From Promethearchaeia archaeon (GTDB lineage: Archaea > Asgardarchaeota > Lokiarchaeia > Sigyniarchaeales > SOKP01), in contig JAWOCD010000084.1 of the NCBI GenBank assembly GCA_046483985.1, forward strand, positions 32,001-96,000: a stretch of 64,000 bases of DNA, given 5' to 3'. The translations under genes and the position numbers were made by a program. Each line of letters begins with the position of its first letter. Position 1 is the first letter of the stretch. Shown one piece after another: positions 1 to 64,000 of this stretch. The notes under the pieces were generated by a model, which was not told the origin of the DNA, did no database searches, and saw only the letters and a list, made by a program, of their open reading frames with translations.

Positions 1-108
1 TTCTAATTAACTGTTAATAAGTGAGTTTAATTGGTTTTTAGGAAATAATTATAATACTGAAGAAAAAAACGAATGAAAATTGAGATTATTTCTGTTTTGT
101 GATTAATT

Positions 109-3100
109 ATGGTTGAAATGAGCAAGGAAATGAAAGACTATTTCAATAAGATTCAGCAAGAAGTTGATAAGTGTTATGAACTTGCGGGAATTGCAAGAGG
201 AAAGGGATATGACCCAGATCTTGAGGTAGAATCTCCCCAAGCAAAAGATTTAGCGGGTCGTGTGGAAAAATTAGTGGGACCCGAAGGAGTTGCAAAAGTA
301 ATCCGTGAACTGAAATCTCAAGGGAAATCAGATGATGAGATAGTTTTTCAGGTGGTTTCAGATATTCTCGACAAGAAAATCGGAGATATTGGTGAGAGAG
401 ATATGCGTGTTGAACGAGCTATCAGAGTTGGGCTCGCAATTAAAACTATGGGTGTGGTAAGTGCCCCATTAGAAGGGATTTCCAAGATTCAAATAAAGGA
501 AGATAATCAGAATAATCGATACCTTTCTCTCTTTTTTGCGGGACCCATTCGAGCTGCTGGTGGGACAACTGCGGCATTATGCGTATTGATTGCGGATTTT
601 GTCCGAAGAAAGTCCAACATCCCCAAATATAAGGCGACAAACGGGGAGATTGGACGGTATCTTGAAGAAGTAAAAATGTATGATCGAAAAGTACATTTAC
701 AATATCCCTCATCTCGGGATGAATTAAGATTCGCAGTAAAACATCTCCCCGTAGAAATCAATGGAGATTCTACAGAACAAGAAGAAGTGACAGCATTCAG
801 AAATCTTCCAAGAATCGAAACAAATAATATTCGGGGAGGGGCATGTCTAGTGTTAAACGATGGAATCCTCTTAAAGGCGCCTAAACTTCTAAAAATTGCA
901 AGAAAAATGAATTTGGAGGGGTGGGAATGGTTAGGCGAGCTGAAAAAGATCGCCCTTAGGCAGAAAAAAGAGAAAAAAGAAGAAAAGAAAGAGGAATCGG
1001 AAGAAAAAAAAGATCACAAGACAAAAATTTTACCGAACGATAAATATGTCGCAGATATTATTGCGGGACGACCCGTCTTCGGTCATCCCTCTAGGATGGG
1101 AGGACATCGTATTCGTTATGGACGTTCTCGTAATACTGGCTTAGCTGCTGGGGGTTTTCATCCAGCAACTATGGCCATTTTAGACGATTTTATTGCGATT
1201 GGAACGCAGCTTAGAATCGAAAGACCCGGGAAAAGCACCAGTATCTGTCCCGTTGACAGTATTGAACCTCCAATCGTAAAATTAAAAAATGGAAATGTTA
1301 TTAAGGTTAAATCCAGAAAAAAAGCGAAGAGAGTCTTTAAAGATATCAAGAAGGTTTTGTTCTTGGGGGATATACTATTTGGTTATGGCGAATTTGCAGA
1401 GAATAACCATAAATTAGTCCCTTCGGGATATGTAGAGGAATGGTGGGGGGTTGAATTGGAAAACGCAGTAAAAGCCTCTAAAGAAACTCCAGATACCTTT
1501 ACTAAATACATTAAAGACCCCTTCAATAAGATCCCTCAAGCAGCAGAAGCAATCAAGATCAGTAGACAATTTGATATTCCTCTCCACCCCGCTTACACCG
1601 ATTTTTGGGGTAATATAAGTGTTGAAGAAGCACATGAATTAAGAACAGCGCTTTTAAACAATTATAAAGAAACTCAAGATGTATATTTACCAAACCAAAA
1701 ACCTTTGAAAAGAATTTTAGAAAAGGCATTTATTTTACATCGGGTAAAAGACGGGAAATTAATTTTTAGCAGAGCTATGCAGAGTATTTATCGAGAGATC
1801 TTCCATTTAGAAGATTCTTCAAACCTATCTTGTGAAGGACTAGAAGATGTTTTTTCTTATTTCTATAAACTTAGTTCTTTGCGAGTTCGAAATAAAGCTC
1901 CCTATTTCATGGGGACTCGTATGGGGCGTCCTGAAAAATCACAGAGAAAAAGTATGAAAGGAATTCATACATTATTCCCATTAAGCCATAAGGTAGGAAG
2001 CACCCGCCTTGTGGAAAAAGCGTTGGAATTTGAAAAGATCAAAATCGATGTTTGCCGGAAAAAATGTAAAGAATGCGGAACGGTAAATATTTTCAATAAA
2101 TGTCCTAATTGCGGAGAGCATACAAAGGTGCAACAAATATGCGAGAACTGCGGTAATTTAGAAAAAGTAAAACAAGAAAAGTGTTCCGGATGTGGCTCCA
2201 GTTATTTATCAACGTCCAAGGAAGCGGTCTTTAATATAAAAAATTATATCCTCCCACGCCTTAAAGAATTTAAAATGTCCCTTCCCGACAAGATGAAGGG
2301 AATTTATGGGCTAACTAACCGATTTAAAGTGCCAGAACCCATTGAGAAAGGGCTCTTACGGGCAAAAAATGGTGTGCTCGTCTATAAAACTGCTGAATTG
2401 CGATACGATGCAACCGATATTCCGCTCACCCATTTTAAACCAAAGGAAATAAAAGTCTCTGTCAGCAAATTGCAAGATCTGGGATATGCCCAAGACCATC
2501 TGGGGAATTCCCTTAAACATGAAGATCAGATTGTCGAACTCAAGGCACAAGATGTGATTCTCTCCTATGATTGTGCGAAATATTTTGTAAAAGAAGCCAA
2601 TTTCTTAGATGATGAATTAGAGCAATTTTACAAAATGGATCCTTATTATCATGTGTCAAAACCTAGTGATTTAATAGGGCATTTATGCGTTGGACTGGCT
2701 CCACACACCAGCGCAGGAGTAATTGGACGAATCATCGGATTCTCGCCCGCACGTTCTATCTATGCCCATCCCTACTGGCATGCGGCGAAGCGGAGAAACT
2801 GTTTTCCAGGAGAGACTAAAATATTAATTGATTTAGGTAATCAAGTTAAAAAGATCACTATAAAACAGCTTTATGAGGATTATTTTGAAGGAGAATATTT
2901 CGATAAAATGGGATATGTGAAACAAAAACAAAATTGTGATATTCAAGTCTATTCTTTTGATAAAGAGTCTGCGAAAATACGTAAAACAAAGATTAAAAGC
3001 GCATTAAAACTCCCTCATTCAAAAAAATTAATTAAATTTAAATTAATCACTGGACGCAGCTTTAAAACCACACCAGACCATCCAGTAATTGTGTATTCTA

Positions 3101-4974
3101 ATGGAGAAATTGTAGAAAAGAAGGCAATTGAAGTCACAAAAGAAGATAAATTTCTCCTTCCCTCTCTTAAATTTCCAATTAAGAATAAAGAAAAATTCGA
3201 CCTCCTATATGAGTTCAATAAGGAGAAATTTCAGACAATTTGGGATGATCTAATGATTAGGGGTATAAGGGAATTTGTTAAACAAATAGTATCCAAATGG
3301 GGACTTGAACAAACCGCTAAAACATTAGAAATTAACAAGAAAACACTAAATAATTACTATGGAGTGAGAGATTCTGTTCCATTCAGTATTTTGCGAAGGC
3401 TATTAAGTCTCCATAATCTCAAAATTTCCGACATCCCAAATTGTACTCTTGGATTTAAGCGAGATCACACCACAATTAAACGATTTATTCCTGTTAATGA
3501 ATCTGTGATGAAGATTTGTGGTTATTATATTGCAGAAGGATCCTATCGGAAAGAAAAGGATACTTATCAAGTTGATCTGACGATCAGTGAGAAAGACCTT
3601 CGAAAAGATATGCTAAATTCAATTTTCAATTCATTTGGAGATGGATTTCAACCGTATTTTAATAAAAATAGAATAACTATCTCTAATCGAGTACTTTATT
3701 ATTTTTTTAAGGAAATTTTGAAATTTGAGAATAAAGCACGGGTTAAAAGCATCCCTGCATTTTTCTTTAAATTACCTAAGCATAAAATTAAATATCTTTT
3801 ATCTGCATATTTTAGCGTTGATATCGGGCTTGATACTTCCCATAAAATAGTTGTTTGTAGTTCATCTAGTACAAAATTAATTCAAGATATCGATTTAATG
3901 CTCTTAAGGTTTGGGATTTTTGGGGCTATCTCTCACTATTCTGAAAGAAGACCTCCAGAATATAAATTTAGAATCAGAGGGAGAAATGTATTTAAATTTC
4001 ATGAAGAAATAGGATTCACATCCCCCCGAAAGACCAAAATCTTGGAAGATATTGTTAAAACTAAAAAAACCAATCCAGAACGAACCTACAAGACCCATAG
4101 ATTATTAAGAATCAGAAACATTCAACAAGTTCCGTTTCAAGAAGAGTTTGTATATTCATTACACGCTGAAAAGTACCATACAATACTTGTAAATGAGAAT
4201 ATCATTACTCATCAATGTGATGGTGATGAGGACGGTATCATGCTTCTCCTCGATCCTTTACTAAATTTCTCTCGGTATTATTTACCAAATAAGATTGGAG
4301 GACGAATGGATGCAACATTAGTTATTGGCACGTTTCTAGACCCCAAAGAGGTAGATACTGAGGCTCATAACGTAGATACGCTATTTCAATATCCCTTAGA
4401 GTTTTATGAAGCCACCCAGCGATACGCAACTCCAGACGAGGTAGAAGAAATGATGGGGTTGGTCGGCAGTCGGTTGGGACAACCAAATCAATATGAAGGA
4501 ATCGGGTATAATATTCCCACCTCTGACATCAATGAAGGACCCACAGTGACTGCATATAAAAAGTATCAAAGTATGGACGAAAAGCTGGATGCCCAATTGC
4601 ACCTTGCGAAAATCATTAAAGCCGTAGATCCAAAAAGCGTGGGCTCGAAGATATTGAGCTCTCATTTCAACCCCGACATCTTAGGCAACTTACGGAAATT
4701 CGGTCAGCAAGAATTCCGATGCGTGAAATGCAATACAAAATTCCGACGGCCGCCGTTGGCTAATAATGGGCGATGTCCCAAATGTGGGGGGAATATCATC
4801 CTCACCGTCAATGCAGGGGGAATTGAAAAATATATTCCTCGCGCCCTTAAAATTTGTAAGGAATTTAAACTTGATAATTACACGGTACAAAAGATGGAAC
4901 TAATAAATGAATACGTGCAGAGTTTGACCGATAATCCCCGAATTAAGCAGCAAAAGTTATCGGATTTTCTTTAA
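109..4974 (+). CDS. polC: DNA polymerase II (PolD) large subunit DP2, intein-containing
   Basis: DP2 motifs AGPIRAAGGT, RYGRSRNTGL, GTRMGRPEK, HAAKRRN/CDGDED, internal and C-terminal Zn fingers. Confidence 0.98.
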   Translation: MVEMSKEMKDYFNKIQQEVDKCYELAGIARGKGYDPDLEVESPQAKDLAGRVEKLVGPEGVAKVIRELKSQGKSDDEIVFQVVSDILDKKIGDIGERDMRVERAIRVGLAIKTMGVVSAPLEGISKIQIKEDNQNNRYLSLFFAGPIRAAGGTTAALCVLIADFVRRKSNIPKYKATNGEIGRYLEEVKMYDRKVHLQYPSSRDELRFAVKHLPVEINGDSTEQEEVTAFRNLPRIETNNIRGGACLVLNDGILLKAPKLLKIARKMNLEGWEWLGELKKIALRQKKEKKEEKKEESEEKKDHKTKILPNDKYVADIIAGRPVFGHPSRMGGHRIRYGRSRNTGLAAGGFHPATMAILDDFIAIGTQLRIERPGKSTSICPVDSIEPPIVKLKNGNVIKVKSRKKAKRVFKDIKKVLFLGDILFGYGEFAENNHKLVPSGYVEEWWGVELENAVKASKETPDTFTKYIKDPFNKIPQAAEAIKISRQFDIPLHPAYTDFWGNISVEEAHELRTALLNNYKETQDVYLPNQKPLKRILEKAFILHRVKDGKLIFSRAMQSIYREIFHLEDSSNLSCEGLEDVFSYFYKLSSLRVRNKAPYFMGTRMGRPEKSQRKSMKGIHTLFPLSHKVGSTRLVEKALEFEKIKIDVCRKKCKECGTVNIFNKCPNCGEHTKVQQICENCGNLEKVKQEKCSGCGSSYLSTSKEAVFNIKNYILPRLKEFKMSLPDKMKGIYGLTNRFKVPEPIEKGLLRAKNGVLVYKTAELRYDATDIPLTHFKPKEIKVSVSKLQDLGYAQDHLGNSLKHEDQIVELKAQDVILSYDCAKYFVKEANFLDDELEQFYKMDPYYHVSKPSDLIGHLCVGLAPHTSAGVIGRIIGFSPARSIYAHPYWHAAKRRNCFPGETKILIDLGNQVKKITIKQLYEDYFEGEYFDKMGYVKQKQNCDIQVYSFDKESAKIRKTKIKSALKLPHSKKLIKFKLITGRSFKTTPDHPVIVYSNGEIVEKKAIEVTKEDKFLLPSLKFPIKNKEKFDLLYEFNKEKFQTIWDDLMIRGIREFVKQIVSKWGLEQTAKTLEINKKTLNNYYGVRDSVPFSILRRLLSLHNLKISDIPNCTLGFKRDHTTIKRFIPVNESVMKICGYYIAEGSYRKEKDTYQVDLTISEKDLRKDMLNSIFNSFGDGFQPYFNKNRITISNRVLYYFFKEILKFENKARVKSIPAFFFKLPKHKIKYLLSAYFSVDIGLDTSHKIVVCSSSSTKLIQDIDLMLLRFGIFGAISHYSERRPPEYKFRIRGRNVFKFHEEIGFTSPRKTKILEDIVKTKKTNPERTYKTHRLLRIRNIQQVPFQEEFVYSLHAEKYHTILVNENIITHQCDGDEDGIMLLLDPLLNFSRYYLPNKIGGRMDATLVIGTFLDPKEVDTEAHNVDTLFQYPLEFYEATQRYATPDEVEEMMGLVGSRLGQPNQYEGIGYNIPTSDINEGPTVTAYKKYQSMDEKLDAQLHLAKIIKAVDPKSVGSKILSSHFNPDILGNLRKFGQQEFRCVKCNTKFRRPPLANNGRCPKCGGNIILTVNAGGIEKYIPRALKICKEFKLDNYTVQKMELINEYVQSLTDNPRIKQQKLSDFL
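2800..4215 (+). mobile_element. Intein (472 aa) with LAGLIDADG homing endonuclease domain in DP2
   Basis: Interrupts KRRN|CDGDED; starts CFPGET, block B TTPDHP, ICGYYIAEG and LSAYFSVDIG motifs, ends THQ before Cys+1. Confidence 0.95.
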
Positions 4975-5074
4975 AGTTTCTGTTCTTACTAACACCCTTC
5001 CTAACATTACTGGCAAAAGCTACTTTATTGCTTAAGTAATGAATGCAGAATTATTCTAAAAGGAGTTTAATTGA

Positions 5075-5189
5075 TGCAGGAGGTGGGATTTGAACCCACG
5101 TACTCCTATGAGACTAGAGCCTCGGTCTAGCACCGGTTATCGTGTAGGCGAGATGCTCAGTCACATTGACCAGGCTTGGCGACTCCTGC
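5075..5189 (-). tRNA. tRNA-Leu(GAG) with 30-nt D-loop intron (approx. 21/22; 5136-5165)
   Basis: Acceptor GCAGGAG/CTCCTGC+A, anticodon arm CTAGA-CCGAGGC-TCTAG, long variable arm, GGTTCAAATCC; removing the intron restores GCCAAGCCTGGTCAACGGTG. Confidence 0.88.
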
Positions 5190-5352
5190 AATGAATAATA
5201 TCAACATTTGTCCATAAAAAATAGTAATACGAAATGTTGATCTTTGTTTTACCAAATTAAATAATAAAACCATTAAAAAATTAAAAATTTTTTTGTTAGA
5301 ATGTTCATTAGATTAATTATTAGATCCTAATTTAACAAAAGGGGAAATAAAA

Positions 5353-6261
5353 GTGGCAAGTAAAAATTTTCGGGACATTTTATCGGAAGAATTGAACTAC
5401 TATATTGTTCGCGTGTTAAGAAATAGCCCCATATCGGAAAAAGCGGTAACAAAATACTTGAAAACCTCCCTAAAGGAAGATCTCAAAACAATTAAAAATC
5501 ATCTAGAACAATTGGAAGAACATCAAGTCATTTGTTCCTTTTCCCACGAGGAAAACATATATTATTTATTACTAAAGGATTTTTATCTGCTTCGGCGACC
5601 TCCAGAAGATTTAATTGATTATATTAACCGAAAACATAAAATTCCCGAGGATGTTCGGAAAAAATACAGTGTAATCTTAAAACAATATTTCGGAAGTTAC
5701 GTCAGTTCCCTCAAAAAGTTGAAGAAGGATATGGAAGAAGGGCTTATTGAAGTCTTTATTAATGATTATTTGCAAGAGGTAATAGAGAAATTGAAAGAAA
5801 AGCCTTACACCTACAAAAAAGCCAAGAAAAAACTCTCCAATTGGGATTTAGTCGAACGAATATTGAAAAAGCAAAATTTAATCGAGATTTTGCCAAGCTC
5901 CCAGTCGCAAGAACGATGGGTCCTTTTGAAAACAGATATAGTGTTTCAGCTCTTTTTTCCGAATTATCTCATTAAAAACATTAAGGAGAGATTAAGTGAG
6001 GGGAAAATTGAGAAGGAATTATCATTAAAGTCGCTTTATAAACTTAAAAAAGAATATTTAAAACAAGAAAAACCGGAACAATATGATCATTTAAAACGGC
6101 AAGCGGAAAACAAGGAAAAAGTAATAAAACGACTTTTAGAAAAAGGAAAGAGCCCCATCGATAAAGCAAAAAAACTCGTTAAAATCTATAAGTCATTAGG
6201 CGAGTTTGAAAAACGCGAAAAGTTAAAAATCATGATTGCAAACGAGCAGAATAAAAATTAG
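5353..6261 (+). CDS. Hypothetical protein (helical, Lys/Glu-rich)
   Basis: 302-aa ORF, no motif recognised. Confidence 0.7.
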   Translation: MASKNFRDILSEELNYYIVRVLRNSPISEKAVTKYLKTSLKEDLKTIKNHLEQLEEHQVICSFSHEENIYYLLLKDFYLLRRPPEDLIDYINRKHKIPEDVRKKYSVILKQYFGSYVSSLKKLKKDMEEGLIEVFINDYLQEVIEKLKEKPYTYKKAKKKLSNWDLVERILKKQNLIEILPSSQSQERWVLLKTDIVFQLFFPNYLIKNIKERLSEGKIEKELSLKSLYKLKKEYLKQEKPEQYDHLKRQAENKEKVIKRLLEKGKSPIDKAKKLVKIYKSLGEFEKREKLKIMIANEQNKN

Positions 6262-6269
6262 AAGATCTA

Positions 6270-6767
6270 TTAAATCGTTTCCTCGTCCTCAGTTTCTAAT
6301 GTTAAAAAGATATCTTTTATGTTGTACTCCATATCTTCAATTAGTTTTTCTCGGGTTTTAAGTATTTTTCCTTCCTCATTGGTCCCTTTAATCTCGATTC
6401 CCTCTTGTATTTTTTTAATACTAAAGTCTAAAACCTTCTGCTTCAGTTGATTTAAGCCTTCATCACCGAATTTTACCACGGTTTTAATCGAATGGCGCTT
6501 CTTTTGGGACACGATTTCGCAAAGATCCTTATCCTTCCAGCTTTGTAGTATTTCACGCACAACTTTATGAAAAATAGAAAATTTCGACTTCTTTTTATCC
6601 AGCCTATCAAGAAGGATCTTACAAATTTGGGTCGAGGGAAACATATTGCTGAAATACTTATTATGAACTCCTAAAATATATTCTGCAATGATATTTTCAA
6701 AATCCTCTCTGTTTTCTTCCAACAAATTTTTGATTCCTTTCTGATAAGAACTTAATTCATCGTTCAT
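6270..6767 (-). CDS. Hypothetical protein
   Basis: 165-aa ORF convergent with the preceding gene. Confidence 0.7.
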   Translation of the reverse strand: MNDELSSYQKGIKNLLEENREDFENIIAEYILGVHNKYFSNMFPSTQICKILLDRLDKKKSKFSIFHKVVREILQSWKDKDLCEIVSQKKRHSIKTVVKFGDEGLNQLKQKVLDFSIKKIQEGIEIKGTNEEGKILKTREKLIEDMEYNIKDIFLTLETEDEETI

Positions 6768-6863
6768 AATAATACTTCACATAATTTTTCAATAAATAAT
6801 TTAATAATTAATAAAACTTAGATTATATAAATTAATCCATTTAAATTAAAAAAAAAAAACACC

Positions 6864-7865
6864 ATGAGCATTAGTAGAGAAGACTTAAACCAATTGCTGA
6901 AGGGTTATAAAAAACAATTAGGTGATGATCTAGTTGCAGCACTTATCCTCAATAGAGATGGACTTGTCATTGATGCAATTGGTACATCCGAAGAAAAAAG
7001 CCCCAATGAAGAAATTGTAGGAGGAGTTAGCGGTTTAGTTGAACCCATTCTGAAACGAATAACAAAGGAGTTTGATTCAAGATCCTTTGGAACAGGAACA
7101 TTTGATACGGAGGATTATCGATTGATTTTCTGCGAAGCAGGACCCCATGGAATATTTGTTACGATCTTAGATTCTTTTACGAGAATCGATCCTGTGTTTC
7201 CTTACGCATATCTGGCTGCCGAGAAGATTTCTCGTATTTTTGATAAACGTCCCGTGAATCCCGAAATTCCTCCGATTAAAGTTAATAGGTCACAAAATAC
7301 CATCGAACGTAAAGTTGGGGAGCTCAGACGGGTGAAAGTAAAGTCCGGAGACTATGCGTTTAAACTGATTTTAGGAGGAGATGGTGGAGTAGGTAAGACT
7401 TCAATGGTACATCGATTTGTTGAAGATTCGTTTCAACAAGATTACAAGGCGACCATTGGCACGTCCATCATGAAAAAGTCTTGCAGATTTGAAGGTTTAG
7501 AGTCAAATATAAGCTTTATAATCTGGGATCTTGCTGGTCAGAAGCAGTTCCGTCTTATACGAAGGAATTACTTAAAAAATGCAAGGGCAGGTATAATTGT
7601 CTATGATGTAACGCGTCCAGAAACCTTTGAAAGTATCGAGAGATGGCACGAAGAAATAACGCGAGTAGAACCGAAAATAAATCTCATTTTAGTAGGAAAT
7701 AAAATTGATCTCGAGCGAAAAGTTGCTCGTGAACAAGCAGAAAAGAAAGCAGAGGAATTAGGAGTTTCGTATGAGGAAACTTCTGCAAAAACGGGGGAAA
7801 ATATTGAAGAGGTATTTCGCCTCTTAGCCTTGCATTTAATCAATAGAAATCTAAAGACCGAATAA
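6864..7865 (+). CDS. Roadblock/LC7 domain fused to Rab-like small GTPase
   Basis: N-term LILNRDGLVI roadblock pattern; C-term GDGGVGKT, ATIG, WDLAGQ, NKID, ETSAK. Confidence 0.9.
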   Translation: MSISREDLNQLLKGYKKQLGDDLVAALILNRDGLVIDAIGTSEEKSPNEEIVGGVSGLVEPILKRITKEFDSRSFGTGTFDTEDYRLIFCEAGPHGIFVTILDSFTRIDPVFPYAYLAAEKISRIFDKRPVNPEIPPIKVNRSQNTIERKVGELRRVKVKSGDYAFKLILGGDGGVGKTSMVHRFVEDSFQQDYKATIGTSIMKKSCRFEGLESNISFIIWDLAGQKQFRLIRRNYLKNARAGIIVYDVTRPETFESIERWHEEITRVEPKINLILVGNKIDLERKVAREQAEKKAEELGVSYEETSAKTGENIEEVFRLLALHLINRNLKTE

Positions 7866-8034
7866 TTTAAATCTTTATATTTGCATTAAAAAATGCTTAA
7901 TTAGATACCCTCCCAGAAAGTAGTTTTATTTCTCAAAATTTTCTTTTAGCATAAAATAGAATTTTACTATACGCATTTATTAATGCGAAAATGCTCTAAA
8001 AATTAGGAATAAAATAGAAAAAGGAAATTGGTGA

Positions 8035-8136
8035 AGCCCTTGGGGGGATTTTCCAATTTATCCTAAATGGATAACTTTTTTGAACCCCCGACATTCTGAT
8101 TACGAATCAGACACTCCACCGCTGAGTTACAAGGGC
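8035..8136 (-). tRNA. tRNA-Thr(CGT) with 30-nt T-loop intron (59/60; 8049-8078)
   Basis: GCCCTTG/CAAGGGC acceptor, TCTGA-TTCGTAA-TCAGA anticodon arm; 102 nt minus the 30-nt insert gives a 72-nt cloverleaf with TTCAAAT loop. Confidence 0.92.
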
Positions 8137-8194
8137 ATTGCAAAAATAATTTAATGGAGCAGTAATCTTATATTCGAAACTAATAATTATTAAT

Positions 8195-9250
8195 TTGAAA
8201 AAAATTATAAATTTTATTGGAATGACGAAAAAAACAATAGCAGATCTTGGAGAAGTAAAGGTAATTGAGATTATCGAAAAGGAAATCTCAATCATAGATC
8301 ATATAAAAATCAGAGAAGATGATGCCTTCTTTTTCGATCTTACTTCGGAAATAAAACCACAAAACGGGGAGAATTTTCAACTTGTTTCCAATACAGATAT
8401 GTTAGTATCCACCACAGATGTGCCCGAAGGAATGACAAATTACCAGATCGGGCGTAAAGCGGTACTGATGAACATTAGCGATTTAATTGTAAAGGGTGTC
8501 CATCCAAAAGGAATGCTTATCTCTTTGGGAGTGCCAGGGATTTTCTTCGTGAGCGATTTCAGGGACCTTATCAAAGGTGTAATTAATTACGGAAAGGAAT
8601 GGAAGATAAAATACTTGGGGGGGGATTTAAACGAGACTAATGAGTTAATTTTAAATCCAACAGTTTTTGGGATAAAGGAAAAGGATACAATAATTCATAG
8701 AAATGGCATGAGTGGGGGGGATTTTGTATGCACTAACGGTAAGTTTGGGCTTACAGGGGTGGGTTTTGATATTCTCCTTCATAAAAAGCCGCTTCAAAAG
8801 TATTTACCTCAATATAAAAAAAGTATTAACAGCGTACTTAACAATCACAACTTGAGTAAAGAAGCATTTATATTGGCAGACCAGAAGCTTGTAACGGCCA
8901 GTATTGACTCATCCGACGGGCTCGCCAAGTCTCTGCAAGATTTAATGAGGGTCAATCCAGGATTAGGTTTTGAAATCCAATTTTGTGAGAACTTAATTGC
9001 TGAAGAGGCATCGAAATATGCAAAAGAGGTTCAAGTTTCCTTAGAGAAACTAATCTTTAATGCCGGTGAAGAATTCATTCATCTCTTTACGATTCCTCCC
9101 AACTTATTCAAAAAAGCCCAAACGGCGATAGAAAAATCCGGCGGAAATTTATTTAAAATTGGAGAAGTAATATCGGAAGATAAAATTCTTATTCGGAAAG
9201 AAAACGACACTTATGAATTAAAAAAAGGAGGCTTTGAACATTTTATTTGA
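8195..9250 (+). CDS. thiL: Thiamine-monophosphate kinase (start may be ATG at 8222)
   Basis: GE..I, DDA, TDML, NISDL, GGDL, IDSSDGL, GEEF motifs. Confidence 0.92.
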   Translation: MKKIINFIGMTKKTIADLGEVKVIEIIEKEISIIDHIKIREDDAFFFDLTSEIKPQNGENFQLVSNTDMLVSTTDVPEGMTNYQIGRKAVLMNISDLIVKGVHPKGMLISLGVPGIFFVSDFRDLIKGVINYGKEWKIKYLGGDLNETNELILNPTVFGIKEKDTIIHRNGMSGGDFVCTNGKFGLTGVGFDILLHKKPLQKYLPQYKKSINSVLNNHNLSKEAFILADQKLVTASIDSSDGLAKSLQDLMRVNPGLGFEIQFCENLIAEEASKYAKEVQVSLEKLIFNAGEEFIHLFTIPPNLFKKAQTAIEKSGGNLFKIGEVISEDKILIRKENDTYELKKGGFEHFI

Positions 9251-9307
9251 AAATTTCAATATTCTGGTAAAAAATGAGGGAAATAAAGTAGATATAAAAA
9301 GAATATG

Positions 9308-9411
9308 CGGGCTATGAGGGAATTTCAAATTTACCCGAAACGGATAATCTTTTTGAACCCTCGACCTTCAGGTTAAAAGCCTGCAGCGCTACCTGTCTGC
9401 GCCAATAGCCC
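9308..9411 (-). tRNA. tRNA-Lys(TTT) with 30-nt T-loop intron (59/60; 9322-9351)
   Basis: GGGCTAT/ATAGCCC+G, CAGG-CTTTTAA-CCTG; BHB with TTCA/TGAA helix and AAA/ATT bulges. Confidence 0.93.
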
Positions 9412-9723
9412 AGCGTTTAATTCCAATGTATCTAAGTATTACTTTCAATAATTCTATAAATACTTATGAAGATATGAATAGATAATAAATAGAATGGATA
9501 ATAATATTAAAATTTTTACAATCTACCATTCTTAAAATATATATTCATAGAAGTCTTCATTTTAATCAGTTAAATGGTTAGGATTTTAAATTATTTTATT
9601 GAAAGTGGATTTTTGAGCAATTTTGCTAAATTAAACGAAAAATGCAACAATTCTCAGTAATTAAAATTAGAATTTTCCACATGGAATAGAAATTTTAAGA
9701 AAAAATCATTTTAAATAGTAGGA

Positions 9724-10731
9724 ATGACAAATAACGAAATGAAACTACCCGCCGATGAACCCACCCAATTAATGGTCAAATCAGAGGCGACCACTAATCC
9801 CAAGTACGGATGTAAGCCTCAAGAACGTGATTTAGAAACTTTATTAAAATATGGGGTTATCAATTTAGACAAAGTCAGTGGTCCCACGAGTCATGAAGTT
9901 GTTGCTTGGTTGAGAAAGATCTTAGATATCTCAAACACGGGTCACGGAGGAACATTAGATCCCAAAGTAACGGGAGTATTACCATGTGCACTGGGAAAAG
10001 CAACCCGGGTACTTTCGGCATTACTATCTGCCGGGAAGGAATATGTGGGAGTAATGTACCTCCATTCAAAAGTGCCAGAAGATAAAATTAAAAAAGCTTT
10101 TAGGATCTTTTCGACCGAGATTTATCAACGCCCGCCCATGAAATCGTCTGTTGCCCGAAAATTAAGGAAAAGAAATATTTATTATACAGAAGTTATGGAA
10201 ATTAGAGATCGTCTCGTGTTGTTTCGGGTGGGATGCGAGGCAGGGACTTATATTCGAAAACTATGTACTGACATTGGAGAAGTACTTTTATCCGGGGCCC
10301 ATCTCGAAGAGTTGAGGAGAACAAGAGTGGGAACATTCACGGAGGAAACTAACCTAACTACCCTCCAAGATGTTAAGGATGCTTTCACTATCTATCGAAA
10401 TGAAGGGGATGAACGATATTTAAGAAGATTAATATTCCCTATGGAGAAAATGGTGGAACATATGCCAAAAATCGTGGTAAGAGATACAGCTGTAGATGCT
10501 TTATGCCATGGAGCAGATCTAGCTTCTGCAGGTGTTGTCTATATTGATGCCAGAGTTGAAAAGGGAAAAAAAATAGCACTTTTCACACTAAAAGATGAAT
10601 TAATTGGATTTGGCATTGCAAAAGAAAAAGCAATTGATATTTATAAGGCTAAGCAAGGAATTGTGGCGGAGTCCCATAAAATTTTCATGAAACGGGGAAC
10701 ATATCCTCGTTGGGATGCTGAGATTAAATAA
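9724..10731 (+). CDS. cbf5: H/ACA RNA-guided pseudouridine synthase Cbf5
   Basis: GPTSHEV, GHGGTLDPKVTG, GTYIRKLC, C-terminal PUA domain. Confidence 0.96.
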   Translation: MTNNEMKLPADEPTQLMVKSEATTNPKYGCKPQERDLETLLKYGVINLDKVSGPTSHEVVAWLRKILDISNTGHGGTLDPKVTGVLPCALGKATRVLSALLSAGKEYVGVMYLHSKVPEDKIKKAFRIFSTEIYQRPPMKSSVARKLRKRNIYYTEVMEIRDRLVLFRVGCEAGTYIRKLCTDIGEVLLSGAHLEELRRTRVGTFTEETNLTTLQDVKDAFTIYRNEGDERYLRRLIFPMEKMVEHMPKIVVRDTAVDALCHGADLASAGVVYIDARVEKGKKIALFTLKDELIGFGIAKEKAIDIYKAKQGIVAESHKIFMKRGTYPRWDAEIK

Positions 10732-10761
10732 ACAATAAAATCTACACAAAAAGTTTTACTT

Positions 10762-11412
10762 ATGACGAATAAAGATCACAAGCATTATTCTTCAAAATAT
10801 CCCGATGTCCCATTGGAAAAGCATTCGATTTCTGCGAGCCTTCGAAAGCATCTATTCATGTTTAAAACGCTCACGGGCGTCTTTTCCTATGAAAAACTCG
10901 ACCTTGGGACAGAGATCTTAATCAAGCATCTTATTATTCCAGAAAGTCCTGAAAATCTCCTTGATCTAGGATGCGGCTATGGGCCGATTGGGGTAGTGTT
11001 AGGGTATGAAACTTCCACAGCAGAGATTTTTATGGTCGATATTAACCGGAGGGCAGTTTGGTGCGCAAAGGAGAATATCAAAGTCAATCTTCCCCAAGAT
11101 CGGGGCCGTGTAAAGGCTCTTGCGGGGAATTATTTTGAACCTTTTAAGAACAAGGAAATTAGATTTGACGCAATCTATATGAATCCCCCCATCCGAGAGG
11201 GACGGGAAGAATTTTTTGAGGTTATTGAGGAGATTACCCATTATCTTAAATCTGATGGATTTTTTCAATTTGTAATAAGAAAAAAATTAGGGGCATCTTA
11301 TGTGACTAAGTATTTAAGAAAAACATATCCCTCATTTAAAACGGAAATTATAGCTAAACGAAGCGGATATTGGACATCTGTTTTTTATAAAAAAAAGCAA
11401 AAAATCGAATAG
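10762..11412 (+). CDS. Class I SAM methyltransferase, RsmC/MTS-like
   Basis: GVFS..LDLGT, LDLGCGYG, NPP motifs. Confidence 0.88.
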   Translation: MTNKDHKHYSSKYPDVPLEKHSISASLRKHLFMFKTLTGVFSYEKLDLGTEILIKHLIIPESPENLLDLGCGYGPIGVVLGYETSTAEIFMVDINRRAVWCAKENIKVNLPQDRGRVKALAGNYFEPFKNKEIRFDAIYMNPPIREGREEFFEVIEEITHYLKSDGFFQFVIRKKLGASYVTKYLRKTYPSFKTEIIAKRSGYWTSVFYKKKQKIE

Positions 11413-11523
11413 CCTCTGGGGAGAAAAGATTAATATTTAAAATGTGTGATTTAACCGTAAAATTTTTTAGAAAAGGTACTTTAAATATTCTAACTGTGAG
11501 TAAACAAAAAAGAGGAACTATTC

Positions 11524-11781
11524 GTGGCTAAAAATAAAAAGATTGATGTGCTTAGTCATACATTAGTGCCTAAGCATACCATTTTAACTAAGCAACAAAC
11601 AGAAGAATTACTAGAGAAATATCAAATTTCTCTGCTAGACTTACCTCAGATGTTTGAAAAAGACCCGGTTGCAATAAGTATTGGTGCGAAAGAAGGAGAC
11701 GTAGTGGAAATTGTGAGGGAATCAAACACCACAGTTAAGCAGGTTAAATATTATAGGTATATTAAGAAGGAAAAAGTCTAG
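11524..11781 (+). CDS. rpoH: RNA polymerase subunit Rpo5 (H)
   Basis: HTLVPKH, LPQM..DPV, GDVVEIVR. Confidence 0.96.
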   Translation: MAKNKKIDVLSHTLVPKHTILTKQQTEELLEKYQISLLDLPQMFEKDPVAISIGAKEGDVVEIVRESNTTVKQVKYYRYIKKEKV

Positions 11782-11831
11782 TCACTATTTTTTTAAGATA
11801 GACTCTTATAAGAAATTAGAGATCAGAAATC

Positions 11832-14800
11832 ATGTTAACTAATAAAGAAAAATGGACCGTTTTAAAAAGTCTTTTTGATGAAAAGGGACTTGTTCGACAA
11901 CATCTAGATTCTTATAACGATTTCATTGAGGTCAAAATGCAAGAAATCGTTGATGAATCGGGCGAGGTCGTTCCAGATATCCCCGGATTTAAAATAAGGT
12001 TCGGAGATATTCATGTTGGTCATCCAAAAGTACGCGAAGCCGACGGAGCCACTATGGAAATTACTCCAATCGAAGCACGAATAAGGGAGTTAAGTTATGC
12101 TGCAGATATTACTTTAGAAATGACACCAATTACTATCGATGAGCGAACCCAACGTGAAGAAGAGGAAAAAACACTTCCCATTTATATTGGAAAACTGCCC
12201 ATCATGCTGAAAAGTTGTCGATGTCCTTTAGAAGATCTTTCCGAAAAAGAATTGATAAATCGAAGTGAAGATCCATTAGATCCAGGCGGATATTTTATCA
12301 TCAATGGAACAGAAAGAGTGTTAGTAACTCAAGAGGATTTAGCTCCTAATAGGATTCTTGCCGAAGAAGCAAGCAGAAGTTCAAGCGCAACACATCAAGC
12401 GAAAGTCTTTTCGACAAGAAGTGGATTTAGGGCACCGGTAACCATAGAGCGAAAGAAGGACGGAAATTTGCGCGTTTCATTTCCATCAGTCCCTGGAAAA
12501 ATTCCACTTGCAATTTTAATGAGAGCATTAGGATTACATTCAGATAGGGAAATATTTGAATCCATCTCAGAGAATGAAGACATTCAAAAAGAATTAATGC
12601 CCATTATTGATGTTGCTTCAGAAATACAAGTTTTAAAAGACCCAAAAAAATCTCAAGAAAATGCCTTAGATTATATTGGAAAACGTGTTGCGATTGGACA
12701 AACAAAGGATTATCGTATTAGACGGGCTTTACAAGTATTAGATAGATATCTGCTACCACATATTGGGAATGATGAAGAAGATAGGATCAAAAAAGCCTAT
12801 TACCTTGGTCAAATGGCTCAGAAAGTAATGGAACTTAGTTTAGAGATCAGAGATGCTGATGATAAGGATCATTATGCCAATAAACGCTTGAAATTAGCGG
12901 GAGAATTATTTACTTCCTTATTTCGAGTTGCTTTTCTTAATTTGGTAAAAGATATTAAATATCAATTGGAAAGAACGGCAGTAAGGGGGAGAGCCCCAAA
13001 CATTAAAACTGCCGTAAGAGCAGACGTAATTACGGAGCGGATAAGGCATGCATTAGCTACAGGAAATTGGGTCGGAGGAAAAGCGGGAGTTAGTCAATTA
13101 TTAAACCGAACCAATCAAGTTGGAACATTAAGCCATTTAAGACGTGTGGTTTCCCCATTAAGTCGGAGTCAACCACATTTTGAAGCAAGAGACTTGCATC
13201 CCACTCAATGGGGTAAAATCTGCCCCGCAGAAACTCCTGAAGGTCCAAATTGTGGATTAGTAAAAAACCTTGGTTTAGCATCGATTATTTCGGTGGGCGA
13301 AGAGGAAAAAATCATTGAAAATATTTTGATTGATTTGGGTGTTATTCCAATTAATGAAGTAACGGATATCAGAGGAAATAAAGTCAAGGTATTTTTAAAT
13401 GGGAAATTAATCGGCTTTCATCAACGTCATAATCCGTTCATAAGACAATTGAGAGAAAAAAGGAGAAAAGGGGAAATTGGACAGCATGTTAATATTGGTT
13501 ATTATCATGACTCAAGAGAAATTCAAATTAATTGTGATGCTGGGAGAGCCACTCGACCTTTATTTGTATTAAAGGACAAGGAAGTATTGATCACGAAAGA
13601 AGATATCCAGAAATTAGTTGATGGAAAATATATCTGGTCTGATTTAATACGCAAAGGACTAATTGAATATTTGGATGCAGAAGAAGAAGAGAATGCGTTC
13701 ATTGCAATGTTTGAAGAAAACATTACAGAAGAGCATACTCATTTAGAAATTTCTCCTGCTGCAATATTAGGAATTTGTGCATCGATTATCCCTTTCCCAG
13801 AACATAATCAATCACCCAGAAATACCTATGAAGCGGGAATGGTTAAGCAAGCTTTAGGATTATTTGCAGCTAATATGCATTTACGGTTAGATACACGTGG
13901 ACACACACTTCATTATCCTCAACAACCGCTGGTAAAAACAAGCCCTATGGAAATAATTGGATTTAACAAGCGACCTGCAGGACAAAATTTCGTTGTTGGA
14001 ATGATGAGTTTTGAAGGATACAATATCGAAGATGCAATCATTATTAATAAAGCATCTATAGAACGAGGATTAGCCCGCAGTCACTTCTTTAGGACTTATG
14101 ATGCAGAAGAAAGAAAATATCCTGGAGGAGAGGTTGATAAATTTGAGATTCCGGAGCGTGGAGTTAGAGGTTTCAAATCTGCAGAATCTTACCGCCTTCT
14201 CTCCGAGGAGGATGGAATAATTGAGCCCGAAACAGAAGTCAGCGGAGGGGATGTATTAATTGGAAGGACTTCGCCCCCTCGATTTATCAAGTCCTACGAA
14301 GAATTTGAACTAATGCAACCCAACAGAAGGGAAACTTCAAAAAATATGAGACACAACGAAGAAGGGATTGTTGATACAGTCATAATTTCAGAAACTGTTG
14401 ATGGAAATAAATTAGTGAAAATAAAAGTAAGAGATCTTCGTATTCCTGAATTAGGAGACAAATTTTCTTCCCGGCACGGACAAAAAGGAGTATTGGGGTT
14501 AGTGCAACCTCAAGAAGATATGCCTTTTACCAGTTCTGGGGTAATTCCTGATATCATAGTTAATCCCCATGCTATGCCTTCGCGGATGACATTAGGACAA
14601 TTATTTGAGGGTATTAGCGGAAAGATAGCATGTAATACCGGAGAATTGGGTGATGCAACTGCTTTTGAGTGGAAAGATATTACGAAACTACAAGAAAAAT
14701 TGGTTGAAGCAGGATTTGAGTTCAATGGTCGAGAAATGATGTATAATGGTATTACTGGCGAAAAGTATGAAGCTGGGATTTATTGCGCACCCATTTATTA

Positions 14801-15191
14801 TCAAAAATTGTATCATTTAGTTGCCGACAAATTACACGCACGTGCACGGGGTCCTGTTCAGATATTGACAAGGCAACCAACAGAAGGAAGGGCCCGTGAG
14901 GGAGGGTTAAGATTTGGAGAAATGGAACGAGATTGTTTAGTAGGACATGGATCGGCCTTATTATTAAAGGAACGATTATTAGATGAGTCAGACAAAACAA
15001 CCATTTTAGTTTGTGAAAAATGCGGGTTATTGGCCGTTTATGATAGAAATAGAGACAAACGATATTGCCCTGTGTGCGGTGAGGGGACGACAATCTCTAA
15101 AATAGTATGTTCTTATGCATTTAAATTGTTACTTCAAGAAATGATGTCGCTCGGACTGGCTCCTCGATTAAAATTAAAAGAAAAAATTTAA
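11832..15191 (+). CDS. rpoB: RNA polymerase subunit Rpo2 (B), unsplit
   Basis: ETPEGPNCGL, GDKFSSRHGQKG, GGLRFGEMERD, C-terminal Zn clamp. Confidence 0.99.
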   Translation: MLTNKEKWTVLKSLFDEKGLVRQHLDSYNDFIEVKMQEIVDESGEVVPDIPGFKIRFGDIHVGHPKVREADGATMEITPIEARIRELSYAADITLEMTPITIDERTQREEEEKTLPIYIGKLPIMLKSCRCPLEDLSEKELINRSEDPLDPGGYFIINGTERVLVTQEDLAPNRILAEEASRSSSATHQAKVFSTRSGFRAPVTIERKKDGNLRVSFPSVPGKIPLAILMRALGLHSDREIFESISENEDIQKELMPIIDVASEIQVLKDPKKSQENALDYIGKRVAIGQTKDYRIRRALQVLDRYLLPHIGNDEEDRIKKAYYLGQMAQKVMELSLEIRDADDKDHYANKRLKLAGELFTSLFRVAFLNLVKDIKYQLERTAVRGRAPNIKTAVRADVITERIRHALATGNWVGGKAGVSQLLNRTNQVGTLSHLRRVVSPLSRSQPHFEARDLHPTQWGKICPAETPEGPNCGLVKNLGLASIISVGEEEKIIENILIDLGVIPINEVTDIRGNKVKVFLNGKLIGFHQRHNPFIRQLREKRRKGEIGQHVNIGYYHDSREIQINCDAGRATRPLFVLKDKEVLITKEDIQKLVDGKYIWSDLIRKGLIEYLDAEEEENAFIAMFEENITEEHTHLEISPAAILGICASIIPFPEHNQSPRNTYEAGMVKQALGLFAANMHLRLDTRGHTLHYPQQPLVKTSPMEIIGFNKRPAGQNFVVGMMSFEGYNIEDAIIINKASIERGLARSHFFRTYDAEERKYPGGEVDKFEIPERGVRGFKSAESYRLLSEEDGIIEPETEVSGGDVLIGRTSPPRFIKSYEEFELMQPNRRETSKNMRHNEEGIVDTVIISETVDGNKLVKIKVRDLRIPELGDKFSSRHGQKGVLGLVQPQEDMPFTSSGVIPDIIVNPHAMPSRMTLGQLFEGISGKIACNTGELGDATAFEWKDITKLQEKLVEAGFEFNGREMMYNGITGEKYEAGIYCAPIYYQKLYHLVADKLHARARGPVQILTRQPTEGRAREGGLRFGEMERDCLVGHGSALLLKERLLDESDKTTILVCEKCGLLAVYDRNRDKRYCPVCGEGTTISKIVCSYAFKLLLQEMMSLGLAPRLKLKEKI

Positions 15192-15221
15192 TTCTTTTAT
15201 TTTTTATTTCGCTTATTTTTT

Positions 15222-15662
15222 CTAGATTAATCCAAATTGCATCATTATGTATATTTCTGGCACCAACGAATACAGAATATAAAGCATAAATAAAGTCAGG
15301 AGGGCAACCCACATGCTAGATTCCCAAGTCAAATCTATAAAAACTTTTAAAAGGAACAAAACGATCAAGAATCCAATAATAGACACTAAATTTCCTAAGT
15401 AATTTCGTCCGCCCCCGTCCAAGGCATTACGTAAGTTCGCTAATATGTCTCCTAAAGTATTTAATATGGTCCCGATTACTCCCAACACAAAGGGTAATAT
15501 TAACACACAGATAAGCGCGACCAAGAAGATCATAAACTTCTTATCATTTGCTTTATGTTCACTTTCAATAAGCCTCACCGCTAAATAGATAATTAAAGTA
15601 AGAAGAACGGTTCCTATGATTATCCAAACAAGAAGCATTATTGAATCCTTTTGAAATAACAT
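15222..15662 (-). CDS. Membrane protein (about 4 TM)
   Basis: Four hydrophobic segments. Confidence 0.75.
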   Translation of the reverse strand: MLFQKDSIMLLVWIIIGTVLLTLIIYLAVRLIESEHKANDKKFMIFLVALICVLILPFVLGVIGTILNTLGDILANLRNALDGGGRNYLGNLVSIIGFLIVLFLLKVFIDLTWESSMWVALLTLFMLYILYSLVPEIYIMMQFGLI

Positions 15663-15770
15663 TTTTACTAAATCACTCTCTTTCTAATTTTAAATTAATT
15701 TAATTCAAATCTCTATATAATTTTTTTCTTTATTTTATTAATTCTATCTTTAGAATTTAAAGTCAAATAC

Positions 15771-16077
15771 TTAGAAATAAAAATTAGAATAATCGTGAAT
15801 TGAAGTATTTCTATATCCTTTTTTTTCAGCCAGTGAAATATTGATTTCTTTTAATCTATAGATTAGTTCCTCGTTATCAAATATTTGTCTCCGTTTTTCC
15901 ACGCAACAAATAGGATGAATGTTTAATGAATAAATTGAATGAGCACTTTTATCAAGTTTGTGGCTCATATGATTCTCTTGATTACTAACATAAGAGAAAA
16001 ACAACAATAAAAATATTAGCATACAAAATTCATCCCCGACCTAAAGGACGGGGACTTCTTTCGTTATAAGTTATAAG
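15771..16077 (-). mobile_element. tnpA: IS200/IS605 left-end hairpin plus truncated tnpA (Y1 transposase) remnant
   Basis: From ATG 15968, SAHSIYSLNIHPICCVEKRRQIF resembles the TnpA N-terminus but lacks HUH and the catalytic Tyr; upstream hairpin TCCCCGTCCTTTAGGTCGGGGA (16033-16054) preceded by TTTAA. Confidence 0.85.
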
Positions 16078-16116
16078 TTAAATGGCGCAACCATTCCCTC
16101 AACTGAATTCTAAGAT

Positions 16117-17103
16117 TTATAATTCAGCCTCATAGGACTCTTCTTCTTCAATTTCTTGGTTTATTTTCTTCTTCATTTGGGCTTCTTTAAATGCTTTATA
16201 GCGACGTTTAATATTTTCATGACGTATTTTCCAGAAGGCTAGTCCGATCGCTATTAATGTCGCTATAATCAGTAAAACTGCGAGCCAATTGTTTTTGAAA
16301 TAATTTTCCAATGCTGTAAATCCCGTTTCGTCTGGTTCCTCCGATCCTTGGGTAAAGTCGGCATATTCCTCTAAAATAGAGGTAAATGTATTATTCCCCC
16401 AAATGTCTTCTTCTTCTTTATTCTCTTCATAGATATGGGTAACCGATTTCATTAGGATTCCCGTATTTTTTTCAAAATAATAATCTGCCAAAATGTCTGC
16501 ATCCCATTCGTCTCAAGCTACTATATAATCTGGGGGGATTGTATCATTGAGGTTAAACTCAACCGCTTCATAGGAGTTTCCTTCCAAGTTTATGTTGGTT
16601 GTTCCATTATACTTAAATTTAAATTCTTTATACCTGTCGTAGAGCAAAATAATTTCGTTTATCAAGAAAGACTGATCTTCCGCTATATTCTTCTCGCAGA
16701 AATATGATGGGTGGGTAGATGATAAGTCTCCATCCAATTCGGGTCGTTGGTATACCTCTGATATCTCTCTGGTATTGTTAGAAACGAGGTATCTAAAATC
16801 GTAAGTGATACTATAATCATCTTCGCAAGTTCCGTCATAATACTGTGCCTTAAATTGTAACTCAGTGTCCCAATCGCCGTTTTCTTCGAAAACAATATCG
16901 TATTCTAAAATCGATAAATAAGATTTATCTCCAGAAGGCTTAGAGCTTTCATATGTCTGGCTTAAAGAATATTTCATGGAAATTCTATTTTGGTAATCGT
17001 TTGTAAGGGATTCTGGTAAAGCAGCTGAGACATGTATCGGAAAGAACAAAGTAGCTCAAAATAAAACCAATGAAATAAAGACCATCTTTTTTTTCCTAGT
17101 TAT
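16117..17103 (-). pseudogene. Secreted, C-terminally anchored protein interrupted by two in-frame TGA codons
   Basis: ORFs 16513-17049 and 16117-16491 are in one frame (..YIVA*DEWDADILADYY..); upstream signal-peptide-like TRKKKMVFISLVLF*ATLFF after a GGTGA RBS; C-terminal TM plus basic tail. Confidence 0.75.
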
Positions 17104-17260
17104 ATAATCACCAAGAGGATATTATTTAGAATCTATACTAAAATCATCTTTTCTATAATATTAAATATTATCATACCATTTGAATGTTAAATCAAAATAT
17201 CTTGAATAAATTTTCGATTAGAATTATTCTAACGAAAGGACGCTTTTTTAGAAAGAAGTT

Positions 17261-17548
17261 CTATAAACCAAAATGCAATAAAAAGAAGTGAAGACTAAAC
17301 CCAAGAAATATTGAGGCGATAGTTATACTAAGAACAGAAAGCTTAATTGAGATTTCCCTTCCATATTTTGTATAAAGTACCAAAACAGTTAATGCAATAA
17401 TGCCAATTACTAAAAAGATCCATGCAAATACATACAATACCAGATTTGGACCTTGAAATGCCTCTTCTGGGGGAGCCTCTTGATTATCTCCTCCAAATTG
17501 ACAAGGGACAATGACATTTAATAACCACATGAAGACCGCTAAGAACAT
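17261..17548 (-). CDS. Small membrane protein
   Basis: 95 aa, 2-3 hydrophobic helices. Confidence 0.65.
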   Translation of the reverse strand: MFLAVFMWLLNVIVPCQFGGDNQEAPPEEAFQGPNLVLYVFAWIFLVIGIIALTVLVLYTKYGREISIKLSVLSITIASIFLGFSLHFFLLHFGL

Positions 17549-17718
17549 GTTAGATTTGAATATGTTTTATTTTTTTTTAAGTTTATCCATTTTATGGAAG
17601 TTTACATCCAAGTTCAAACCCATTTAAATACATTTATAGGATAAAATTTAAAGATATGAATATTTAGAATAATTATAGACTTAACTAAATTAAATATAGA
17701 AATTAAATTTGAATAACA

Positions 17719-18498
17719 ATGCATTTTCTAAAAAAATTAGTCAACAATCCAAATCTTGAAAATCCGGCAAAGGAACACATGGATATTCATCGTCACTTTT
17801 ATCGATACTCCCGTGGAGAATTTATTGGGCCTGCCTTTTATATTTGGAGAACAAGTACCCGGATAAGATTAAAGGGAAGTTATGAATATGAGGATCTATT
17901 GCAAGAATTAGTCGCTAAAACTTTACCCGATGGGGAAGAAGTTGAAATAGAAGGTACAGTCTATGCTGCTAAAGATTTAAGTGAATTATTGCATGAATTA
18001 GGTTTTGAATGGGATATGTATAAATCGAGCGGAAAAGCAAAGAATTATAAAGCAAAATTTGAAGATGAAGGCGTAAAACAGCAGATTTTGAACGCGATTA
18101 AAAGCCTTAGAGATGTAAGCTATTTCCTGCTATCATTCAAGGCAGATAAGTTATGTGAAGTCGATACCAATAAGAGGTTACCACAACCTTCAAAGAAGAA
18201 ACCTGCAGATGATGATATCAACAAGAGATTAAAGTTTTGTAATGGCACGATTGATAATACCGATAGAAATGCTGAAATGGCGATTGACATGGCATTATCA
18301 GACTTCAAAGATGACATCCCAGAGGATTGGAGTAAGATTATTTTAACAAATACTTATGAAATAAATAAGATAAAAATCCCGAAGGATGTGGAAAGCTCAC
18401 GAATGATGAGAATAATGGCAATTCGAGAGGGAGTTTTAACGAGAAATGCAGATATCGACGGAAATGTTATTCAAAAACAATACAATATTGTTGTTTAA
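17719..18498 (+). CDS. Conserved archaeal hypothetical protein
   Basis: 259-aa ORF with HRHFYRYSRGEF N-terminal motif, upstream of tfe. Confidence 0.7.
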   Translation: MHFLKKLVNNPNLENPAKEHMDIHRHFYRYSRGEFIGPAFYIWRTSTRIRLKGSYEYEDLLQELVAKTLPDGEEVEIEGTVYAAKDLSELLHELGFEWDMYKSSGKAKNYKAKFEDEGVKQQILNAIKSLRDVSYFLLSFKADKLCEVDTNKRLPQPSKKKPADDDINKRLKFCNGTIDNTDRNAEMAIDMALSDFKDDIPEDWSKIILTNTYEINKIKIPKDVESSRMMRIMAIREGVLTRNADIDGNVIQKQYNIVV

Positions 18499-18600
18499 TT
18501 TTATTTATATTTTTTTAAATCGTTTATTTTAAAAATTATAATTTAATTATTTATATATATATTATTTAAGGGGATCGTAATTAACAAATTAAACAGTTTA

Positions 18601-19164
18601 TTGAAAAGCTTTCTTTATATTGTCGGAGATGAGATTGCAATAGAAGTGGGGAAAGAACTTGTCAAGGCGGAAAACGAGGATATAACAGATGAAGAAATTA
18701 CTGAAAATATTAAAGATAGAATTGCTGATAAGGGCATTGATTATGAACCAGATGAAGAGGAAATTCTTAAATTAAATACCGTCCGAAAAACCTTATACAA
18801 ATTATATGACGAAAACCTTGCGCAATTCCGTCGAATTCGGGATAAATCAACTGGTTGGTTTATTTATTATTGGTGGCATGAATTTGATTTATTGGAAGAA
18901 ATTCTATTTGATAAGAAGAAATTAGTGTTAAGGAAATTGAGAGATAGGCTCCGTTCGGAAGAAAACAACTATTTTTTCGTATGTCAGGAGTGTAAAAAAG
19001 ATAATCCAGCAGTTCAAAAATATAAGTTTGAGGAGGCATTTGATCTTCAATTTAAATGTCCAGAGTGCGGATCAAAGTTAGAAGCGGAAGATAATGAAGA
19101 TATCATTCAATTTTTAAAAGAACAAATTGTATTTATCGAAAAAGCTGATATCACAACCAAGTGA
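18601..19164 (+). CDS. tfe: Transcription factor E alpha
   Basis: TDEEI, LNTVRKTLYKLY, GWFIYYW winged helix; CQEC...FKCPECG ribbon. Confidence 0.93.
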   Translation: MKSFLYIVGDEIAIEVGKELVKAENEDITDEEITENIKDRIADKGIDYEPDEEEILKLNTVRKTLYKLYDENLAQFRRIRDKSTGWFIYYWWHEFDLLEEILFDKKKLVLRKLRDRLRSEENNYFFVCQECKKDNPAVQKYKFEEAFDLQFKCPECGSKLEAEDNEDIIQFLKEQIVFIEKADITTK

Positions 19165-19168
19165 TGTA

Positions 19169-19744
19169 TTATCCTTCTTCTTTTTCTTTCTTCTTGATAA
19201 AGGCAATATCTCCCAGTGATTGACCGTTTCCTCGTTTAAGAAACTTTTTTCGTTGACTAGCCGTCAAGTTGACATTTGTGTCCTTTTTTTGGAGCAATCG
19301 TACATTATATGTATCTTGGATTTTTTTCGCTAACTGTATGGTAGGTTTCATTCGATTTGCCTCCATTCTTCTTATGAGTGATGGTTTTTCATTTAATTTT
19401 TTAGCAAATTTCTCTTGATCAAGATTTTTCGAATTCCGTACTTTTCTTATTTTTTTAGCATAATTAGGTACAACTTCCAAATTTTTTAATGTATTTGAAC
19501 GAGATCTTCTCTTTTTTTTTGCAGATTTTTTATATGTTTTTCGTTTTGAACGGGTTCTCCTTTGTTTTTTTCTGAGTTGCTGTTTTAACTTATTTTTTGC
19601 AGGTGCTTTGTTTCCTTTCTGGGCACAGCTTGAACAAACTCTAATACGTGCCCCTTCAATCATTATTTCTTCTCCGCCTCCCCAGATGACCCCATCACAA
19701 ATTGGACATTTTTTCTCCTCTTCTTCAAAAAATCCTCGCGGCAT
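19169..19744 (-). CDS. mbf1: Multiprotein bridging factor aMBF1
   Basis: CPIC..IEGA..RVCSSC ribbon plus HTH (QEKFAKKLNEKPSLIRRME), SLGD tail. Confidence 0.9.
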   Translation of the reverse strand: MPRGFFEEEEKKCPICDGVIWGGGEEIMIEGARIRVCSSCAQKGNKAPAKNKLKQQLRKKQRRTRSKRKTYKKSAKKKRRSRSNTLKNLEVVPNYAKKIRKVRNSKNLDQEKFAKKLNEKPSLIRRMEANRMKPTIQLAKKIQDTYNVRLLQKKDTNVNLTASQRKKFLKRGNGQSLGDIAFIKKKEKEEG

Positions 19745-19994
19745 TTTTTAACCTCTTTCCTAAATTTTTTAGAATTAATAATTATTTTGTAGCTCTTCAA
19801 GATCTTTTATATAATATAATGTATAAAATTTTTTATGAAGTGTTTTTTATTTAAAGCAAGGAATTATATATATGAGTAAAAAAATAAATTTATATGAGTA
19901 AAATTCGTTATAAAGTTATGAGCTAAGTATGTAATCTTCTAAAAAAATATAATTTTAAATCAAAAATGGGAATTATAATAGAGGAATTATCCTT

Positions 19995-21209
19995 ATGACT
20001 ACGATAAAAGATAAGAAAAAGAAAAAAGAAGAAGGAAAAGATGGCGAGTATTTAATCACCTATACCAGACATTTGGAAAAAAGATTAAGAAATTTAGAAA
20101 CCGAAAAACAACTTTTAGATGCTGAACGGTTACGACTGGAACAGGAACTTCATAGTTTAAGAAACGAAATTGATAGACTCCGAGAGCCCCCCTTAGTTTC
20201 TGCCACAGTCATTGATATTTTAGATGAAAAAAAAGGGAAAGCCATTGTTAAGAGTAGTACTGGTCCTAGTTTTGTGGTAAACGTATCCAGAAAGGTAAAA
20301 GATCAAAAGATTAAATCTGGAATGCGAGTAGCATTGAATCAGAGAACCTTCGCGATTATGGAAACTCTTCCAACAAAGCTTGACCCGTTTGTAAAAGGCA
20401 TGGAAGTAATTGATGAAATTCCCGAAACTTCCTATGAAGATGTAGGAGGATTAGAGGAGCAGATGTTAGAGACTAGAGAAACGGTAGAACTTCCTCTATT
20501 GAAACCAGAGCTATTTAAAAAAGTGGGAATTGAACCCCCCAAAGGAATTTTATTACACGGAGCTCCGGGAACGGGGAAGACACTGTTAGCAAAAGCTGTC
20601 GCTCATGAATCGAAAGCAACTTTTATCAGGATTATTGGTTCTGAGTTGGTCCAGAAATTTATTGGAGAAGGAGCCCGTTTAGTTCGAGAGATTTTTAGTT
20701 TAGCAAAAGATAAAGCGCCCTCTATCTTGTTTATTGACGAGTTAGATGCCATTGGATCGCAACGGTTAAAGATTGCCACATCTGGGGATAGAGAGGTTCA
20801 GAGGACGCTCATGCAATTGTTAAGTGAATTGGATGGTTTTGAAAATAGAGGAAATGTAAAAGTAATCGGCGCAACAAATAGAGTTGATATTTTAGATCCC
20901 GCCTTGTTAAGGCCTGGTCGATTTGACAGGTTAATTGAATTTCCAATTCCTAATGAAGATGCACGGAAGGAAATTTTCAAAATTCATACCCGTGATCTCA
21001 ACATTTCAGAGGAATTGAACCTCACTCATCTGACCAAAATTAGCGAGGGCGCGACAGGTGCAGATATTAAAGCCATATGTACCGAAGCAGGGATGTTCGC
21101 AATTCGAGAAGATTCGGAGAATGTAACTCAAAACCACCTAGAGCGAGCTATTGAGAAAATTATGAATAAAACAAAAAATCAAACACTGAATTCGGAGCTT
21201 TATACATAA
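19995..21209 (+). CDS. pan: Proteasome-activating nucleotidase
   Basis: Coiled coil, OB fold, [19 protein letters not shown], HbYX tail LYT. Confidence 0.97.
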
Positions 21210-21272
21210 AATTTTTTTAAAAGATTTTATTCTTCCTTATTCTATATTATAAAGCCTTTTTATCTGATTTTA

Positions 21273-21752
21273 ATGTCTTTAAGAAAAAATCTTGATTTTA
21301 GAAAAGTTAAAGGAATTTCGGATTATCAATTTGGCGTAGATATAACAGATATTTTATTTGCGACCGAGGAGGATATTTCATTTAAGCATTCAAAAAACAC
21401 GGATAAACTTAAATATGTATACAAGCAAGATAAATTTTTCCTTTCTTTAAGACCCACAAATGGATACTTGACTCTGAGTTTTCCTGCAGCACAGAAAATA
21501 TTGGATAAGACATCTAAACCCAGAATGAGGGTTATTGTCCTAAATGAAATCTCTGAATATATTAGGGAAGGACGGAATGTTTTTTGCAAGCATGTAGTTG
21601 ATCTTGACGAACGGTTACGACCCATGGACGAAACAATCGTGGTAAACGAAGATGATGATTTACTCGCGATTGGTCGTCTTACTCAATCTACAGATTCGGT
21701 GAGGGCATTTACACGGGGGGTAGGGGTAAATGTCAGAAAAGGAAATCATTAG
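21273..21752 (+). CDS. PUA-domain protein (archaeosine TGT C-terminal-like)
   Basis: DYQFG, GRNVFCKHV, VVNEDDDLLAIG, VNVRKG. Confidence 0.85.
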   Translation: MSLRKNLDFRKVKGISDYQFGVDITDILFATEEDISFKHSKNTDKLKYVYKQDKFFLSLRPTNGYLTLSFPAAQKILDKTSKPRMRVIVLNEISEYIREGRNVFCKHVVDLDERLRPMDETIVVNEDDDLLAIGRLTQSTDSVRAFTRGVGVNVRKGNH

Positions 21753-21826
21753 TTAAAAAATTAAAAATTTCAATAAATTAAATTAAATATAATAGATTAG
21801 ATTAGGATAAGTGAAGTGATTATTAA

Positions 21827-22306
21827 ATGGTTAAGTTACCTAAAGAAATAAAGAAAAAACAGAAAAAGAAACCTCGCCGTAGAACCCCCGTAAAAAAAAG
21901 TAAAAGCGCCTCGAAATTTGGATCTCGGGAGATGAGACGAAAGATGCAAAAAAAAGGGATTGACATGGATCAAGTTGACGCAACAAGAGTACTTATCGAA
22001 GGAGATGAAAAAACTTTAGTAATAAACCAACCAGAAGTTGTATTAATGAAACAAGGAGGGCAAGAAATATATCAAGTGATCGGAGATGCAGAAGAATACA
22101 ATCCGGAAGAAATCAATGTAAAAGAAGGAGAAGGTATGAAGGAAGAAGAGATGATTGAAGAAGACGTGAAACCCGAGATCACGGAAAATGATATAATGTT
22201 AGTCGCATCTCAAACAAATGCAAGTAAAGAAGAAGCGGAGGCTGCATTAAAAGGGGCTGATGGGGATATTGCACAAGCAATTATCAATTTAAAAAACCGT
22301 CCCTAA
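21827..22306 (+). CDS. nac: Nascent polypeptide-associated complex protein
   Basis: NAC domain plus UBA (DIMLVASQT..EEAEAAL..GDIAQAI). Confidence 0.93.
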   Translation: MVKLPKEIKKKQKKKPRRRTPVKKSKSASKFGSREMRRKMQKKGIDMDQVDATRVLIEGDEKTLVINQPEVVLMKQGGQEIYQVIGDAEEYNPEEINVKEGEGMKEEEMIEEDVKPEITENDIMLVASQTNASKEEAEAALKGADGDIAQAIINLKNRP

Positions 22307-22400
22307 ACCCTTTAAATTTTTAAAAGAAAAATAAAAACAAAAAAATAAGAATAATCTCAAATTCAGAGTATTATATTTAAGAGAGATTAAGGTAAGAAAT

Positions 22401-22760
22401 ATGTCAAAGAAAAAGAAAAAACGAGCGGCAGGTACTGTATCTAAGGAAATTTCGGAAAAAGATATTGAATTTGAAATGATCTTGCAATTTGCTGGTTGGA
22501 TCTGTCTTATTGCTCTTGTTGGTTTTTTAGGTGTATGGGGGCTTTTTGATTATATTCTCGAGATAATCGAGATTGAACTCAATAATATAATATATGCGTA
22601 TCTTTTGTTTACTGGCACCTCGTGTGCATTTTGTTTCGCATTGGAAACTAAAGTTAAAAAGGAACGAGATAAAAAAAAGCAATTTTTTGTTGATTGGATG
22701 ATCACAGAATTTTTTCTATGCATGTTTGCGATATTTTCCGTAGCAGTCTATCAATGGTAA
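22401..22760 (+). CDS. Membrane protein (3 TM)
   Basis: Hydrophobic segments, basic N-terminus. Confidence 0.7.
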   Translation: MSKKKKKRAAGTVSKEISEKDIEFEMILQFAGWICLIALVGFLGVWGLFDYILEIIEIELNNIIYAYLLFTGTSCAFCFALETKVKKERDKKKQFFVDWMITEFFLCMFAIFSVAVYQW

Positions 22761-22792
22761 GAGAAAATGGGCATTTGGTCTTTCTTCTGATT

Positions 22793-23139
22793 TTATAATT
22801 TATAATCTTCCCTGGCAGGGAAAATACCTCGATCACTTCAGAATCTTCTAGAATATTAGCTGTGTGTTTCTTATAGGAGTCAAACACATAGATATCGCCT
22901 TCAGTAGCAATAAAATTATTCTCATCATTCTCAGTAATGAATTCAATGTTTCCCTTAATCGTATATCCAATTTGAAGGGATTCATGATCATGTAATGGAA
23001 TTTTTGCCCTCTTCTCAAGTTTAAAGAATCACATCATTAAATCATCATTATAGCTTAACGGTTTTCTATAGATACATGGTAAAGGATTAAGAAAATCCAT
23101 TGATTCTTAATTAGATGGATTTTTATTTTTATCAGACAT
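22793..23139 (-). pseudogene. Cupin-domain pseudogene
   Basis: Frame reads ..AKIPLHDHESLQIGYTIKG..EGDIYVFDSYKKHTA..EVIEVFS; internal TAA and TGA and a frameshift before the PAREDY tail. Confidence 0.8.
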
Positions 23140-23556
23140 CTTTTTCTTGTTTTTATTTTTATATCTTCAAATCATTTCTATTTTAATAATTTACCATAGT
23201 AGGTGATAGCAAAAATGCATTATGATGGGGCGACACAAAGATTTAAGCGGTTAAACGTTAAATCTACACAGTCTTATGACTATTATATTAGAAATGTATT
23301 AATCTTAAATAAAAGTAGTATCAACCAGAATTGGTGAGCATATCAATATATTAAGATTAAATTTTATTAACAACAATATCTTAATATCTAGTTAGAAAGT
23401 TTATTAAGAGTTAAACAATGTGGATAACTTGACCTCATAAATTACACCAAACTATATGAGCGTTAAGGATGCCGACAAAAATGAATTTGCTATTAACAGA
23501 ATAACAAATGATAATAAAAAATACCTTAAAATATAATTAGTTAAAGAGGAGATTTT

Positions 23557-25692
23557 ATGGTTTTAGAACCAAACTTAGAAATTAGTCAAGAAAAAAAAAA
23601 TGAAAAAATAAGAAGTAAATATCTTAAAAATTTACTTCCTCGAGTTTTTCGGACAGAAGGGGACGTAGTAAAATTTGATCCCCTTCAAATTGAACAAAGT
23701 ATCGTCGCAGAAACAGAATTAGGGAGAGAAACTGCCCAAGAAATTACCGAAATTGTTGTAAGACGGATAATTTCCTCCGGCATTAAATTTCTCTCGGGTC
23801 CGCATATAAGAGAAATTGTATGTTCTGTCTTATCCGAGCAGCACTATGAAGATCAGAGAAAGTTATATACAAGAATAGGAATGCCTTTAATGGATTATGA
23901 AGCAATTTTAGAAAATGGGGTAAATGAGAATGCAAATCAAGATATGAACCCCGAGAGTATCCATCATTGGGCTGCAAATCGAATCTCTGAGGAATATGCA
24001 CTATTACGTATTTTAGATGCGGAAGAGGCACAAGCCCATTTATATGGGGATATACACGTACATATGCTTCGTTATTTTGATTTAAGACCATTCTGCCAAG
24101 AGTGGGATCCTCGAATGATTTTAGAGAACGGATTACCGCCCGTTGACAGTTGGGCACATTGTAATAAATCCGGTCCAGCTGGCAGTTTACGGGTTGCTGT
24201 AACACACCTTGCCAAATGGCTCGGAATTATACAAGGAGAATTTAGTGGAGGACAAGGATATGATTACATTACTACATTTCTGGCTCCATACGCCCGTGGT
24301 TTATCTCAAAAAGAAATAGAACAATCAATGCAATGCTTTATTTTTGAGACTAATCAAATTTTTGCAGCACGAGGGGGACAAGTCCCTTTCACCTCCATCT
24401 CGTGTACTCCTACAATTCCTAAAGGGTTAAAGGATGTTCCGGCAGTAGGCCCTTATGGAAAGATCAAGGGGACCTATGGAGATTATAAGGAGGAATGTCT
24501 CAAGTTATTTAATGCTCTAACTGATGTTTATATAGAAGGAGATCATAATGGAAAATTATTTGCCTTTCCAAAACATGAAGTTAAGATTAAAAAAGCATGG
24601 CTTCGAGAATTTGAACCCGCTTATTTGAAAGTGATGGAAGAGGCGGTAAAGATGGGCACCCCTTACTTTCTTAACATGTGTCCCGAATGGATGCCCGACG
24701 AAATTCATAGTCAGTGCTGTCGGAAATTTTTAAAAGGAAATCAAATTGTAAGTAAATGTACTTTAGATCCAGAAAAACGAAAGAAAGAGAATGTATGGGA
24801 TGATTATGTAACAATAGGGTCTCTTCAGAGCGTAAGTCTCAATTTGCCCAGGTATGCCTATATGGCAAAAAATGAAGATAAATATTTTGAAATTTTAGAT
24901 GAGATGATGGAGTTAAGTTCTGGCATTTTATTGAAAAAACGGGAACTTATGGAAAAAAGACTGGAGAGCGGGCACTTACCTTTATGTAGTGGAACTATTG
25001 ATGGAGAACCACTATTCAAATTAGAAGATCAAAACCTCTCAATAGGGTTCACAGGATTAAACGAAGCGGTTAAATATCTAACAGGAGATGAATTACATGA
25101 ATCTGATACTGCATATGGATTAGGGAAAAAAATATTAAATTATATGGTTGGGAAATGTAACAGTATGACGGAGAGAGATGAGATTTCCTACTCTTTATGG
25201 GAACAACCGGCTGAATCGACCGCTAATAGACTTGCTCAATTAGATTTAAAGCATTTTCCAGAACAAGCAATTCCTCAATCCAAGGGAGACTCCGCATATT
25301 ATACTAATTCTGATCATTTCCGTTATGGGGCAGATATTCCGTTATACGATCGGATTAAAAAGCAAGGCGACTTCCATCCAATTGTTAGCGGAGGGGTGAT
25401 CACTCATATCTGGTTAGGAGAACAGAAACCCGATGTTCAAGGTTTATGGGAATTAACGAAAAATGTTTGTCTTAATACCAATACAGCATATTTTGCATAT
25501 ACAACGGACTTTATCTTTTGTCCTTCCTGCAAAAAAATGTTTCGAGGTTCTCAATTTCACTGTCCCCAATGTAATTCTGAAGATGTTAAAGTATATTCCC
25601 GAATTACAGGATACTACAGTGAAGTTAATCGGTATAATGATGGAAAACGAGCAGAATGGGAGGCAAGAAAAAGGGACTCGTTACAACCTTGA
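23557..25692 (+). CDS. nrdD: Anaerobic (class III) ribonucleoside-triphosphate reductase
   Basis: N-terminal ATP cone, SGGQG, QCCR finger loop, PAES, YYTNS, CxxC-CxxC, RITGY glycyl radical motif. Confidence 0.96.
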   Translation: MVLEPNLEISQEKKNEKIRSKYLKNLLPRVFRTEGDVVKFDPLQIEQSIVAETELGRETAQEITEIVVRRIISSGIKFLSGPHIREIVCSVLSEQHYEDQRKLYTRIGMPLMDYEAILENGVNENANQDMNPESIHHWAANRISEEYALLRILDAEEAQAHLYGDIHVHMLRYFDLRPFCQEWDPRMILENGLPPVDSWAHCNKSGPAGSLRVAVTHLAKWLGIIQGEFSGGQGYDYITTFLAPYARGLSQKEIEQSMQCFIFETNQIFAARGGQVPFTSISCTPTIPKGLKDVPAVGPYGKIKGTYGDYKEECLKLFNALTDVYIEGDHNGKLFAFPKHEVKIKKAWLREFEPAYLKVMEEAVKMGTPYFLNMCPEWMPDEIHSQCCRKFLKGNQIVSKCTLDPEKRKKENVWDDYVTIGSLQSVSLNLPRYAYMAKNEDKYFEILDEMMELSSGILLKKRELMEKRLESGHLPLCSGTIDGEPLFKLEDQNLSIGFTGLNEAVKYLTGDELHESDTAYGLGKKILNYMVGKCNSMTERDEISYSLWEQPAESTANRLAQLDLKHFPEQAIPQSKGDSAYYTNSDHFRYGADIPLYDRIKKQGDFHPIVSGGVITHIWLGEQKPDVQGLWELTKNVCLNTNTAYFAYTTDFIFCPSCKKMFRGSQFHCPQCNSEDVKVYSRITGYYSEVNRYNDGKRAEWEARKRDSLQP

Positions 25693-25776
25693 AATCAAAT
25701 TAGTTTCAAGCTTTTTTATTTTTATTTCTTAGTTTAAAGGGAAAAATTCTTATATTTCTGAGACCATCTTTATTAT

Positions 25777-26094
25777 ATGAAGAAGAATTTTAATCCTTTA
25801 CATAAAATTCAAAAGGAAGTGGACGATTGGATTTCCCAGCATGGAGGATATTGGCCTCCGCTTTCCATGTTAGGATCAATAATGGAAGAAGTGGGAGAAC
25901 TTTCAAGAGAAATTAATCATGCAGAAGGTCATAAACCAAAAAAGTCAAATGAACCTCCCAAAATCGGAGAGGAATTGGCTGATCTATTCTTTTCTCTGAT
26001 TTGTATCGCCAATTACTATGATATTAAGCTGGAGAAAAAGATTAAGGAGGTTATCGGTAAATATACTAGTCGTGATTCAGATAGGTTTAGATAA
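25777..26094 (+). CDS. MazG-like nucleotide pyrophosphohydrolase
   Basis: EEVGELSREIN, GEELAD, RD..RF. Confidence 0.9.
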   Translation: MKKNFNPLHKIQKEVDDWISQHGGYWPPLSMLGSIMEEVGELSREINHAEGHKPKKSNEPPKIGEELADLFFSLICIANYYDIKLEKKIKEVIGKYTSRDSDRFR

Positions 26095-26113
26095 AAACAT
26101 CAATGGAATAATC

Positions 26114-26611
26114 TTAAGATCCTTGTCGTTTTTTTCGCTTTTCTAATTTTCTTTTAGATCTTTGAACCATTTTAGTGGAACGTAATAAATACCATGCTCC
26201 CTTCTCATAAGTAAGACGCCCGTATATAAACCTACCCAGATTTTGTCCGATAATAAACCAGAAGATGTAGGAAAGATAAATAAATAACGCGAAAACATCC
26301 CAAACAAGCCCACAATAATTCTTTACTGGTAATTCCAGAGGTATTCCTAAGAGCACTCCTGGGGTAAACATCCAATATCTTCCCTCATTAACTCCAGAGG
26401 GCAGATTTATCCAAGGAAAGGGTTTTGAAAAGATTTGAACATTAAAGATGTTATAGAAAATTAAGATATTGAACAAAATAAGGATTGATAAGAAAAAAAC
26501 AGCAAACCAAAATAAAGCCCCCTTATGATTCTTCCTTAGATGATAACTATAGAGGTAAGAATTAAACCAGCCCCCCCAAAAACAAAAGATAAGTCCACCA
26601 ATAAAACTCAT
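26114..26611 (-). CDS. Membrane protein
   Basis: Several Trp/Phe-rich TM segments; abuts the upstream SDR gene. Confidence 0.75.
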   Translation of the reverse strand: MSFIGGLIFCFWGGWFNSYLYSYHLRKNHKGALFWFAVFFLSILILFNILIFYNIFNVQIFSKPFPWINLPSGVNEGRYWMFTPGVLLGIPLELPVKNYCGLVWDVFALFIYLSYIFWFIIGQNLGRFIYGRLTYEKGAWYLLRSTKMVQRSKRKLEKRKKRQGS

Positions 26612-27769
26612 TTAATACACCTCCATCTGATTCTTTTCTGTAGGAAGCCAGTTATGGGCACAATACCAATCAATTGTTTGTGCAAATCCACTCCATGTAT
26701 CGTATTTAAAGTCATATCCCAAATTTTTTAATTTTTTATTTGAAAATGCATATTGATGCGTAACATATTTTACCATGGGAGAATCAAGAAGCGGGCGGAC
26801 ATCTAACTTCTGTGATTTTTTTGCTCGTAAATCTGCCAGCCAACCGGCCATTTTGGCAAAAATCTTAAAAAGGGGAAACCATAATGGAATAACGGTGGTA
26901 CGAATACTTAATTTCTGATAGATCCATTCAAGCCATTCATCTGTCCAAACCATATCATGAATAATATTATAGGCTTCTCCTATTGCCTCATCCTTATTGG
27001 CAATAAATACGGCGGCTTCTACCAAATCTTCTACATGAATAGATGGAAGCATTAATTTTCTTTTTTTGGGAAAAATTAGAGGCACTATCCCGGTTCCTAT
27101 TACTTTTAACATTAAGAGAATATGATACGTACCATAGGTCTGATAAGGACCGTAAATAGGTGCGGGTCGAATTATGGTTGCTTTGAGGTTATAATCATCC
27201 ATATATCCTTTTAAGAGAATCTCTTGTTCCTTTTTTGAGATGCTATAATTATTTGGGGGGTTGTATGGGGTAGTTTCGTCAGCAGGGATAACATATCCTT
27301 CTGCATCGTAATTATATTCGGGTTCTCCATAAACTCCACAAGTCGACCAATGGATAAAACGTAAACGTTCTAAATCTTGAGTATTGCATACTATTTTAAG
27401 TAAATTTTCTGTGCCATCCACATTTATCTCTCGTAAAATATCCAATTCTGCAAAATAGTCATACAGAGACGCAGGATGAAAAATCGTATCATAACTCCGA
27501 TTTTCAAATAATGGGTTGAGGGTTTCTGGATCCGTTAAATCTGCGGGAATAAAGGTAACCCGAGGATCTTTCAAAATTTCTAACATATAACCGAATTTTT
27601 CGTTAAAAACTTTTTCTTTTGTCATTAGTTTATTTCTACTTTCCAATGGAAGATCGGTCGCAATAATTTCACAGTTTTGATAACGGCTTAGTAGGGCTTT
27701 TATTAAAAACGTGCCAGTATGACCTTTTGCTCCATCTACTAAAAATAGTCTTGAATTTTCATTAGACAT
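26612..27769 (-). CDS. NAD-dependent epimerase/dehydratase (extended SDR, 3-beta-HSD-like)
   Basis: GAKGHTG, NVDGT, YSISK, RPAPIYGP. Confidence 0.88.
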   Translation of the reverse strand: MSNENSRLFLVDGAKGHTGTFLIKALLSRYQNCEIIATDLPLESRNKLMTKEKVFNEKFGYMLEILKDPRVTFIPADLTDPETLNPLFENRSYDTIFHPASLYDYFAELDILREINVDGTENLLKIVCNTQDLERLRFIHWSTCGVYGEPEYNYDAEGYVIPADETTPYNPPNNYSISKKEQEILLKGYMDDYNLKATIIRPAPIYGPYQTYGTYHILLMLKVIGTGIVPLIFPKKRKLMLPSIHVEDLVEAAVFIANKDEAIGEAYNIIHDMVWTDEWLEWIYQKLSIRTTVIPLWFPLFKIFAKMAGWLADLRAKKSQKLDVRPLLDSPMVKYVTHQYAFSNKKLKNLGYDFKYDTWSGFAQTIDWYCAHNWLPTEKNQMEVY

Positions 27770-27905
27770 TTTAGAATTTAAGATTTATATTCAAAATTAA
27801 TAAATTTTTATTCAAATTCGTTTATAAAATTTTAAAATTATAAAATACTTACAAATTGGAATAGAATTTTTTTAATTGTTTTAATAATATCGGAAACTGA
27901 AATTT

Positions 27906-29084
27906 ATGGAAAAAGAAGGTTTAGCCAAGAAGAGGATCATGGAAATCTTAGAGGAAAAATTAGCGAAAGATTATTCCTACGGTGAGGGGGCTATTTTAGG
28001 GTCAATGTGTACGAAGCCTAATAAATTTGGAAAAAAAATATATTGTAAATATATCGAGAAGAATTTAGGGGACCCCGGCTTATTTAAAGGAACATATGAG
28101 TTGGAAAATCAATTAGTGGAAGAGATTGGGAGATTATTTAACGGAGAAGACATAATTGGAAGTTTTACTACGGGAGGATCTGAGGCAAATATCATTGCAA
28201 TGCGAATTGCAAAAGAACTAAGAAAAGATATACAGAATCCAGAGTTTATTATCCCAGAATCTGCTCATGCCTCGTTTGATAAGGGGGGGGAACTTTTAGG
28301 AATAAAACTACGAAAAGCAAGGTTGAATGAGAATTATCAAGTGGATTTAGAACATTTTAAATCCTTGATTAATGAAAATACTTGCGGGGTCTTAGGAATT
28401 GCAGGAACTACCTCATTAGGAGTAGTAGATCCCATAGAAAAGATAGGACAGATGATAAAAGATAGGAACATTTTTTTTCATGTTGATGCGGCTTTTGGGG
28501 GATTTGTTCTTCCTTTTTTAGATGAAAAGAAAAATAAAATACCAGCGTGGGATTTTCGTGTAAAAAATGTAGATTCCATAACCGCAGACCCTCATAAAAT
28601 GGGGATGGGGATAATTCCGAGCGGAGGTTATTTTCTTCGAAATGAATCAATTTTGGATAGTACCGGATTCGAAATACCCTATTTGGCGGGAGGGAACATA
28701 AAACATCTTCATATTGTAGGGACAAGAGCTGGCGGTCCCGTTATCGCATTTTGGTCAATAATGAAATATCTTGGACAAAAAGGCTTTAGAGAAATTATAG
28801 AAAAATGTATGAACAAAACATATTATTTAGTTAAACGAATATCGGAGGTGGACGGGATAAAGATTAAGAGAAAACCTGTAATGAATGTTTTGGGATTAAC
28901 GACAGAAGGGGGAGAAGACATTTGTCAAGTTGACAAGGAATTACGTAAAAGAGATTGGATGCTTGGTAAATTTACAACCTTAAATCTTATAAGAATTGTT
29001 GTAATGCCACATGTAAAAAAAGAGCATCTCGATAATTTTATCAAGGAATTAAAGGATATTATGCACAAACTTGATTTTGGTTAA
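27906..29084 (+). CDS. mfnA: PLP-dependent tyrosine/aspartate decarboxylase MfnA
   Basis: LGSMCT, NLGDPGLF, GGSEAN, HVDAAFGG, DPHKMG. Confidence 0.93.
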   Translation: MEKEGLAKKRIMEILEEKLAKDYSYGEGAILGSMCTKPNKFGKKIYCKYIEKNLGDPGLFKGTYELENQLVEEIGRLFNGEDIIGSFTTGGSEANIIAMRIAKELRKDIQNPEFIIPESAHASFDKGGELLGIKLRKARLNENYQVDLEHFKSLINENTCGVLGIAGTTSLGVVDPIEKIGQMIKDRNIFFHVDAAFGGFVLPFLDEKKNKIPAWDFRVKNVDSITADPHKMGMGIIPSGGYFLRNESILDSTGFEIPYLAGGNIKHLHIVGTRAGGPVIAFWSIMKYLGQKGFREIIEKCMNKTYYLVKRISEVDGIKIKRKPVMNVLGLTTEGGEDICQVDKELRKRDWMLGKFTTLNLIRIVVMPHVKKEHLDNFIKELKDIMHKLDFG

Positions 29085-29100
29085 CGTGTACACGTGTATT

Positions 29101-29730
29101 TTATTCCTTTAAATCTTCCCAATTCGAGATTTCGAACAATTTTACATCCGATTGAATGATCTTTTTTAATTTATCCAGTTTATCGATGATTAGCCTATCC
29201 GATTTATTATCGCTTTCATATACGAAAAGTAAATCGTTGTTTTCCCAATCTTTATTATTAAGTTCATTGAGGATTCTATCACACTTCTTTTGAATGCCTT
29301 TCAGGGCTTTATTGGGAATGTTTGGATTAATGGTCTTATAATCTTCAAAAAATAGTGGTCCTCCTGTGACTATAATCTGTCGGGGGTCTATACCAATTTT
29401 TTTCAAAATCTTTTTTGAAGAATTTGCCGAAACCATAATTACCGTATCTTTATCATATCTTTCCAATAAATCTGCTTTAAAGTCCTTTTCTCCTTGAAGG
29501 GTGCTTGACATATTTAAATATTCTGCAAATATGGGGGCCAACTTCTCGTAAAGTTGGTTTAGATATTCTTTAAATTCCTCCTCTTGGGAGGGGGTTAATT
29601 GATACGTTGGAACAATTTTTCTTATCATTGTTTTAATTTGAATTAAATCATCTAATGCATCTAATAAACTAGCGACTGAGTTATCAGATAAAGATTTAAC
29701 ATGCTTTGAATTCATCCTTATTCTCTCCAT
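29101..29730 (-). CDS. DUF2100-like protein
   Basis: IIVTGGPL..ED.K.INP.IP..AL.GI.KK pattern. Confidence 0.7.
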   Translation of the reverse strand: MERIRMNSKHVKSLSDNSVASLLDALDDLIQIKTMIRKIVPTYQLTPSQEEEFKEYLNQLYEKLAPIFAEYLNMSSTLQGEKDFKADLLERYDKDTVIMVSANSSKKILKKIGIDPRQIIVTGGPLFFEDYKTINPNIPNKALKGIQKKCDRILNELNNKDWENNDLLFVYESDNKSDRLIIDKLDKLKKIIQSDVKLFEISNWEDLKE

Positions 29731-29896
29731 TATACAGTTATTATCTTATATAATGCACTATTTAAAAAAAACATATTATCATATAAGAAGCTTTAAAAGA
29801 ATGTTTTTAATTAGAAAAATATATTTAATGCATTTGATAATATAATAATATTAGATTGAGTTGAATCCGAATAAATCTTGGGATTTTTGAATTAAC

Positions 29897-30649
29897 ATGG
29901 GAAAAGAAAAACCTAAATTAAAAGTCAAAACAAGCCGTTATTTTACGAAAGCATGTAATAAGTGTAAAAAAGAGTATCCTAATTGGTTTACTAATTGCCC
30001 ATATTGCGGAACTCCGTGGCACGCAGAATCTACTCAAGAAAATAGGGTTTTACAACAAAAAGAAAAAAAGAAAAAGAAAACCATAAAGATTGTCGTTAAA
30101 ATAGCGGAAGATGATTTTGACGAGGGAATAGTAAAAGTACAGCTCATTTTTAGCGCAGATAAAGGACAATCTTGGTATAAATTGGATATGGATTCAAAAC
30201 GGGATTATTATATTGCAGAAATAGCAGAAGTGCCCATCCATTCGGTAATCATTTATTATATGGAAGTATTTCTGGAAAACGGAGAAAAAATCATCGAAAA
30301 TAATGAAGGACAATATTATTTCTACGAAGTGGGCGGACCGATTAAGAAAGAACCAGAACGGAAACCCTCCCTTGAATCAAAACCAGTTCAAAGATCTCAT
30401 GAGAATTTACAAACTCAAAAATCAGAATACCAAGAAGAGCCCGGAAGAGAATCCACTCAATCCAATGAGCAATCCACAACACAAGAGATGAAAACGGTAT
30501 CAAACCCGCAAACCCAAAAGCAAACTAAAACAATTTTTGGAACCCCTCAAGTTAAAAAAGAAACAAATCTCAAAGTGTGCCCTTATTGTGACTCGAAAAT
30601 TAAAAAAATGTGGCAAACATGCCCAATTTGTGGCAACAAAATTGAATAA
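29897..30649 (+). CDS. Protein with N- and C-terminal zinc ribbons, central beta domain and low-complexity linker
   Basis: CNKC..CPYCG and CPYC..CPICG; Q/T/E/S-rich linker. Confidence 0.8.
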   Translation: MGKEKPKLKVKTSRYFTKACNKCKKEYPNWFTNCPYCGTPWHAESTQENRVLQQKEKKKKKTIKIVVKIAEDDFDEGIVKVQLIFSADKGQSWYKLDMDSKRDYYIAEIAEVPIHSVIIYYMEVFLENGEKIIENNEGQYYFYEVGGPIKKEPERKPSLESKPVQRSHENLQTQKSEYQEEPGRESTQSNEQSTTQEMKTVSNPQTQKQTKTIFGTPQVKKETNLKVCPYCDSKIKKMWQTCPICGNKIE

Positions 30650-30729
30650 GCTTGTTTTAAGAATAGAAAATAAAAAGAGATAAAAGAGTTTAAAGAAAGC
30701 CCTATTTTTTGGACTTTAATAGTATAGTA

Positions 30730-32442
30730 CTAATCGATCTTAGCCCCACATTTATTACAGTATGCATAATTTTTATTAAGCATAGCCCCACACTGTTTGC
30801 AAATAACAATTTCTTTCTTTTTTTCTGATTTCTGGACTTCTTGAGCTTTTTGGGTCTTTTGGGCTCTTTGAGCTTCTTGGGTCTTTTGGGCTCTTTGAGC
30901 TTCTTGAGATTCTTGGGTTGATTCTTCCGATTTAAAGGGAACGGACTCCTCCTCTATATTCTCAGCATTTGGTATGACTTCAAGGTTTGAACTTTTTTCT
31001 TTTGCTTTCTCCTTACTGGAAATAAACGGAACAAAAGGAGAAACTGGTTTTTTATCTTCTGTTGCTTTTTGCGTTGTCTGCAAGGTATCTAATAATGAAG
31101 GAGGGCGTTTTTTCTTGGTTTTTTTGGTTTTAATTTTTTTCTCTTTTCTTCTTTTCTTTTTTTCTTTCTTCTTTTTCTTCTTCTGTTCTGAAAGACCTGC
31201 TTGAGGCAGGTAATCCACTAATGAATCAGATTTTTCTTGTGAGGGGGTCTCACCTCCTTGACCTCCTGCAGTAAATGGCATACTTGCGGACTTTTCCTCG
31301 GCAATTTCTGTTGCTGCTGGTTGTTGAAAATCTGTAGGACCTTGTGTGGGAACAGGTGTCTTTCCCGAAAATGGAACCGCTTTTGGTTTAAATTTTTCTT
31401 GAGTGTCTTCTTGATTAACCAGTTCGGCTTTTTGTCCGCTTTCTTTTCCTCCAAGAATCTCATCTGGTTTTTTGAATTCAAATTCTTGAGAGGTGGTGTC
31501 CATTTCTGGAGGCTGCTGAGAATTCGGCTCCGGCTCGGGTTCTACCTCCGGTGTTGCCTTTGTTCCCGTGGGCTCCGGTACATCCGGTGCTGAAAAATCA
31601 ATCTCCGGCTCCGGCTCCGGCTCCGGCTCTGGCTCGGGTTCTACCTCCGGTGTTGCCTTTGTTCCCGTGGGCTCCGGTACATCCGGTGCTGAAAAATCAA
31701 TCTCCGGCTCTGGCTCTGGCTCCGGCTCGGGTTCTACCTCCGGTGTTGCCTTTGTTCCCGTGGGCTCCGGTACATCCGGTGCTGAGCTTACAGAAGGTTG
31801 CGCCACCTCCGCTTGTGCTGGTTGAGCTCCGGGAGATTTGTATTGAGTAACTTGGCCAGGACTTGCAACAGTACCAGCTGAAATTAATTTATCCGGCACA
31901 TCTGCTCCAACCATTAGATGTGCGAGAATAGAAAAGCAATCTCCCACACCTTCTCCCGTCTTTGCAGAGGTTTCCATATAATATAAATTAAAATCTTGAG
32001 TAAATTCATTAATCTCCTCCAAATCAACTGCTCTTTGGTCGGCTAAATCACTCTTATTTCCAACTAAAAGTAACGGGATATCGTTATTTATATTTGCCCG
32101 TACTTCATCAATCCACTGTGGTAAATGTTCAAAACTCTCATGTGATGTGAGATCAAAAATTAATAAAGCTCCTAATGAACCGCGATAATACATCGGTCGA
32201 ATCGAGGAAAATCGTTCTTGTCCACCAGTATCCCAGATTTGAAGCTTGCAACGAATTGTTCCTTCTGAAGGAGTTTCAATATTGATGGTTTTCACGTGAA
32301 AATCAACACCGATTGTCATTTTATAATCCTCCGTAAAGAAACCCTTACTAAAACGCAAAGTTAAAGCGGTTTTACCCACTCCTCCGTCACCAACAACGAT
32401 AGACTTGAATAAATAGTCGTACTCTTCTGTCATAGTATTCAA
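30730..32442 (-). CDS. Rab-like small GTPase with long repetitive disordered tail and C-terminal zinc ribbon
   Basis: YDYLFK, GDGGVGKT, TIGVDF, WDTGGQERF, YYRG, NKSD, ETSAK; tail CKQCG..CNKCG. Confidence 0.93.
   Translation of the reverse strand: MNTMTEEYDYLFKSIVVGDGGVGKTALTLRFSKGFFTEDYKMTIGVDFHVKTINIETPSEGTIRCKLQIWDTGGQERFSSIRPMYYRGSLGALLIFDLTSHESFEHLPQWIDEVRANINNDIPLLLVGNKSDLADQRAVDLEEINEFTQDFNLYYMETSAKTGEGVGDCFSILAHLMVGADVPDKLISAGTVASPGQVTQYKSPGAQPAQAEVAQPSVSSAPDVPEPTGTKATPEVEPEPEPEPEPEIDFSAPDVPEPTGTKATPEVEPEPEPEPEPEPEIDFSAPDVPEPTGTKATPEVEPEPEPNSQQPPEMDTTSQEFEFKKPDEILGGKESGQKAELVNQEDTQEKFKPKAVPFSGKTPVPTQGPTDFQQPAATEIAEEKSASMPFTAGGQGGETPSQEKSDSLVDYLPQAGLSEQKKKKKKEKKKRRKEKKIKTKKTKKKRPPSLLDTLQTTQKATEDKKPVSPFVPFISSKEKAKEKSSNLEVIPNAENIEEESVPFKSEESTQESQEAQRAQKTQEAQRAQKTQKAQEVQKSEKKKEIVICKQCGAMLNKNYAYCNKCGAKID
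30832..30906. repeat. 27-bp coding tandem repeat (QEAQRAQKT, about 2.5 copies)
   Basis: ttgggtcttttgggctctttgagcttc repeated. Confidence 0.85.
31525..31785. repeat. Coding tandem repeat, about 93-99 bp x3, with nested (EP)n microsatellite
   Basis: SAPDVPEPTGTKATPEV(EP)n; near-identical DNA copies with 5, 6 and 3 EP units. Confidence 0.95.
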
Positions 32443-32659
32443 ATATTCTTTTTATTATAATAGAAAATCTATATAGAAAACTATAGTTATTTCAATTAAG
32501 TTTTATTGCTTGTTTCTTATATAACTATCTATAATTACAAATTTATATTTTTATTTATGTGGCTGAATTTGAAAATCATAATAATTTTTATTTTCTCTTA
32601 AGAACTATTCTATATGAAGTAAAAATTTTAAATTAAACTTGTAAATGTGGTTATGAATT

Positions 32660-34000
32660 GTGTTAAGAAAAAGAGAAGATAATCCTTACCTTCAGATCGC
32701 ATTAGATTTAGTGAATACCCCTCGAGCGCTTCAGATTGCAGAAGAAGCAATAGAAGGAGGAGTAGAATGGATTGAAGCGGGAACTCCACTAATCAAGGCT
32801 GAGGGGATGGATGCTGTTAGAAAGTTACATAAAAAGTTTCCCAAACATACTATTGTCGCCGATATGAAAACCGCCGATGGAGGTTCGATCGAAATTGAAA
32901 TTGCAGCAAAAGCTGGAGCAAATGTTGTTTTGATGCTGGGAGGGAGCGATGACGCATCCGTTACCGAGGCTGTAGAAGCAGCAAAAAAATATGGTGTAAT
33001 GTTAGGATGTGACACCATTGATATTCCCCAAGATCGTATAGTGGAACGAGCACTTGAGTTAGAAGATCTAGGCGCTGATATGATCTGCTCTCATGTTGGA
33101 ATCGACATGCAAACCATCTATGGTGGCGAAAAAACCTTGGAAGTTGCCAAAAAATTGAAAGAAAATCTCAATCCAACCACATGGTTGGCAATTGCAGGAG
33201 GTCTCAATAGTGAGACCGCAGCGAAGGCGAAAGAGATCGGAGTCGACGTAATAATCGTGGGAGGATCCTTGTATAAGTCAAAAAAACCCAAAAAAACCGC
33301 AGAAAAAATTAAAACCGCGATCGAAAAAGCTGAACCCGTCGAATCTGCGTTGTTCAAGAAATATGACAAGAAGCATATACGTGATGCTCTTATGATGGTA
33401 TCATGCCCCAATATTTCTGACGCAATGCACAGGTCAGGGGAGATGCAAGGTTTAAAACCAGTATGGCAACCAACGGAAAAAAAACCATTAAAGTTTGTAG
33501 GACCTGCAGTCACGGTAAGGGCCTATAATGGAGATTGGAGTAAACCCGTGGAGGCAATTGCAGAAGCAAAGGAAGGTGATGTCATTGTTATTGATGCATG
33601 TGAAGGAAAAGATGCAGTGTGGGGGGAACTAGCTTCTTGGAGCTGTAAAACAAAAGGTATATCTGGAGTAATCATCGATGGAGCCGTGCGTGATATTGAC
33701 GATATTCGGAAAATTAAGTTTCCGGCCTTTGCTCGGTATTTTACGCCCACCGCGGGAGAGCCTCGAGGGTTAGGGGAGATAAATGTAAGTATTGAATGTG
33801 CCGGACAACCAGTAAATCCCGGAGATTGGGTTGTCGCAGACGCTTCTGGAGTAGTAGTCATCCCTAAAGAAAAGTCCCAAGAAATGGCCAACCGCGCTAT
33901 TGATGTGTTTGAAAAAGAAAACCGCATAAGAGAAGAGATTAAACGCGGATCCACCCTTTCAGAAGTAATGTATCTAAAGAAATGGGAAAAACAAAAATAA
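32660..34000 (+). CDS. 3-hexulose-6-phosphate synthase fused to RraA/HMG-aldolase-like domain
   Basis: LQIALD, EAGTPLIK, ADMKTAD; C-term NISDAM, WGELA, DGAVRD, PGD.VVAD..GVVV. Confidence 0.92.
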   Translation: MLRKREDNPYLQIALDLVNTPRALQIAEEAIEGGVEWIEAGTPLIKAEGMDAVRKLHKKFPKHTIVADMKTADGGSIEIEIAAKAGANVVLMLGGSDDASVTEAVEAAKKYGVMLGCDTIDIPQDRIVERALELEDLGADMICSHVGIDMQTIYGGEKTLEVAKKLKENLNPTTWLAIAGGLNSETAAKAKEIGVDVIIVGGSLYKSKKPKKTAEKIKTAIEKAEPVESALFKKYDKKHIRDALMMVSCPNISDAMHRSGEMQGLKPVWQPTEKKPLKFVGPAVTVRAYNGDWSKPVEAIAEAKEGDVIVIDACEGKDAVWGELASWSCKTKGISGVIIDGAVRDIDDIRKIKFPAFARYFTPTAGEPRGLGEINVSIECAGQPVNPGDWVVADASGVVVIPKEKSQEMANRAIDVFEKENRIREEIKRGSTLSEVMYLKKWEKQK

Positions 34001-34092
34001 ACTTAAATTTATTTTATCATTAAAATATCATCAGAGTTTTTTGTATTCTAGAAATTGGGATATAATGTAGATAGTAAGGGGTCAAGAGATGA

Positions 34093-34166
34093 AGCCAGAG
34101 GAGAGATTTGAACTCCCGCTGATCAACTCTGCAGGCTGACGCTCAACCGGGCTAAGCGACTCTGGC
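34093..34166 (-). tRNA. tRNA-Cys(GCA), intronless
   Basis: GCCAGAG/CTCTGGC+T, TCAGC-CTGCAGA-GTTGA, GTTCAAAT. Confidence 0.93.
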
Positions 34167-34264
34167 ATTTATAAAAGAGTTAATATAAAGATTAAAAAAT
34201 CTTACTTAGTAAAAAGAGAGATTAAATTTTAATTTTATGATTGACCATCATAGATTTTATTTCA

Positions 34265-35206
34265 TCAAATTATGGTTTCCAGATGAGATTGTATTTTGTC
34301 CAGTTCTGCTTTTATCGGCTTAAGATTGTCCGAATAGGTTGACACCTCTAAATAAAGAATAATCGATCCATGCTCTTTCTCGATTGTATATTTTTTGACA
34401 TATTGTGCAGTATTATCTGAGCATATAAGCCGTTCGTCAATCCCGACATCCTCATCAGTCAACCGTTGAAAAAACTCCAAATTCTCATTCATTTTGCTGC
34501 TAATTTGTTTCTGAAATTCCCAAGGATCCATGACTTCACTATAATTATCTGCGATAATTAACCCCGCATTGGTATAAAGAATAGCATGATGACAGCCGTA
34601 ATTTTGAGTCAGATCGCGGAGTTTGGCATTTATAGAACTTACATCTAAGAGTTGATTCAAAGAATAAGAAACTGCTTTCGAAATTGAGGAGATATCGTAC
34701 ACCGATGTGTTAAAGAAAACAAACTGGATATCTGGATTTCTTTTTAAAATTAGCTCCTTAATCATTTTTGTCCGCTCGCGAAATTCCTGACTTCCTTTAA
34801 ATTTAGGATCATATTTATGAAAGCATATGATGATTTCATTCTCGTAATCAAGTTCACGAAAGATTTTTAATAATTCTGAAAGATAATCCACGGACGTGCG
34901 AAATTTAAACTCGTCTTGGATATCTATTAAAAAATAGAGATAATCAGTCCCCGAAAAATAGACGGGATTATTTACATAGATTGAGCGATATTTTCCTTGT
35001 CCGCCCATATCCCACAAATTTATTGAATATCGGTTTACAAAAGTAAAGGAACTGTAATCAATTTTGATCGTGGGCTTTAAATTCTTTACTTTCTCGTGGA
35101 AATTGTATTTTTGTCTTAATGCGATTAAAGCACTTGTTTTTCCCGCGTTATCAAGTCCCGCGAATATAATCTTTACTTCTTTGAGATTTTTTACCCGATG
35201 AGACAT
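34265..35206 (-). CDS. Rag/Arf-like small GTPase with C-terminal roadblock-like domain
   Basis: GLDNAGKT, KPT, WDMGGQ, HKYD, TS; C-term LYTNAGLIIAD. Confidence 0.88.
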   Translation of the reverse strand: MSHRVKNLKEVKIIFAGLDNAGKTSALIALRQKYNFHEKVKNLKPTIKIDYSSFTFVNRYSINLWDMGGQGKYRSIYVNNPVYFSGTDYLYFLIDIQDEFKFRTSVDYLSELLKIFRELDYENEIIICFHKYDPKFKGSQEFRERTKMIKELILKRNPDIQFVFFNTSVYDISSISKAVSYSLNQLLDVSSINAKLRDLTQNYGCHHAILYTNAGLIIADNYSEVMDPWEFQKQISSKMNENLEFFQRLTDEDVGIDERLICSDNTAQYVKKYTIEKEHGSIILYLEVSTYSDNLKPIKAELDKIQSHLETII

Positions 35207-35265
35207 TCTTATATAAAAAATAAATTTGAAAGTAATTAAGATATAAAATATATCAAAGAAATCTT

Positions 35266-35311
35266 ATTTATTCTTTTTGACTATGCAATTTATTCTTTTT
35301 GACTATGCAAT
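35266..35311. repeat. Perfect 22-bp tandem duplication in divergent promoter region
   Basis: atttattctttttgactatgca x2. Confidence 0.9.
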
Positions 35312-35455
35312 ATTACTTTAGTGGTGAGTTAAAAAAGCGTCCAGATATGTGTTTTTTCTGATTGATGGCAAAGTTAAGATTATTTAAGATATTAAATATA
35401 TAAAAAATAACAATATCAACAAAAAAATAGTAATACATATAGGTGAAATTAAAAA

Positions 35456-36484
35456 TTGAAACCTGAAAATATCGATTTCTACTCACTTGGATTTGATTTT
35501 ATTGAAACAAAAAGCATGTTCGTGTCAGATTATAAAGACGGTCAATGGAATGATAAAGGGATAATTCCTTTTGGAACATTTGAAATTTCTCCTGGGGCAT
35601 GCGTACTTAATTACGGTCAAGGAATCTTCGAAGGGATGAAAGCATTAGAGGCAAAAAATGGGGATATAGTCCTTTTTCGACCGGAAAAGAATGCCAAGAG
35701 ATTAAATAAAAGCGCTAAACGAATGTTGATGCCAGAATTTAACGAAAATAAATTTATTGAGTCCGTTAAAAAAGTAGTTAAAGCAAATGAAGATTATATA
35801 CCACCTTATGATAGTGGGGGAGCACTATATATTAGACCGCTTATGATTGGGAATGGTCCCGTCTTAGGAGTTGCCCCTGCGGAGGAATATAAATTCATTA
35901 TATTTACGGTCCCTGTTGGTCCTTATTTCCCAGAAGGGTTCAAAGCAATTGATTTGGAGATTTCAAAGGAGTACACACGTGCAGCTCCAGGTGGTACGGG
36001 TTTTGCAAAGACATGTTGTAATTATGCCCCTACAATGAAACCAGCAAAAGAGACCAAAGAAAAAGGTTATGCCCAACTTATTTACCTCGACGCTCAAGAA
36101 TTAAAATATATTGATGAAGTGGGCACCGCTAATTTCTTTGCCTTAATTGATGGGAAGTTAGCGACTCCAAAAACAAAAGGAACAATTCTCCCTGGGATTA
36201 CCAGAAAATCGGTCTTAGAATTAGCAGAAACGAAGTTAGGAATAGAGGGAGAAGAACGGGATATATCCTACGAAGAATTATTTGAGGACAGGTGTGCGGA
36301 AGCCTTTTGTACAGGTACTGCGGCAGTAATAACTCCTATAGGATCAGTGACTTTAAATGATAAAAAACGAGTCTGGAATGATGGGGAACCTGGAGAAGTC
36401 ACTAAGAAATTATATGATCTCTTAACGGGTATTCAGAGAAAAGAAATCGAAGATGATTTCGGTTGGGTTACCACCGTTAAATAA
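35456..36484 (+). CDS. ilvE: Branched-chain amino acid aminotransferase
   Basis: YGQGIFEGMKA, LYIRP, K..CNYA, ILPGITR, GTAAVITP. Confidence 0.95.
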   Translation: MKPENIDFYSLGFDFIETKSMFVSDYKDGQWNDKGIIPFGTFEISPGACVLNYGQGIFEGMKALEAKNGDIVLFRPEKNAKRLNKSAKRMLMPEFNENKFIESVKKVVKANEDYIPPYDSGGALYIRPLMIGNGPVLGVAPAEEYKFIIFTVPVGPYFPEGFKAIDLEISKEYTRAAPGGTGFAKTCCNYAPTMKPAKETKEKGYAQLIYLDAQELKYIDEVGTANFFALIDGKLATPKTKGTILPGITRKSVLELAETKLGIEGEERDISYEELFEDRCAEAFCTGTAAVITPIGSVTLNDKKRVWNDGEPGEVTKKLYDLLTGIQRKEIEDDFGWVTTVK

Positions 36485-36529
36485 TTTTAATTATCTTATT
36501 TTTTTAATTTTTTCTTATCTTTATTAGTA

Positions 36530-36561
36530 TTGAACTACTCACGCCTAAAGGCATGAGATTC
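36530..36561 (-). mobile_element. IS200/IS605 right-end hairpin (solo)
   Basis: Minus strand GAATCTCATGCCTTTAGGCGTGAGTAGTTCAA; near-identical to the copies at 38972 and 48208. Confidence 0.85.
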
Positions 36562-36578
36562 GTAAATACCTATTTATA

Positions 36579-37511
36579 TCATCTACTCTTTATGAATTCT
36601 AAAATTCTGTTAGCCACCAATAGGGGTTTCTCTTGATGTAGAAAATGGCCAGCATGTTTATAATATCTGATAATAAGGTTACATTTTTTATCAATATAAT
36701 AGGGAAGATATCGGGTCAAATTAAAATGAAGAGCAAAATCATTTACCCCCCATAAAACGAGAGTATCACATTTCACTCTCTTAAACTTCCCAGATGAAGT
36801 AGATGGCTTAAATGCTGCTCTTAGAGATGCCCGATAATAATTAATTCCACTTAAACCTCGAGGTCGATTAAAGCAATCAATATACGCTTGCATTTCCCGT
36901 TCAGAAATGTGATCGCCAATGTTTTTGTAAATCCTTTGAATAATCCAAAAATTGTTCAGTCCTAAGATTATTTCGGGGAGATAAGGAATTTGGAAGAAAA
37001 AGATATAATATGACATGAATAGTTGTCTCGGAATATGCTGGAAAGCACGAAAAAGAAGATCAACGGGAGGACAATTTATAATAACCAAATTTTCAATTAA
37101 TTCTGGGAAATATCGAGCCATATGCCAGGAGATCGCCCCTCCCCAATCATGACCAACAAGAATCACTTTATTGGTGGGAGAAATGCTTAGTATTACTTCT
37201 TTGATGTCCTCCATTAAATATTTCATACCATAATCTTTCACATTTGGTGGTTTAGACGATTTATTGTATCCTCTTTGATCAATTGCTATAGCTTTGCGAT
37301 TTCTGGCCAGAATCGGCATAATATACCGAAAACTATAATGAAAATCGGGAAACCCATGAAGTAATAAAATTGGCGTATCTTTTTTATTACTATTATTATA
37401 GCCCATAGATACTGCATGGATCCGCAGATTATTAACATTTAGAAACTCATGTTGAGCATCCTTCCACATATGTAAATGTAAGGGAGGTAGATTTTTAAAC
37501 CATTTCCTCAT
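36579..37511 (-). CDS. Alpha/beta hydrolase (epoxide hydrolase-like)
   Basis: HGFP, DQRGY, GHDWGG, GINYYRA, GHFLHQE. Confidence 0.92.
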   Translation of the reverse strand: MRKWFKNLPPLHLHMWKDAQHEFLNVNNLRIHAVSMGYNNSNKKDTPILLLHGFPDFHYSFRYIMPILARNRKAIAIDQRGYNKSSKPPNVKDYGMKYLMEDIKEVILSISPTNKVILVGHDWGGAISWHMARYFPELIENLVIINCPPVDLLFRAFQHIPRQLFMSYYIFFFQIPYLPEIILGLNNFWIIQRIYKNIGDHISEREMQAYIDCFNRPRGLSGINYYRASLRAAFKPSTSSGKFKRVKCDTLVLWGVNDFALHFNLTRYLPYYIDKKCNLIIRYYKHAGHFLHQEKPLLVANRILEFIKSR

Positions 37512-37522
37512 AAAAAGAAAGG

Positions 37523-38527
37523 CTATTTGAGAGAATATGCGTCCAAGACAAATTCTACAGCACGCTTCCCATCTTCAAAGTCAGGCTTTCCTTGAGTATT
37601 ATCCAGAATGCTATGAATAAATTCTTCAATTAAAAGATGGTAAGTTTCTCGGTGGCTTTTTTTGAAGGATAAGGCTTCTTTTATGAGTTTTTTCTGGTGC
37701 AATTTTTTAGGAATACATGAAGCTGGCTTTTGTTTACGTAAATCAAGCGTAAGCGTTCCTTCAGTGCCAAAAATTTCAATCTTTTCATTGGGATAATTAC
37801 ACCATGAAACTGAAATAAGGCCTTTCGTGTTATCGAAAAATTCAAAAAGAACATTGCAGTTATCCTCCTCTTTCATATCAATGCATGATGTACCAAAGTT
37901 TATTCCGTTTATCCTAGTGGGTTCACCAATTAGAAATCGAAGAAGATCTACTACATGAACACCTAGATCAAGAAGGACCCCACCCCCCGCCAATTTTGAA
38001 TCAAAAAACCATTTTTGTTTTGATAACGCTTGCCATGATTCGTAAGGGCCATAATGAGAAAAATAATAGCGCGCTAAGATAAGATTTCCTAACAGTTTTT
38101 CTTCTAAGATTTGTTTAACTATGGAAAATATCGGATTAAATCGCTTATTAAACATGACAAAAAAGATAAGTTCTTTTCCATCTAATGCTGACTCCACCCT
38201 GTCAAGCTCTCCTTGGGTAATACAAATTGGTTTTTCGCTCAAAATATGGAGGTCATGTTTAATAGACTCTAAAATCATCGGGGCATGAAGATAATTCGGC
38301 GTGCATATTGATACGGCATCGAGTTCTTCCGTATTGAGCATCTCCTTCCATGCATCGTCTCCAAAGTAATAATGATCTATTTCATATTTAGCTGCAAATT
38401 GTTTTGCATGATTTTTTGTTCGGGAAGCAATTGCCTCTAATTCACATTCCTCCAATTTTTGAAACCCCGCTAAATGTATATCGCCAATAGCCCCTGCCCC
38501 AATTAATCCAATTTTGATTTTCTCCAT
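37523..38527 (-). CDS. Gfo/Idh/MocA oxidoreductase
   Basis: GAGAIG, EKP, GGGVLLDLGVH. Confidence 0.92.
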   Translation of the reverse strand: MEKIKIGLIGAGAIGDIHLAGFQKLEECELEAIASRTKNHAKQFAAKYEIDHYYFGDDAWKEMLNTEELDAVSICTPNYLHAPMILESIKHDLHILSEKPICITQGELDRVESALDGKELIFFVMFNKRFNPIFSIVKQILEEKLLGNLILARYYFSHYGPYESWQALSKQKWFFDSKLAGGGVLLDLGVHVVDLLRFLIGEPTRINGINFGTSCIDMKEEDNCNVLFEFFDNTKGLISVSWCNYPNEKIEIFGTEGTLTLDLRKQKPASCIPKKLHQKKLIKEALSFKKSHRETYHLLIEEFIHSILDNTQGKPDFEDGKRAVEFVLDAYSLK

Positions 38528-38617
38528 ACAAAATTCACCTATATAATTGTGAAATAGTTAGTTATCATATCAATTAAATGTTTCTCTCTTTCCACGATTT
38601 CTTTTAGTTTCAAAAAC

Positions 38618-38935
38618 TTATTCCTTGAGTTTTAAAGAAGGCCAAGCAATTCCTTCACCTTTACACTTTGGACATTTAGAAGGAATTCGTAATTTGTCTC
38701 CTTCTTGAGTAAATTTATAACCGCAAGCTTGGCAATATGCAGGACGCACGTATATTTGTTTTTCCTCATTTTGCAAAGTCTTATTTATGCTAAAAATATC
38801 CTCTATAAGTACATGTTTACTCGGATATTCTAACTCCCGCATAACAAACTTTAAATCATGAATCTCTTTGTCTGACTTTAGAGCCTGAATCAATTTTTGC
38901 CGTCGAGTCTTCCAAACGTTTCTCTTTCTTCTCAT
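38618..38935 (-). CDS. Archaeal HTH plus Zn-finger transcriptional regulator (COG3357-like)
   Basis: TRRQKLI, PAYCQACGY.F..PSKCPKCK..I..P. Confidence 0.85.
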   Translation of the reverse strand: MRRKRNVWKTRRQKLIQALKSDKEIHDLKFVMRELEYPSKHVLIEDIFSINKTLQNEEKQIYVRPAYCQACGYKFTQEGDKLRIPSKCPKCKGEGIAWPSLKLKE

Positions 38936-38971
38936 TTTCTTTATTGGAAAACTTTATAAAATATTTAAGCT

Positions 38972-39024
38972 TTGAACTGCTCACGCCTAAAGGCGTGAGA
39001 TTCATATTCTTTAATGCGTGATCA
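38972..39024 (-). mobile_element. IS200/IS605 right end
   Basis: Perfect hairpin CTCACGCC-TTTA-GGCGTGAG with GAAT foot and TTCAA terminus; 53 bp shared with the 48208 copy. Confidence 0.88.
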
Positions 39025-39054
39025 GTTGAATTTTAAAGGCTTAATTTTTTCATT

Positions 39055-39471
39055 TTAATAATCTTTTAAGCCAGAAAAACGGTTATCAATGATGGCATCC
39101 ACCTTCTGTTCGATTTTCATAGACATTGCATCGGGATTTTTTAAAAATTGCTTATTTTCAATAAAAATCGTAGTGGAAATCTCTTTAATCAATCGTACAT
39201 CTTGTTCTCCCTTCATAAAAAATACAAAATAAATCGACTTTTCTTCAAATAAGAGATCTTTAGTGATTATACTAATATAAGCCTCCGAAAACCCGTTTCC
39301 AAATGAGATATTGGCAATCTTTTTCTTAAATATTCTGTCTCCAATTGTTCCAATTGCAGATATTAGTCCACTTAACAGGGATTTATTCATTTCGGGAAGT
39401 GACTCATCTACTGTACGGGAATAAAACGGATAACCTTGAGAGTCACAAATTAGGATTCTTAAAATACTCAC
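39055..39471 (-). CDS. Longin/roadblock-like (profilin-fold) Asgard protein
   Basis: ILICDSQGYPFYSR...LLSGLISAI pattern typical of Asgard longin-like proteins. Confidence 0.7.
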   Translation of the reverse strand: MSILRILICDSQGYPFYSRTVDESLPEMNKSLLSGLISAIGTIGDRIFKKKIANISFGNGFSEAYISIITKDLLFEEKSIYFVFFMKGEQDVRLIKEISTTIFIENKQFLKNPDAMSMKIEQKVDAIIDNRFSGLKDY

Positions 39472-39816
39472 TTTAAATCATATATTAATAATTTTTGAAT
39501 TAAGCGTTATTATATATTTATAAAGAGTTCTTAATGAATTTTACTTATTCTGATCTAGGAAAATAAATTTAATCTAAAAAAAAATAGTTCTATAATTTAA
39601 AAATATGGTATGACAGCTCGCTTGGGAGAGGGTTAGTTCCAAAATTTCTAATTCGAATTATGTTCCGCGTTCATTTTATCTTTCGCACAAGAAAAAAAAA
39701 CGCCAAAAGATATTTGAATTATTGGAACGCTTTATTAGTTATTATCTCTTCATTCCAGTAAAGAATCCAAAACATATAATCTCTTTTCTCATTTTAATTG
39801 TAAAACTAATTAATTT

Positions 39817-39854
39817 TCCCCACCCTAAAGGAATGGGACTTCTTTCGCAGATCG
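39817..39854 (-). mobile_element. IS200/IS605 left-end-like hairpin
   Basis: Minus strand TTTAA|CGATCTGCGAAAGAAGTCCCATTCCTTTAGGGTGGGGA, homologous to the left end upstream of tnpA at 16033-16082. Confidence 0.75.
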
Positions 39855-39916
39855 TTAAATAATTAAGTCAGCTAAAAAAAATTAGTACTAGAACAAAAAA
39901 TAGCGGTAAAAGATCT

Positions 39917-40591
39917 ATGAAGATTGTTGTATTTGCCCCTCATCCCGACGATGAACTAGTGGGTGCCGGAGGAAGCATATTGAAATGGCAAGAAGAAGGT
40001 CATAAAATTCATATCTGTTATGTTTCAGATGGACGAGCAGCTTATACATTTGAGAGAAAGACGGGGCGCCTGATTGAAAGTAAAGAAACACAGATATCGG
40101 AGGATGATCTGGCTGAAATTCGAATGCGCGAAATCGATGAAGTAATAGAATTCTTGGGATTACCCCAAGAAAATATTCATAAGTTCGGGCTTCCAGATCA
40201 AAATGTTAAAAATAGAATCGAATTAGGAGTAGAAAAAACGAAACCAATAATAATTGATGCAGATAGAATTGTTTTACCCAGTAACCATAATTCTCATGAA
40301 GACCATCAAGCAACTTTCGATATCGTGATGGATGCCGCGCAAGATCTAAGCCTTGAGAAAACTGAATTTTATATCTATGCACTATATGTGGTAAATAAAG
40401 CGCCAAAGGAAAAACAGAAAAAAATGAAAATTAAAGATTACCGAGGAAAAGTTCGAAAAGCTTTAATGCTCTATAAATCTCAAAGATTTATTAAACCCGT
40501 TCGTTCCTATTATGATGCGATAAAATATAAGCGAGTAGAAAGATTCGGTGTTTTTAAATTATCTGATTTGGGGGAGTATGAAAATTTTTAA
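39917..40591 (+). CDS. PIG-L/LmbE family deacetylase
   Basis: APHPDDE, R..E, H.DH, SQ. Confidence 0.92.
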   Translation: MKIVVFAPHPDDELVGAGGSILKWQEEGHKIHICYVSDGRAAYTFERKTGRLIESKETQISEDDLAEIRMREIDEVIEFLGLPQENIHKFGLPDQNVKNRIELGVEKTKPIIIDADRIVLPSNHNSHEDHQATFDIVMDAAQDLSLEKTEFYIYALYVVNKAPKEKQKKMKIKDYRGKVRKALMLYKSQRFIKPVRSYYDAIKYKRVERFGVFKLSDLGEYENF

Positions 40592-40651
40592 CTATTTTAA
40601 ATTAAATTCCAATATAAAAAAATTTAAATTATTAAAAAGTAGAGATTTAAT

Positions 40652-41290
40652 ATGGTCTATGAAGTAAGAAAGGATAAAATTCCCATTACCAAACAATATG
40701 TCTCCTTTTCAATCATAATCATTAATATCATTGTTTTTATCGTTCAACTATTGGATCCCGAAGGACTGCTCTTCGTGGAGGAAGCAGCTTTTATTCCCGC
40801 GGAATTTTTTGCAGGTAATAAACCTTGGACGATAATTATCTCGATGTTTATGCACGGCGGTTTTTTCCATATTTTAATGAATATGATTTTCTTTTATGTG
40901 GTTTCTGATAATTGTGAGAAGGCGTTAGGACATGGTTTATTTCTTTTGATATATTTGGTTTCTGGTATCAGTGCCGCTCTCTTGCATGGTGTTATCGCAG
41001 TATTGGGCAATCAGCCTAATGTGCCCACGTTAGGAGCATCAGGGGCAATATTTGGAATTATTGCGGTATATGGTATCCTTTTCCCAAATAATAAATTGGC
41101 GTTTTGGTTACAGTTCTTTATCATTCGATTGAAAGCAAAATATTTCGTGCTTGTGTATTTTTTGTTACAGCTGCTTTATGGATTTCTTCTATGGGGGGCC
41201 TCTTCCACTGCATATTTTGCTCATATCGGGGGGTTCCTTGCCGGAGCAATAAGTGCTCTCCTATTTAAACTCTTCAGCGATAAATATTGA
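40652..41290 (+). CDS. Rhomboid intramembrane serine protease
   Basis: FMHGG..H..MN, GASG, AHIGG. Confidence 0.95.
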   Translation: MVYEVRKDKIPITKQYVSFSIIIINIIVFIVQLLDPEGLLFVEEAAFIPAEFFAGNKPWTIIISMFMHGGFFHILMNMIFFYVVSDNCEKALGHGLFLLIYLVSGISAALLHGVIAVLGNQPNVPTLGASGAIFGIIAVYGILFPNNKLAFWLQFFIIRLKAKYFVLVYFLLQLLYGFLLWGASSTAYFAHIGGFLAGAISALLFKLFSDKY

Positions 41291-41355
41291 TTATTTTTGG
41301 TCCCAAATCAGAAATGGTATTAAAAGAAAAAAATTGCCCCCTAAGGGTCTCGTAA

Positions 41356-43173
41356 TCAATCTTGAATAACAGGTAACCTTAAAAATGAGCTATGCTCTTT
41401 ATCGCGCTTAATAGTAAGGTCAGGGACTCCTTTTGAGGGATAACGTGCAAATGATTCTTTATCGGCACCAGCTATGGCTAGGCGAATTCGGAATCCCTTT
41501 TTGAGGAGAATTGAGGTAGGATAAAGAGCGAATTTCAGCTCCATCAGTTCATTTGGAACTACGGGTTGAGCATCCTCCTTTTTACACGAATGATAAGGAA
41601 ATGGAATTTCATACGGTGTATCTTTTGAAATTTTCCGATGCATAAAACGGATCTGACCATCTGTGACAAAGTGTATCTTGTCATTTTCGTCCAGATATTC
41701 TAAATAGACTGCAACCATTCCATCTTTATGCGAGGTTGAAAGATAAAGTGTGACAATCGGATGACCAGTAATTTCGATTGATTTTTCTAAGGGATCACTT
41801 GTATAAGTTAATAACCGTTTGTCTTGCTCTTTCCTATCATAATAATTAACCGGGACACTTAAGAGTGTATACCAGCGATTTCTTATGCCGGTTGTAACGT
41901 TAAAATCTACTCTATACGAATCTTCTCCATTAGTTTCATAAGGTTTACTCTTTCTTAAAAAATTGTCTTCACGGAGATACCACTTTTGAAACTGTTGATG
42001 TGCTGGTGGCCAAGTAGTGGTTTTCTTCCATTTTTCCTCCCCCATTGTGTAATAATAGAGAATTTTCTTATTAGAGTGATCCTCCTTTAAGCATTCATCA
42101 TAAAATCGAATCCATTCTTGTATTTGTTCCTTATTGCTCAATTTGGCTTTATCTTTATGAGAAAAGTACGGATTTGCTCGATGATGGCCTTCATGATCCC
42201 AATCGCCAATCACAGCTTTCTGTGGTGTATCGAAGGTGAGGAAGCGTTCAATAACCATATTGGGCGTTGCAGAATCAAGCCAAGAACCCCAACAAAACAT
42301 AGGGACATGTGATTCCTCTATTTCTTTTTGATAATTAAAAATACTGATGTCATCGAAAATGAGTCCTTCCTCATTCGCGGGATCATCTCGATACGTCATA
42401 TTCCTAGCATAATCCATCGGATAAGAATTATTCAAATGGATTTGGGCAACTTCCTCTAACCTCTCATAGGCAGAATCAACAGGTTTAACCCCTCTTACTA
42501 GAAGAGAGGTAAGTCGAGCAAACCATGGCTTGATAGGTTTAAATTCTAAAAGGGCCTTGCCATCAGTTTGGTCAAGCGCTGCACCCAGACTGGACCAATA
42601 TTTTGTAAAAAATTTATTAAAACATCCCCCAGGAAATATGGCATGCGCATAAAAATCCCACGGATTATGTTTAATGATCGCCCCTTTTAGCGCTTGATGG
42701 TTCACAGATAAGGCTAATTCTGAGGTCATTCCAGTATATGAATTGCCCCACGTTACCACCTCGCCGTTAGACCATGGTTGAGAAGTGATCCAATCAATGA
42801 TCTCCGCCCCGTCATTTATCTCTTTCGGCCCCACGGGATATTCTCTATTGCCATAGGATGCTCCAGTGCCGCGGACATCAACCGTAATAATGGCATATTT
42901 ATACTTCACCATATGTTTACAAATTAAGGGATTTGTAGAATATTTAATAAGCCAGCGAAAGGGCATCTTTAAATCAATAGATCTCCAATATCTGGTCTGG
43001 ATAAGAATAGCTGGGACCCTTTCTTTTTCAGCTAGGTTTTTAGGAAGTAATACATCGAGAGCAATCTCTACATTGTCTCGCATCGGAATATAATGAGATG
43101 AGATGGTATATCTTCTGTTCGATCGTTCAATAGATCTTTCTTCTTCGGATAAGAATGGAGAATTAACAGTCAT
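41356..43173 (-). CDS. CocE/NonD family hydrolase (peptidase S15)
   Basis: MRD, DVRGTGASYG, QPWSNG, GNSYTG. Confidence 0.92.
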   Translation of the reverse strand: MTVNSPFLSEEERSIERSNRRYTISSHYIPMRDNVEIALDVLLPKNLAEKERVPAILIQTRYWRSIDLKMPFRWLIKYSTNPLICKHMVKYKYAIITVDVRGTGASYGNREYPVGPKEINDGAEIIDWITSQPWSNGEVVTWGNSYTGMTSELALSVNHQALKGAIIKHNPWDFYAHAIFPGGCFNKFFTKYWSSLGAALDQTDGKALLEFKPIKPWFARLTSLLVRGVKPVDSAYERLEEVAQIHLNNSYPMDYARNMTYRDDPANEEGLIFDDISIFNYQKEIEESHVPMFCWGSWLDSATPNMVIERFLTFDTPQKAVIGDWDHEGHHRANPYFSHKDKAKLSNKEQIQEWIRFYDECLKEDHSNKKILYYYTMGEEKWKKTTTWPPAHQQFQKWYLREDNFLRKSKPYETNGEDSYRVDFNVTTGIRNRWYTLLSVPVNYYDRKEQDKRLLTYTSDPLEKSIEITGHPIVTLYLSTSHKDGMVAVYLEYLDENDKIHFVTDGQIRFMHRKISKDTPYEIPFPYHSCKKEDAQPVVPNELMELKFALYPTSILLKKGFRIRLAIAGADKESFARYPSKGVPDLTIKRDKEHSSFLRLPVIQD

Positions 43174-43311
43174 TTTATTTATTAATTTTATATTGATTTT
43201 ATAGGAAATTAAAGTTCTTTCTATTTAAATAAATTTTTTTTTTACAGAGTGATAAATTAATCTCCATAAAAAATTCTATGAGATTAAATATCCGAAGATA
43301 AAGATCTGTGT

Positions 43312-43785
43312 ATGATCGACGGCATTGAAAATAAGGACAAGAGAGAGGAGGAAAAAGTAATTCAGATTGTTTGTCCGATCTGCGAAAAAGAACAATCTCT
43401 AAAAATCTCGTCTTCGATAATTAAAGCTAATAAACATTTAACAACTATATCGATTCCTAAGGGATTAATTTGCGAACATCATTTCCAAGCATACATTGAC
43501 AAAAACTATAAAGTGCGGGGTTATCAACAAGTCGACTTTGAATTTCCACTAAATAAAAATGAAAATATTGATAAGTACAGTAAGGGAGAGCAAAAAGTTA
43601 TAGTCAATTCGACCACAATTATGAAAAATGATAGGAACAAAAATTCAGTACCAAAGAACAATGACAGAAAAGAGATGTCTCTGAAAGAAGTATATGAAAA
43701 ATACTGGGATCTCATAGAGGATGACAGTAAAACATTTCAAAAATTTATAAAAAAGGATATAAGACGAAAAAGAAAAACGTTTTAG
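43312..43785 (+). CDS. Lokiarchaeal Zn-binding hypothetical protein
   Basis: CPIC...ICEHHFQAYIDKN..VRGYQ..D motif. Confidence 0.7.
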   Translation: MIDGIENKDKREEEKVIQIVCPICEKEQSLKISSSIIKANKHLTTISIPKGLICEHHFQAYIDKNYKVRGYQQVDFEFPLNKNENIDKYSKGEQKVIVNSTTIMKNDRNKNSVPKNNDRKEMSLKEVYEKYWDLIEDDSKTFQKFIKKDIRRKRKTF

Positions 43786-43870
43786 AGAATAAATCCAAAA
43801 AGGATATCTAATTTTAGAGAAAAAGTGCCAGAAAAAGAGATTTAAAAAAAATATAGAAAAATGGTAATGC

Positions 43871-44069
43871 GGAACATACTCCTCTCGTCTAAACTCCTTT
43901 GATTTTGCCTCATTCCGTAGGTCATATCATTTCCAAACAATAAATCCTTCCTTTTATGCTTTCCAATTTTAATTTCTCCAATGTGTATAACGTATTGCGT
44001 TCATGCGTGTTTATCTCAAAAATTGAGCTCTCAGATTCCAGCGCACATCTTAATTCTGAGCCTGAACCC

Positions 44070-44070
<1 letters not shown>
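43871..44070 (-). other. 3' trailer of the pre-23S processing duplex
   Basis: Eight collinear blocks complementary to 47447-47810. Confidence 0.85.
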
Positions 44071-47440
<3,370 letters not shown>

Positions 47441-47810
47441 GGGAAAGGTTCAGATTACTCGATAAGATCATGGCGGTACTGAGAGCCATAAATTATATCT
47501 CGAGATAAACATGAACGCAAAACTCAGAAAATTCTGAGTTCCCTATATTTTGGGTATACACATCATTGGAAACATTAAAAATAAAAGCATAAAAGTTGCT
47601 AATTTTAGCAACATTTATCTTAGGTTTGTCCGGTAAATGATATATGACATAATCCTTGTAATTGAGCAGAAAAAATATAGGTTCTACCCTATCACAAGGA
47701 GGAAATTATAATTCGGCATAAAAATCAAATTTTTCTTATTGTAACCCTCAAAAATTAAGGATTGCAACAATAAGAAAAATTCCGGAGTTGACATAGAGGG
47801 AGTATGTTCC
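47441..47810 (-). other. 5' leader of the pre-23S processing duplex, with branch hairpins and BHB-like motif
   Basis: GAGU/GCUC 4-bp helix with AAU bulge next to CUGAACC/GGUUCAG; local hairpins 47521-47540, 47595-47612, 47653-47700, 47728-47781. Confidence 0.8.
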
Positions 47811-48207
47811 TTCTTCAGTTATAATCGGTCAAGATAATAACTACATCTTTTCTTTCATAGCCCCATTCGAAAGAACTGGGAAGATACACCCATTTTGGGT
47901 GATGCCTCACCAATCCATTAAATCTCATCATTTATCGGTGTTCAATGAACCTCACCAAAAAGAAGGTGATGCCCATTAATAGAACCGATATAAGAGTCAT
48001 ATAGAAGTGGGGATATGATCGTACTAAGTAATTTGTAAAAGATTCGGTGAAATATAATCTTTTTGTTTTAAGATTAAAAGATTAAAACTTCAACGACGAA
48101 TTAATAGAGTATATTTTAGATTAAAAATTTTACGATTGCCATTCAAAAAATTTATAAGGTTTAATGTGGAGTGGCCTGAATGTGAAATTTAATTATTTCC
48201 TATAGGG

Positions 48208-48430
48208 TTGAACTACTTACGCCTAAAGGAGTGAGATTCATATTTTCTAATGCGTGATCATTACATTAGACAACATAGGTTGGTTCTCCAACCGTAAATT
48301 ACGGTTCTCCTTCTTTTTATAATTACGAGGTATTTTAATGGTTTTAACCACATCTCTATCTTGCTTATATTTACATTCAGAGGAGAAAAGGATTCTATCA
48401 TTAGGCTTAACTCTGCTAGAACCAAAAAAA
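48208..48430 (-). mobile_element. tnpB: Decayed tnpB 3' end with omega-RNA-like tail and IS200/IS605 right end
   Basis: Minus frame FGSSRVKPNDRILFSSECKYKQDRDVVKTIKI resembles a degenerate Zn finger plus the RuvC-III DRD motif; followed by GGAGAACCGTAATTTACGGTTGGAGA and a terminal hairpin ending TTCAA. Confidence 0.82.
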
Positions 48431-48442
48431 TGAGAGAATAAG

Positions 48443-49165
48443 TTATTTATTAATTAATAGAAGGAGAGGTAAAAAAATACTTAGGAATCCAATACCAATA
48501 AGGGCAGTAATTAATAATTTGTATATTAGTCTTTTATTTTCTGGATGTTTGAATTTGGAATAAAAAATTAAGAAATACGATTTTGGGGAGTCTAAAATTT
48601 TATTAAGTTCTGGAAGTGATTCATTTATCATATCCCCCGAAGATTTATTAACTATTCTTTTTACTTCTGAATTTACCTCTTTTGAATCTGGAACAATTAA
48701 TGCATAATTTCTAAATTTTTGAATATTTTCTAAAAGTAAGTGCAAAAATTTTTTTTGTCTTTTAGGTTGATCTATACCAAATAGCTGAAAGAGTTTATCA
48801 ATCGAAATTATTGGATTGCCCGCGTGATTAGGCTCTATTATATTATTATTTTTAAGCGCTTGTAAAATTTTAGCAAGGCCTTTCGCATCAATTAAATAAA
48901 AATTTCTTTTAAAAACTCCTTGAGAGCGCAATTTTCGGGTGAAATTAATAATATGGACGAGACTTAAATTTGGAATTGTTAATAGATCATTTTTTATTCT
49001 CTCTTCCGTGAAGGAACTATGATTCTTAGAGATTCTAGAGAGTTTAACGATATGGTCGTATTTTTTGACCCATTTTCTGTAATAATCAGCAAGCGAATTA
49101 ACTTCGCATTTCTTTAATAACTTTGCCGTCAAAGGATCAATTTTATTAGTTTGTTCTGGATCCAT
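48443..49165 (-). CDS. Hypothetical protein with single C-terminal TM (tail-anchored-like)
   Basis: Soluble basic body and C-terminal LLITALIGIGFLSIFLPLLLL. Confidence 0.7.
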   Translation of the reverse strand: MDPEQTNKIDPLTAKLLKKCEVNSLADYYRKWVKKYDHIVKLSRISKNHSSFTEERIKNDLLTIPNLSLVHIINFTRKLRSQGVFKRNFYLIDAKGLAKILQALKNNNIIEPNHAGNPIISIDKLFQLFGIDQPKRQKKFLHLLLENIQKFRNYALIVPDSKEVNSEVKRIVNKSSGDMINESLPELNKILDSPKSYFLIFYSKFKHPENKRLIYKLLITALIGIGFLSIFLPLLLLINK

Positions 49166-49308
49166 GATAGTTAAAGGAGGGATATTATATATTTACTAAG
49201 AGATTTATTTTGATAATTCTATATTATTATTAGATTGAATGTTTTATCTAAAAAATTTTTTAGTAATTAACTTTGGACTATGTTCCAGAAAAAATATAGG
49301 CTATTAAA

Positions 49309-50202
49309 ATGAGTAATTCAAGAAAAAATGACATTAATGATTCAAATATATTAATTGGTACATCTGGATGGGGATATGATGAATGGGTTGGTCCCTTTTA
49401 TCCAAAGGGATTAAAAAGTAAAGATTTCCTACATTATTATTCTCAGATATTTTACACAAATGAAATAAATACTACTTTTTATCAGATACCTTCTCATCGA
49501 CTTGTAAGGGGATGGGCGACCCGTACACCTTCCAATTTTGTATTTAGCGCAAAATTACCAAGAGTCGTGACCCATAAGCATAAATTAAATATTGATGCAT
49601 GCATAGAGGATTTAGAATATTATTTAATGTCGATGGATCCCTTGATACAAGCAAATAAATTAATAGCGTTTCTTATCCAACTTCCTCCTTCCTTTACCAA
49701 AGAGGAACATTTCTCGAATCTTAAAGATTTCATTGAAAATTGGCCTGAGGATTACCAAGAAGCAAGGTATAATTTAGTTGTTGAATTTCGTCACAAATCT
49801 TGGATGAATCAGGAGGTTTTTGATTATTTACGGAATAATGCATTAACATATTGCTCGGTCATTGAACCCTTACTTCCTCCTCGTATGAATGTAACCAATA
49901 AAGAATTTGCATACATTAGGTTTCATGGGTACGGGGAAAATATCTGGTTTAACTATCTGTTTTCAGAAGAGGAAATTAAGAAGTGGTCCAATAAAGTTAT
50001 ACAAGTCGTCCGAGAAGCAGAGAAAATAGGAATTTATTTTAATAACCATTTTTCTGGTTACGCTGCCAAGAATTCTTTCATGATGATGAAGGAATTAGAG
50101 ATTCAACCCCGTAATTATCCAAGAGACGTTAATATCTTGGAAATCAAAAAAAGATCTGGAACGATCTCGGAAGGGCAAACGGGGCTGGATAAATTTCTTT
50201 AG
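49309..50202 (+). CDS. DUF72 family protein
   Basis: IGTSGW, EINTTFY, QLPPSF, EFRH.SW, YIRFHG, YFNN. Confidence 0.93.
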   Translation: MSNSRKNDINDSNILIGTSGWGYDEWVGPFYPKGLKSKDFLHYYSQIFYTNEINTTFYQIPSHRLVRGWATRTPSNFVFSAKLPRVVTHKHKLNIDACIEDLEYYLMSMDPLIQANKLIAFLIQLPPSFTKEEHFSNLKDFIENWPEDYQEARYNLVVEFRHKSWMNQEVFDYLRNNALTYCSVIEPLLPPRMNVTNKEFAYIRFHGYGENIWFNYLFSEEEIKKWSNKVIQVVREAEKIGIYFNNHFSGYAAKNSFMMMKELEIQPRNYPRDVNILEIKKRSGTISEGQTGLDKFL

Positions 50203-50275
50203 AAGGGATTAGAACTTCTCCTTAAGAAATATAAATAAATCAAAAAAAATTATTTTAAATCAAAGAGTCAGTAAA

Positions 50276-51292
50276 ATGAGGAACAAAAAAATAAAAATTG
50301 GTTTTATCGGAGCAGGGTCCATTGGTAGTCTTTTTGGAGCTTATCTAACCAAGTTTCAAGAGAAGAGATCTTCAGGAGAGGAATCCAAGATCTCGGTGGT
50401 ATTCTTTTGTCGATCAGCGCATGCAAATCAAATTAATAAAAAAGGATTGCAGTTAGAAAATGAGGAAGGAATAAGTATTATCCGGGGAATCAAAGCTTAT
50501 ACAAATTCACAAGATTATTTAGTTGATGAAGAATTGAATCGCGAATCAATTTTTTTTGACTATTTGTTTTTAACGACGAAGACCTATGATATTAAATCTG
50601 CTCTTAATCAGTATAAAACAATAGTTAAACAATCGAAATACTTAGTAATCTTACAAAATGGCATTGGAAATGAAGAAATTATCAATAATATAATGCCCGA
50701 TATTAGTTTAATTCGATTAGTAACCACAAATGGAGGCTTTTTAAAGGAACCTGGTTATATCGTCCATACGGGGAAAGGAATTACAAAAATGGGAATTCCA
50801 AAAAGAAATGAATCCAATCTTGAGGCTTCTACAGCCTTAGGTGATTTGAAGCAGCTTTTAGAGGAATCTGGACTGAAATCACGAATCGTAGATGACATAA
50901 TTAAAGTATGTTGGGAAAAGGTATTTGTAAATATTGGAATTAATGCCTTTGGAGCGCTTACACGATTAAGAAACGGAGATTTATTGAAAATTGAGGGTTT
51001 GAAAAAGTTAATGAAAAGAGCAATTAATGAGGCTAAGAAAGTTGCTCAAGAAAGAGGAATAGATTTAGGGAAGAAAGATTTTGTTGAATTAACTTATGAG
51101 GTTGCAAGAAAGACTGCCGATAATTTAAACTCCATGCTCCAAGATGTTCGAAAAGGGAGTCCAACAGAGATTGATTTTATTAATGGCAGAATCGTGGGGT
51201 ATGCTAATCGGTTAGGAATTGAGGTCCCAATAAATGAAACAATAACTTATTTAATTAAGGGACTTGAATATACAAATCAAAGAAAAGAGTAA
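50276..51292 (+). CDS. panE: 2-dehydropantoate 2-reductase
   Basis: GAGSIG, LQNG, WEK..VN..IN, SMLQD..TEIDFING. Confidence 0.94.
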   Translation: MRNKKIKIGFIGAGSIGSLFGAYLTKFQEKRSSGEESKISVVFFCRSAHANQINKKGLQLENEEGISIIRGIKAYTNSQDYLVDEELNRESIFFDYLFLTTKTYDIKSALNQYKTIVKQSKYLVILQNGIGNEEIINNIMPDISLIRLVTTNGGFLKEPGYIVHTGKGITKMGIPKRNESNLEASTALGDLKQLLEESGLKSRIVDDIIKVCWEKVFVNIGINAFGALTRLRNGDLLKIEGLKKLMKRAINEAKKVAQERGIDLGKKDFVELTYEVARKTADNLNSMLQDVRKGSPTEIDFINGRIVGYANRLGIEVPINETITYLIKGLEYTNQRKE

Positions 51293-51294
51293 CT

Positions 51295-51825
51295 TCAGAC
51301 TTTTCTTACCATAAAGTAAGCATTTTCGCCGTCTCGATAATAACTTTCCTTTACTTTTGCCGTTCGATATTTGAATTTCTCATAAAGATTGATTGCCCTA
51401 TAGTTGGAAACACGTACTTCCAGGACAAATTCTTTTATATTAAATTTGCTAATTGCTGGCATGGACTTATCTAATAAGGAAGTAGCCACGCCTTGACGAC
51501 GATATTTTTCCAACACCGCAATTGAAACCAAATGCCCCTTTTTAATTAAGCGAAGGCTGCTTACTGAAGGAGCTCGTTCTACTCGCCACATTACGTAGCC
51601 AATGATTTTTTCTAAGTTATTGTTTGGGCATGCAACAAGAAACGCATCTGAATATTTTTCCAGAATACTTTTATAAAAGAAGTAAGGATAATCTTCCGGC
51701 AATTCTTTTTCATTAACTTCAATAACCCCCTCTAAGTCATCAATAGTGCACCGTCGAACTTGATAAAAAACGTCTTTTCCTTGGGGGGTGTAGGCGTTAA
51801 TATGGCTCCTTTTGTCGGTTCCCAT
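51295..51825 (-). CDS. rimI: N-terminal acetyltransferase (Ard1/RimI GNAT)
   Basis: LPEDY, GHLVSIAV..YRRQGVA, LEVRVSN, YYRDGENA. Confidence 0.9.
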   Translation of the reverse strand: MGTDKRSHINAYTPQGKDVFYQVRRCTIDDLEGVIEVNEKELPEDYPYFFYKSILEKYSDAFLVACPNNNLEKIIGYVMWRVERAPSVSSLRLIKKGHLVSIAVLEKYRRQGVATSLLDKSMPAISKFNIKEFVLEVRVSNYRAINLYEKFKYRTAKVKESYYRDGENAYFMVRKV

Positions 51826-51938
51826 ATAAATCTTTCTCGAAAAAATAAATATAAAATATCCGATTTATTCTGATATTAAATTTAATATATTTAAGCTTTA
51901 TTAAGTAAAGCAGTTAAATAAAGATAAAATTAATGTTG

Positions 51939-52742
51939 TTACTGGTTTTTTATTTTAAAAGCCTCTTTCTTTTGAAGTTTTATGTATTTGATGATTAAAT
52001 CAAGTGCGGATTTTATTGTTGATCTATTATCAAAATTCTCAAGCAAGCTAATAAGCTTTTCTTTAGGGTAATCTTTAAATTCACGAGCATATTTAATCAT
52101 TTTCGGTAAAGCCCTAATAATGTTATCTACAATGGTGACATCCGCCCATAGTGCTGTTCTGCTAATTGGATTTAAATCAACGGTAATAACCTTTTTTCCT
52201 AACTTTTTTAATGCCTCTGTTCTATCCCCATCTTCTAAGGGAACAAATACAGTATCTGCCCTTTTAATTCCTTTAGCATGCACAACGCGTCGGTTGCTCT
52301 CTAATCCATCTAATTCAACCATTTTCTCTTCATCTGTGCCAAGGAGATTAGTGGCTCCTGCGTTTTGTAACTTTTTCGTAATTGCTTTGATTCTTCCCCT
52401 TTTTCGATAAAATAAGTTAATCTCAAGGGGTGCATCAAGTATTTCAGATAACTTGACTAACTCATCTGGTACCAACGATGCAGTATTACCATTTACGCTT
52501 ATTACAGGGGTTTTTGAAAGATAAAAAAGAGCTACTGTTGCCTTTATCGCCTCATCCGCTGCCTCGGTTGTTTTCTCTCCAATAATATAATCAAAAGCCT
52601 CTCCTCTTCCATGTGCAATGAGTCCCGCCTCCGTTACAACCAATTTTTTCATATCTTCAATGATTTGATGACGATATTTTAAACTTTTATATCGGGGATG
52701 GGACTTAGGGACATCTTGTTGACCCTTATCGGTTGAATTCAT
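51939..52742 (-). CDS. Phosphopantothenate synthetase (archaeal PPS)
   Basis: SHPRY.SL, GLIAHGRGEAFDY, SVNGN, VPLEDGDR, DLNP.SRT. Confidence 0.94.
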   Translation of the reverse strand: MNSTDKGQQDVPKSHPRYKSLKYRHQIIEDMKKLVVTEAGLIAHGRGEAFDYIIGEKTTEAADEAIKATVALFYLSKTPVISVNGNTASLVPDELVKLSEILDAPLEINLFYRKRGRIKAITKKLQNAGATNLLGTDEEKMVELDGLESNRRVVHAKGIKRADTVFVPLEDGDRTEALKKLGKKVITVDLNPISRTALWADVTIVDNIIRALPKMIKYAREFKDYPKEKLISLLENFDNRSTIKSALDLIIKYIKLQKKEAFKIKNQ

Positions 52743-52841
52743 GCAAATACACTTCCTTTAGTTTAGTTCTCTAAATATATTAATGAAAAATAATAAAAAA
52801 CTATTAATCTTTTGTTTTATTTATTTGAGATGTAGATCACT

Positions 52842-54113
52842 ATGTCAACCAAAAAAAAGAAGAGAAGTGAACTAAAGAGATATAAGACAAAAAAGCTATT
52901 AGATTATCTTTCCGAAAAACGAGGGTTTCATACGGAATTGATATCTCTTTATATTCCTCATGATAAACAGATTTCTGATGTTAGGAATCATTTAAGAAAT
53001 GAAATAAGTGAAAGTCAGAACATTAAATCAAAGTTGACCAGAAAAAATGTATTAGATTCAATATCTAGTCTTATAGGACAATTAAAAAATCTAAATGAAA
53101 TCCCAGAGGACGGAGTAGTTATGTTTTCTGGTGCAATCCCTCAAAATGACACGGCAGGAACTGAAAAGAACGAACTATATATTATCGAACCTCCTGATCG
53201 AGTAAATACCTTTCGATATCACTGCTCTAATGAATTTTTATTATGGCCTCTCCGAAAAATGCTTAGACCCAGTGAAACCTACGGATTAGTCGTAATTGGT
53301 AGAAAAGAGGCTGCTGTTGGATATGTTTCGGGTAATACAGTGGAAATCAAGAGAGAATATAGTTCTGGAATACACGGAAAACACAGAGCCGGAGGACAAT
53401 CACAAAGGCGATATGAACGATTAATTGAAGAGGCAGAAAAACGCTTTTATAGGAGAATTTCCCGGGATATAAATAGGATTTATTTAGATATTGAAGATCT
53501 ACGTGGAATTTTTATTGGAGGACCCGGTCCTTCAAAAGAAAAATTTGTTCGAGACGAAACTTTAGATTATCGACTAAAAGATAAAATTTTAGATGTGGTT
53601 GATATCGGATATGGAGGTGCGGAGGGAATTCGTGCTTTATTAGAAAAAGTAAAAGATAAAATCGAGAATGTTAAATATATTCAAGAAAAAAAGCTGATGC
53701 AAGAGTTTATGAAGGAGATTTCCAATGATACTGGGATGGCCACATATGGACTTGAAGAGATACAAAAAGCATTAGACTACGGCGCTGTGAAAACGCTTAT
53801 ATTATCTGAAAAGCTTGACAAATTATATATCAAGATCAAATGTGAAAAATGCGACTACATAGCCGATAAAATCATCAAGGAAAAAGAATTGGAAGATTTC
53901 GAAGATCATATTTCAGACGAGGCTTGTCCCAAATGCCACTCAAATAACTTTAATATAATAGAAAGGAAAACAATTATAGAAGAATTGGGAGAAAGAGCAG
54001 AGGATATGGGAACAAAAATAGAAATTATATCCTCTGAAACGGAAGAGGGTGAAATGTTATATAGTACATTCGGGGGAGCTGTTGCTTTACTCAGATTTAA
54101 AATCAGTTTTTAA
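52842..54113 (+). CDS. prf1: Peptide chain release factor aRF1
   Basis: NIKS, YHCSNEF, GGQS, Zn-finger insert CEKC/CPKC. Confidence 0.97.
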   Translation: MSTKKKKRSELKRYKTKKLLDYLSEKRGFHTELISLYIPHDKQISDVRNHLRNEISESQNIKSKLTRKNVLDSISSLIGQLKNLNEIPEDGVVMFSGAIPQNDTAGTEKNELYIIEPPDRVNTFRYHCSNEFLLWPLRKMLRPSETYGLVVIGRKEAAVGYVSGNTVEIKREYSSGIHGKHRAGGQSQRRYERLIEEAEKRFYRRISRDINRIYLDIEDLRGIFIGGPGPSKEKFVRDETLDYRLKDKILDVVDIGYGGAEGIRALLEKVKDKIENVKYIQEKKLMQEFMKEISNDTGMATYGLEEIQKALDYGAVKTLILSEKLDKLYIKIKCEKCDYIADKIIKEKELEDFEDHISDEACPKCHSNNFNIIERKTIIEELGERAEDMGTKIEIISSETEEGEMLYSTFGGAVALLRFKISF

Positions 54114-54534
54114 AATAAAAGTAACTCAACCTTAAAAATATACCAATTAGTTTTGGTGATTATACCTTTCATTTTATAAAAATATTTTCAAGAAAATATT
54201 TCATGAAAAAAAGGTCGTAAATTAAATTCTTCTTGCAGGAGCTTATAAGAGTGAGGACACCTCATCGCTTCAGATTTATTTTTTACATCTAGCTTTGTTT
54301 TTTTATCCTATCTATTAAAAAGAGAGGGATATAATAAAATACTGATTCATTAAGTACTCTAACAGTGTAATATGAACCATATCAAAGAGACCCAAAAGAT
54401 TATATTGAAACTTTTAAAAGATTTAGTCTTTCCAGCGAAGAAATAGAAGATGAAACTTTTAATTGGAACATTCATTTATCACCTAATAAGTATAATCACC
54501 TAGTTTTTAAATCTTAATAAAAAAATAGATATAT

Positions 54535-55524
54535 ATGATGATGTTAAAGGATCAATTATTAAATTTAGAGATGATAATGTTCGGCGGAAAGGGTGGCGTG
54601 GGAAAGACAAGTAGTGCCGCTAGTGCTGCAATCTGGGCCGCAGAACATGGAAGAAAGACAATTGTCATTAGTACGGATCCCGCACACTCTCTAGGAGATA
54701 GTTTAGGATTGGAATTAGAACCGGGGGACCCGAGTCCGATGCCTAATGTAGAAAATTTAACGGCCCTCGAAATAAATCCCACAGCAAAAATGTCCGAATT
54801 TGGAGATATCTCAGCCGTAAATCCAGTAGGATCCATGGAAATGGGAGATATGATGGAAAATATTATGCCCGGAATGGAAGAACTAAAACATCTAAATTCA
54901 CTCACTCCCCCCGGAATTGATGAAGCCTTGGCATTTGGGAAAGTATTGGAATTTATTGAAACGGAGCATGAATATGATTTAATAATTTTTGATACTGCTC
55001 CAACTGGACACACATTGAGGTTCCTCAGTCTCCCAGAAACTTTATCCAGCTGGATTGGTAAAATAGTAAAACTCCGGCTAAAAATTGGAAAATTTTTTGG
55101 TGCAATTAAAAATTTTTTCAGTAAATCAGAAGAAGAAGATGAGAACTCATTAGAACTATTAGAAAAGCTAAATGAATCAATTGTGAAAGCTCGGAAAGAT
55201 TTAACGAATGAAGATAAAAACACATTTATCATCGTGATGATTCCGGAGGAAATGGCAATTTCTGAAACCGGACGTCTTATTAATGAATTAGTAAAATATG
55301 AGATCCCATCTTCAAATATTGTGGTTAATAAATTATATAAAGATCCAAAGGAGTTATGCGATTTTTGTTTGGCACGGAGGAGAATGCAACAACGGAACTT
55401 AAACAAAATTAAGAAGATTTTTGGAGATAAATTAGGAAAAAACGTAATCGAAGTACCTTTATTTAAAGAAGAAATAAGAGAATATCCGCAATTAAAAGAG
55501 ATGGCCCAATATCTTATTGATTAG
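54535..55524 (+). CDS. Get3/TRC40 (ArsA family) ATPase
   Basis: GGKGGVGKT, STDPAH, PGIDE, DTAPTGHTLRFL, CDFC. Confidence 0.92.
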   Translation: MMMLKDQLLNLEMIMFGGKGGVGKTSSAASAAIWAAEHGRKTIVISTDPAHSLGDSLGLELEPGDPSPMPNVENLTALEINPTAKMSEFGDISAVNPVGSMEMGDMMENIMPGMEELKHLNSLTPPGIDEALAFGKVLEFIETEHEYDLIIFDTAPTGHTLRFLSLPETLSSWIGKIVKLRLKIGKFFGAIKNFFSKSEEEDENSLELLEKLNESIVKARKDLTNEDKNTFIIVMIPEEMAISETGRLINELVKYEIPSSNIVVNKLYKDPKELCDFCLARRRMQQRNLNKIKKIFGDKLGKNVIEVPLFKEEIREYPQLKEMAQYLID

Positions 55525-56507
55525 CCCTCTTTAGAACCTTTAATCTCCATTTTTAAACTACAAAAATTACAGATATCTTGTTTTCCGCTTGGGTATCCAC
55601 ATTTTTTGCAAAGATTTATTTTTTTCTGTTCCTTTTGTTTGTATAATAATTCAGAAAGTTCAAGAAATCCGTTTACCAAATTAAATTCGATCTCTGGACT
55701 TGATTGCTTAAAATCATTAATGATATTAAGAACGCGCTTCCTTATGATGGGGTCCGATTTCCTATATGGGCACAATTGTGAATAATAATCAAAATCTTTA
55801 AGTTTAGAATAGAGTTGAATTTCATTTTCTGGGATTTTAAAAAGGGGTTTAATCTTCTTAATGTATATATTCTCTAACTGACTTGAAGGAGTTTTAAAGA
55901 AATATTGGTTCTGGATCTTATGAAATCTTTTAAAAAAAATATTCATTAAAAAGGTTTCAGCCACATCTGTAAGATTATGTCCCATCGCGAGTATATCCCC
56001 GTTAAGTTGTTTTGCTCCAGCATTCAAAAGTCTTCGCCGAATAAGTGCACAGAAATTACAAGCATTCTGATTATCTCTCTCTTTTTGCTTCCTTGATATA
56101 ATCATATCCAGGGTAGTATCTAAATAATCTCTTACATCCATAATATGATGTGAAATGCTATATCTCTGACAAAATTTTTTCGCTTTCTCAATAGTAAGAT
56201 CTCTGTATCCTTTTATTCCTTCATTAAGTGAAAGTGCTATAAGCTCTTTCGAATTATACGTTTTTTCTTGGATTTTCATCAGATTATATAGTAAAGTTAA
56301 AGAATCCTTACCCCCAGAAACAGCGACTATAATTCTGTCGTCAGGAGTCATCATATCGTATTTTGAAATAGTTTTATGAATTTTCTCCTCAATCTTAGAT
56401 ATAAAACAAGATTTGCATAATCTTTCGCCAGAATACCTTCTATAAATGAAAGCCTCCTCATCGCAATAACTACAAGCTCCCAAATTTCCTTGTTCTGAGA
56501 ACTCCAT
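55521..56507 (-). CDS. tRNA 2-thiolation protein (NcsA/Ctu1, TIGR00269-like)
   Basis: SGGKDS PP-loop, CNFC, GHNLTD, CPY, terminal Zn fingers. Confidence 0.9.
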   Translation of the reverse strand: MEFSEQGNLGACSYCDEEAFIYRRYSGERLCKSCFISKIEEKIHKTISKYDMMTPDDRIIVAVSGGKDSLTLLYNLMKIQEKTYNSKELIALSLNEGIKGYRDLTIEKAKKFCQRYSISHHIMDVRDYLDTTLDMIISRKQKERDNQNACNFCALIRRRLLNAGAKQLNGDILAMGHNLTDVAETFLMNIFFKRFHKIQNQYFFKTPSSQLENIYIKKIKPLFKIPENEIQLYSKLKDFDYYSQLCPYRKSDPIIRKRVLNIINDFKQSSPEIEFNLVNGFLELSELLYKQKEQKKINLCKKCGYPSGKQDICNFCSLKMEIKGSKEG

Positions 56508-56525
56508 TAAATCACCTTAATAAGT

Positions 56526-58349
56526 TTAGACCCAGAAGATGCGTGTACCAAATTTTAAAAAAGACAAGATAAAATTCCCAGCAACGATAATTAATGTTAT
56601 CACGCGAAGTGTATTTAAGATTAGTTTTTTGGGTTTCTTCTTTTTATCATGTAGATATTCATATTTAATTTCCAAAACCGAATTTTCAGGGAGATTTCTA
56701 TTTTTGAATTCTAGCTGTACTGCATCTTTGAATCCATCATTGAGAGAATCGATCAGAGTAAAGTTATCCTCTGCGATCTTAATTTCACTGGAATTGTCTC
56801 TTTTAGAAGTGTTTAATCTTTCTGTTTTATCCTCAGAGTTGATTATAAGTTTAATTTTCTTAATATGCTGTACCCGATATTCGGAGAGTTCATATATTTC
56901 TTTTTCTGAATCAATCATAAATTTTTCCGTCTGAGTTTTTGTACCTTCATATTTTTCCCCAATACCCCAATTAATTAATTCTTTTATTACTCTATCTCCA
57001 TCGAATATGGGGAGAGGAAGCATATTAAATAAAGAAATGCTAAAAGCTATTATCCATAACCAAATCAATTCTCGATATATGAAATCAGGAAATCCTCCTG
57101 TAAATAGTTTTGAAATAGAATTTAATGGCATCCAATATGGTTTACTCAGAATACCGATTAGGACTCCGATCACTTCTGCATCAAGCATGTACTCCTTCCC
57201 ATTTTCATCTTTAAGCTTTAAACTTTTAAGGTTTTTTGTAGTTAATATACTTTCAAGTGTTACACCCTCCTCTACGTTAATCTCTGTTCCGTTGATTTCG
57301 GTTATGATGGTTCCTTCTTCTAACTCAGTGTCCTCTTTTGAGTCAACTTGGGTTATTTTCAATTCAGTTTTCGAAGCATATTCATACTCAATACCTATAT
57401 CATAGCGGGGGCCTAAGGTGATATCCTTTTGGGATTTTGTATCTTCTTGAGGAATATAAACTTTTAACGTAAGATTATCCCCCACAGAACAAGAAATCTC
57501 ATCTGTTCTATTATAAAGATAATTTTCAAGAGTTTTATTATTCCAATAATCTAATTCAAGAAAATCCTCATCGGAGCCTTGCTTTTTTAGCCCCACTATA
57601 ACATCCCCAGATTCAATATTTTTGTAGTTGAATCCCCCATCCTTTTCTTGATGAACGGTATCAACTTGGATAACCTGAGAGCCATAAAATGGTGAGATAA
57701 TGAGGGGAAAGATCAAAAGAAGCACCATAGCAATTCCCGCAGTAATAATGTTGACAAATGTTCCCGCAGAAGCAATTCTAAGTCTAGTTTTCCGTTCCAC
57801 CTTCTTTGATGCCATTTCCCGTTCATCAACTTCAACAAATGCGCCCCCTCCGAGAAGAAAAAATAATCCTCCCGCCAGAACTCCCGTAGATTTTACATCG
57901 ATATCGTCGATCGTTGCGGCTATACCGTGTGCCAGCTCGTGAGTTGTCATAATAAATAACAAGGGTAATAATAAATACATAAAAATGGGGATATCAATCG
58001 TAACGCCTGGAATTAAAGGAGTTACAACGTTTTGTACCGTGGGCTCCATAATCAGGCTAATCAGATTTACAAAAAAGAAATAAAAGCCAAAAATTGTTAA
58101 TCCAAAAGAGACAAAAATACCAACTGTCCAAAATATCCGCCAAAACTTTGGAAATTTTTTTGAAATTTTCTTTATGAAACTGTTTAACCTTTTAGTCTTT
58201 AACATAGCAATTATGGGAAAAAACACATAGATTGCTTCTTTTTTGTTACGTAATAGATATACTAATACGCCTATAATAAGCCAAAAACCTAAGCTTAGTA
58301 AAAACCAAGGATTTGATAAAAAACCTAAAACCGTATCGGCTATGGTCAT
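56526..58349 (-). CDS. Site-2 protease (M50) with PDZ-like domains
   Basis: HELAH, GAFVE, NMLPLPIFDG, multiple TMs. Confidence 0.93.
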   Translation of the reverse strand: MTIADTVLGFLSNPWFLLSLGFWLIIGVLVYLLRNKKEAIYVFFPIIAMLKTKRLNSFIKKISKKFPKFWRIFWTVGIFVSFGLTIFGFYFFFVNLISLIMEPTVQNVVTPLIPGVTIDIPIFMYLLLPLLFIMTTHELAHGIAATIDDIDVKSTGVLAGGLFFLLGGGAFVEVDEREMASKKVERKTRLRIASAGTFVNIITAGIAMVLLLIFPLIISPFYGSQVIQVDTVHQEKDGGFNYKNIESGDVIVGLKKQGSDEDFLELDYWNNKTLENYLYNRTDEISCSVGDNLTLKVYIPQEDTKSQKDITLGPRYDIGIEYEYASKTELKITQVDSKEDTELEEGTIITEINGTEINVEEGVTLESILTTKNLKSLKLKDENGKEYMLDAEVIGVLIGILSKPYWMPLNSISKLFTGGFPDFIYRELIWLWIIAFSISLFNMLPLPIFDGDRVIKELINWGIGEKYEGTKTQTEKFMIDSEKEIYELSEYRVQHIKKIKLIINSEDKTERLNTSKRDNSSEIKIAEDNFTLIDSLNDGFKDAVQLEFKNRNLPENSVLEIKYEYLHDKKKKPKKLILNTLRVITLIIVAGNFILSFLKFGTRIFWV

Positions 58350-58451
58350 GGGAATCTTCTATTTCCTTTTAAAAGTCAAAATAAATTTGTAAAAACTTTT
58401 TATTTCTATTGTTTCCAAAAAATAAATGACTCAAAAAATAGTTTTTCCTTT

Positions 58452-59228
58452 CTATTTCTCGAGAAGATTATTTCTTTCCAAAACCCAATTATCTATTAAA
58501 AATTCTTGGGGCTTTCTTTTTTGTAAAATGTAATTATTATGTATTGTTGATTTTGGAATCCAAATCTCATTTCCTTCAGAGAAAGTGATTAATAATGCCT
58601 TTTTTGTTCCTTTTTTTATGGTTCCTCCAATATTTGTTAGATTCTTATAAAGATCTTCTTTTTGTTGGCGATTACTACTTTGATTAAATTTATTATTTAT
58701 TAGGAAAGGATCATTTTTTACATGATGAGGGAGTTTGAACGAATCCCCTATTTTAGAAGATTCTCTGGGAAAATCTTGGTCATTAATGGGAGATGATTTG
58801 TTCTTTATTGGCGGGATTGTAGCGTAAATGATTTTCTCTTCCAGAAGATGAGCTAAAAATAGATACATTACCGTAATTTCCCCGAGCTTAAGATACCTCC
58901 TATATTCTCCAATCTTTATCCATAAGTTAGAAAATTTATCATCCTCCCATTCAAAAGAAATAAGAGTTTTTGTGTCCTTGTAATTATGGTAATTCTGCCA
59001 ATGATATCTTTTTTTGTTTAGAACCTCTAATATCAATGCAATTTCTTCCAATGAACATTTTATAATCTTTCCTGCTCCTTTCGAAGGTTTTTCCCATGTT
59101 CCATCTACTTTTTTCCTAAAACAGATTAGATGTATAAATGGTTCGGCTCTCGAATTGCTTTTTATCATTAATCCCGTATTTTGACCAAAAAACGTTTTAA
59201 TGTGTATATCTGTCAATTTTATTTCCAA
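58452..59228 (-). CDS. Hypothetical protein
   Basis: 258-aa ORF; C-term TKKALLI..EIWIPKS small domain. Confidence 0.65.
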   Translation of the reverse strand: MEIKLTDIHIKTFFGQNTGLMIKSNSRAEPFIHLICFRKKVDGTWEKPSKGAGKIIKCSLEEIALILEVLNKKRYHWQNYHNYKDTKTLISFEWEDDKFSNLWIKIGEYRRYLKLGEITVMYLFLAHLLEEKIIYATIPPIKNKSSPINDQDFPRESSKIGDSFKLPHHVKNDPFLINNKFNQSSNRQQKEDLYKNLTNIGGTIKKGTKKALLITFSEGNEIWIPKSTIHNNYILQKRKPQEFLIDNWVLERNNLLEK

Positions 59229-59377
59229 CTTCTACTTAACTATTAATGGTTATTGATTTTCTTCAATAGAAAATTTATAAATGTCTCTAAAATCGAAAAA
59301 AATAAAAGAAGAATTTCTTTTCATTAAATATAGAACATTTCAAATTAAAAAATTTAGTAGGATCTTATAAAAGAACT

Positions 59378-59511
59378 AGCGGGGTGGGCTAGCCTGGTTT
59401 ATTTATGAGTGATTTCCGCTCATATAATACGCCGCAGGGCTCATAACCCTGAGATCGTTCGTTCAAAAAGAAGTGCTGAGTTCCAGCAGCTTGAAAGTCG
59501 AACCCCCGCTA
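59378..59511 (+). tRNA. Initiator tRNA-Met(CAT) with two introns (D-loop approx. 59402-59430; T-loop 59/60 at 59468-59497)
   Basis: A1-U72 acceptor AGCGGGG/CCCCGCT, three G-C pairs in CAGGG-CTCATAA-CCCTG; BHB TTCA/TGAA with AAA and AGT bulges. Confidence 0.92.
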
Positions 59512-59621
59512 TTATATTTCCTACTTCTAGTTCTTAATATTTTATATTTTTCTCAAAATCTAAAAAATTTTATATTAACATATAATATTATGTTTAGAAA
59601 AGCCATAAAAAGGTTTAAAAA

Positions 59622-60365
59622 ATGAGTGATTCAGGAGGTTTTAAGAGATATCCGGCAATAAGGTGTTGGATCAAACATTTATTAGAAGGGAATTATTCAA
59701 ATGAAGAAAAAGCACTTTATACGATTTTTGGTTTAGTTAAAAGGACAAGATTTGTAGCCACGATCGTTGATAAAAGAGAAATAATAGATAACAACCCCAA
59801 TGAGGAGGACGATTTAATCGATTCTGAAGAGGATATAGTTTCCAGAATGGAGTTTGACTTAGATGACGGAACGGGTCTTATCCGTGCAACTTTATGGCAA
59901 GTTAATCCGGAAAATTATGAATATCTTAACCAAGGAGACATTGTAGATGTTGTTGGTCTTATCCGGCAGTGGAAAGAATTTACATCAATTTCACCTGAAA
60001 TATTGAGGAAGATAGAGAATCCGAATTATATACTATTGAGAAATGCTCAAATTATTAAAAAGCTAAAATCAGGAGAAATTGAAGAAATTCCAGAAATCTC
60101 TGAAGAAGAATATGAGATTGATGAACTGTCTGACGAAGTAGATATAGAAGAGTTATTTGAAGAAGAAGGGAAAGGAGAAGATGACATTAAGGGTAAAATT
60201 TATTCATTAATCGAAGAACATTCTATAGAGGGGGAAGGAATAAATATCACGGATATATTAATGAAGGTCGAGATAGATAAAGAAGAATTGAAGGGATATA
60301 TTGAAGAATTGGAGATGGAATCAAAAATATATCGTTCAGAAGGAGATACTTACCAAACTTATTAG
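59622..60365 (+). CDS. RPA32-like OB-fold ssDNA-binding protein with C-terminal winged helix
   Basis: LDDGTGLIRA.LW, GDIVDVVG, acidic linker, wHTH tail. Confidence 0.85.
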   Translation: MSDSGGFKRYPAIRCWIKHLLEGNYSNEEKALYTIFGLVKRTRFVATIVDKREIIDNNPNEEDDLIDSEEDIVSRMEFDLDDGTGLIRATLWQVNPENYEYLNQGDIVDVVGLIRQWKEFTSISPEILRKIENPNYILLRNAQIIKKLKSGEIEEIPEISEEEYEIDELSDEVDIEELFEEEGKGEDDIKGKIYSLIEEHSIEGEGINITDILMKVEIDKEELKGYIEELEMESKIYRSEGDTYQTY

Positions 60366-60471
60366 ATCATCGCTCTACAAGATATATTTTTCTAATTGGA
60401 TAATATCATAAAATTAATTATTGATTTTTTATTTATATAATTATAAAAAAAAGGAAATTTAGAAAAATAAA

Positions 60472-60879
60472 ATGGATATTCATAATTATAAAAAACTACT
60501 AAATAAAGCTTATAAGGAAATTCCTAAAGACGTTATTCAATCGACCCGTTTTAGAATTCCAACCACTCATATCAGAAGAGAAGGGCGTAATACCTATATC
60601 ACCAATTTCTTTAAAATCATTTCAAAATTAAATCGAGATAAAAACCACTTTCTTGGAATATTTTTAAAAAATGTTGGAACATTCGGAGAGACCCGTGGAC
60701 AGCAATTATTTTTAAAAGGATATCATAAAAGAAGAGTGTTAAACCGTATAATCAAAGAGTATGCTGAAGATTATGTACTCTGTGATGTGTGTAATAAGCC
60801 AGATACTAAAATCATTAAGGAAGGAAAGAAAGAATATTTGAAATGTACTGCTTGCGGTGCCAGAAGAGAAATAAAATAA
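60472..60879 (+). CDS. eif2b: Translation initiation factor aIF-2 beta
   Basis: RF.IP, T.ITNF, CDVCNKPDT, CTACGA. Confidence 0.94.
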   Translation: MDIHNYKKLLNKAYKEIPKDVIQSTRFRIPTTHIRREGRNTYITNFFKIISKLNRDKNHFLGIFLKNVGTFGETRGQQLFLKGYHKRRVLNRIIKEYAEDYVLCDVCNKPDTKIIKEGKKEYLKCTACGARREIK

Positions 60880-60905
60880 AAAACAATAGAGAATCAAAAA
60901 GATCC

Positions 60906-61202
60906 ATGAAAGTATATCTCAAAATTCATGATTGGAAAAAGAATAAAACAGTTGCTTGTTGCGATGAAAACCTCCTTGAGAAAGTTATCAAGGAAGGAAA
61001 TTTAAAAATTGAAATTTCAAAACAATTTTATGGGGGAGACCTTATGGATATAAATAAGGCGATAGAAATCCTAAAGGATGTGAATAATTTTAATATTGTT
61101 GGAAAAAGCATTATTGAACTTGCCATTGAACATAAAATACTTCCAAAGGAAGGAATACGCTCAATCGATGGAGTGCCAATGGCACTGAAGATGATGTTTT
61201 AA
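60906..61202 (+). CDS. DUF424 family protein
   Basis: VACCDENLL, FYGG, NIVG, IDGVP; start placed at MKVYLKIH. Confidence 0.88.
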   Translation: MKVYLKIHDWKKNKTVACCDENLLEKVIKEGNLKIEISKQFYGGDLMDINKAIEILKDVNNFNIVGKSIIELAIEHKILPKEGIRSIDGVPMALKMMF

Positions 61203-62116
61203 TGCCCAGAAGATTTTGTGCAATTTGTGGGAAAGAGTTGGACTCAAACTCACCTCATTTTGGAATGTGCCTTGAATGTTATTTAAAAGAAAATCCGCTC
61301 TTTGAATTACCAGATAAATTTAAATTTAAAATTTGCCCTGATTGTGGTAGATTTACTAAAAGAAAGAAATGGTTAAAACCAAAAAAGCAAGGAATATTGA
61401 AAATCATAAAAGAAGCAATTAGAGAATTTCTTATTAAATCTTATAAAGAAAAAAATATCAACTTTGAGATTGGTTTAGACGAGGATAGTATAGTTCTTAC
61501 CTCTAAAAATTTGATTAAAAAAATTGAAGTAATTATTTATGGATATATTAAAAATAATCCTAAATTGAACCATCAGCAACGTATTAACTTAATTATTAAT
61601 TATGATTTATGTAAAAATTGCAGCAGAATAAGAGGAGGAAACTATTTCGTTTCAATAATTCAGCTCCGCGTAAAAAATGAGTCATATTATGATAAAATTA
61701 ATGAAGTAATACAAATAATTCAACCTTTTGTTGAAAACCAATTCGAGAAAGATCGCCGACAGTATATTACCAAATTAATAGAGCAAAAACGTGGAGCAGA
61801 TCTTTATATAAGTACTAAAAAACTAACCAACCAAATATTGAACATTTTAGACCGTAAATATCATTTTATTAAAAAACGTTCCAGAAAATTAGTTGGCCGG
61901 AATACCCAAGAGGGAAAAAATGTATATCGTCACAAGTTTCTGATTAAGTTCCTACCTGTAGAAAGAGAGGATAGAATAAAAATATATGATGAAATCTTCG
62001 AAATAAATAATATTCTTAAAAATACGGTCATTATGAAAAACAACAAAAATGAAAAAAAGACAAAAGATTATGGGTTTTTTTTTGAGAATAAATTTCAAAA
62101 AATAAATAATGATTAA
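61202..62116 (+). CDS. NMD3-related ribosome biogenesis protein
   Basis: CAICG..CLEC, CPDCG, CKNCSR..G.YF..IIQLR, LVG. Confidence 0.9.
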   Translation: MPRRFCAICGKELDSNSPHFGMCLECYLKENPLFELPDKFKFKICPDCGRFTKRKKWLKPKKQGILKIIKEAIREFLIKSYKEKNINFEIGLDEDSIVLTSKNLIKKIEVIIYGYIKNNPKLNHQQRINLIINYDLCKNCSRIRGGNYFVSIIQLRVKNESYYDKINEVIQIIQPFVENQFEKDRRQYITKLIEQKRGADLYISTKKLTNQILNILDRKYHFIKKRSRKLVGRNTQEGKNVYRHKFLIKFLPVEREDRIKIYDEIFEINNILKNTVIMKNNKNEKKTKDYGFFFENKFQKINND

Positions 62117-62121
62117 AGAAC

Positions 62122-62919
62122 ATGGATTTTGAAAAGAAAAAGGATTTCCACAAAAAAGTCGATGAGTTAGAACGTACTAATATCGATAAACGACGGATTA
62201 GAAAGACAGATAGATCTAAGCAACGTTCAGCCGTTGAGTCAGTCTTCGATGAGAGAACAACATTTGAATTGAGAAAATTACTGCAAAACGGGCCCCTCAA
62301 TGAGATAGAAGGGATAATTTCGGCTGGTAAAGAGGCAAATGTATACTTAGGTTATGATTTAGACGGAAACGAGGTCGCCATTAAGATCTATAAAATAGAT
62401 CGGAATACGTCTAAATGGATGAAAAATTATATTTTAGGAGATCCTCGTTTTAAAAAAGTTCCAAAAAATATTTCAAAGGTAATTTATCTATGGGGTCGTA
62501 AAGAGTTTAAAAACCTTAAAAGAAGTTATAAATATAATTTACCAGTCCCGAAACCAATTAAAATTAAGAGTAACATTTTAATTATGGAATATATTGGATT
62601 TGGGCCTATTCCAGCGCCACAATTAAAAGATATAAGGAAAATCAGGAATCCATATGATCTTTTGGACAGAGTTTTATCTTTTATTAAAGATCTTTTTCAA
62701 AAAGCTAAACTAGTGCATTCTGATTTAAGTGAATTTAATATTTTATACCACAATCAAAAACCAGTGATAATTGATATTTCACAAGCAGTTTCAATCGCTC
62801 ATCCAAAAGCAGAACGTTATTTAGTGAGAGACATAAAAAATATATTCAACTATTTTGAAGGGATCGGAATTGACATGCCAAATCCAGAAGAATTTTATTA
62901 TGAAGTAATTGATATTTAA
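62122..62919 (+). CDS. rio1: RIO1 serine/threonine kinase
   Basis: SAGKEANVY, AIKIY, LVHSDLSEFNIL, IDISQAV. Confidence 0.95.
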   Translation: MDFEKKKDFHKKVDELERTNIDKRRIRKTDRSKQRSAVESVFDERTTFELRKLLQNGPLNEIEGIISAGKEANVYLGYDLDGNEVAIKIYKIDRNTSKWMKNYILGDPRFKKVPKNISKVIYLWGRKEFKNLKRSYKYNLPVPKPIKIKSNILIMEYIGFGPIPAPQLKDIRKIRNPYDLLDRVLSFIKDLFQKAKLVHSDLSEFNILYHNQKPVIIDISQAVSIAHPKAERYLVRDIKNIFNYFEGIGIDMPNPEEFYYEVIDI

Positions 62920-63111
62920 GAATTCTCTATTCAATAATCAATATAAATATGGGGCATTATTATCTATGGATTAGATAGACTAGATATATATTAAGATCAT
63001 TAACCCATTTAAACTATTTAAAAAAATGTGCCATGAAACATATTCCTTAATGAATGGGGGCTCTCAGATTTTAAATGATAATATTATAAGGAAATATTCA
63101 TTTTTGTTAAT

Positions 63112-63669
63112 ATGAAAGTCGGAAAAAAAAGGATCGCTGTTGTAATTGGAACGGAGGGGGAAGTTAAGAATGAGATTGAAAGAAAATTAGGTTTAGATAT
63201 TGATATTGATAGTAAAACGGGCTTGGTTGAGATTAAACCAAATAAAGATCATCCAAATTATGAACCATACAACAAATTAATCGCTAATAGGATCATAAAG
63301 GCCATTAGTCGAGGTTTTAACCCATCTAAAGCTATGAAACTATTAGATGAAAATATTCAATTACAAGTCGTTAATCTAGTCTCGATCTTAGGAAAGTCCG
63401 ACAAGAAATTAAGGAGGATTAAAGGTAGACTTATTGGAAGAAATGGGGAAATGCGTAAGGCATTAGAACAATATGGCGAATGTTTCGTTGCTATATATGG
63501 TAAAACCATATCTGTCATTGCTCATTATCAAAATATGAATGTTGTCCGAAAGGCAATTAATATGTTAATTGAGGGCACCCCACACCACGTTGTTTTAAAG
63601 CTGCTTGAGCGAAAATATAACGAGAGAAAGAAAGAAAGGTTTAGAGAGATGTACAAACCAGAGTTTTAA
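63112..63669 (+). CDS. KH-domain pre-rRNA processing protein (Dim2/Pno1)
   Basis: VVIGTEG, AISRGF, GRLIGRNG, YGKTI, G.PH..V. Confidence 0.92.
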   Translation: MKVGKKRIAVVIGTEGEVKNEIERKLGLDIDIDSKTGLVEIKPNKDHPNYEPYNKLIANRIIKAISRGFNPSKAMKLLDENIQLQVVNLVSILGKSDKKLRRIKGRLIGRNGEMRKALEQYGECFVAIYGKTISVIAHYQNMNVVRKAINMLIEGTPHHVVLKLLERKYNERKKERFREMYKPEF

Positions 63670-64000
63670 AGAGCATTAAATTTCTCCCTATGTGTTTCAT
63701 ATAAAGAGAGGATAACAACTGAATAAATTTTATGGTTTTTCTTGATTTTATAGTCAAGTACATCGATCTGAAAACTTTTTATAGAAAATGTCTCAGTATT
63801 AGAGTTTTTGTAAAGAATTATTCGTCTCGGGGGGAATTAACATCTCTAAAAATAAGAGCCCATCCATCAATATAATGTTCACAATTTTTTTTGAGTTCTA
63901 ATCAAAGGAGATCTCCTCAATATCAAAAAGGTCACTCGATAAACCCAATTTTGATCTAGAGACATTCGGATCCAGCAAATTTCGATTAAAAGATTCTTGA

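Follow-up and report, generated by a model that had tools for sequence, protein, structure and literature searches.

Related T-loop introns in three tRNA genes of an Asgard archaeon: a probable case of copying between tRNA genes

The neighboring genes for tRNA-Thr(CGT) and tRNA-Lys(TTT) described in this work, as well as a tRNA-Ala(GGC) gene on a different contig of the same Asgard genome (G000), carry introns of about 30 nt at the same site in the T-loop, between positions 59 and 60, and these three introns very likely share a common descent. Taken as a whole, the account favored here, which appears reasonably probable, is that the related trio was copied precisely from one intron, probably that of tRNA-Lys, by gene conversion. 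According to this account, a single intron, most probably the older one in tRNA-Lys(TTT), would have been copied without loss or gain of flanking nucleotides into the corresponding T-loop position of the Thr and Ala genes, both of which would previously have been intron-free at 59/60; one of these recipients lies 1.2 kb away from the Lys gene and the other one on a different contig. The copies would later have diverged by 20 to 27%, with the hairpin being preserved by compensatory changes. The most likely copying step would be DNA-level gene conversion between T-arms, for which homology could have been provided by the flanking exon sequence GGGTTCAA(A/T) ... TCCC, nearly alike in all tRNAs.

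Two interrupted tRNA genes and the splicing endonuclease

The window, i.e., the entire stretch of 64,000 nt that was analyzed, corresponds to G000:C37:32001-96000. The tRNA-Thr(CGT) gene is encoded on its minus strand at positions 8136..8035 (102 nt, including the discriminator) and consists of exon 1 (8136..8079, tRNA positions 1 to 59), a 30-nt intron (8049..8078), and exon 2 (8048..8035). The tRNA-Lys(TTT) gene, on the same strand at 9411..9308 (104 nt, including the discriminator), is similarly organized, with exon 1 at 9411..9352, a 30-nt intron at 9322..9351, and exon 2 at 9321..9308. The two tRNA genes are separated by a plus-strand gene (8195..9250) for an AIR synthase-related, ThiL-like protein (Pfam family PF00586, AIRS; E = 1.4e-17). 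In Thr as in Lys, it is the T-loop sequence TTCAAA|T that is interrupted between positions 59 and 60, with the junctions reading GGGGG TTCAAA | 30 nt | T CCCCC in the former and GAGGG TTCAAA | 30 nt | T CCCTC in the latter. The positions of these introns, their equal length, and their 59/60 location had all been proposed in the initial annotation of this DNA, and each was confirmed. The same is true of its observation that the two introns, while residing in different tRNAs, share 23 of 30 nt (a hand count and an aligner gave the same figure) and a TTATCC/GG(A/G)TAA hairpin, which takes the form TTATCC-ATTTA-GGATAA in Thr and TTATCC-GTTTC-GGGTAA in Lys.

Candidate introns were evaluated with our own SPLITS-like scanner, which enumerates bulge-helix-bulge (BHB) candidates and checks the spliced product for a cloverleaf. 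Removal of the inserts yielded full cloverleafs of 72 nt for tRNA-Thr(CGT) and 74 nt for tRNA-Lys(TTT); these, as well as the cloverleaf of tRNA-Ala(GGC) discussed below, have 7-bp acceptor stems and the T-loop sequence TTCAA(A/T)T. In the BHB motifs of both genes, the outer helix is the T-stem, the inner helix is the intron hairpin, and the two 3-nt bulges hold the predicted cut sites. The Lys intron forms a canonical hBHBh' motif, with a central helix TTCA/TGAA that is paired in all four positions and the bulges AAA and ATT. The 3' segment of the Thr intron, GGAA, matches the TTCA of the T-loop in three positions of four, leaving one A.G mismatch in the central helix. In either case, the intron segment (TGAA in Lys, GGAA in Thr) pairs with T54-A57 of the T-loop. 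The T-stem and the hairpin are both retained in the minimum-energy folds, with z-scores from -2.1 to -2.9. As judged from these sequence features, the inserts are genuine BHB tRNA introns at the T-loop 59/60 site, and their splicing is predicted.

Such introns mask essential single-copy tRNA genes from the standard gene finders. The Rfam model RF00005 recognizes only the 5' part of the Thr gene (32.2 bits) and, because of the presence of the intron, scores the Lys gene at 23.5 bits, below the cut-off; both the Lys and the Ala gene are missed by Rfam. ARAGORN, run with or without the -i option, detected none of the Thr, Lys, and Ala genes. No second gene for the Thr(CGT), Lys(TTT), or Ala(GGC) anticodon was found in G000.

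In the predicted splicing reaction, the endonuclease EndA would cleave such pre-tRNAs at both 3-nt bulges, after which the exons would be rejoined. The initial annotation had suggested typing this enzyme. G000 encodes one alpha-like EndA of 200 aa (C32:38230-38829) with the PF02778 and PF01974 domains; a second paralogue was not found in its assembly, although two EndA paralogues are present in all 24 relatives that were searched. The best solved relatives of the G000 protein are 3p1z_B (E = 3e-35), 3ajv_B, and 2cv8_A, and the enzyme of the Methanocaldococcus jannaschii type (1a79) gives only 2.5e-19, so that, by sequence, this EndA is closest to the crenarchaeal catalytic alpha subunits. The atlas cluster that contains it consists mostly of proteins from Promethearchaeota. 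Two EndA paralogues have been reported in most Asgard genomes (preprint 10.64898/2026.10.13.758758), and their presence in the relatives of G000 fits what would be expected of the (alpha-beta)2 type, which has broad specificity (PMC3239211).

In the public sequencing runs that contain this DNA, coverage is limited to parts of the ThiL-like gene and the tRNAs are uncovered. The covered parts are identical to one contig from freshwater sediment, apparently from DNA, and to another from an RNA library of a salt lake. Matches to the tRNA exons in public runs were dismissed as coming from other organisms, given their 4 to 7 differences and unlike flanks.

A trio of introns within a stereotyped class

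Comparison of the Lys locus with its own genome by BLAST revealed a match on contig C99 (85% over 52 nt) that belongs to a tRNA-Ala(GGC) gene with a G3:U70 pair. This gene, located outside the window at C99:45532-45668, is interrupted twice, by a 33-nt intron at 37/38 and a 29-nt intron at 59/60. The central helix of the latter is paired in all four positions, one of them being a G.U pair. The composition of both C99 and C37 is typical of the bin. Among the three T-loop introns, that of Lys is the most central: it is identical to the Ala intron at 24/30 positions (alignment score 17) and to the Thr intron at 23/30 (score 16), and the Thr and Ala introns share 22/30 (score 13). At one pair of the hairpin, Thr has U:A, Lys has U.G, and Ala has C:G, a series that follows the classic course of compensatory change. 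No fourth copy was detected in the 4.06-Mb assembly by a profile HMM derived from these introns, which scored the trio at 20 to 25 bits and the next candidate at 11.4 bits; a strict regular expression for the hairpin, run over the genome, gave matches in a tRNA context only for Thr and Lys.

The significance of these similarities depends on the set of sequences with which they are compared. Of 8.1 million genomic 30-mers, none matches the Thr intron as well as the Lys intron does. Nevertheless, the same query finds 22/30 identity by chance at 6 unrelated sites of the genome, and the 23/30 match alone, taken genome-wide, is not significant. The similarity does become significant when introns of tRNA genes are compared in register. 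The census of G000, which resolved about 40 tRNA genes with 29 introns, is incomplete in that it leaves out the multi-intron genes at C24:76694, C37:37099, and C56:8139, as well as tRNA-Phe. Pairwise comparison of these 29 introns ranked the three pairs of the trio (17, 16, and 13) at the top of all 406 pairs, with no other pair scoring above 6. Eight of the introns, all of them 29 to 31 nt long, are located in T-loops; the hosts are tRNAs Thr-CGT, Lys-TTT, Ala-GGC, Ser-GCT, Arg-TCG, Gly-GCC, His-GTG, and one gene whose identity was not resolved. The remaining 25 T-loop pairs score from -9 to 6.

A second frame of comparison is the class of introns to which the trio belongs. The class was delineated using a covariance model of the T-arm plus intron (R1), which was built on Thr and Lys alone because the single-nucleotide gap in the Ala intron was misplaced by MAFFT; the model scores its two training sequences at 71 bits (Thr) and 70 bits (Lys). 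It matches 107 of the 135 genomes of the Asgard family, and 84 T-loop introns, from tRNAs with at least 21 anticodon types, were recovered. Exactly 30 nt is the length of 67 of these 84 sampled introns, and their loops often read NTTTC or ATTTA. The hairpin-forming mini-introns of ∼30 nt at 59/60 are a stereotyped, lineage-wide class in this Loki-type Asgard (Promethearchaeota) family. In an alignment of 72 class members, 92.6% of the cells are paired, whereas shuffles reach 69.7% and slid controls no more than 66%, and the central helix is paired at 92%, although the fitting of this alignment to the model biases the pairing counts toward the structure. In the same 72 members, base 57 of the T-loop shows covariation with the intron base paired to it (AU in 30, GC in 15, and GU in 8).

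Given that the 30-nt introns at 59/60 form such a stereotyped class, part of the similarity within the trio is class consensus. The amount by which the trio exceeds it was gauged against a background of 2250 pairs of class members from different genomes and with different anticodons. The background scores average -1.3, with a standard deviation of 5.0 and a maximum of 15; the Lys-Ala (17) and Thr-Lys (16) scores exceed all 2250 pairs, and the Thr-Ala score (13) falls in the top 0.6%. This null is conservative, since the model that picked the sample had itself been trained on Thr and Lys. When gapped identities are counted instead, the trio (24, 23, and 22) falls in the top 0.4 to 2.5% of the background pairs, the maximum being 25. 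The sequence of the Thr intron is close to that of the class consensus, scoring 15 against the Ser(GCT) intron of the G124 genome and 14 against the Ile(TAT) intron of genus g4, compared with 16 against Lys. Accordingly, the Thr-Lys pair by itself is only modestly above background: the strong link in the trio is Lys-Ala, with Thr-Lys second to it in strength.

An explanation by class consensus or convergence alone would treat the three introns as independent members of the class that became alike through BHB pairing, fixed length, AT-richness, and the NUUUN loop. It draws on the spread and uniformity of the class, on the affinities of the Thr intron to introns of other tRNAs in other genera, and on the ease with which bare 22/30 matches arise by chance in the genome. 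Such an origin is nonetheless unlikely. Beyond the scores that surpass the entire background, the three top pairs all come from a single genome, and the best partners outside G000 score just 10 for the Lys intron and 9 for the Ala intron. Furthermore, the stem columns vary freely within the class, with 4 to 6 pair types in each, whereas the stems of the trio are nearly identical. The subfamily is real and is centered on Lys. Against the possibility, raised in the initial annotation, that the similarity is no greater than among unrelated 59/60 introns, the scores of Lys-Ala and Thr-Lys both lie above the background maximum.

Two further lines of comparison were abandoned. Covariance-model bits proved unsuitable as a measure of relatedness because the T-arm and the structure dominate them: the Lys intron of G021 scores 46.4 and the Ala intron of the trio 46.9, so the subfamily and the class are not separated. 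A wider "CATTTCG-loop" superfamily, with the D-loop and T-loop introns of tRNA-Gly(GCC) and the Arg-GCG intron of G007, did not score above background. Families like this trio are overlooked at an 80% identity threshold; the proper null is the background of the same class at the same site.

Gains in the lineage and the route of copying

The Thr-ThiL-Lys neighborhood is conserved across the family, with synteny of the Lys(TTT) and Thr(CGT) genes in 17 related genomes. In 14 of these 17 relatives, the Thr(CGT) gene has no T-loop intron, and this includes the nearest relative, G019, whose Thr gene has the same acceptor stem and T-arm as that of G000. The T-loop introns found in the other three (G002, G012, and G013) are unrelated in sequence. 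The Ala(GGC) gene is intron-less in 10 of 12 relatives; in one of them, G011, its 5' exon is 97% identical to that of G000 and its T-arm is identical. The existence of these intron-less orthologues argues that the G000 lineage gained the Thr and Ala copies without any change to the exons. The tRNA-Lys(TTT) gene has a T-loop intron in 5 of the 17 syntenic relatives, and several of these introns are strongly unlike that of G000. In further relatives (G066, G087, and G006), the intron has the core TCC-NTTTC-GGR, which resembles that of the Lys and Thr introns of G000. Since it is Lys that often carries a T-loop intron in the relatives, this distribution makes it the probable donor; a tree of the trio, with three copies of ∼30 nt each, cannot be rooted. 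The divergence of 20 to 27% among the copies exceeds that of the orthologous Lys introns within genus g2, so the gain events probably do not date from the very recent past. Neither a same-genus genome nor a close metagenomic contig was found, as a scan with the ThiL-like protein returned no relatives and a pattern scan of metagenomes gave 0 matches.

In G000, the Lys(TTT) gene points in the opposite direction from its counterparts in nearly all relatives. Recombination between the two introns, which might have inverted the gene, was rejected as the cause because the chimeric tRNAs expected from such an event were not seen.

Thus, the spread of an intron family among T-loops, as proposed in the initial annotation, holds for a subfamily that includes a third member in tRNA-Ala(GGC) and for the gains in Thr and Ala, even though part of the likeness on which the proposal was based is class consensus. 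The targeting of TTCAAA^T suggested there lacks specificity, because the subfamily members follow TTCAAA as well as TTCAAT, and members of the class are also found after TTCGAA and TTCGAT. Of the two mechanisms that it offered, reverse splicing and gene conversion, the latter is favored here owing to a mosaic intron in G087, a genome of genus g2, and to the lack of a match to the reverse transcriptase family PF00078 in G000, which is 97% complete. The T-arms of the neighboring Thr(CGT) and Lys(TTT) genes of G087 are identical over their 3' 23 nt, a stretch made up of 17 intron nucleotides, T60, and the T-stem. In its 5' half, the G087 Thr intron is like the Thr intron of G066, and in its 3' half, it is like the Lys intron of G066. 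Such a mosaic bears the apparent signature of non-reciprocal recombination at the DNA level, from Lys into Thr. The route of copying therefore leans toward gene conversion that may have been seeded by the near-universal exon sequence of the T-arm. What counts against conversion is that the usable flanking homology amounts to only about 10 nt on one side and 5 nt on the other. Moreover, the base 5' of the intron is A59 in Lys and Thr and T59 in Ala, so that any conversion tract must have ended exactly at the intron boundary.

An alternative at the RNA level would have the TGAA of an excised, possibly circular, intron pair with the TTCA of another T-loop, followed by reversal of the EndA and ligase reactions, reverse transcription, and recombination into the gene. 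The complementarity of the 3' intron segment to the universal T-loop and the location of the Ala copy on another contig are both in line with such a route, as is the nucleotide-exact insertion into exons that are identical or nearly identical to those of intron-less orthologues; selection for a spliceable BHB, however, would equally make the surviving insertions look exact. The missing PF00078 reverse transcriptase argues against it, and so does the Asgard panel of the preprint cited above, in which only three credible reverse transcriptases and no CCA signature were reported. The G087 mosaic, too, is what would be expected of DNA recombination and is unlike the insertion of a whole intron. 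On balance, the RNA-level route appears quite improbable.

A broader and admittedly speculative reading, in which some limited credence can be placed, is that the excised circular mini-introns of ∼30 nt in this Asgard family make up one family of self-propagating elements. Such introns would re-insert into any RNA that offers half a BHB, many tRNA T-loops among them, and the Thr/Lys/Ala trio would represent a recent burst caught in progress. If true, this would mean active, protein-dependent intron mobility in the closest prokaryotic relatives of eukaryotes.

The independent acquisition of all three copies from a shared outside donor, such as a virus, a plasmid, or a tRNA gene of another organism, is very improbable: tRNA introns have been suggested to originate from mobile elements that integrate at tRNA genes (PMC3239211, PMC4033280), and class members from other genera do resemble the Thr intron, but there is no further copy anywhere in G000, a scan for the exact pattern in one genome of each species produced 3 matches, all in Bacteroidales metagenome-assembled genomes and taken as chance, with no Asgard copy there or among the metagenomic contigs, a search of 120 family genomes with up to 2 mismatches gave matches only at the rate of the reversed-pattern control, and the same preprint saw no association of intron gain with mobile elements. 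Gene conversion from the Lys intron thus remains the preferred account of the trio.

Relation to known tRNA introns

[quoted passage not shown] According to that account, the two cases are alike in that similar short BHB introns are found in different isotypes within one genome and at non-canonical positions, that they are interpreted as recent gains by copying, and that the hosts have a two-subunit EndA of broad specificity. They differ in that the case described here comes from an Asgard (Promethearchaeota) lineage of mesophilic sediment dwellers and involves a single site (59/60), introns of 29 to 30 nt, and 3 copies at 73 to 80% identity. Gene conversion, which is suggested here by the recombinant intron of a relative, is not presented as established for Thermoproteales in the cited account.

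The same non-canonical 59/60 site is used in ARMAN-2, where the strict hBHBh' form was described in the pre-tRNA-Pro GGG and a 59/60 intron was shown to be cleaved in vitro by an endonuclease of broad specificity (PMC3239211). The ARMAN-2 introns were not reported to form a sequence family, and the ARMAN-2 enzyme is a three-unit epsilon2 protein (PMC3239211), in contrast to the two paralogues of ∼200 aa in this Asgard family.

The tRNA genes of Asgard archaea are known to be heavily interrupted (Valentin-Alvarado 2024, PMC11291895). The findings reported here are similar to those of the Asgard surveys (PMC11291895; Goswami et al. 2026, 10.64898/2026.10.13.758758) with regard to the abundance of non-canonical BHB introns, their repeated lineage-specific gains, and the presence of two EndA paralogues. 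The only published Asgard test of how BHB introns come to reside in tRNA genes is that of Goswami et al., who found almost no copying between tRNAs: just 1.5% of 1,062 introns belonged to cross-type families at ≥80% identity, compared with 0.6% in shuffles. Chance matches were found to be common at 70% identity, and the arrival route was called open. The pairs of the trio, at 80%, 77%, and 73%, fall at or just under that 80% threshold, yet the trio stands above the background of the same class at the same site and is backed by orthologue evidence for gain. This locus would therefore provide a concrete case of copying, with three related copies, intron-less orthologues that represent the state "before," a likely donor in the neighboring tRNA gene, and a recombinant intron in a relative.

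Probable hybrid and shared introns in related genomes

In the related Asgard genome G087, the tRNA-Thr(CGT) gene and the adjoining tRNA-Lys(TTT) gene (L109:321-368, plus strand, and L111:321-368, minus strand; 1.3 kb apart on its contig C19) carry T-loop introns that are identical in the 3' 17 nt, as are the 3' T-stems, but differ in the 5' half. This pattern suggests that the Thr intron is recombinant, joining a Thr-type 5' half to a Lys-type 3' half. Sharing of introns between isoacceptors appears to occur in the genus g2. In G105 (L137-L139), both intron flanks are common to the T-loop introns of tRNA-Lys(TTT) and tRNA-Lys(CTT), with a pairwise alignment score of 13, and the Lys(CTT) intron of G129 aligns to the Lys(TTT) intron of G105 with a score of 15. 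Together with locus L015 of G004, these introns appear to form a further cross-isoacceptor family.

Surroundings of the ThiL-like gene

Comparison with loci L002 to L020 showed that tRNA-Lys(TTT) of the source genome (window 9308-9411) is inverted relative to the ThiL-like gene: in the relatives, Thr is transcribed divergently from the ThiL-like gene and Lys in the same direction as it, whereas here both tRNA genes are transcribed in the direction opposite to it. In G019, the inverted gene is Thr, not Lys.

Two public contigs match portions of the ThiL-like gene with 100% identity, one of 200 nt from a salt-lake metatranscriptome library (window 8216-8415) and one of 225 nt from a freshwater-sediment metagenome (window 8327-8551). 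They cover too little for a habitat to be named.

T-loop introns in other tRNA genes

The only gene found in the source genome for anticodon GGC, tRNA-Ala(GGC) (C99:45532-45668; L051:83-219), contains two introns, one at 37/38 (33 nt) and the other at 59/60 (29 nt). Neither ARAGORN nor the Rfam tRNA model (E ≤ 1) detects this gene. Beside the related Thr, Lys, and Ala introns, this genome has five more T-loop introns of 29 to 31 nt with unrelated hairpin sequences, in tRNA-Ser(GCT) (C101:27196), tRNA-Arg(TCG) (C24:74410), tRNA-Gly(GCC) (C8:23685), tRNA-His(GTG) (C69:13895), and a tRNA of unresolved identity (C24:76694). Hairpins of 25 to 35 nt make up the majority of its tRNA introns, whatever the site.

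The T-loop-plus-hairpin pattern also had three matches in Bacteroidales/Bacteroidetes MAGs (L069:697-725, L070:6475-6503, and L071:7444-7472), two of them within one MAG; these are probably due to chance.

Additional RNA genes and the splicing endonuclease

The archaeal LSU rRNA match (window 44083-47434, minus strand) spans 3352 nt versus 2987 model positions, and the surplus of ∼365 nt possibly represents rRNA introns or insertions. A class II tRNA, probably Leu (window 5075-5189, minus strand; C37:37075-37189), has the acceptor stem GCAGGAG/CTCCTGC and an insert in the D-loop. Its anticodon loop is apparently CCGAGGC, with C at position 33, which places it outside the models of our BHB-splicing tRNA scanner, as these require T33.

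All 24 of the 24 related genomes encode two EndA paralogues, with PF01974 bit scores of about 100 and about 65 to 70, whereas the source genome has a single EndA gene (C32:38230-38829), its second copy being either unassembled or lost.
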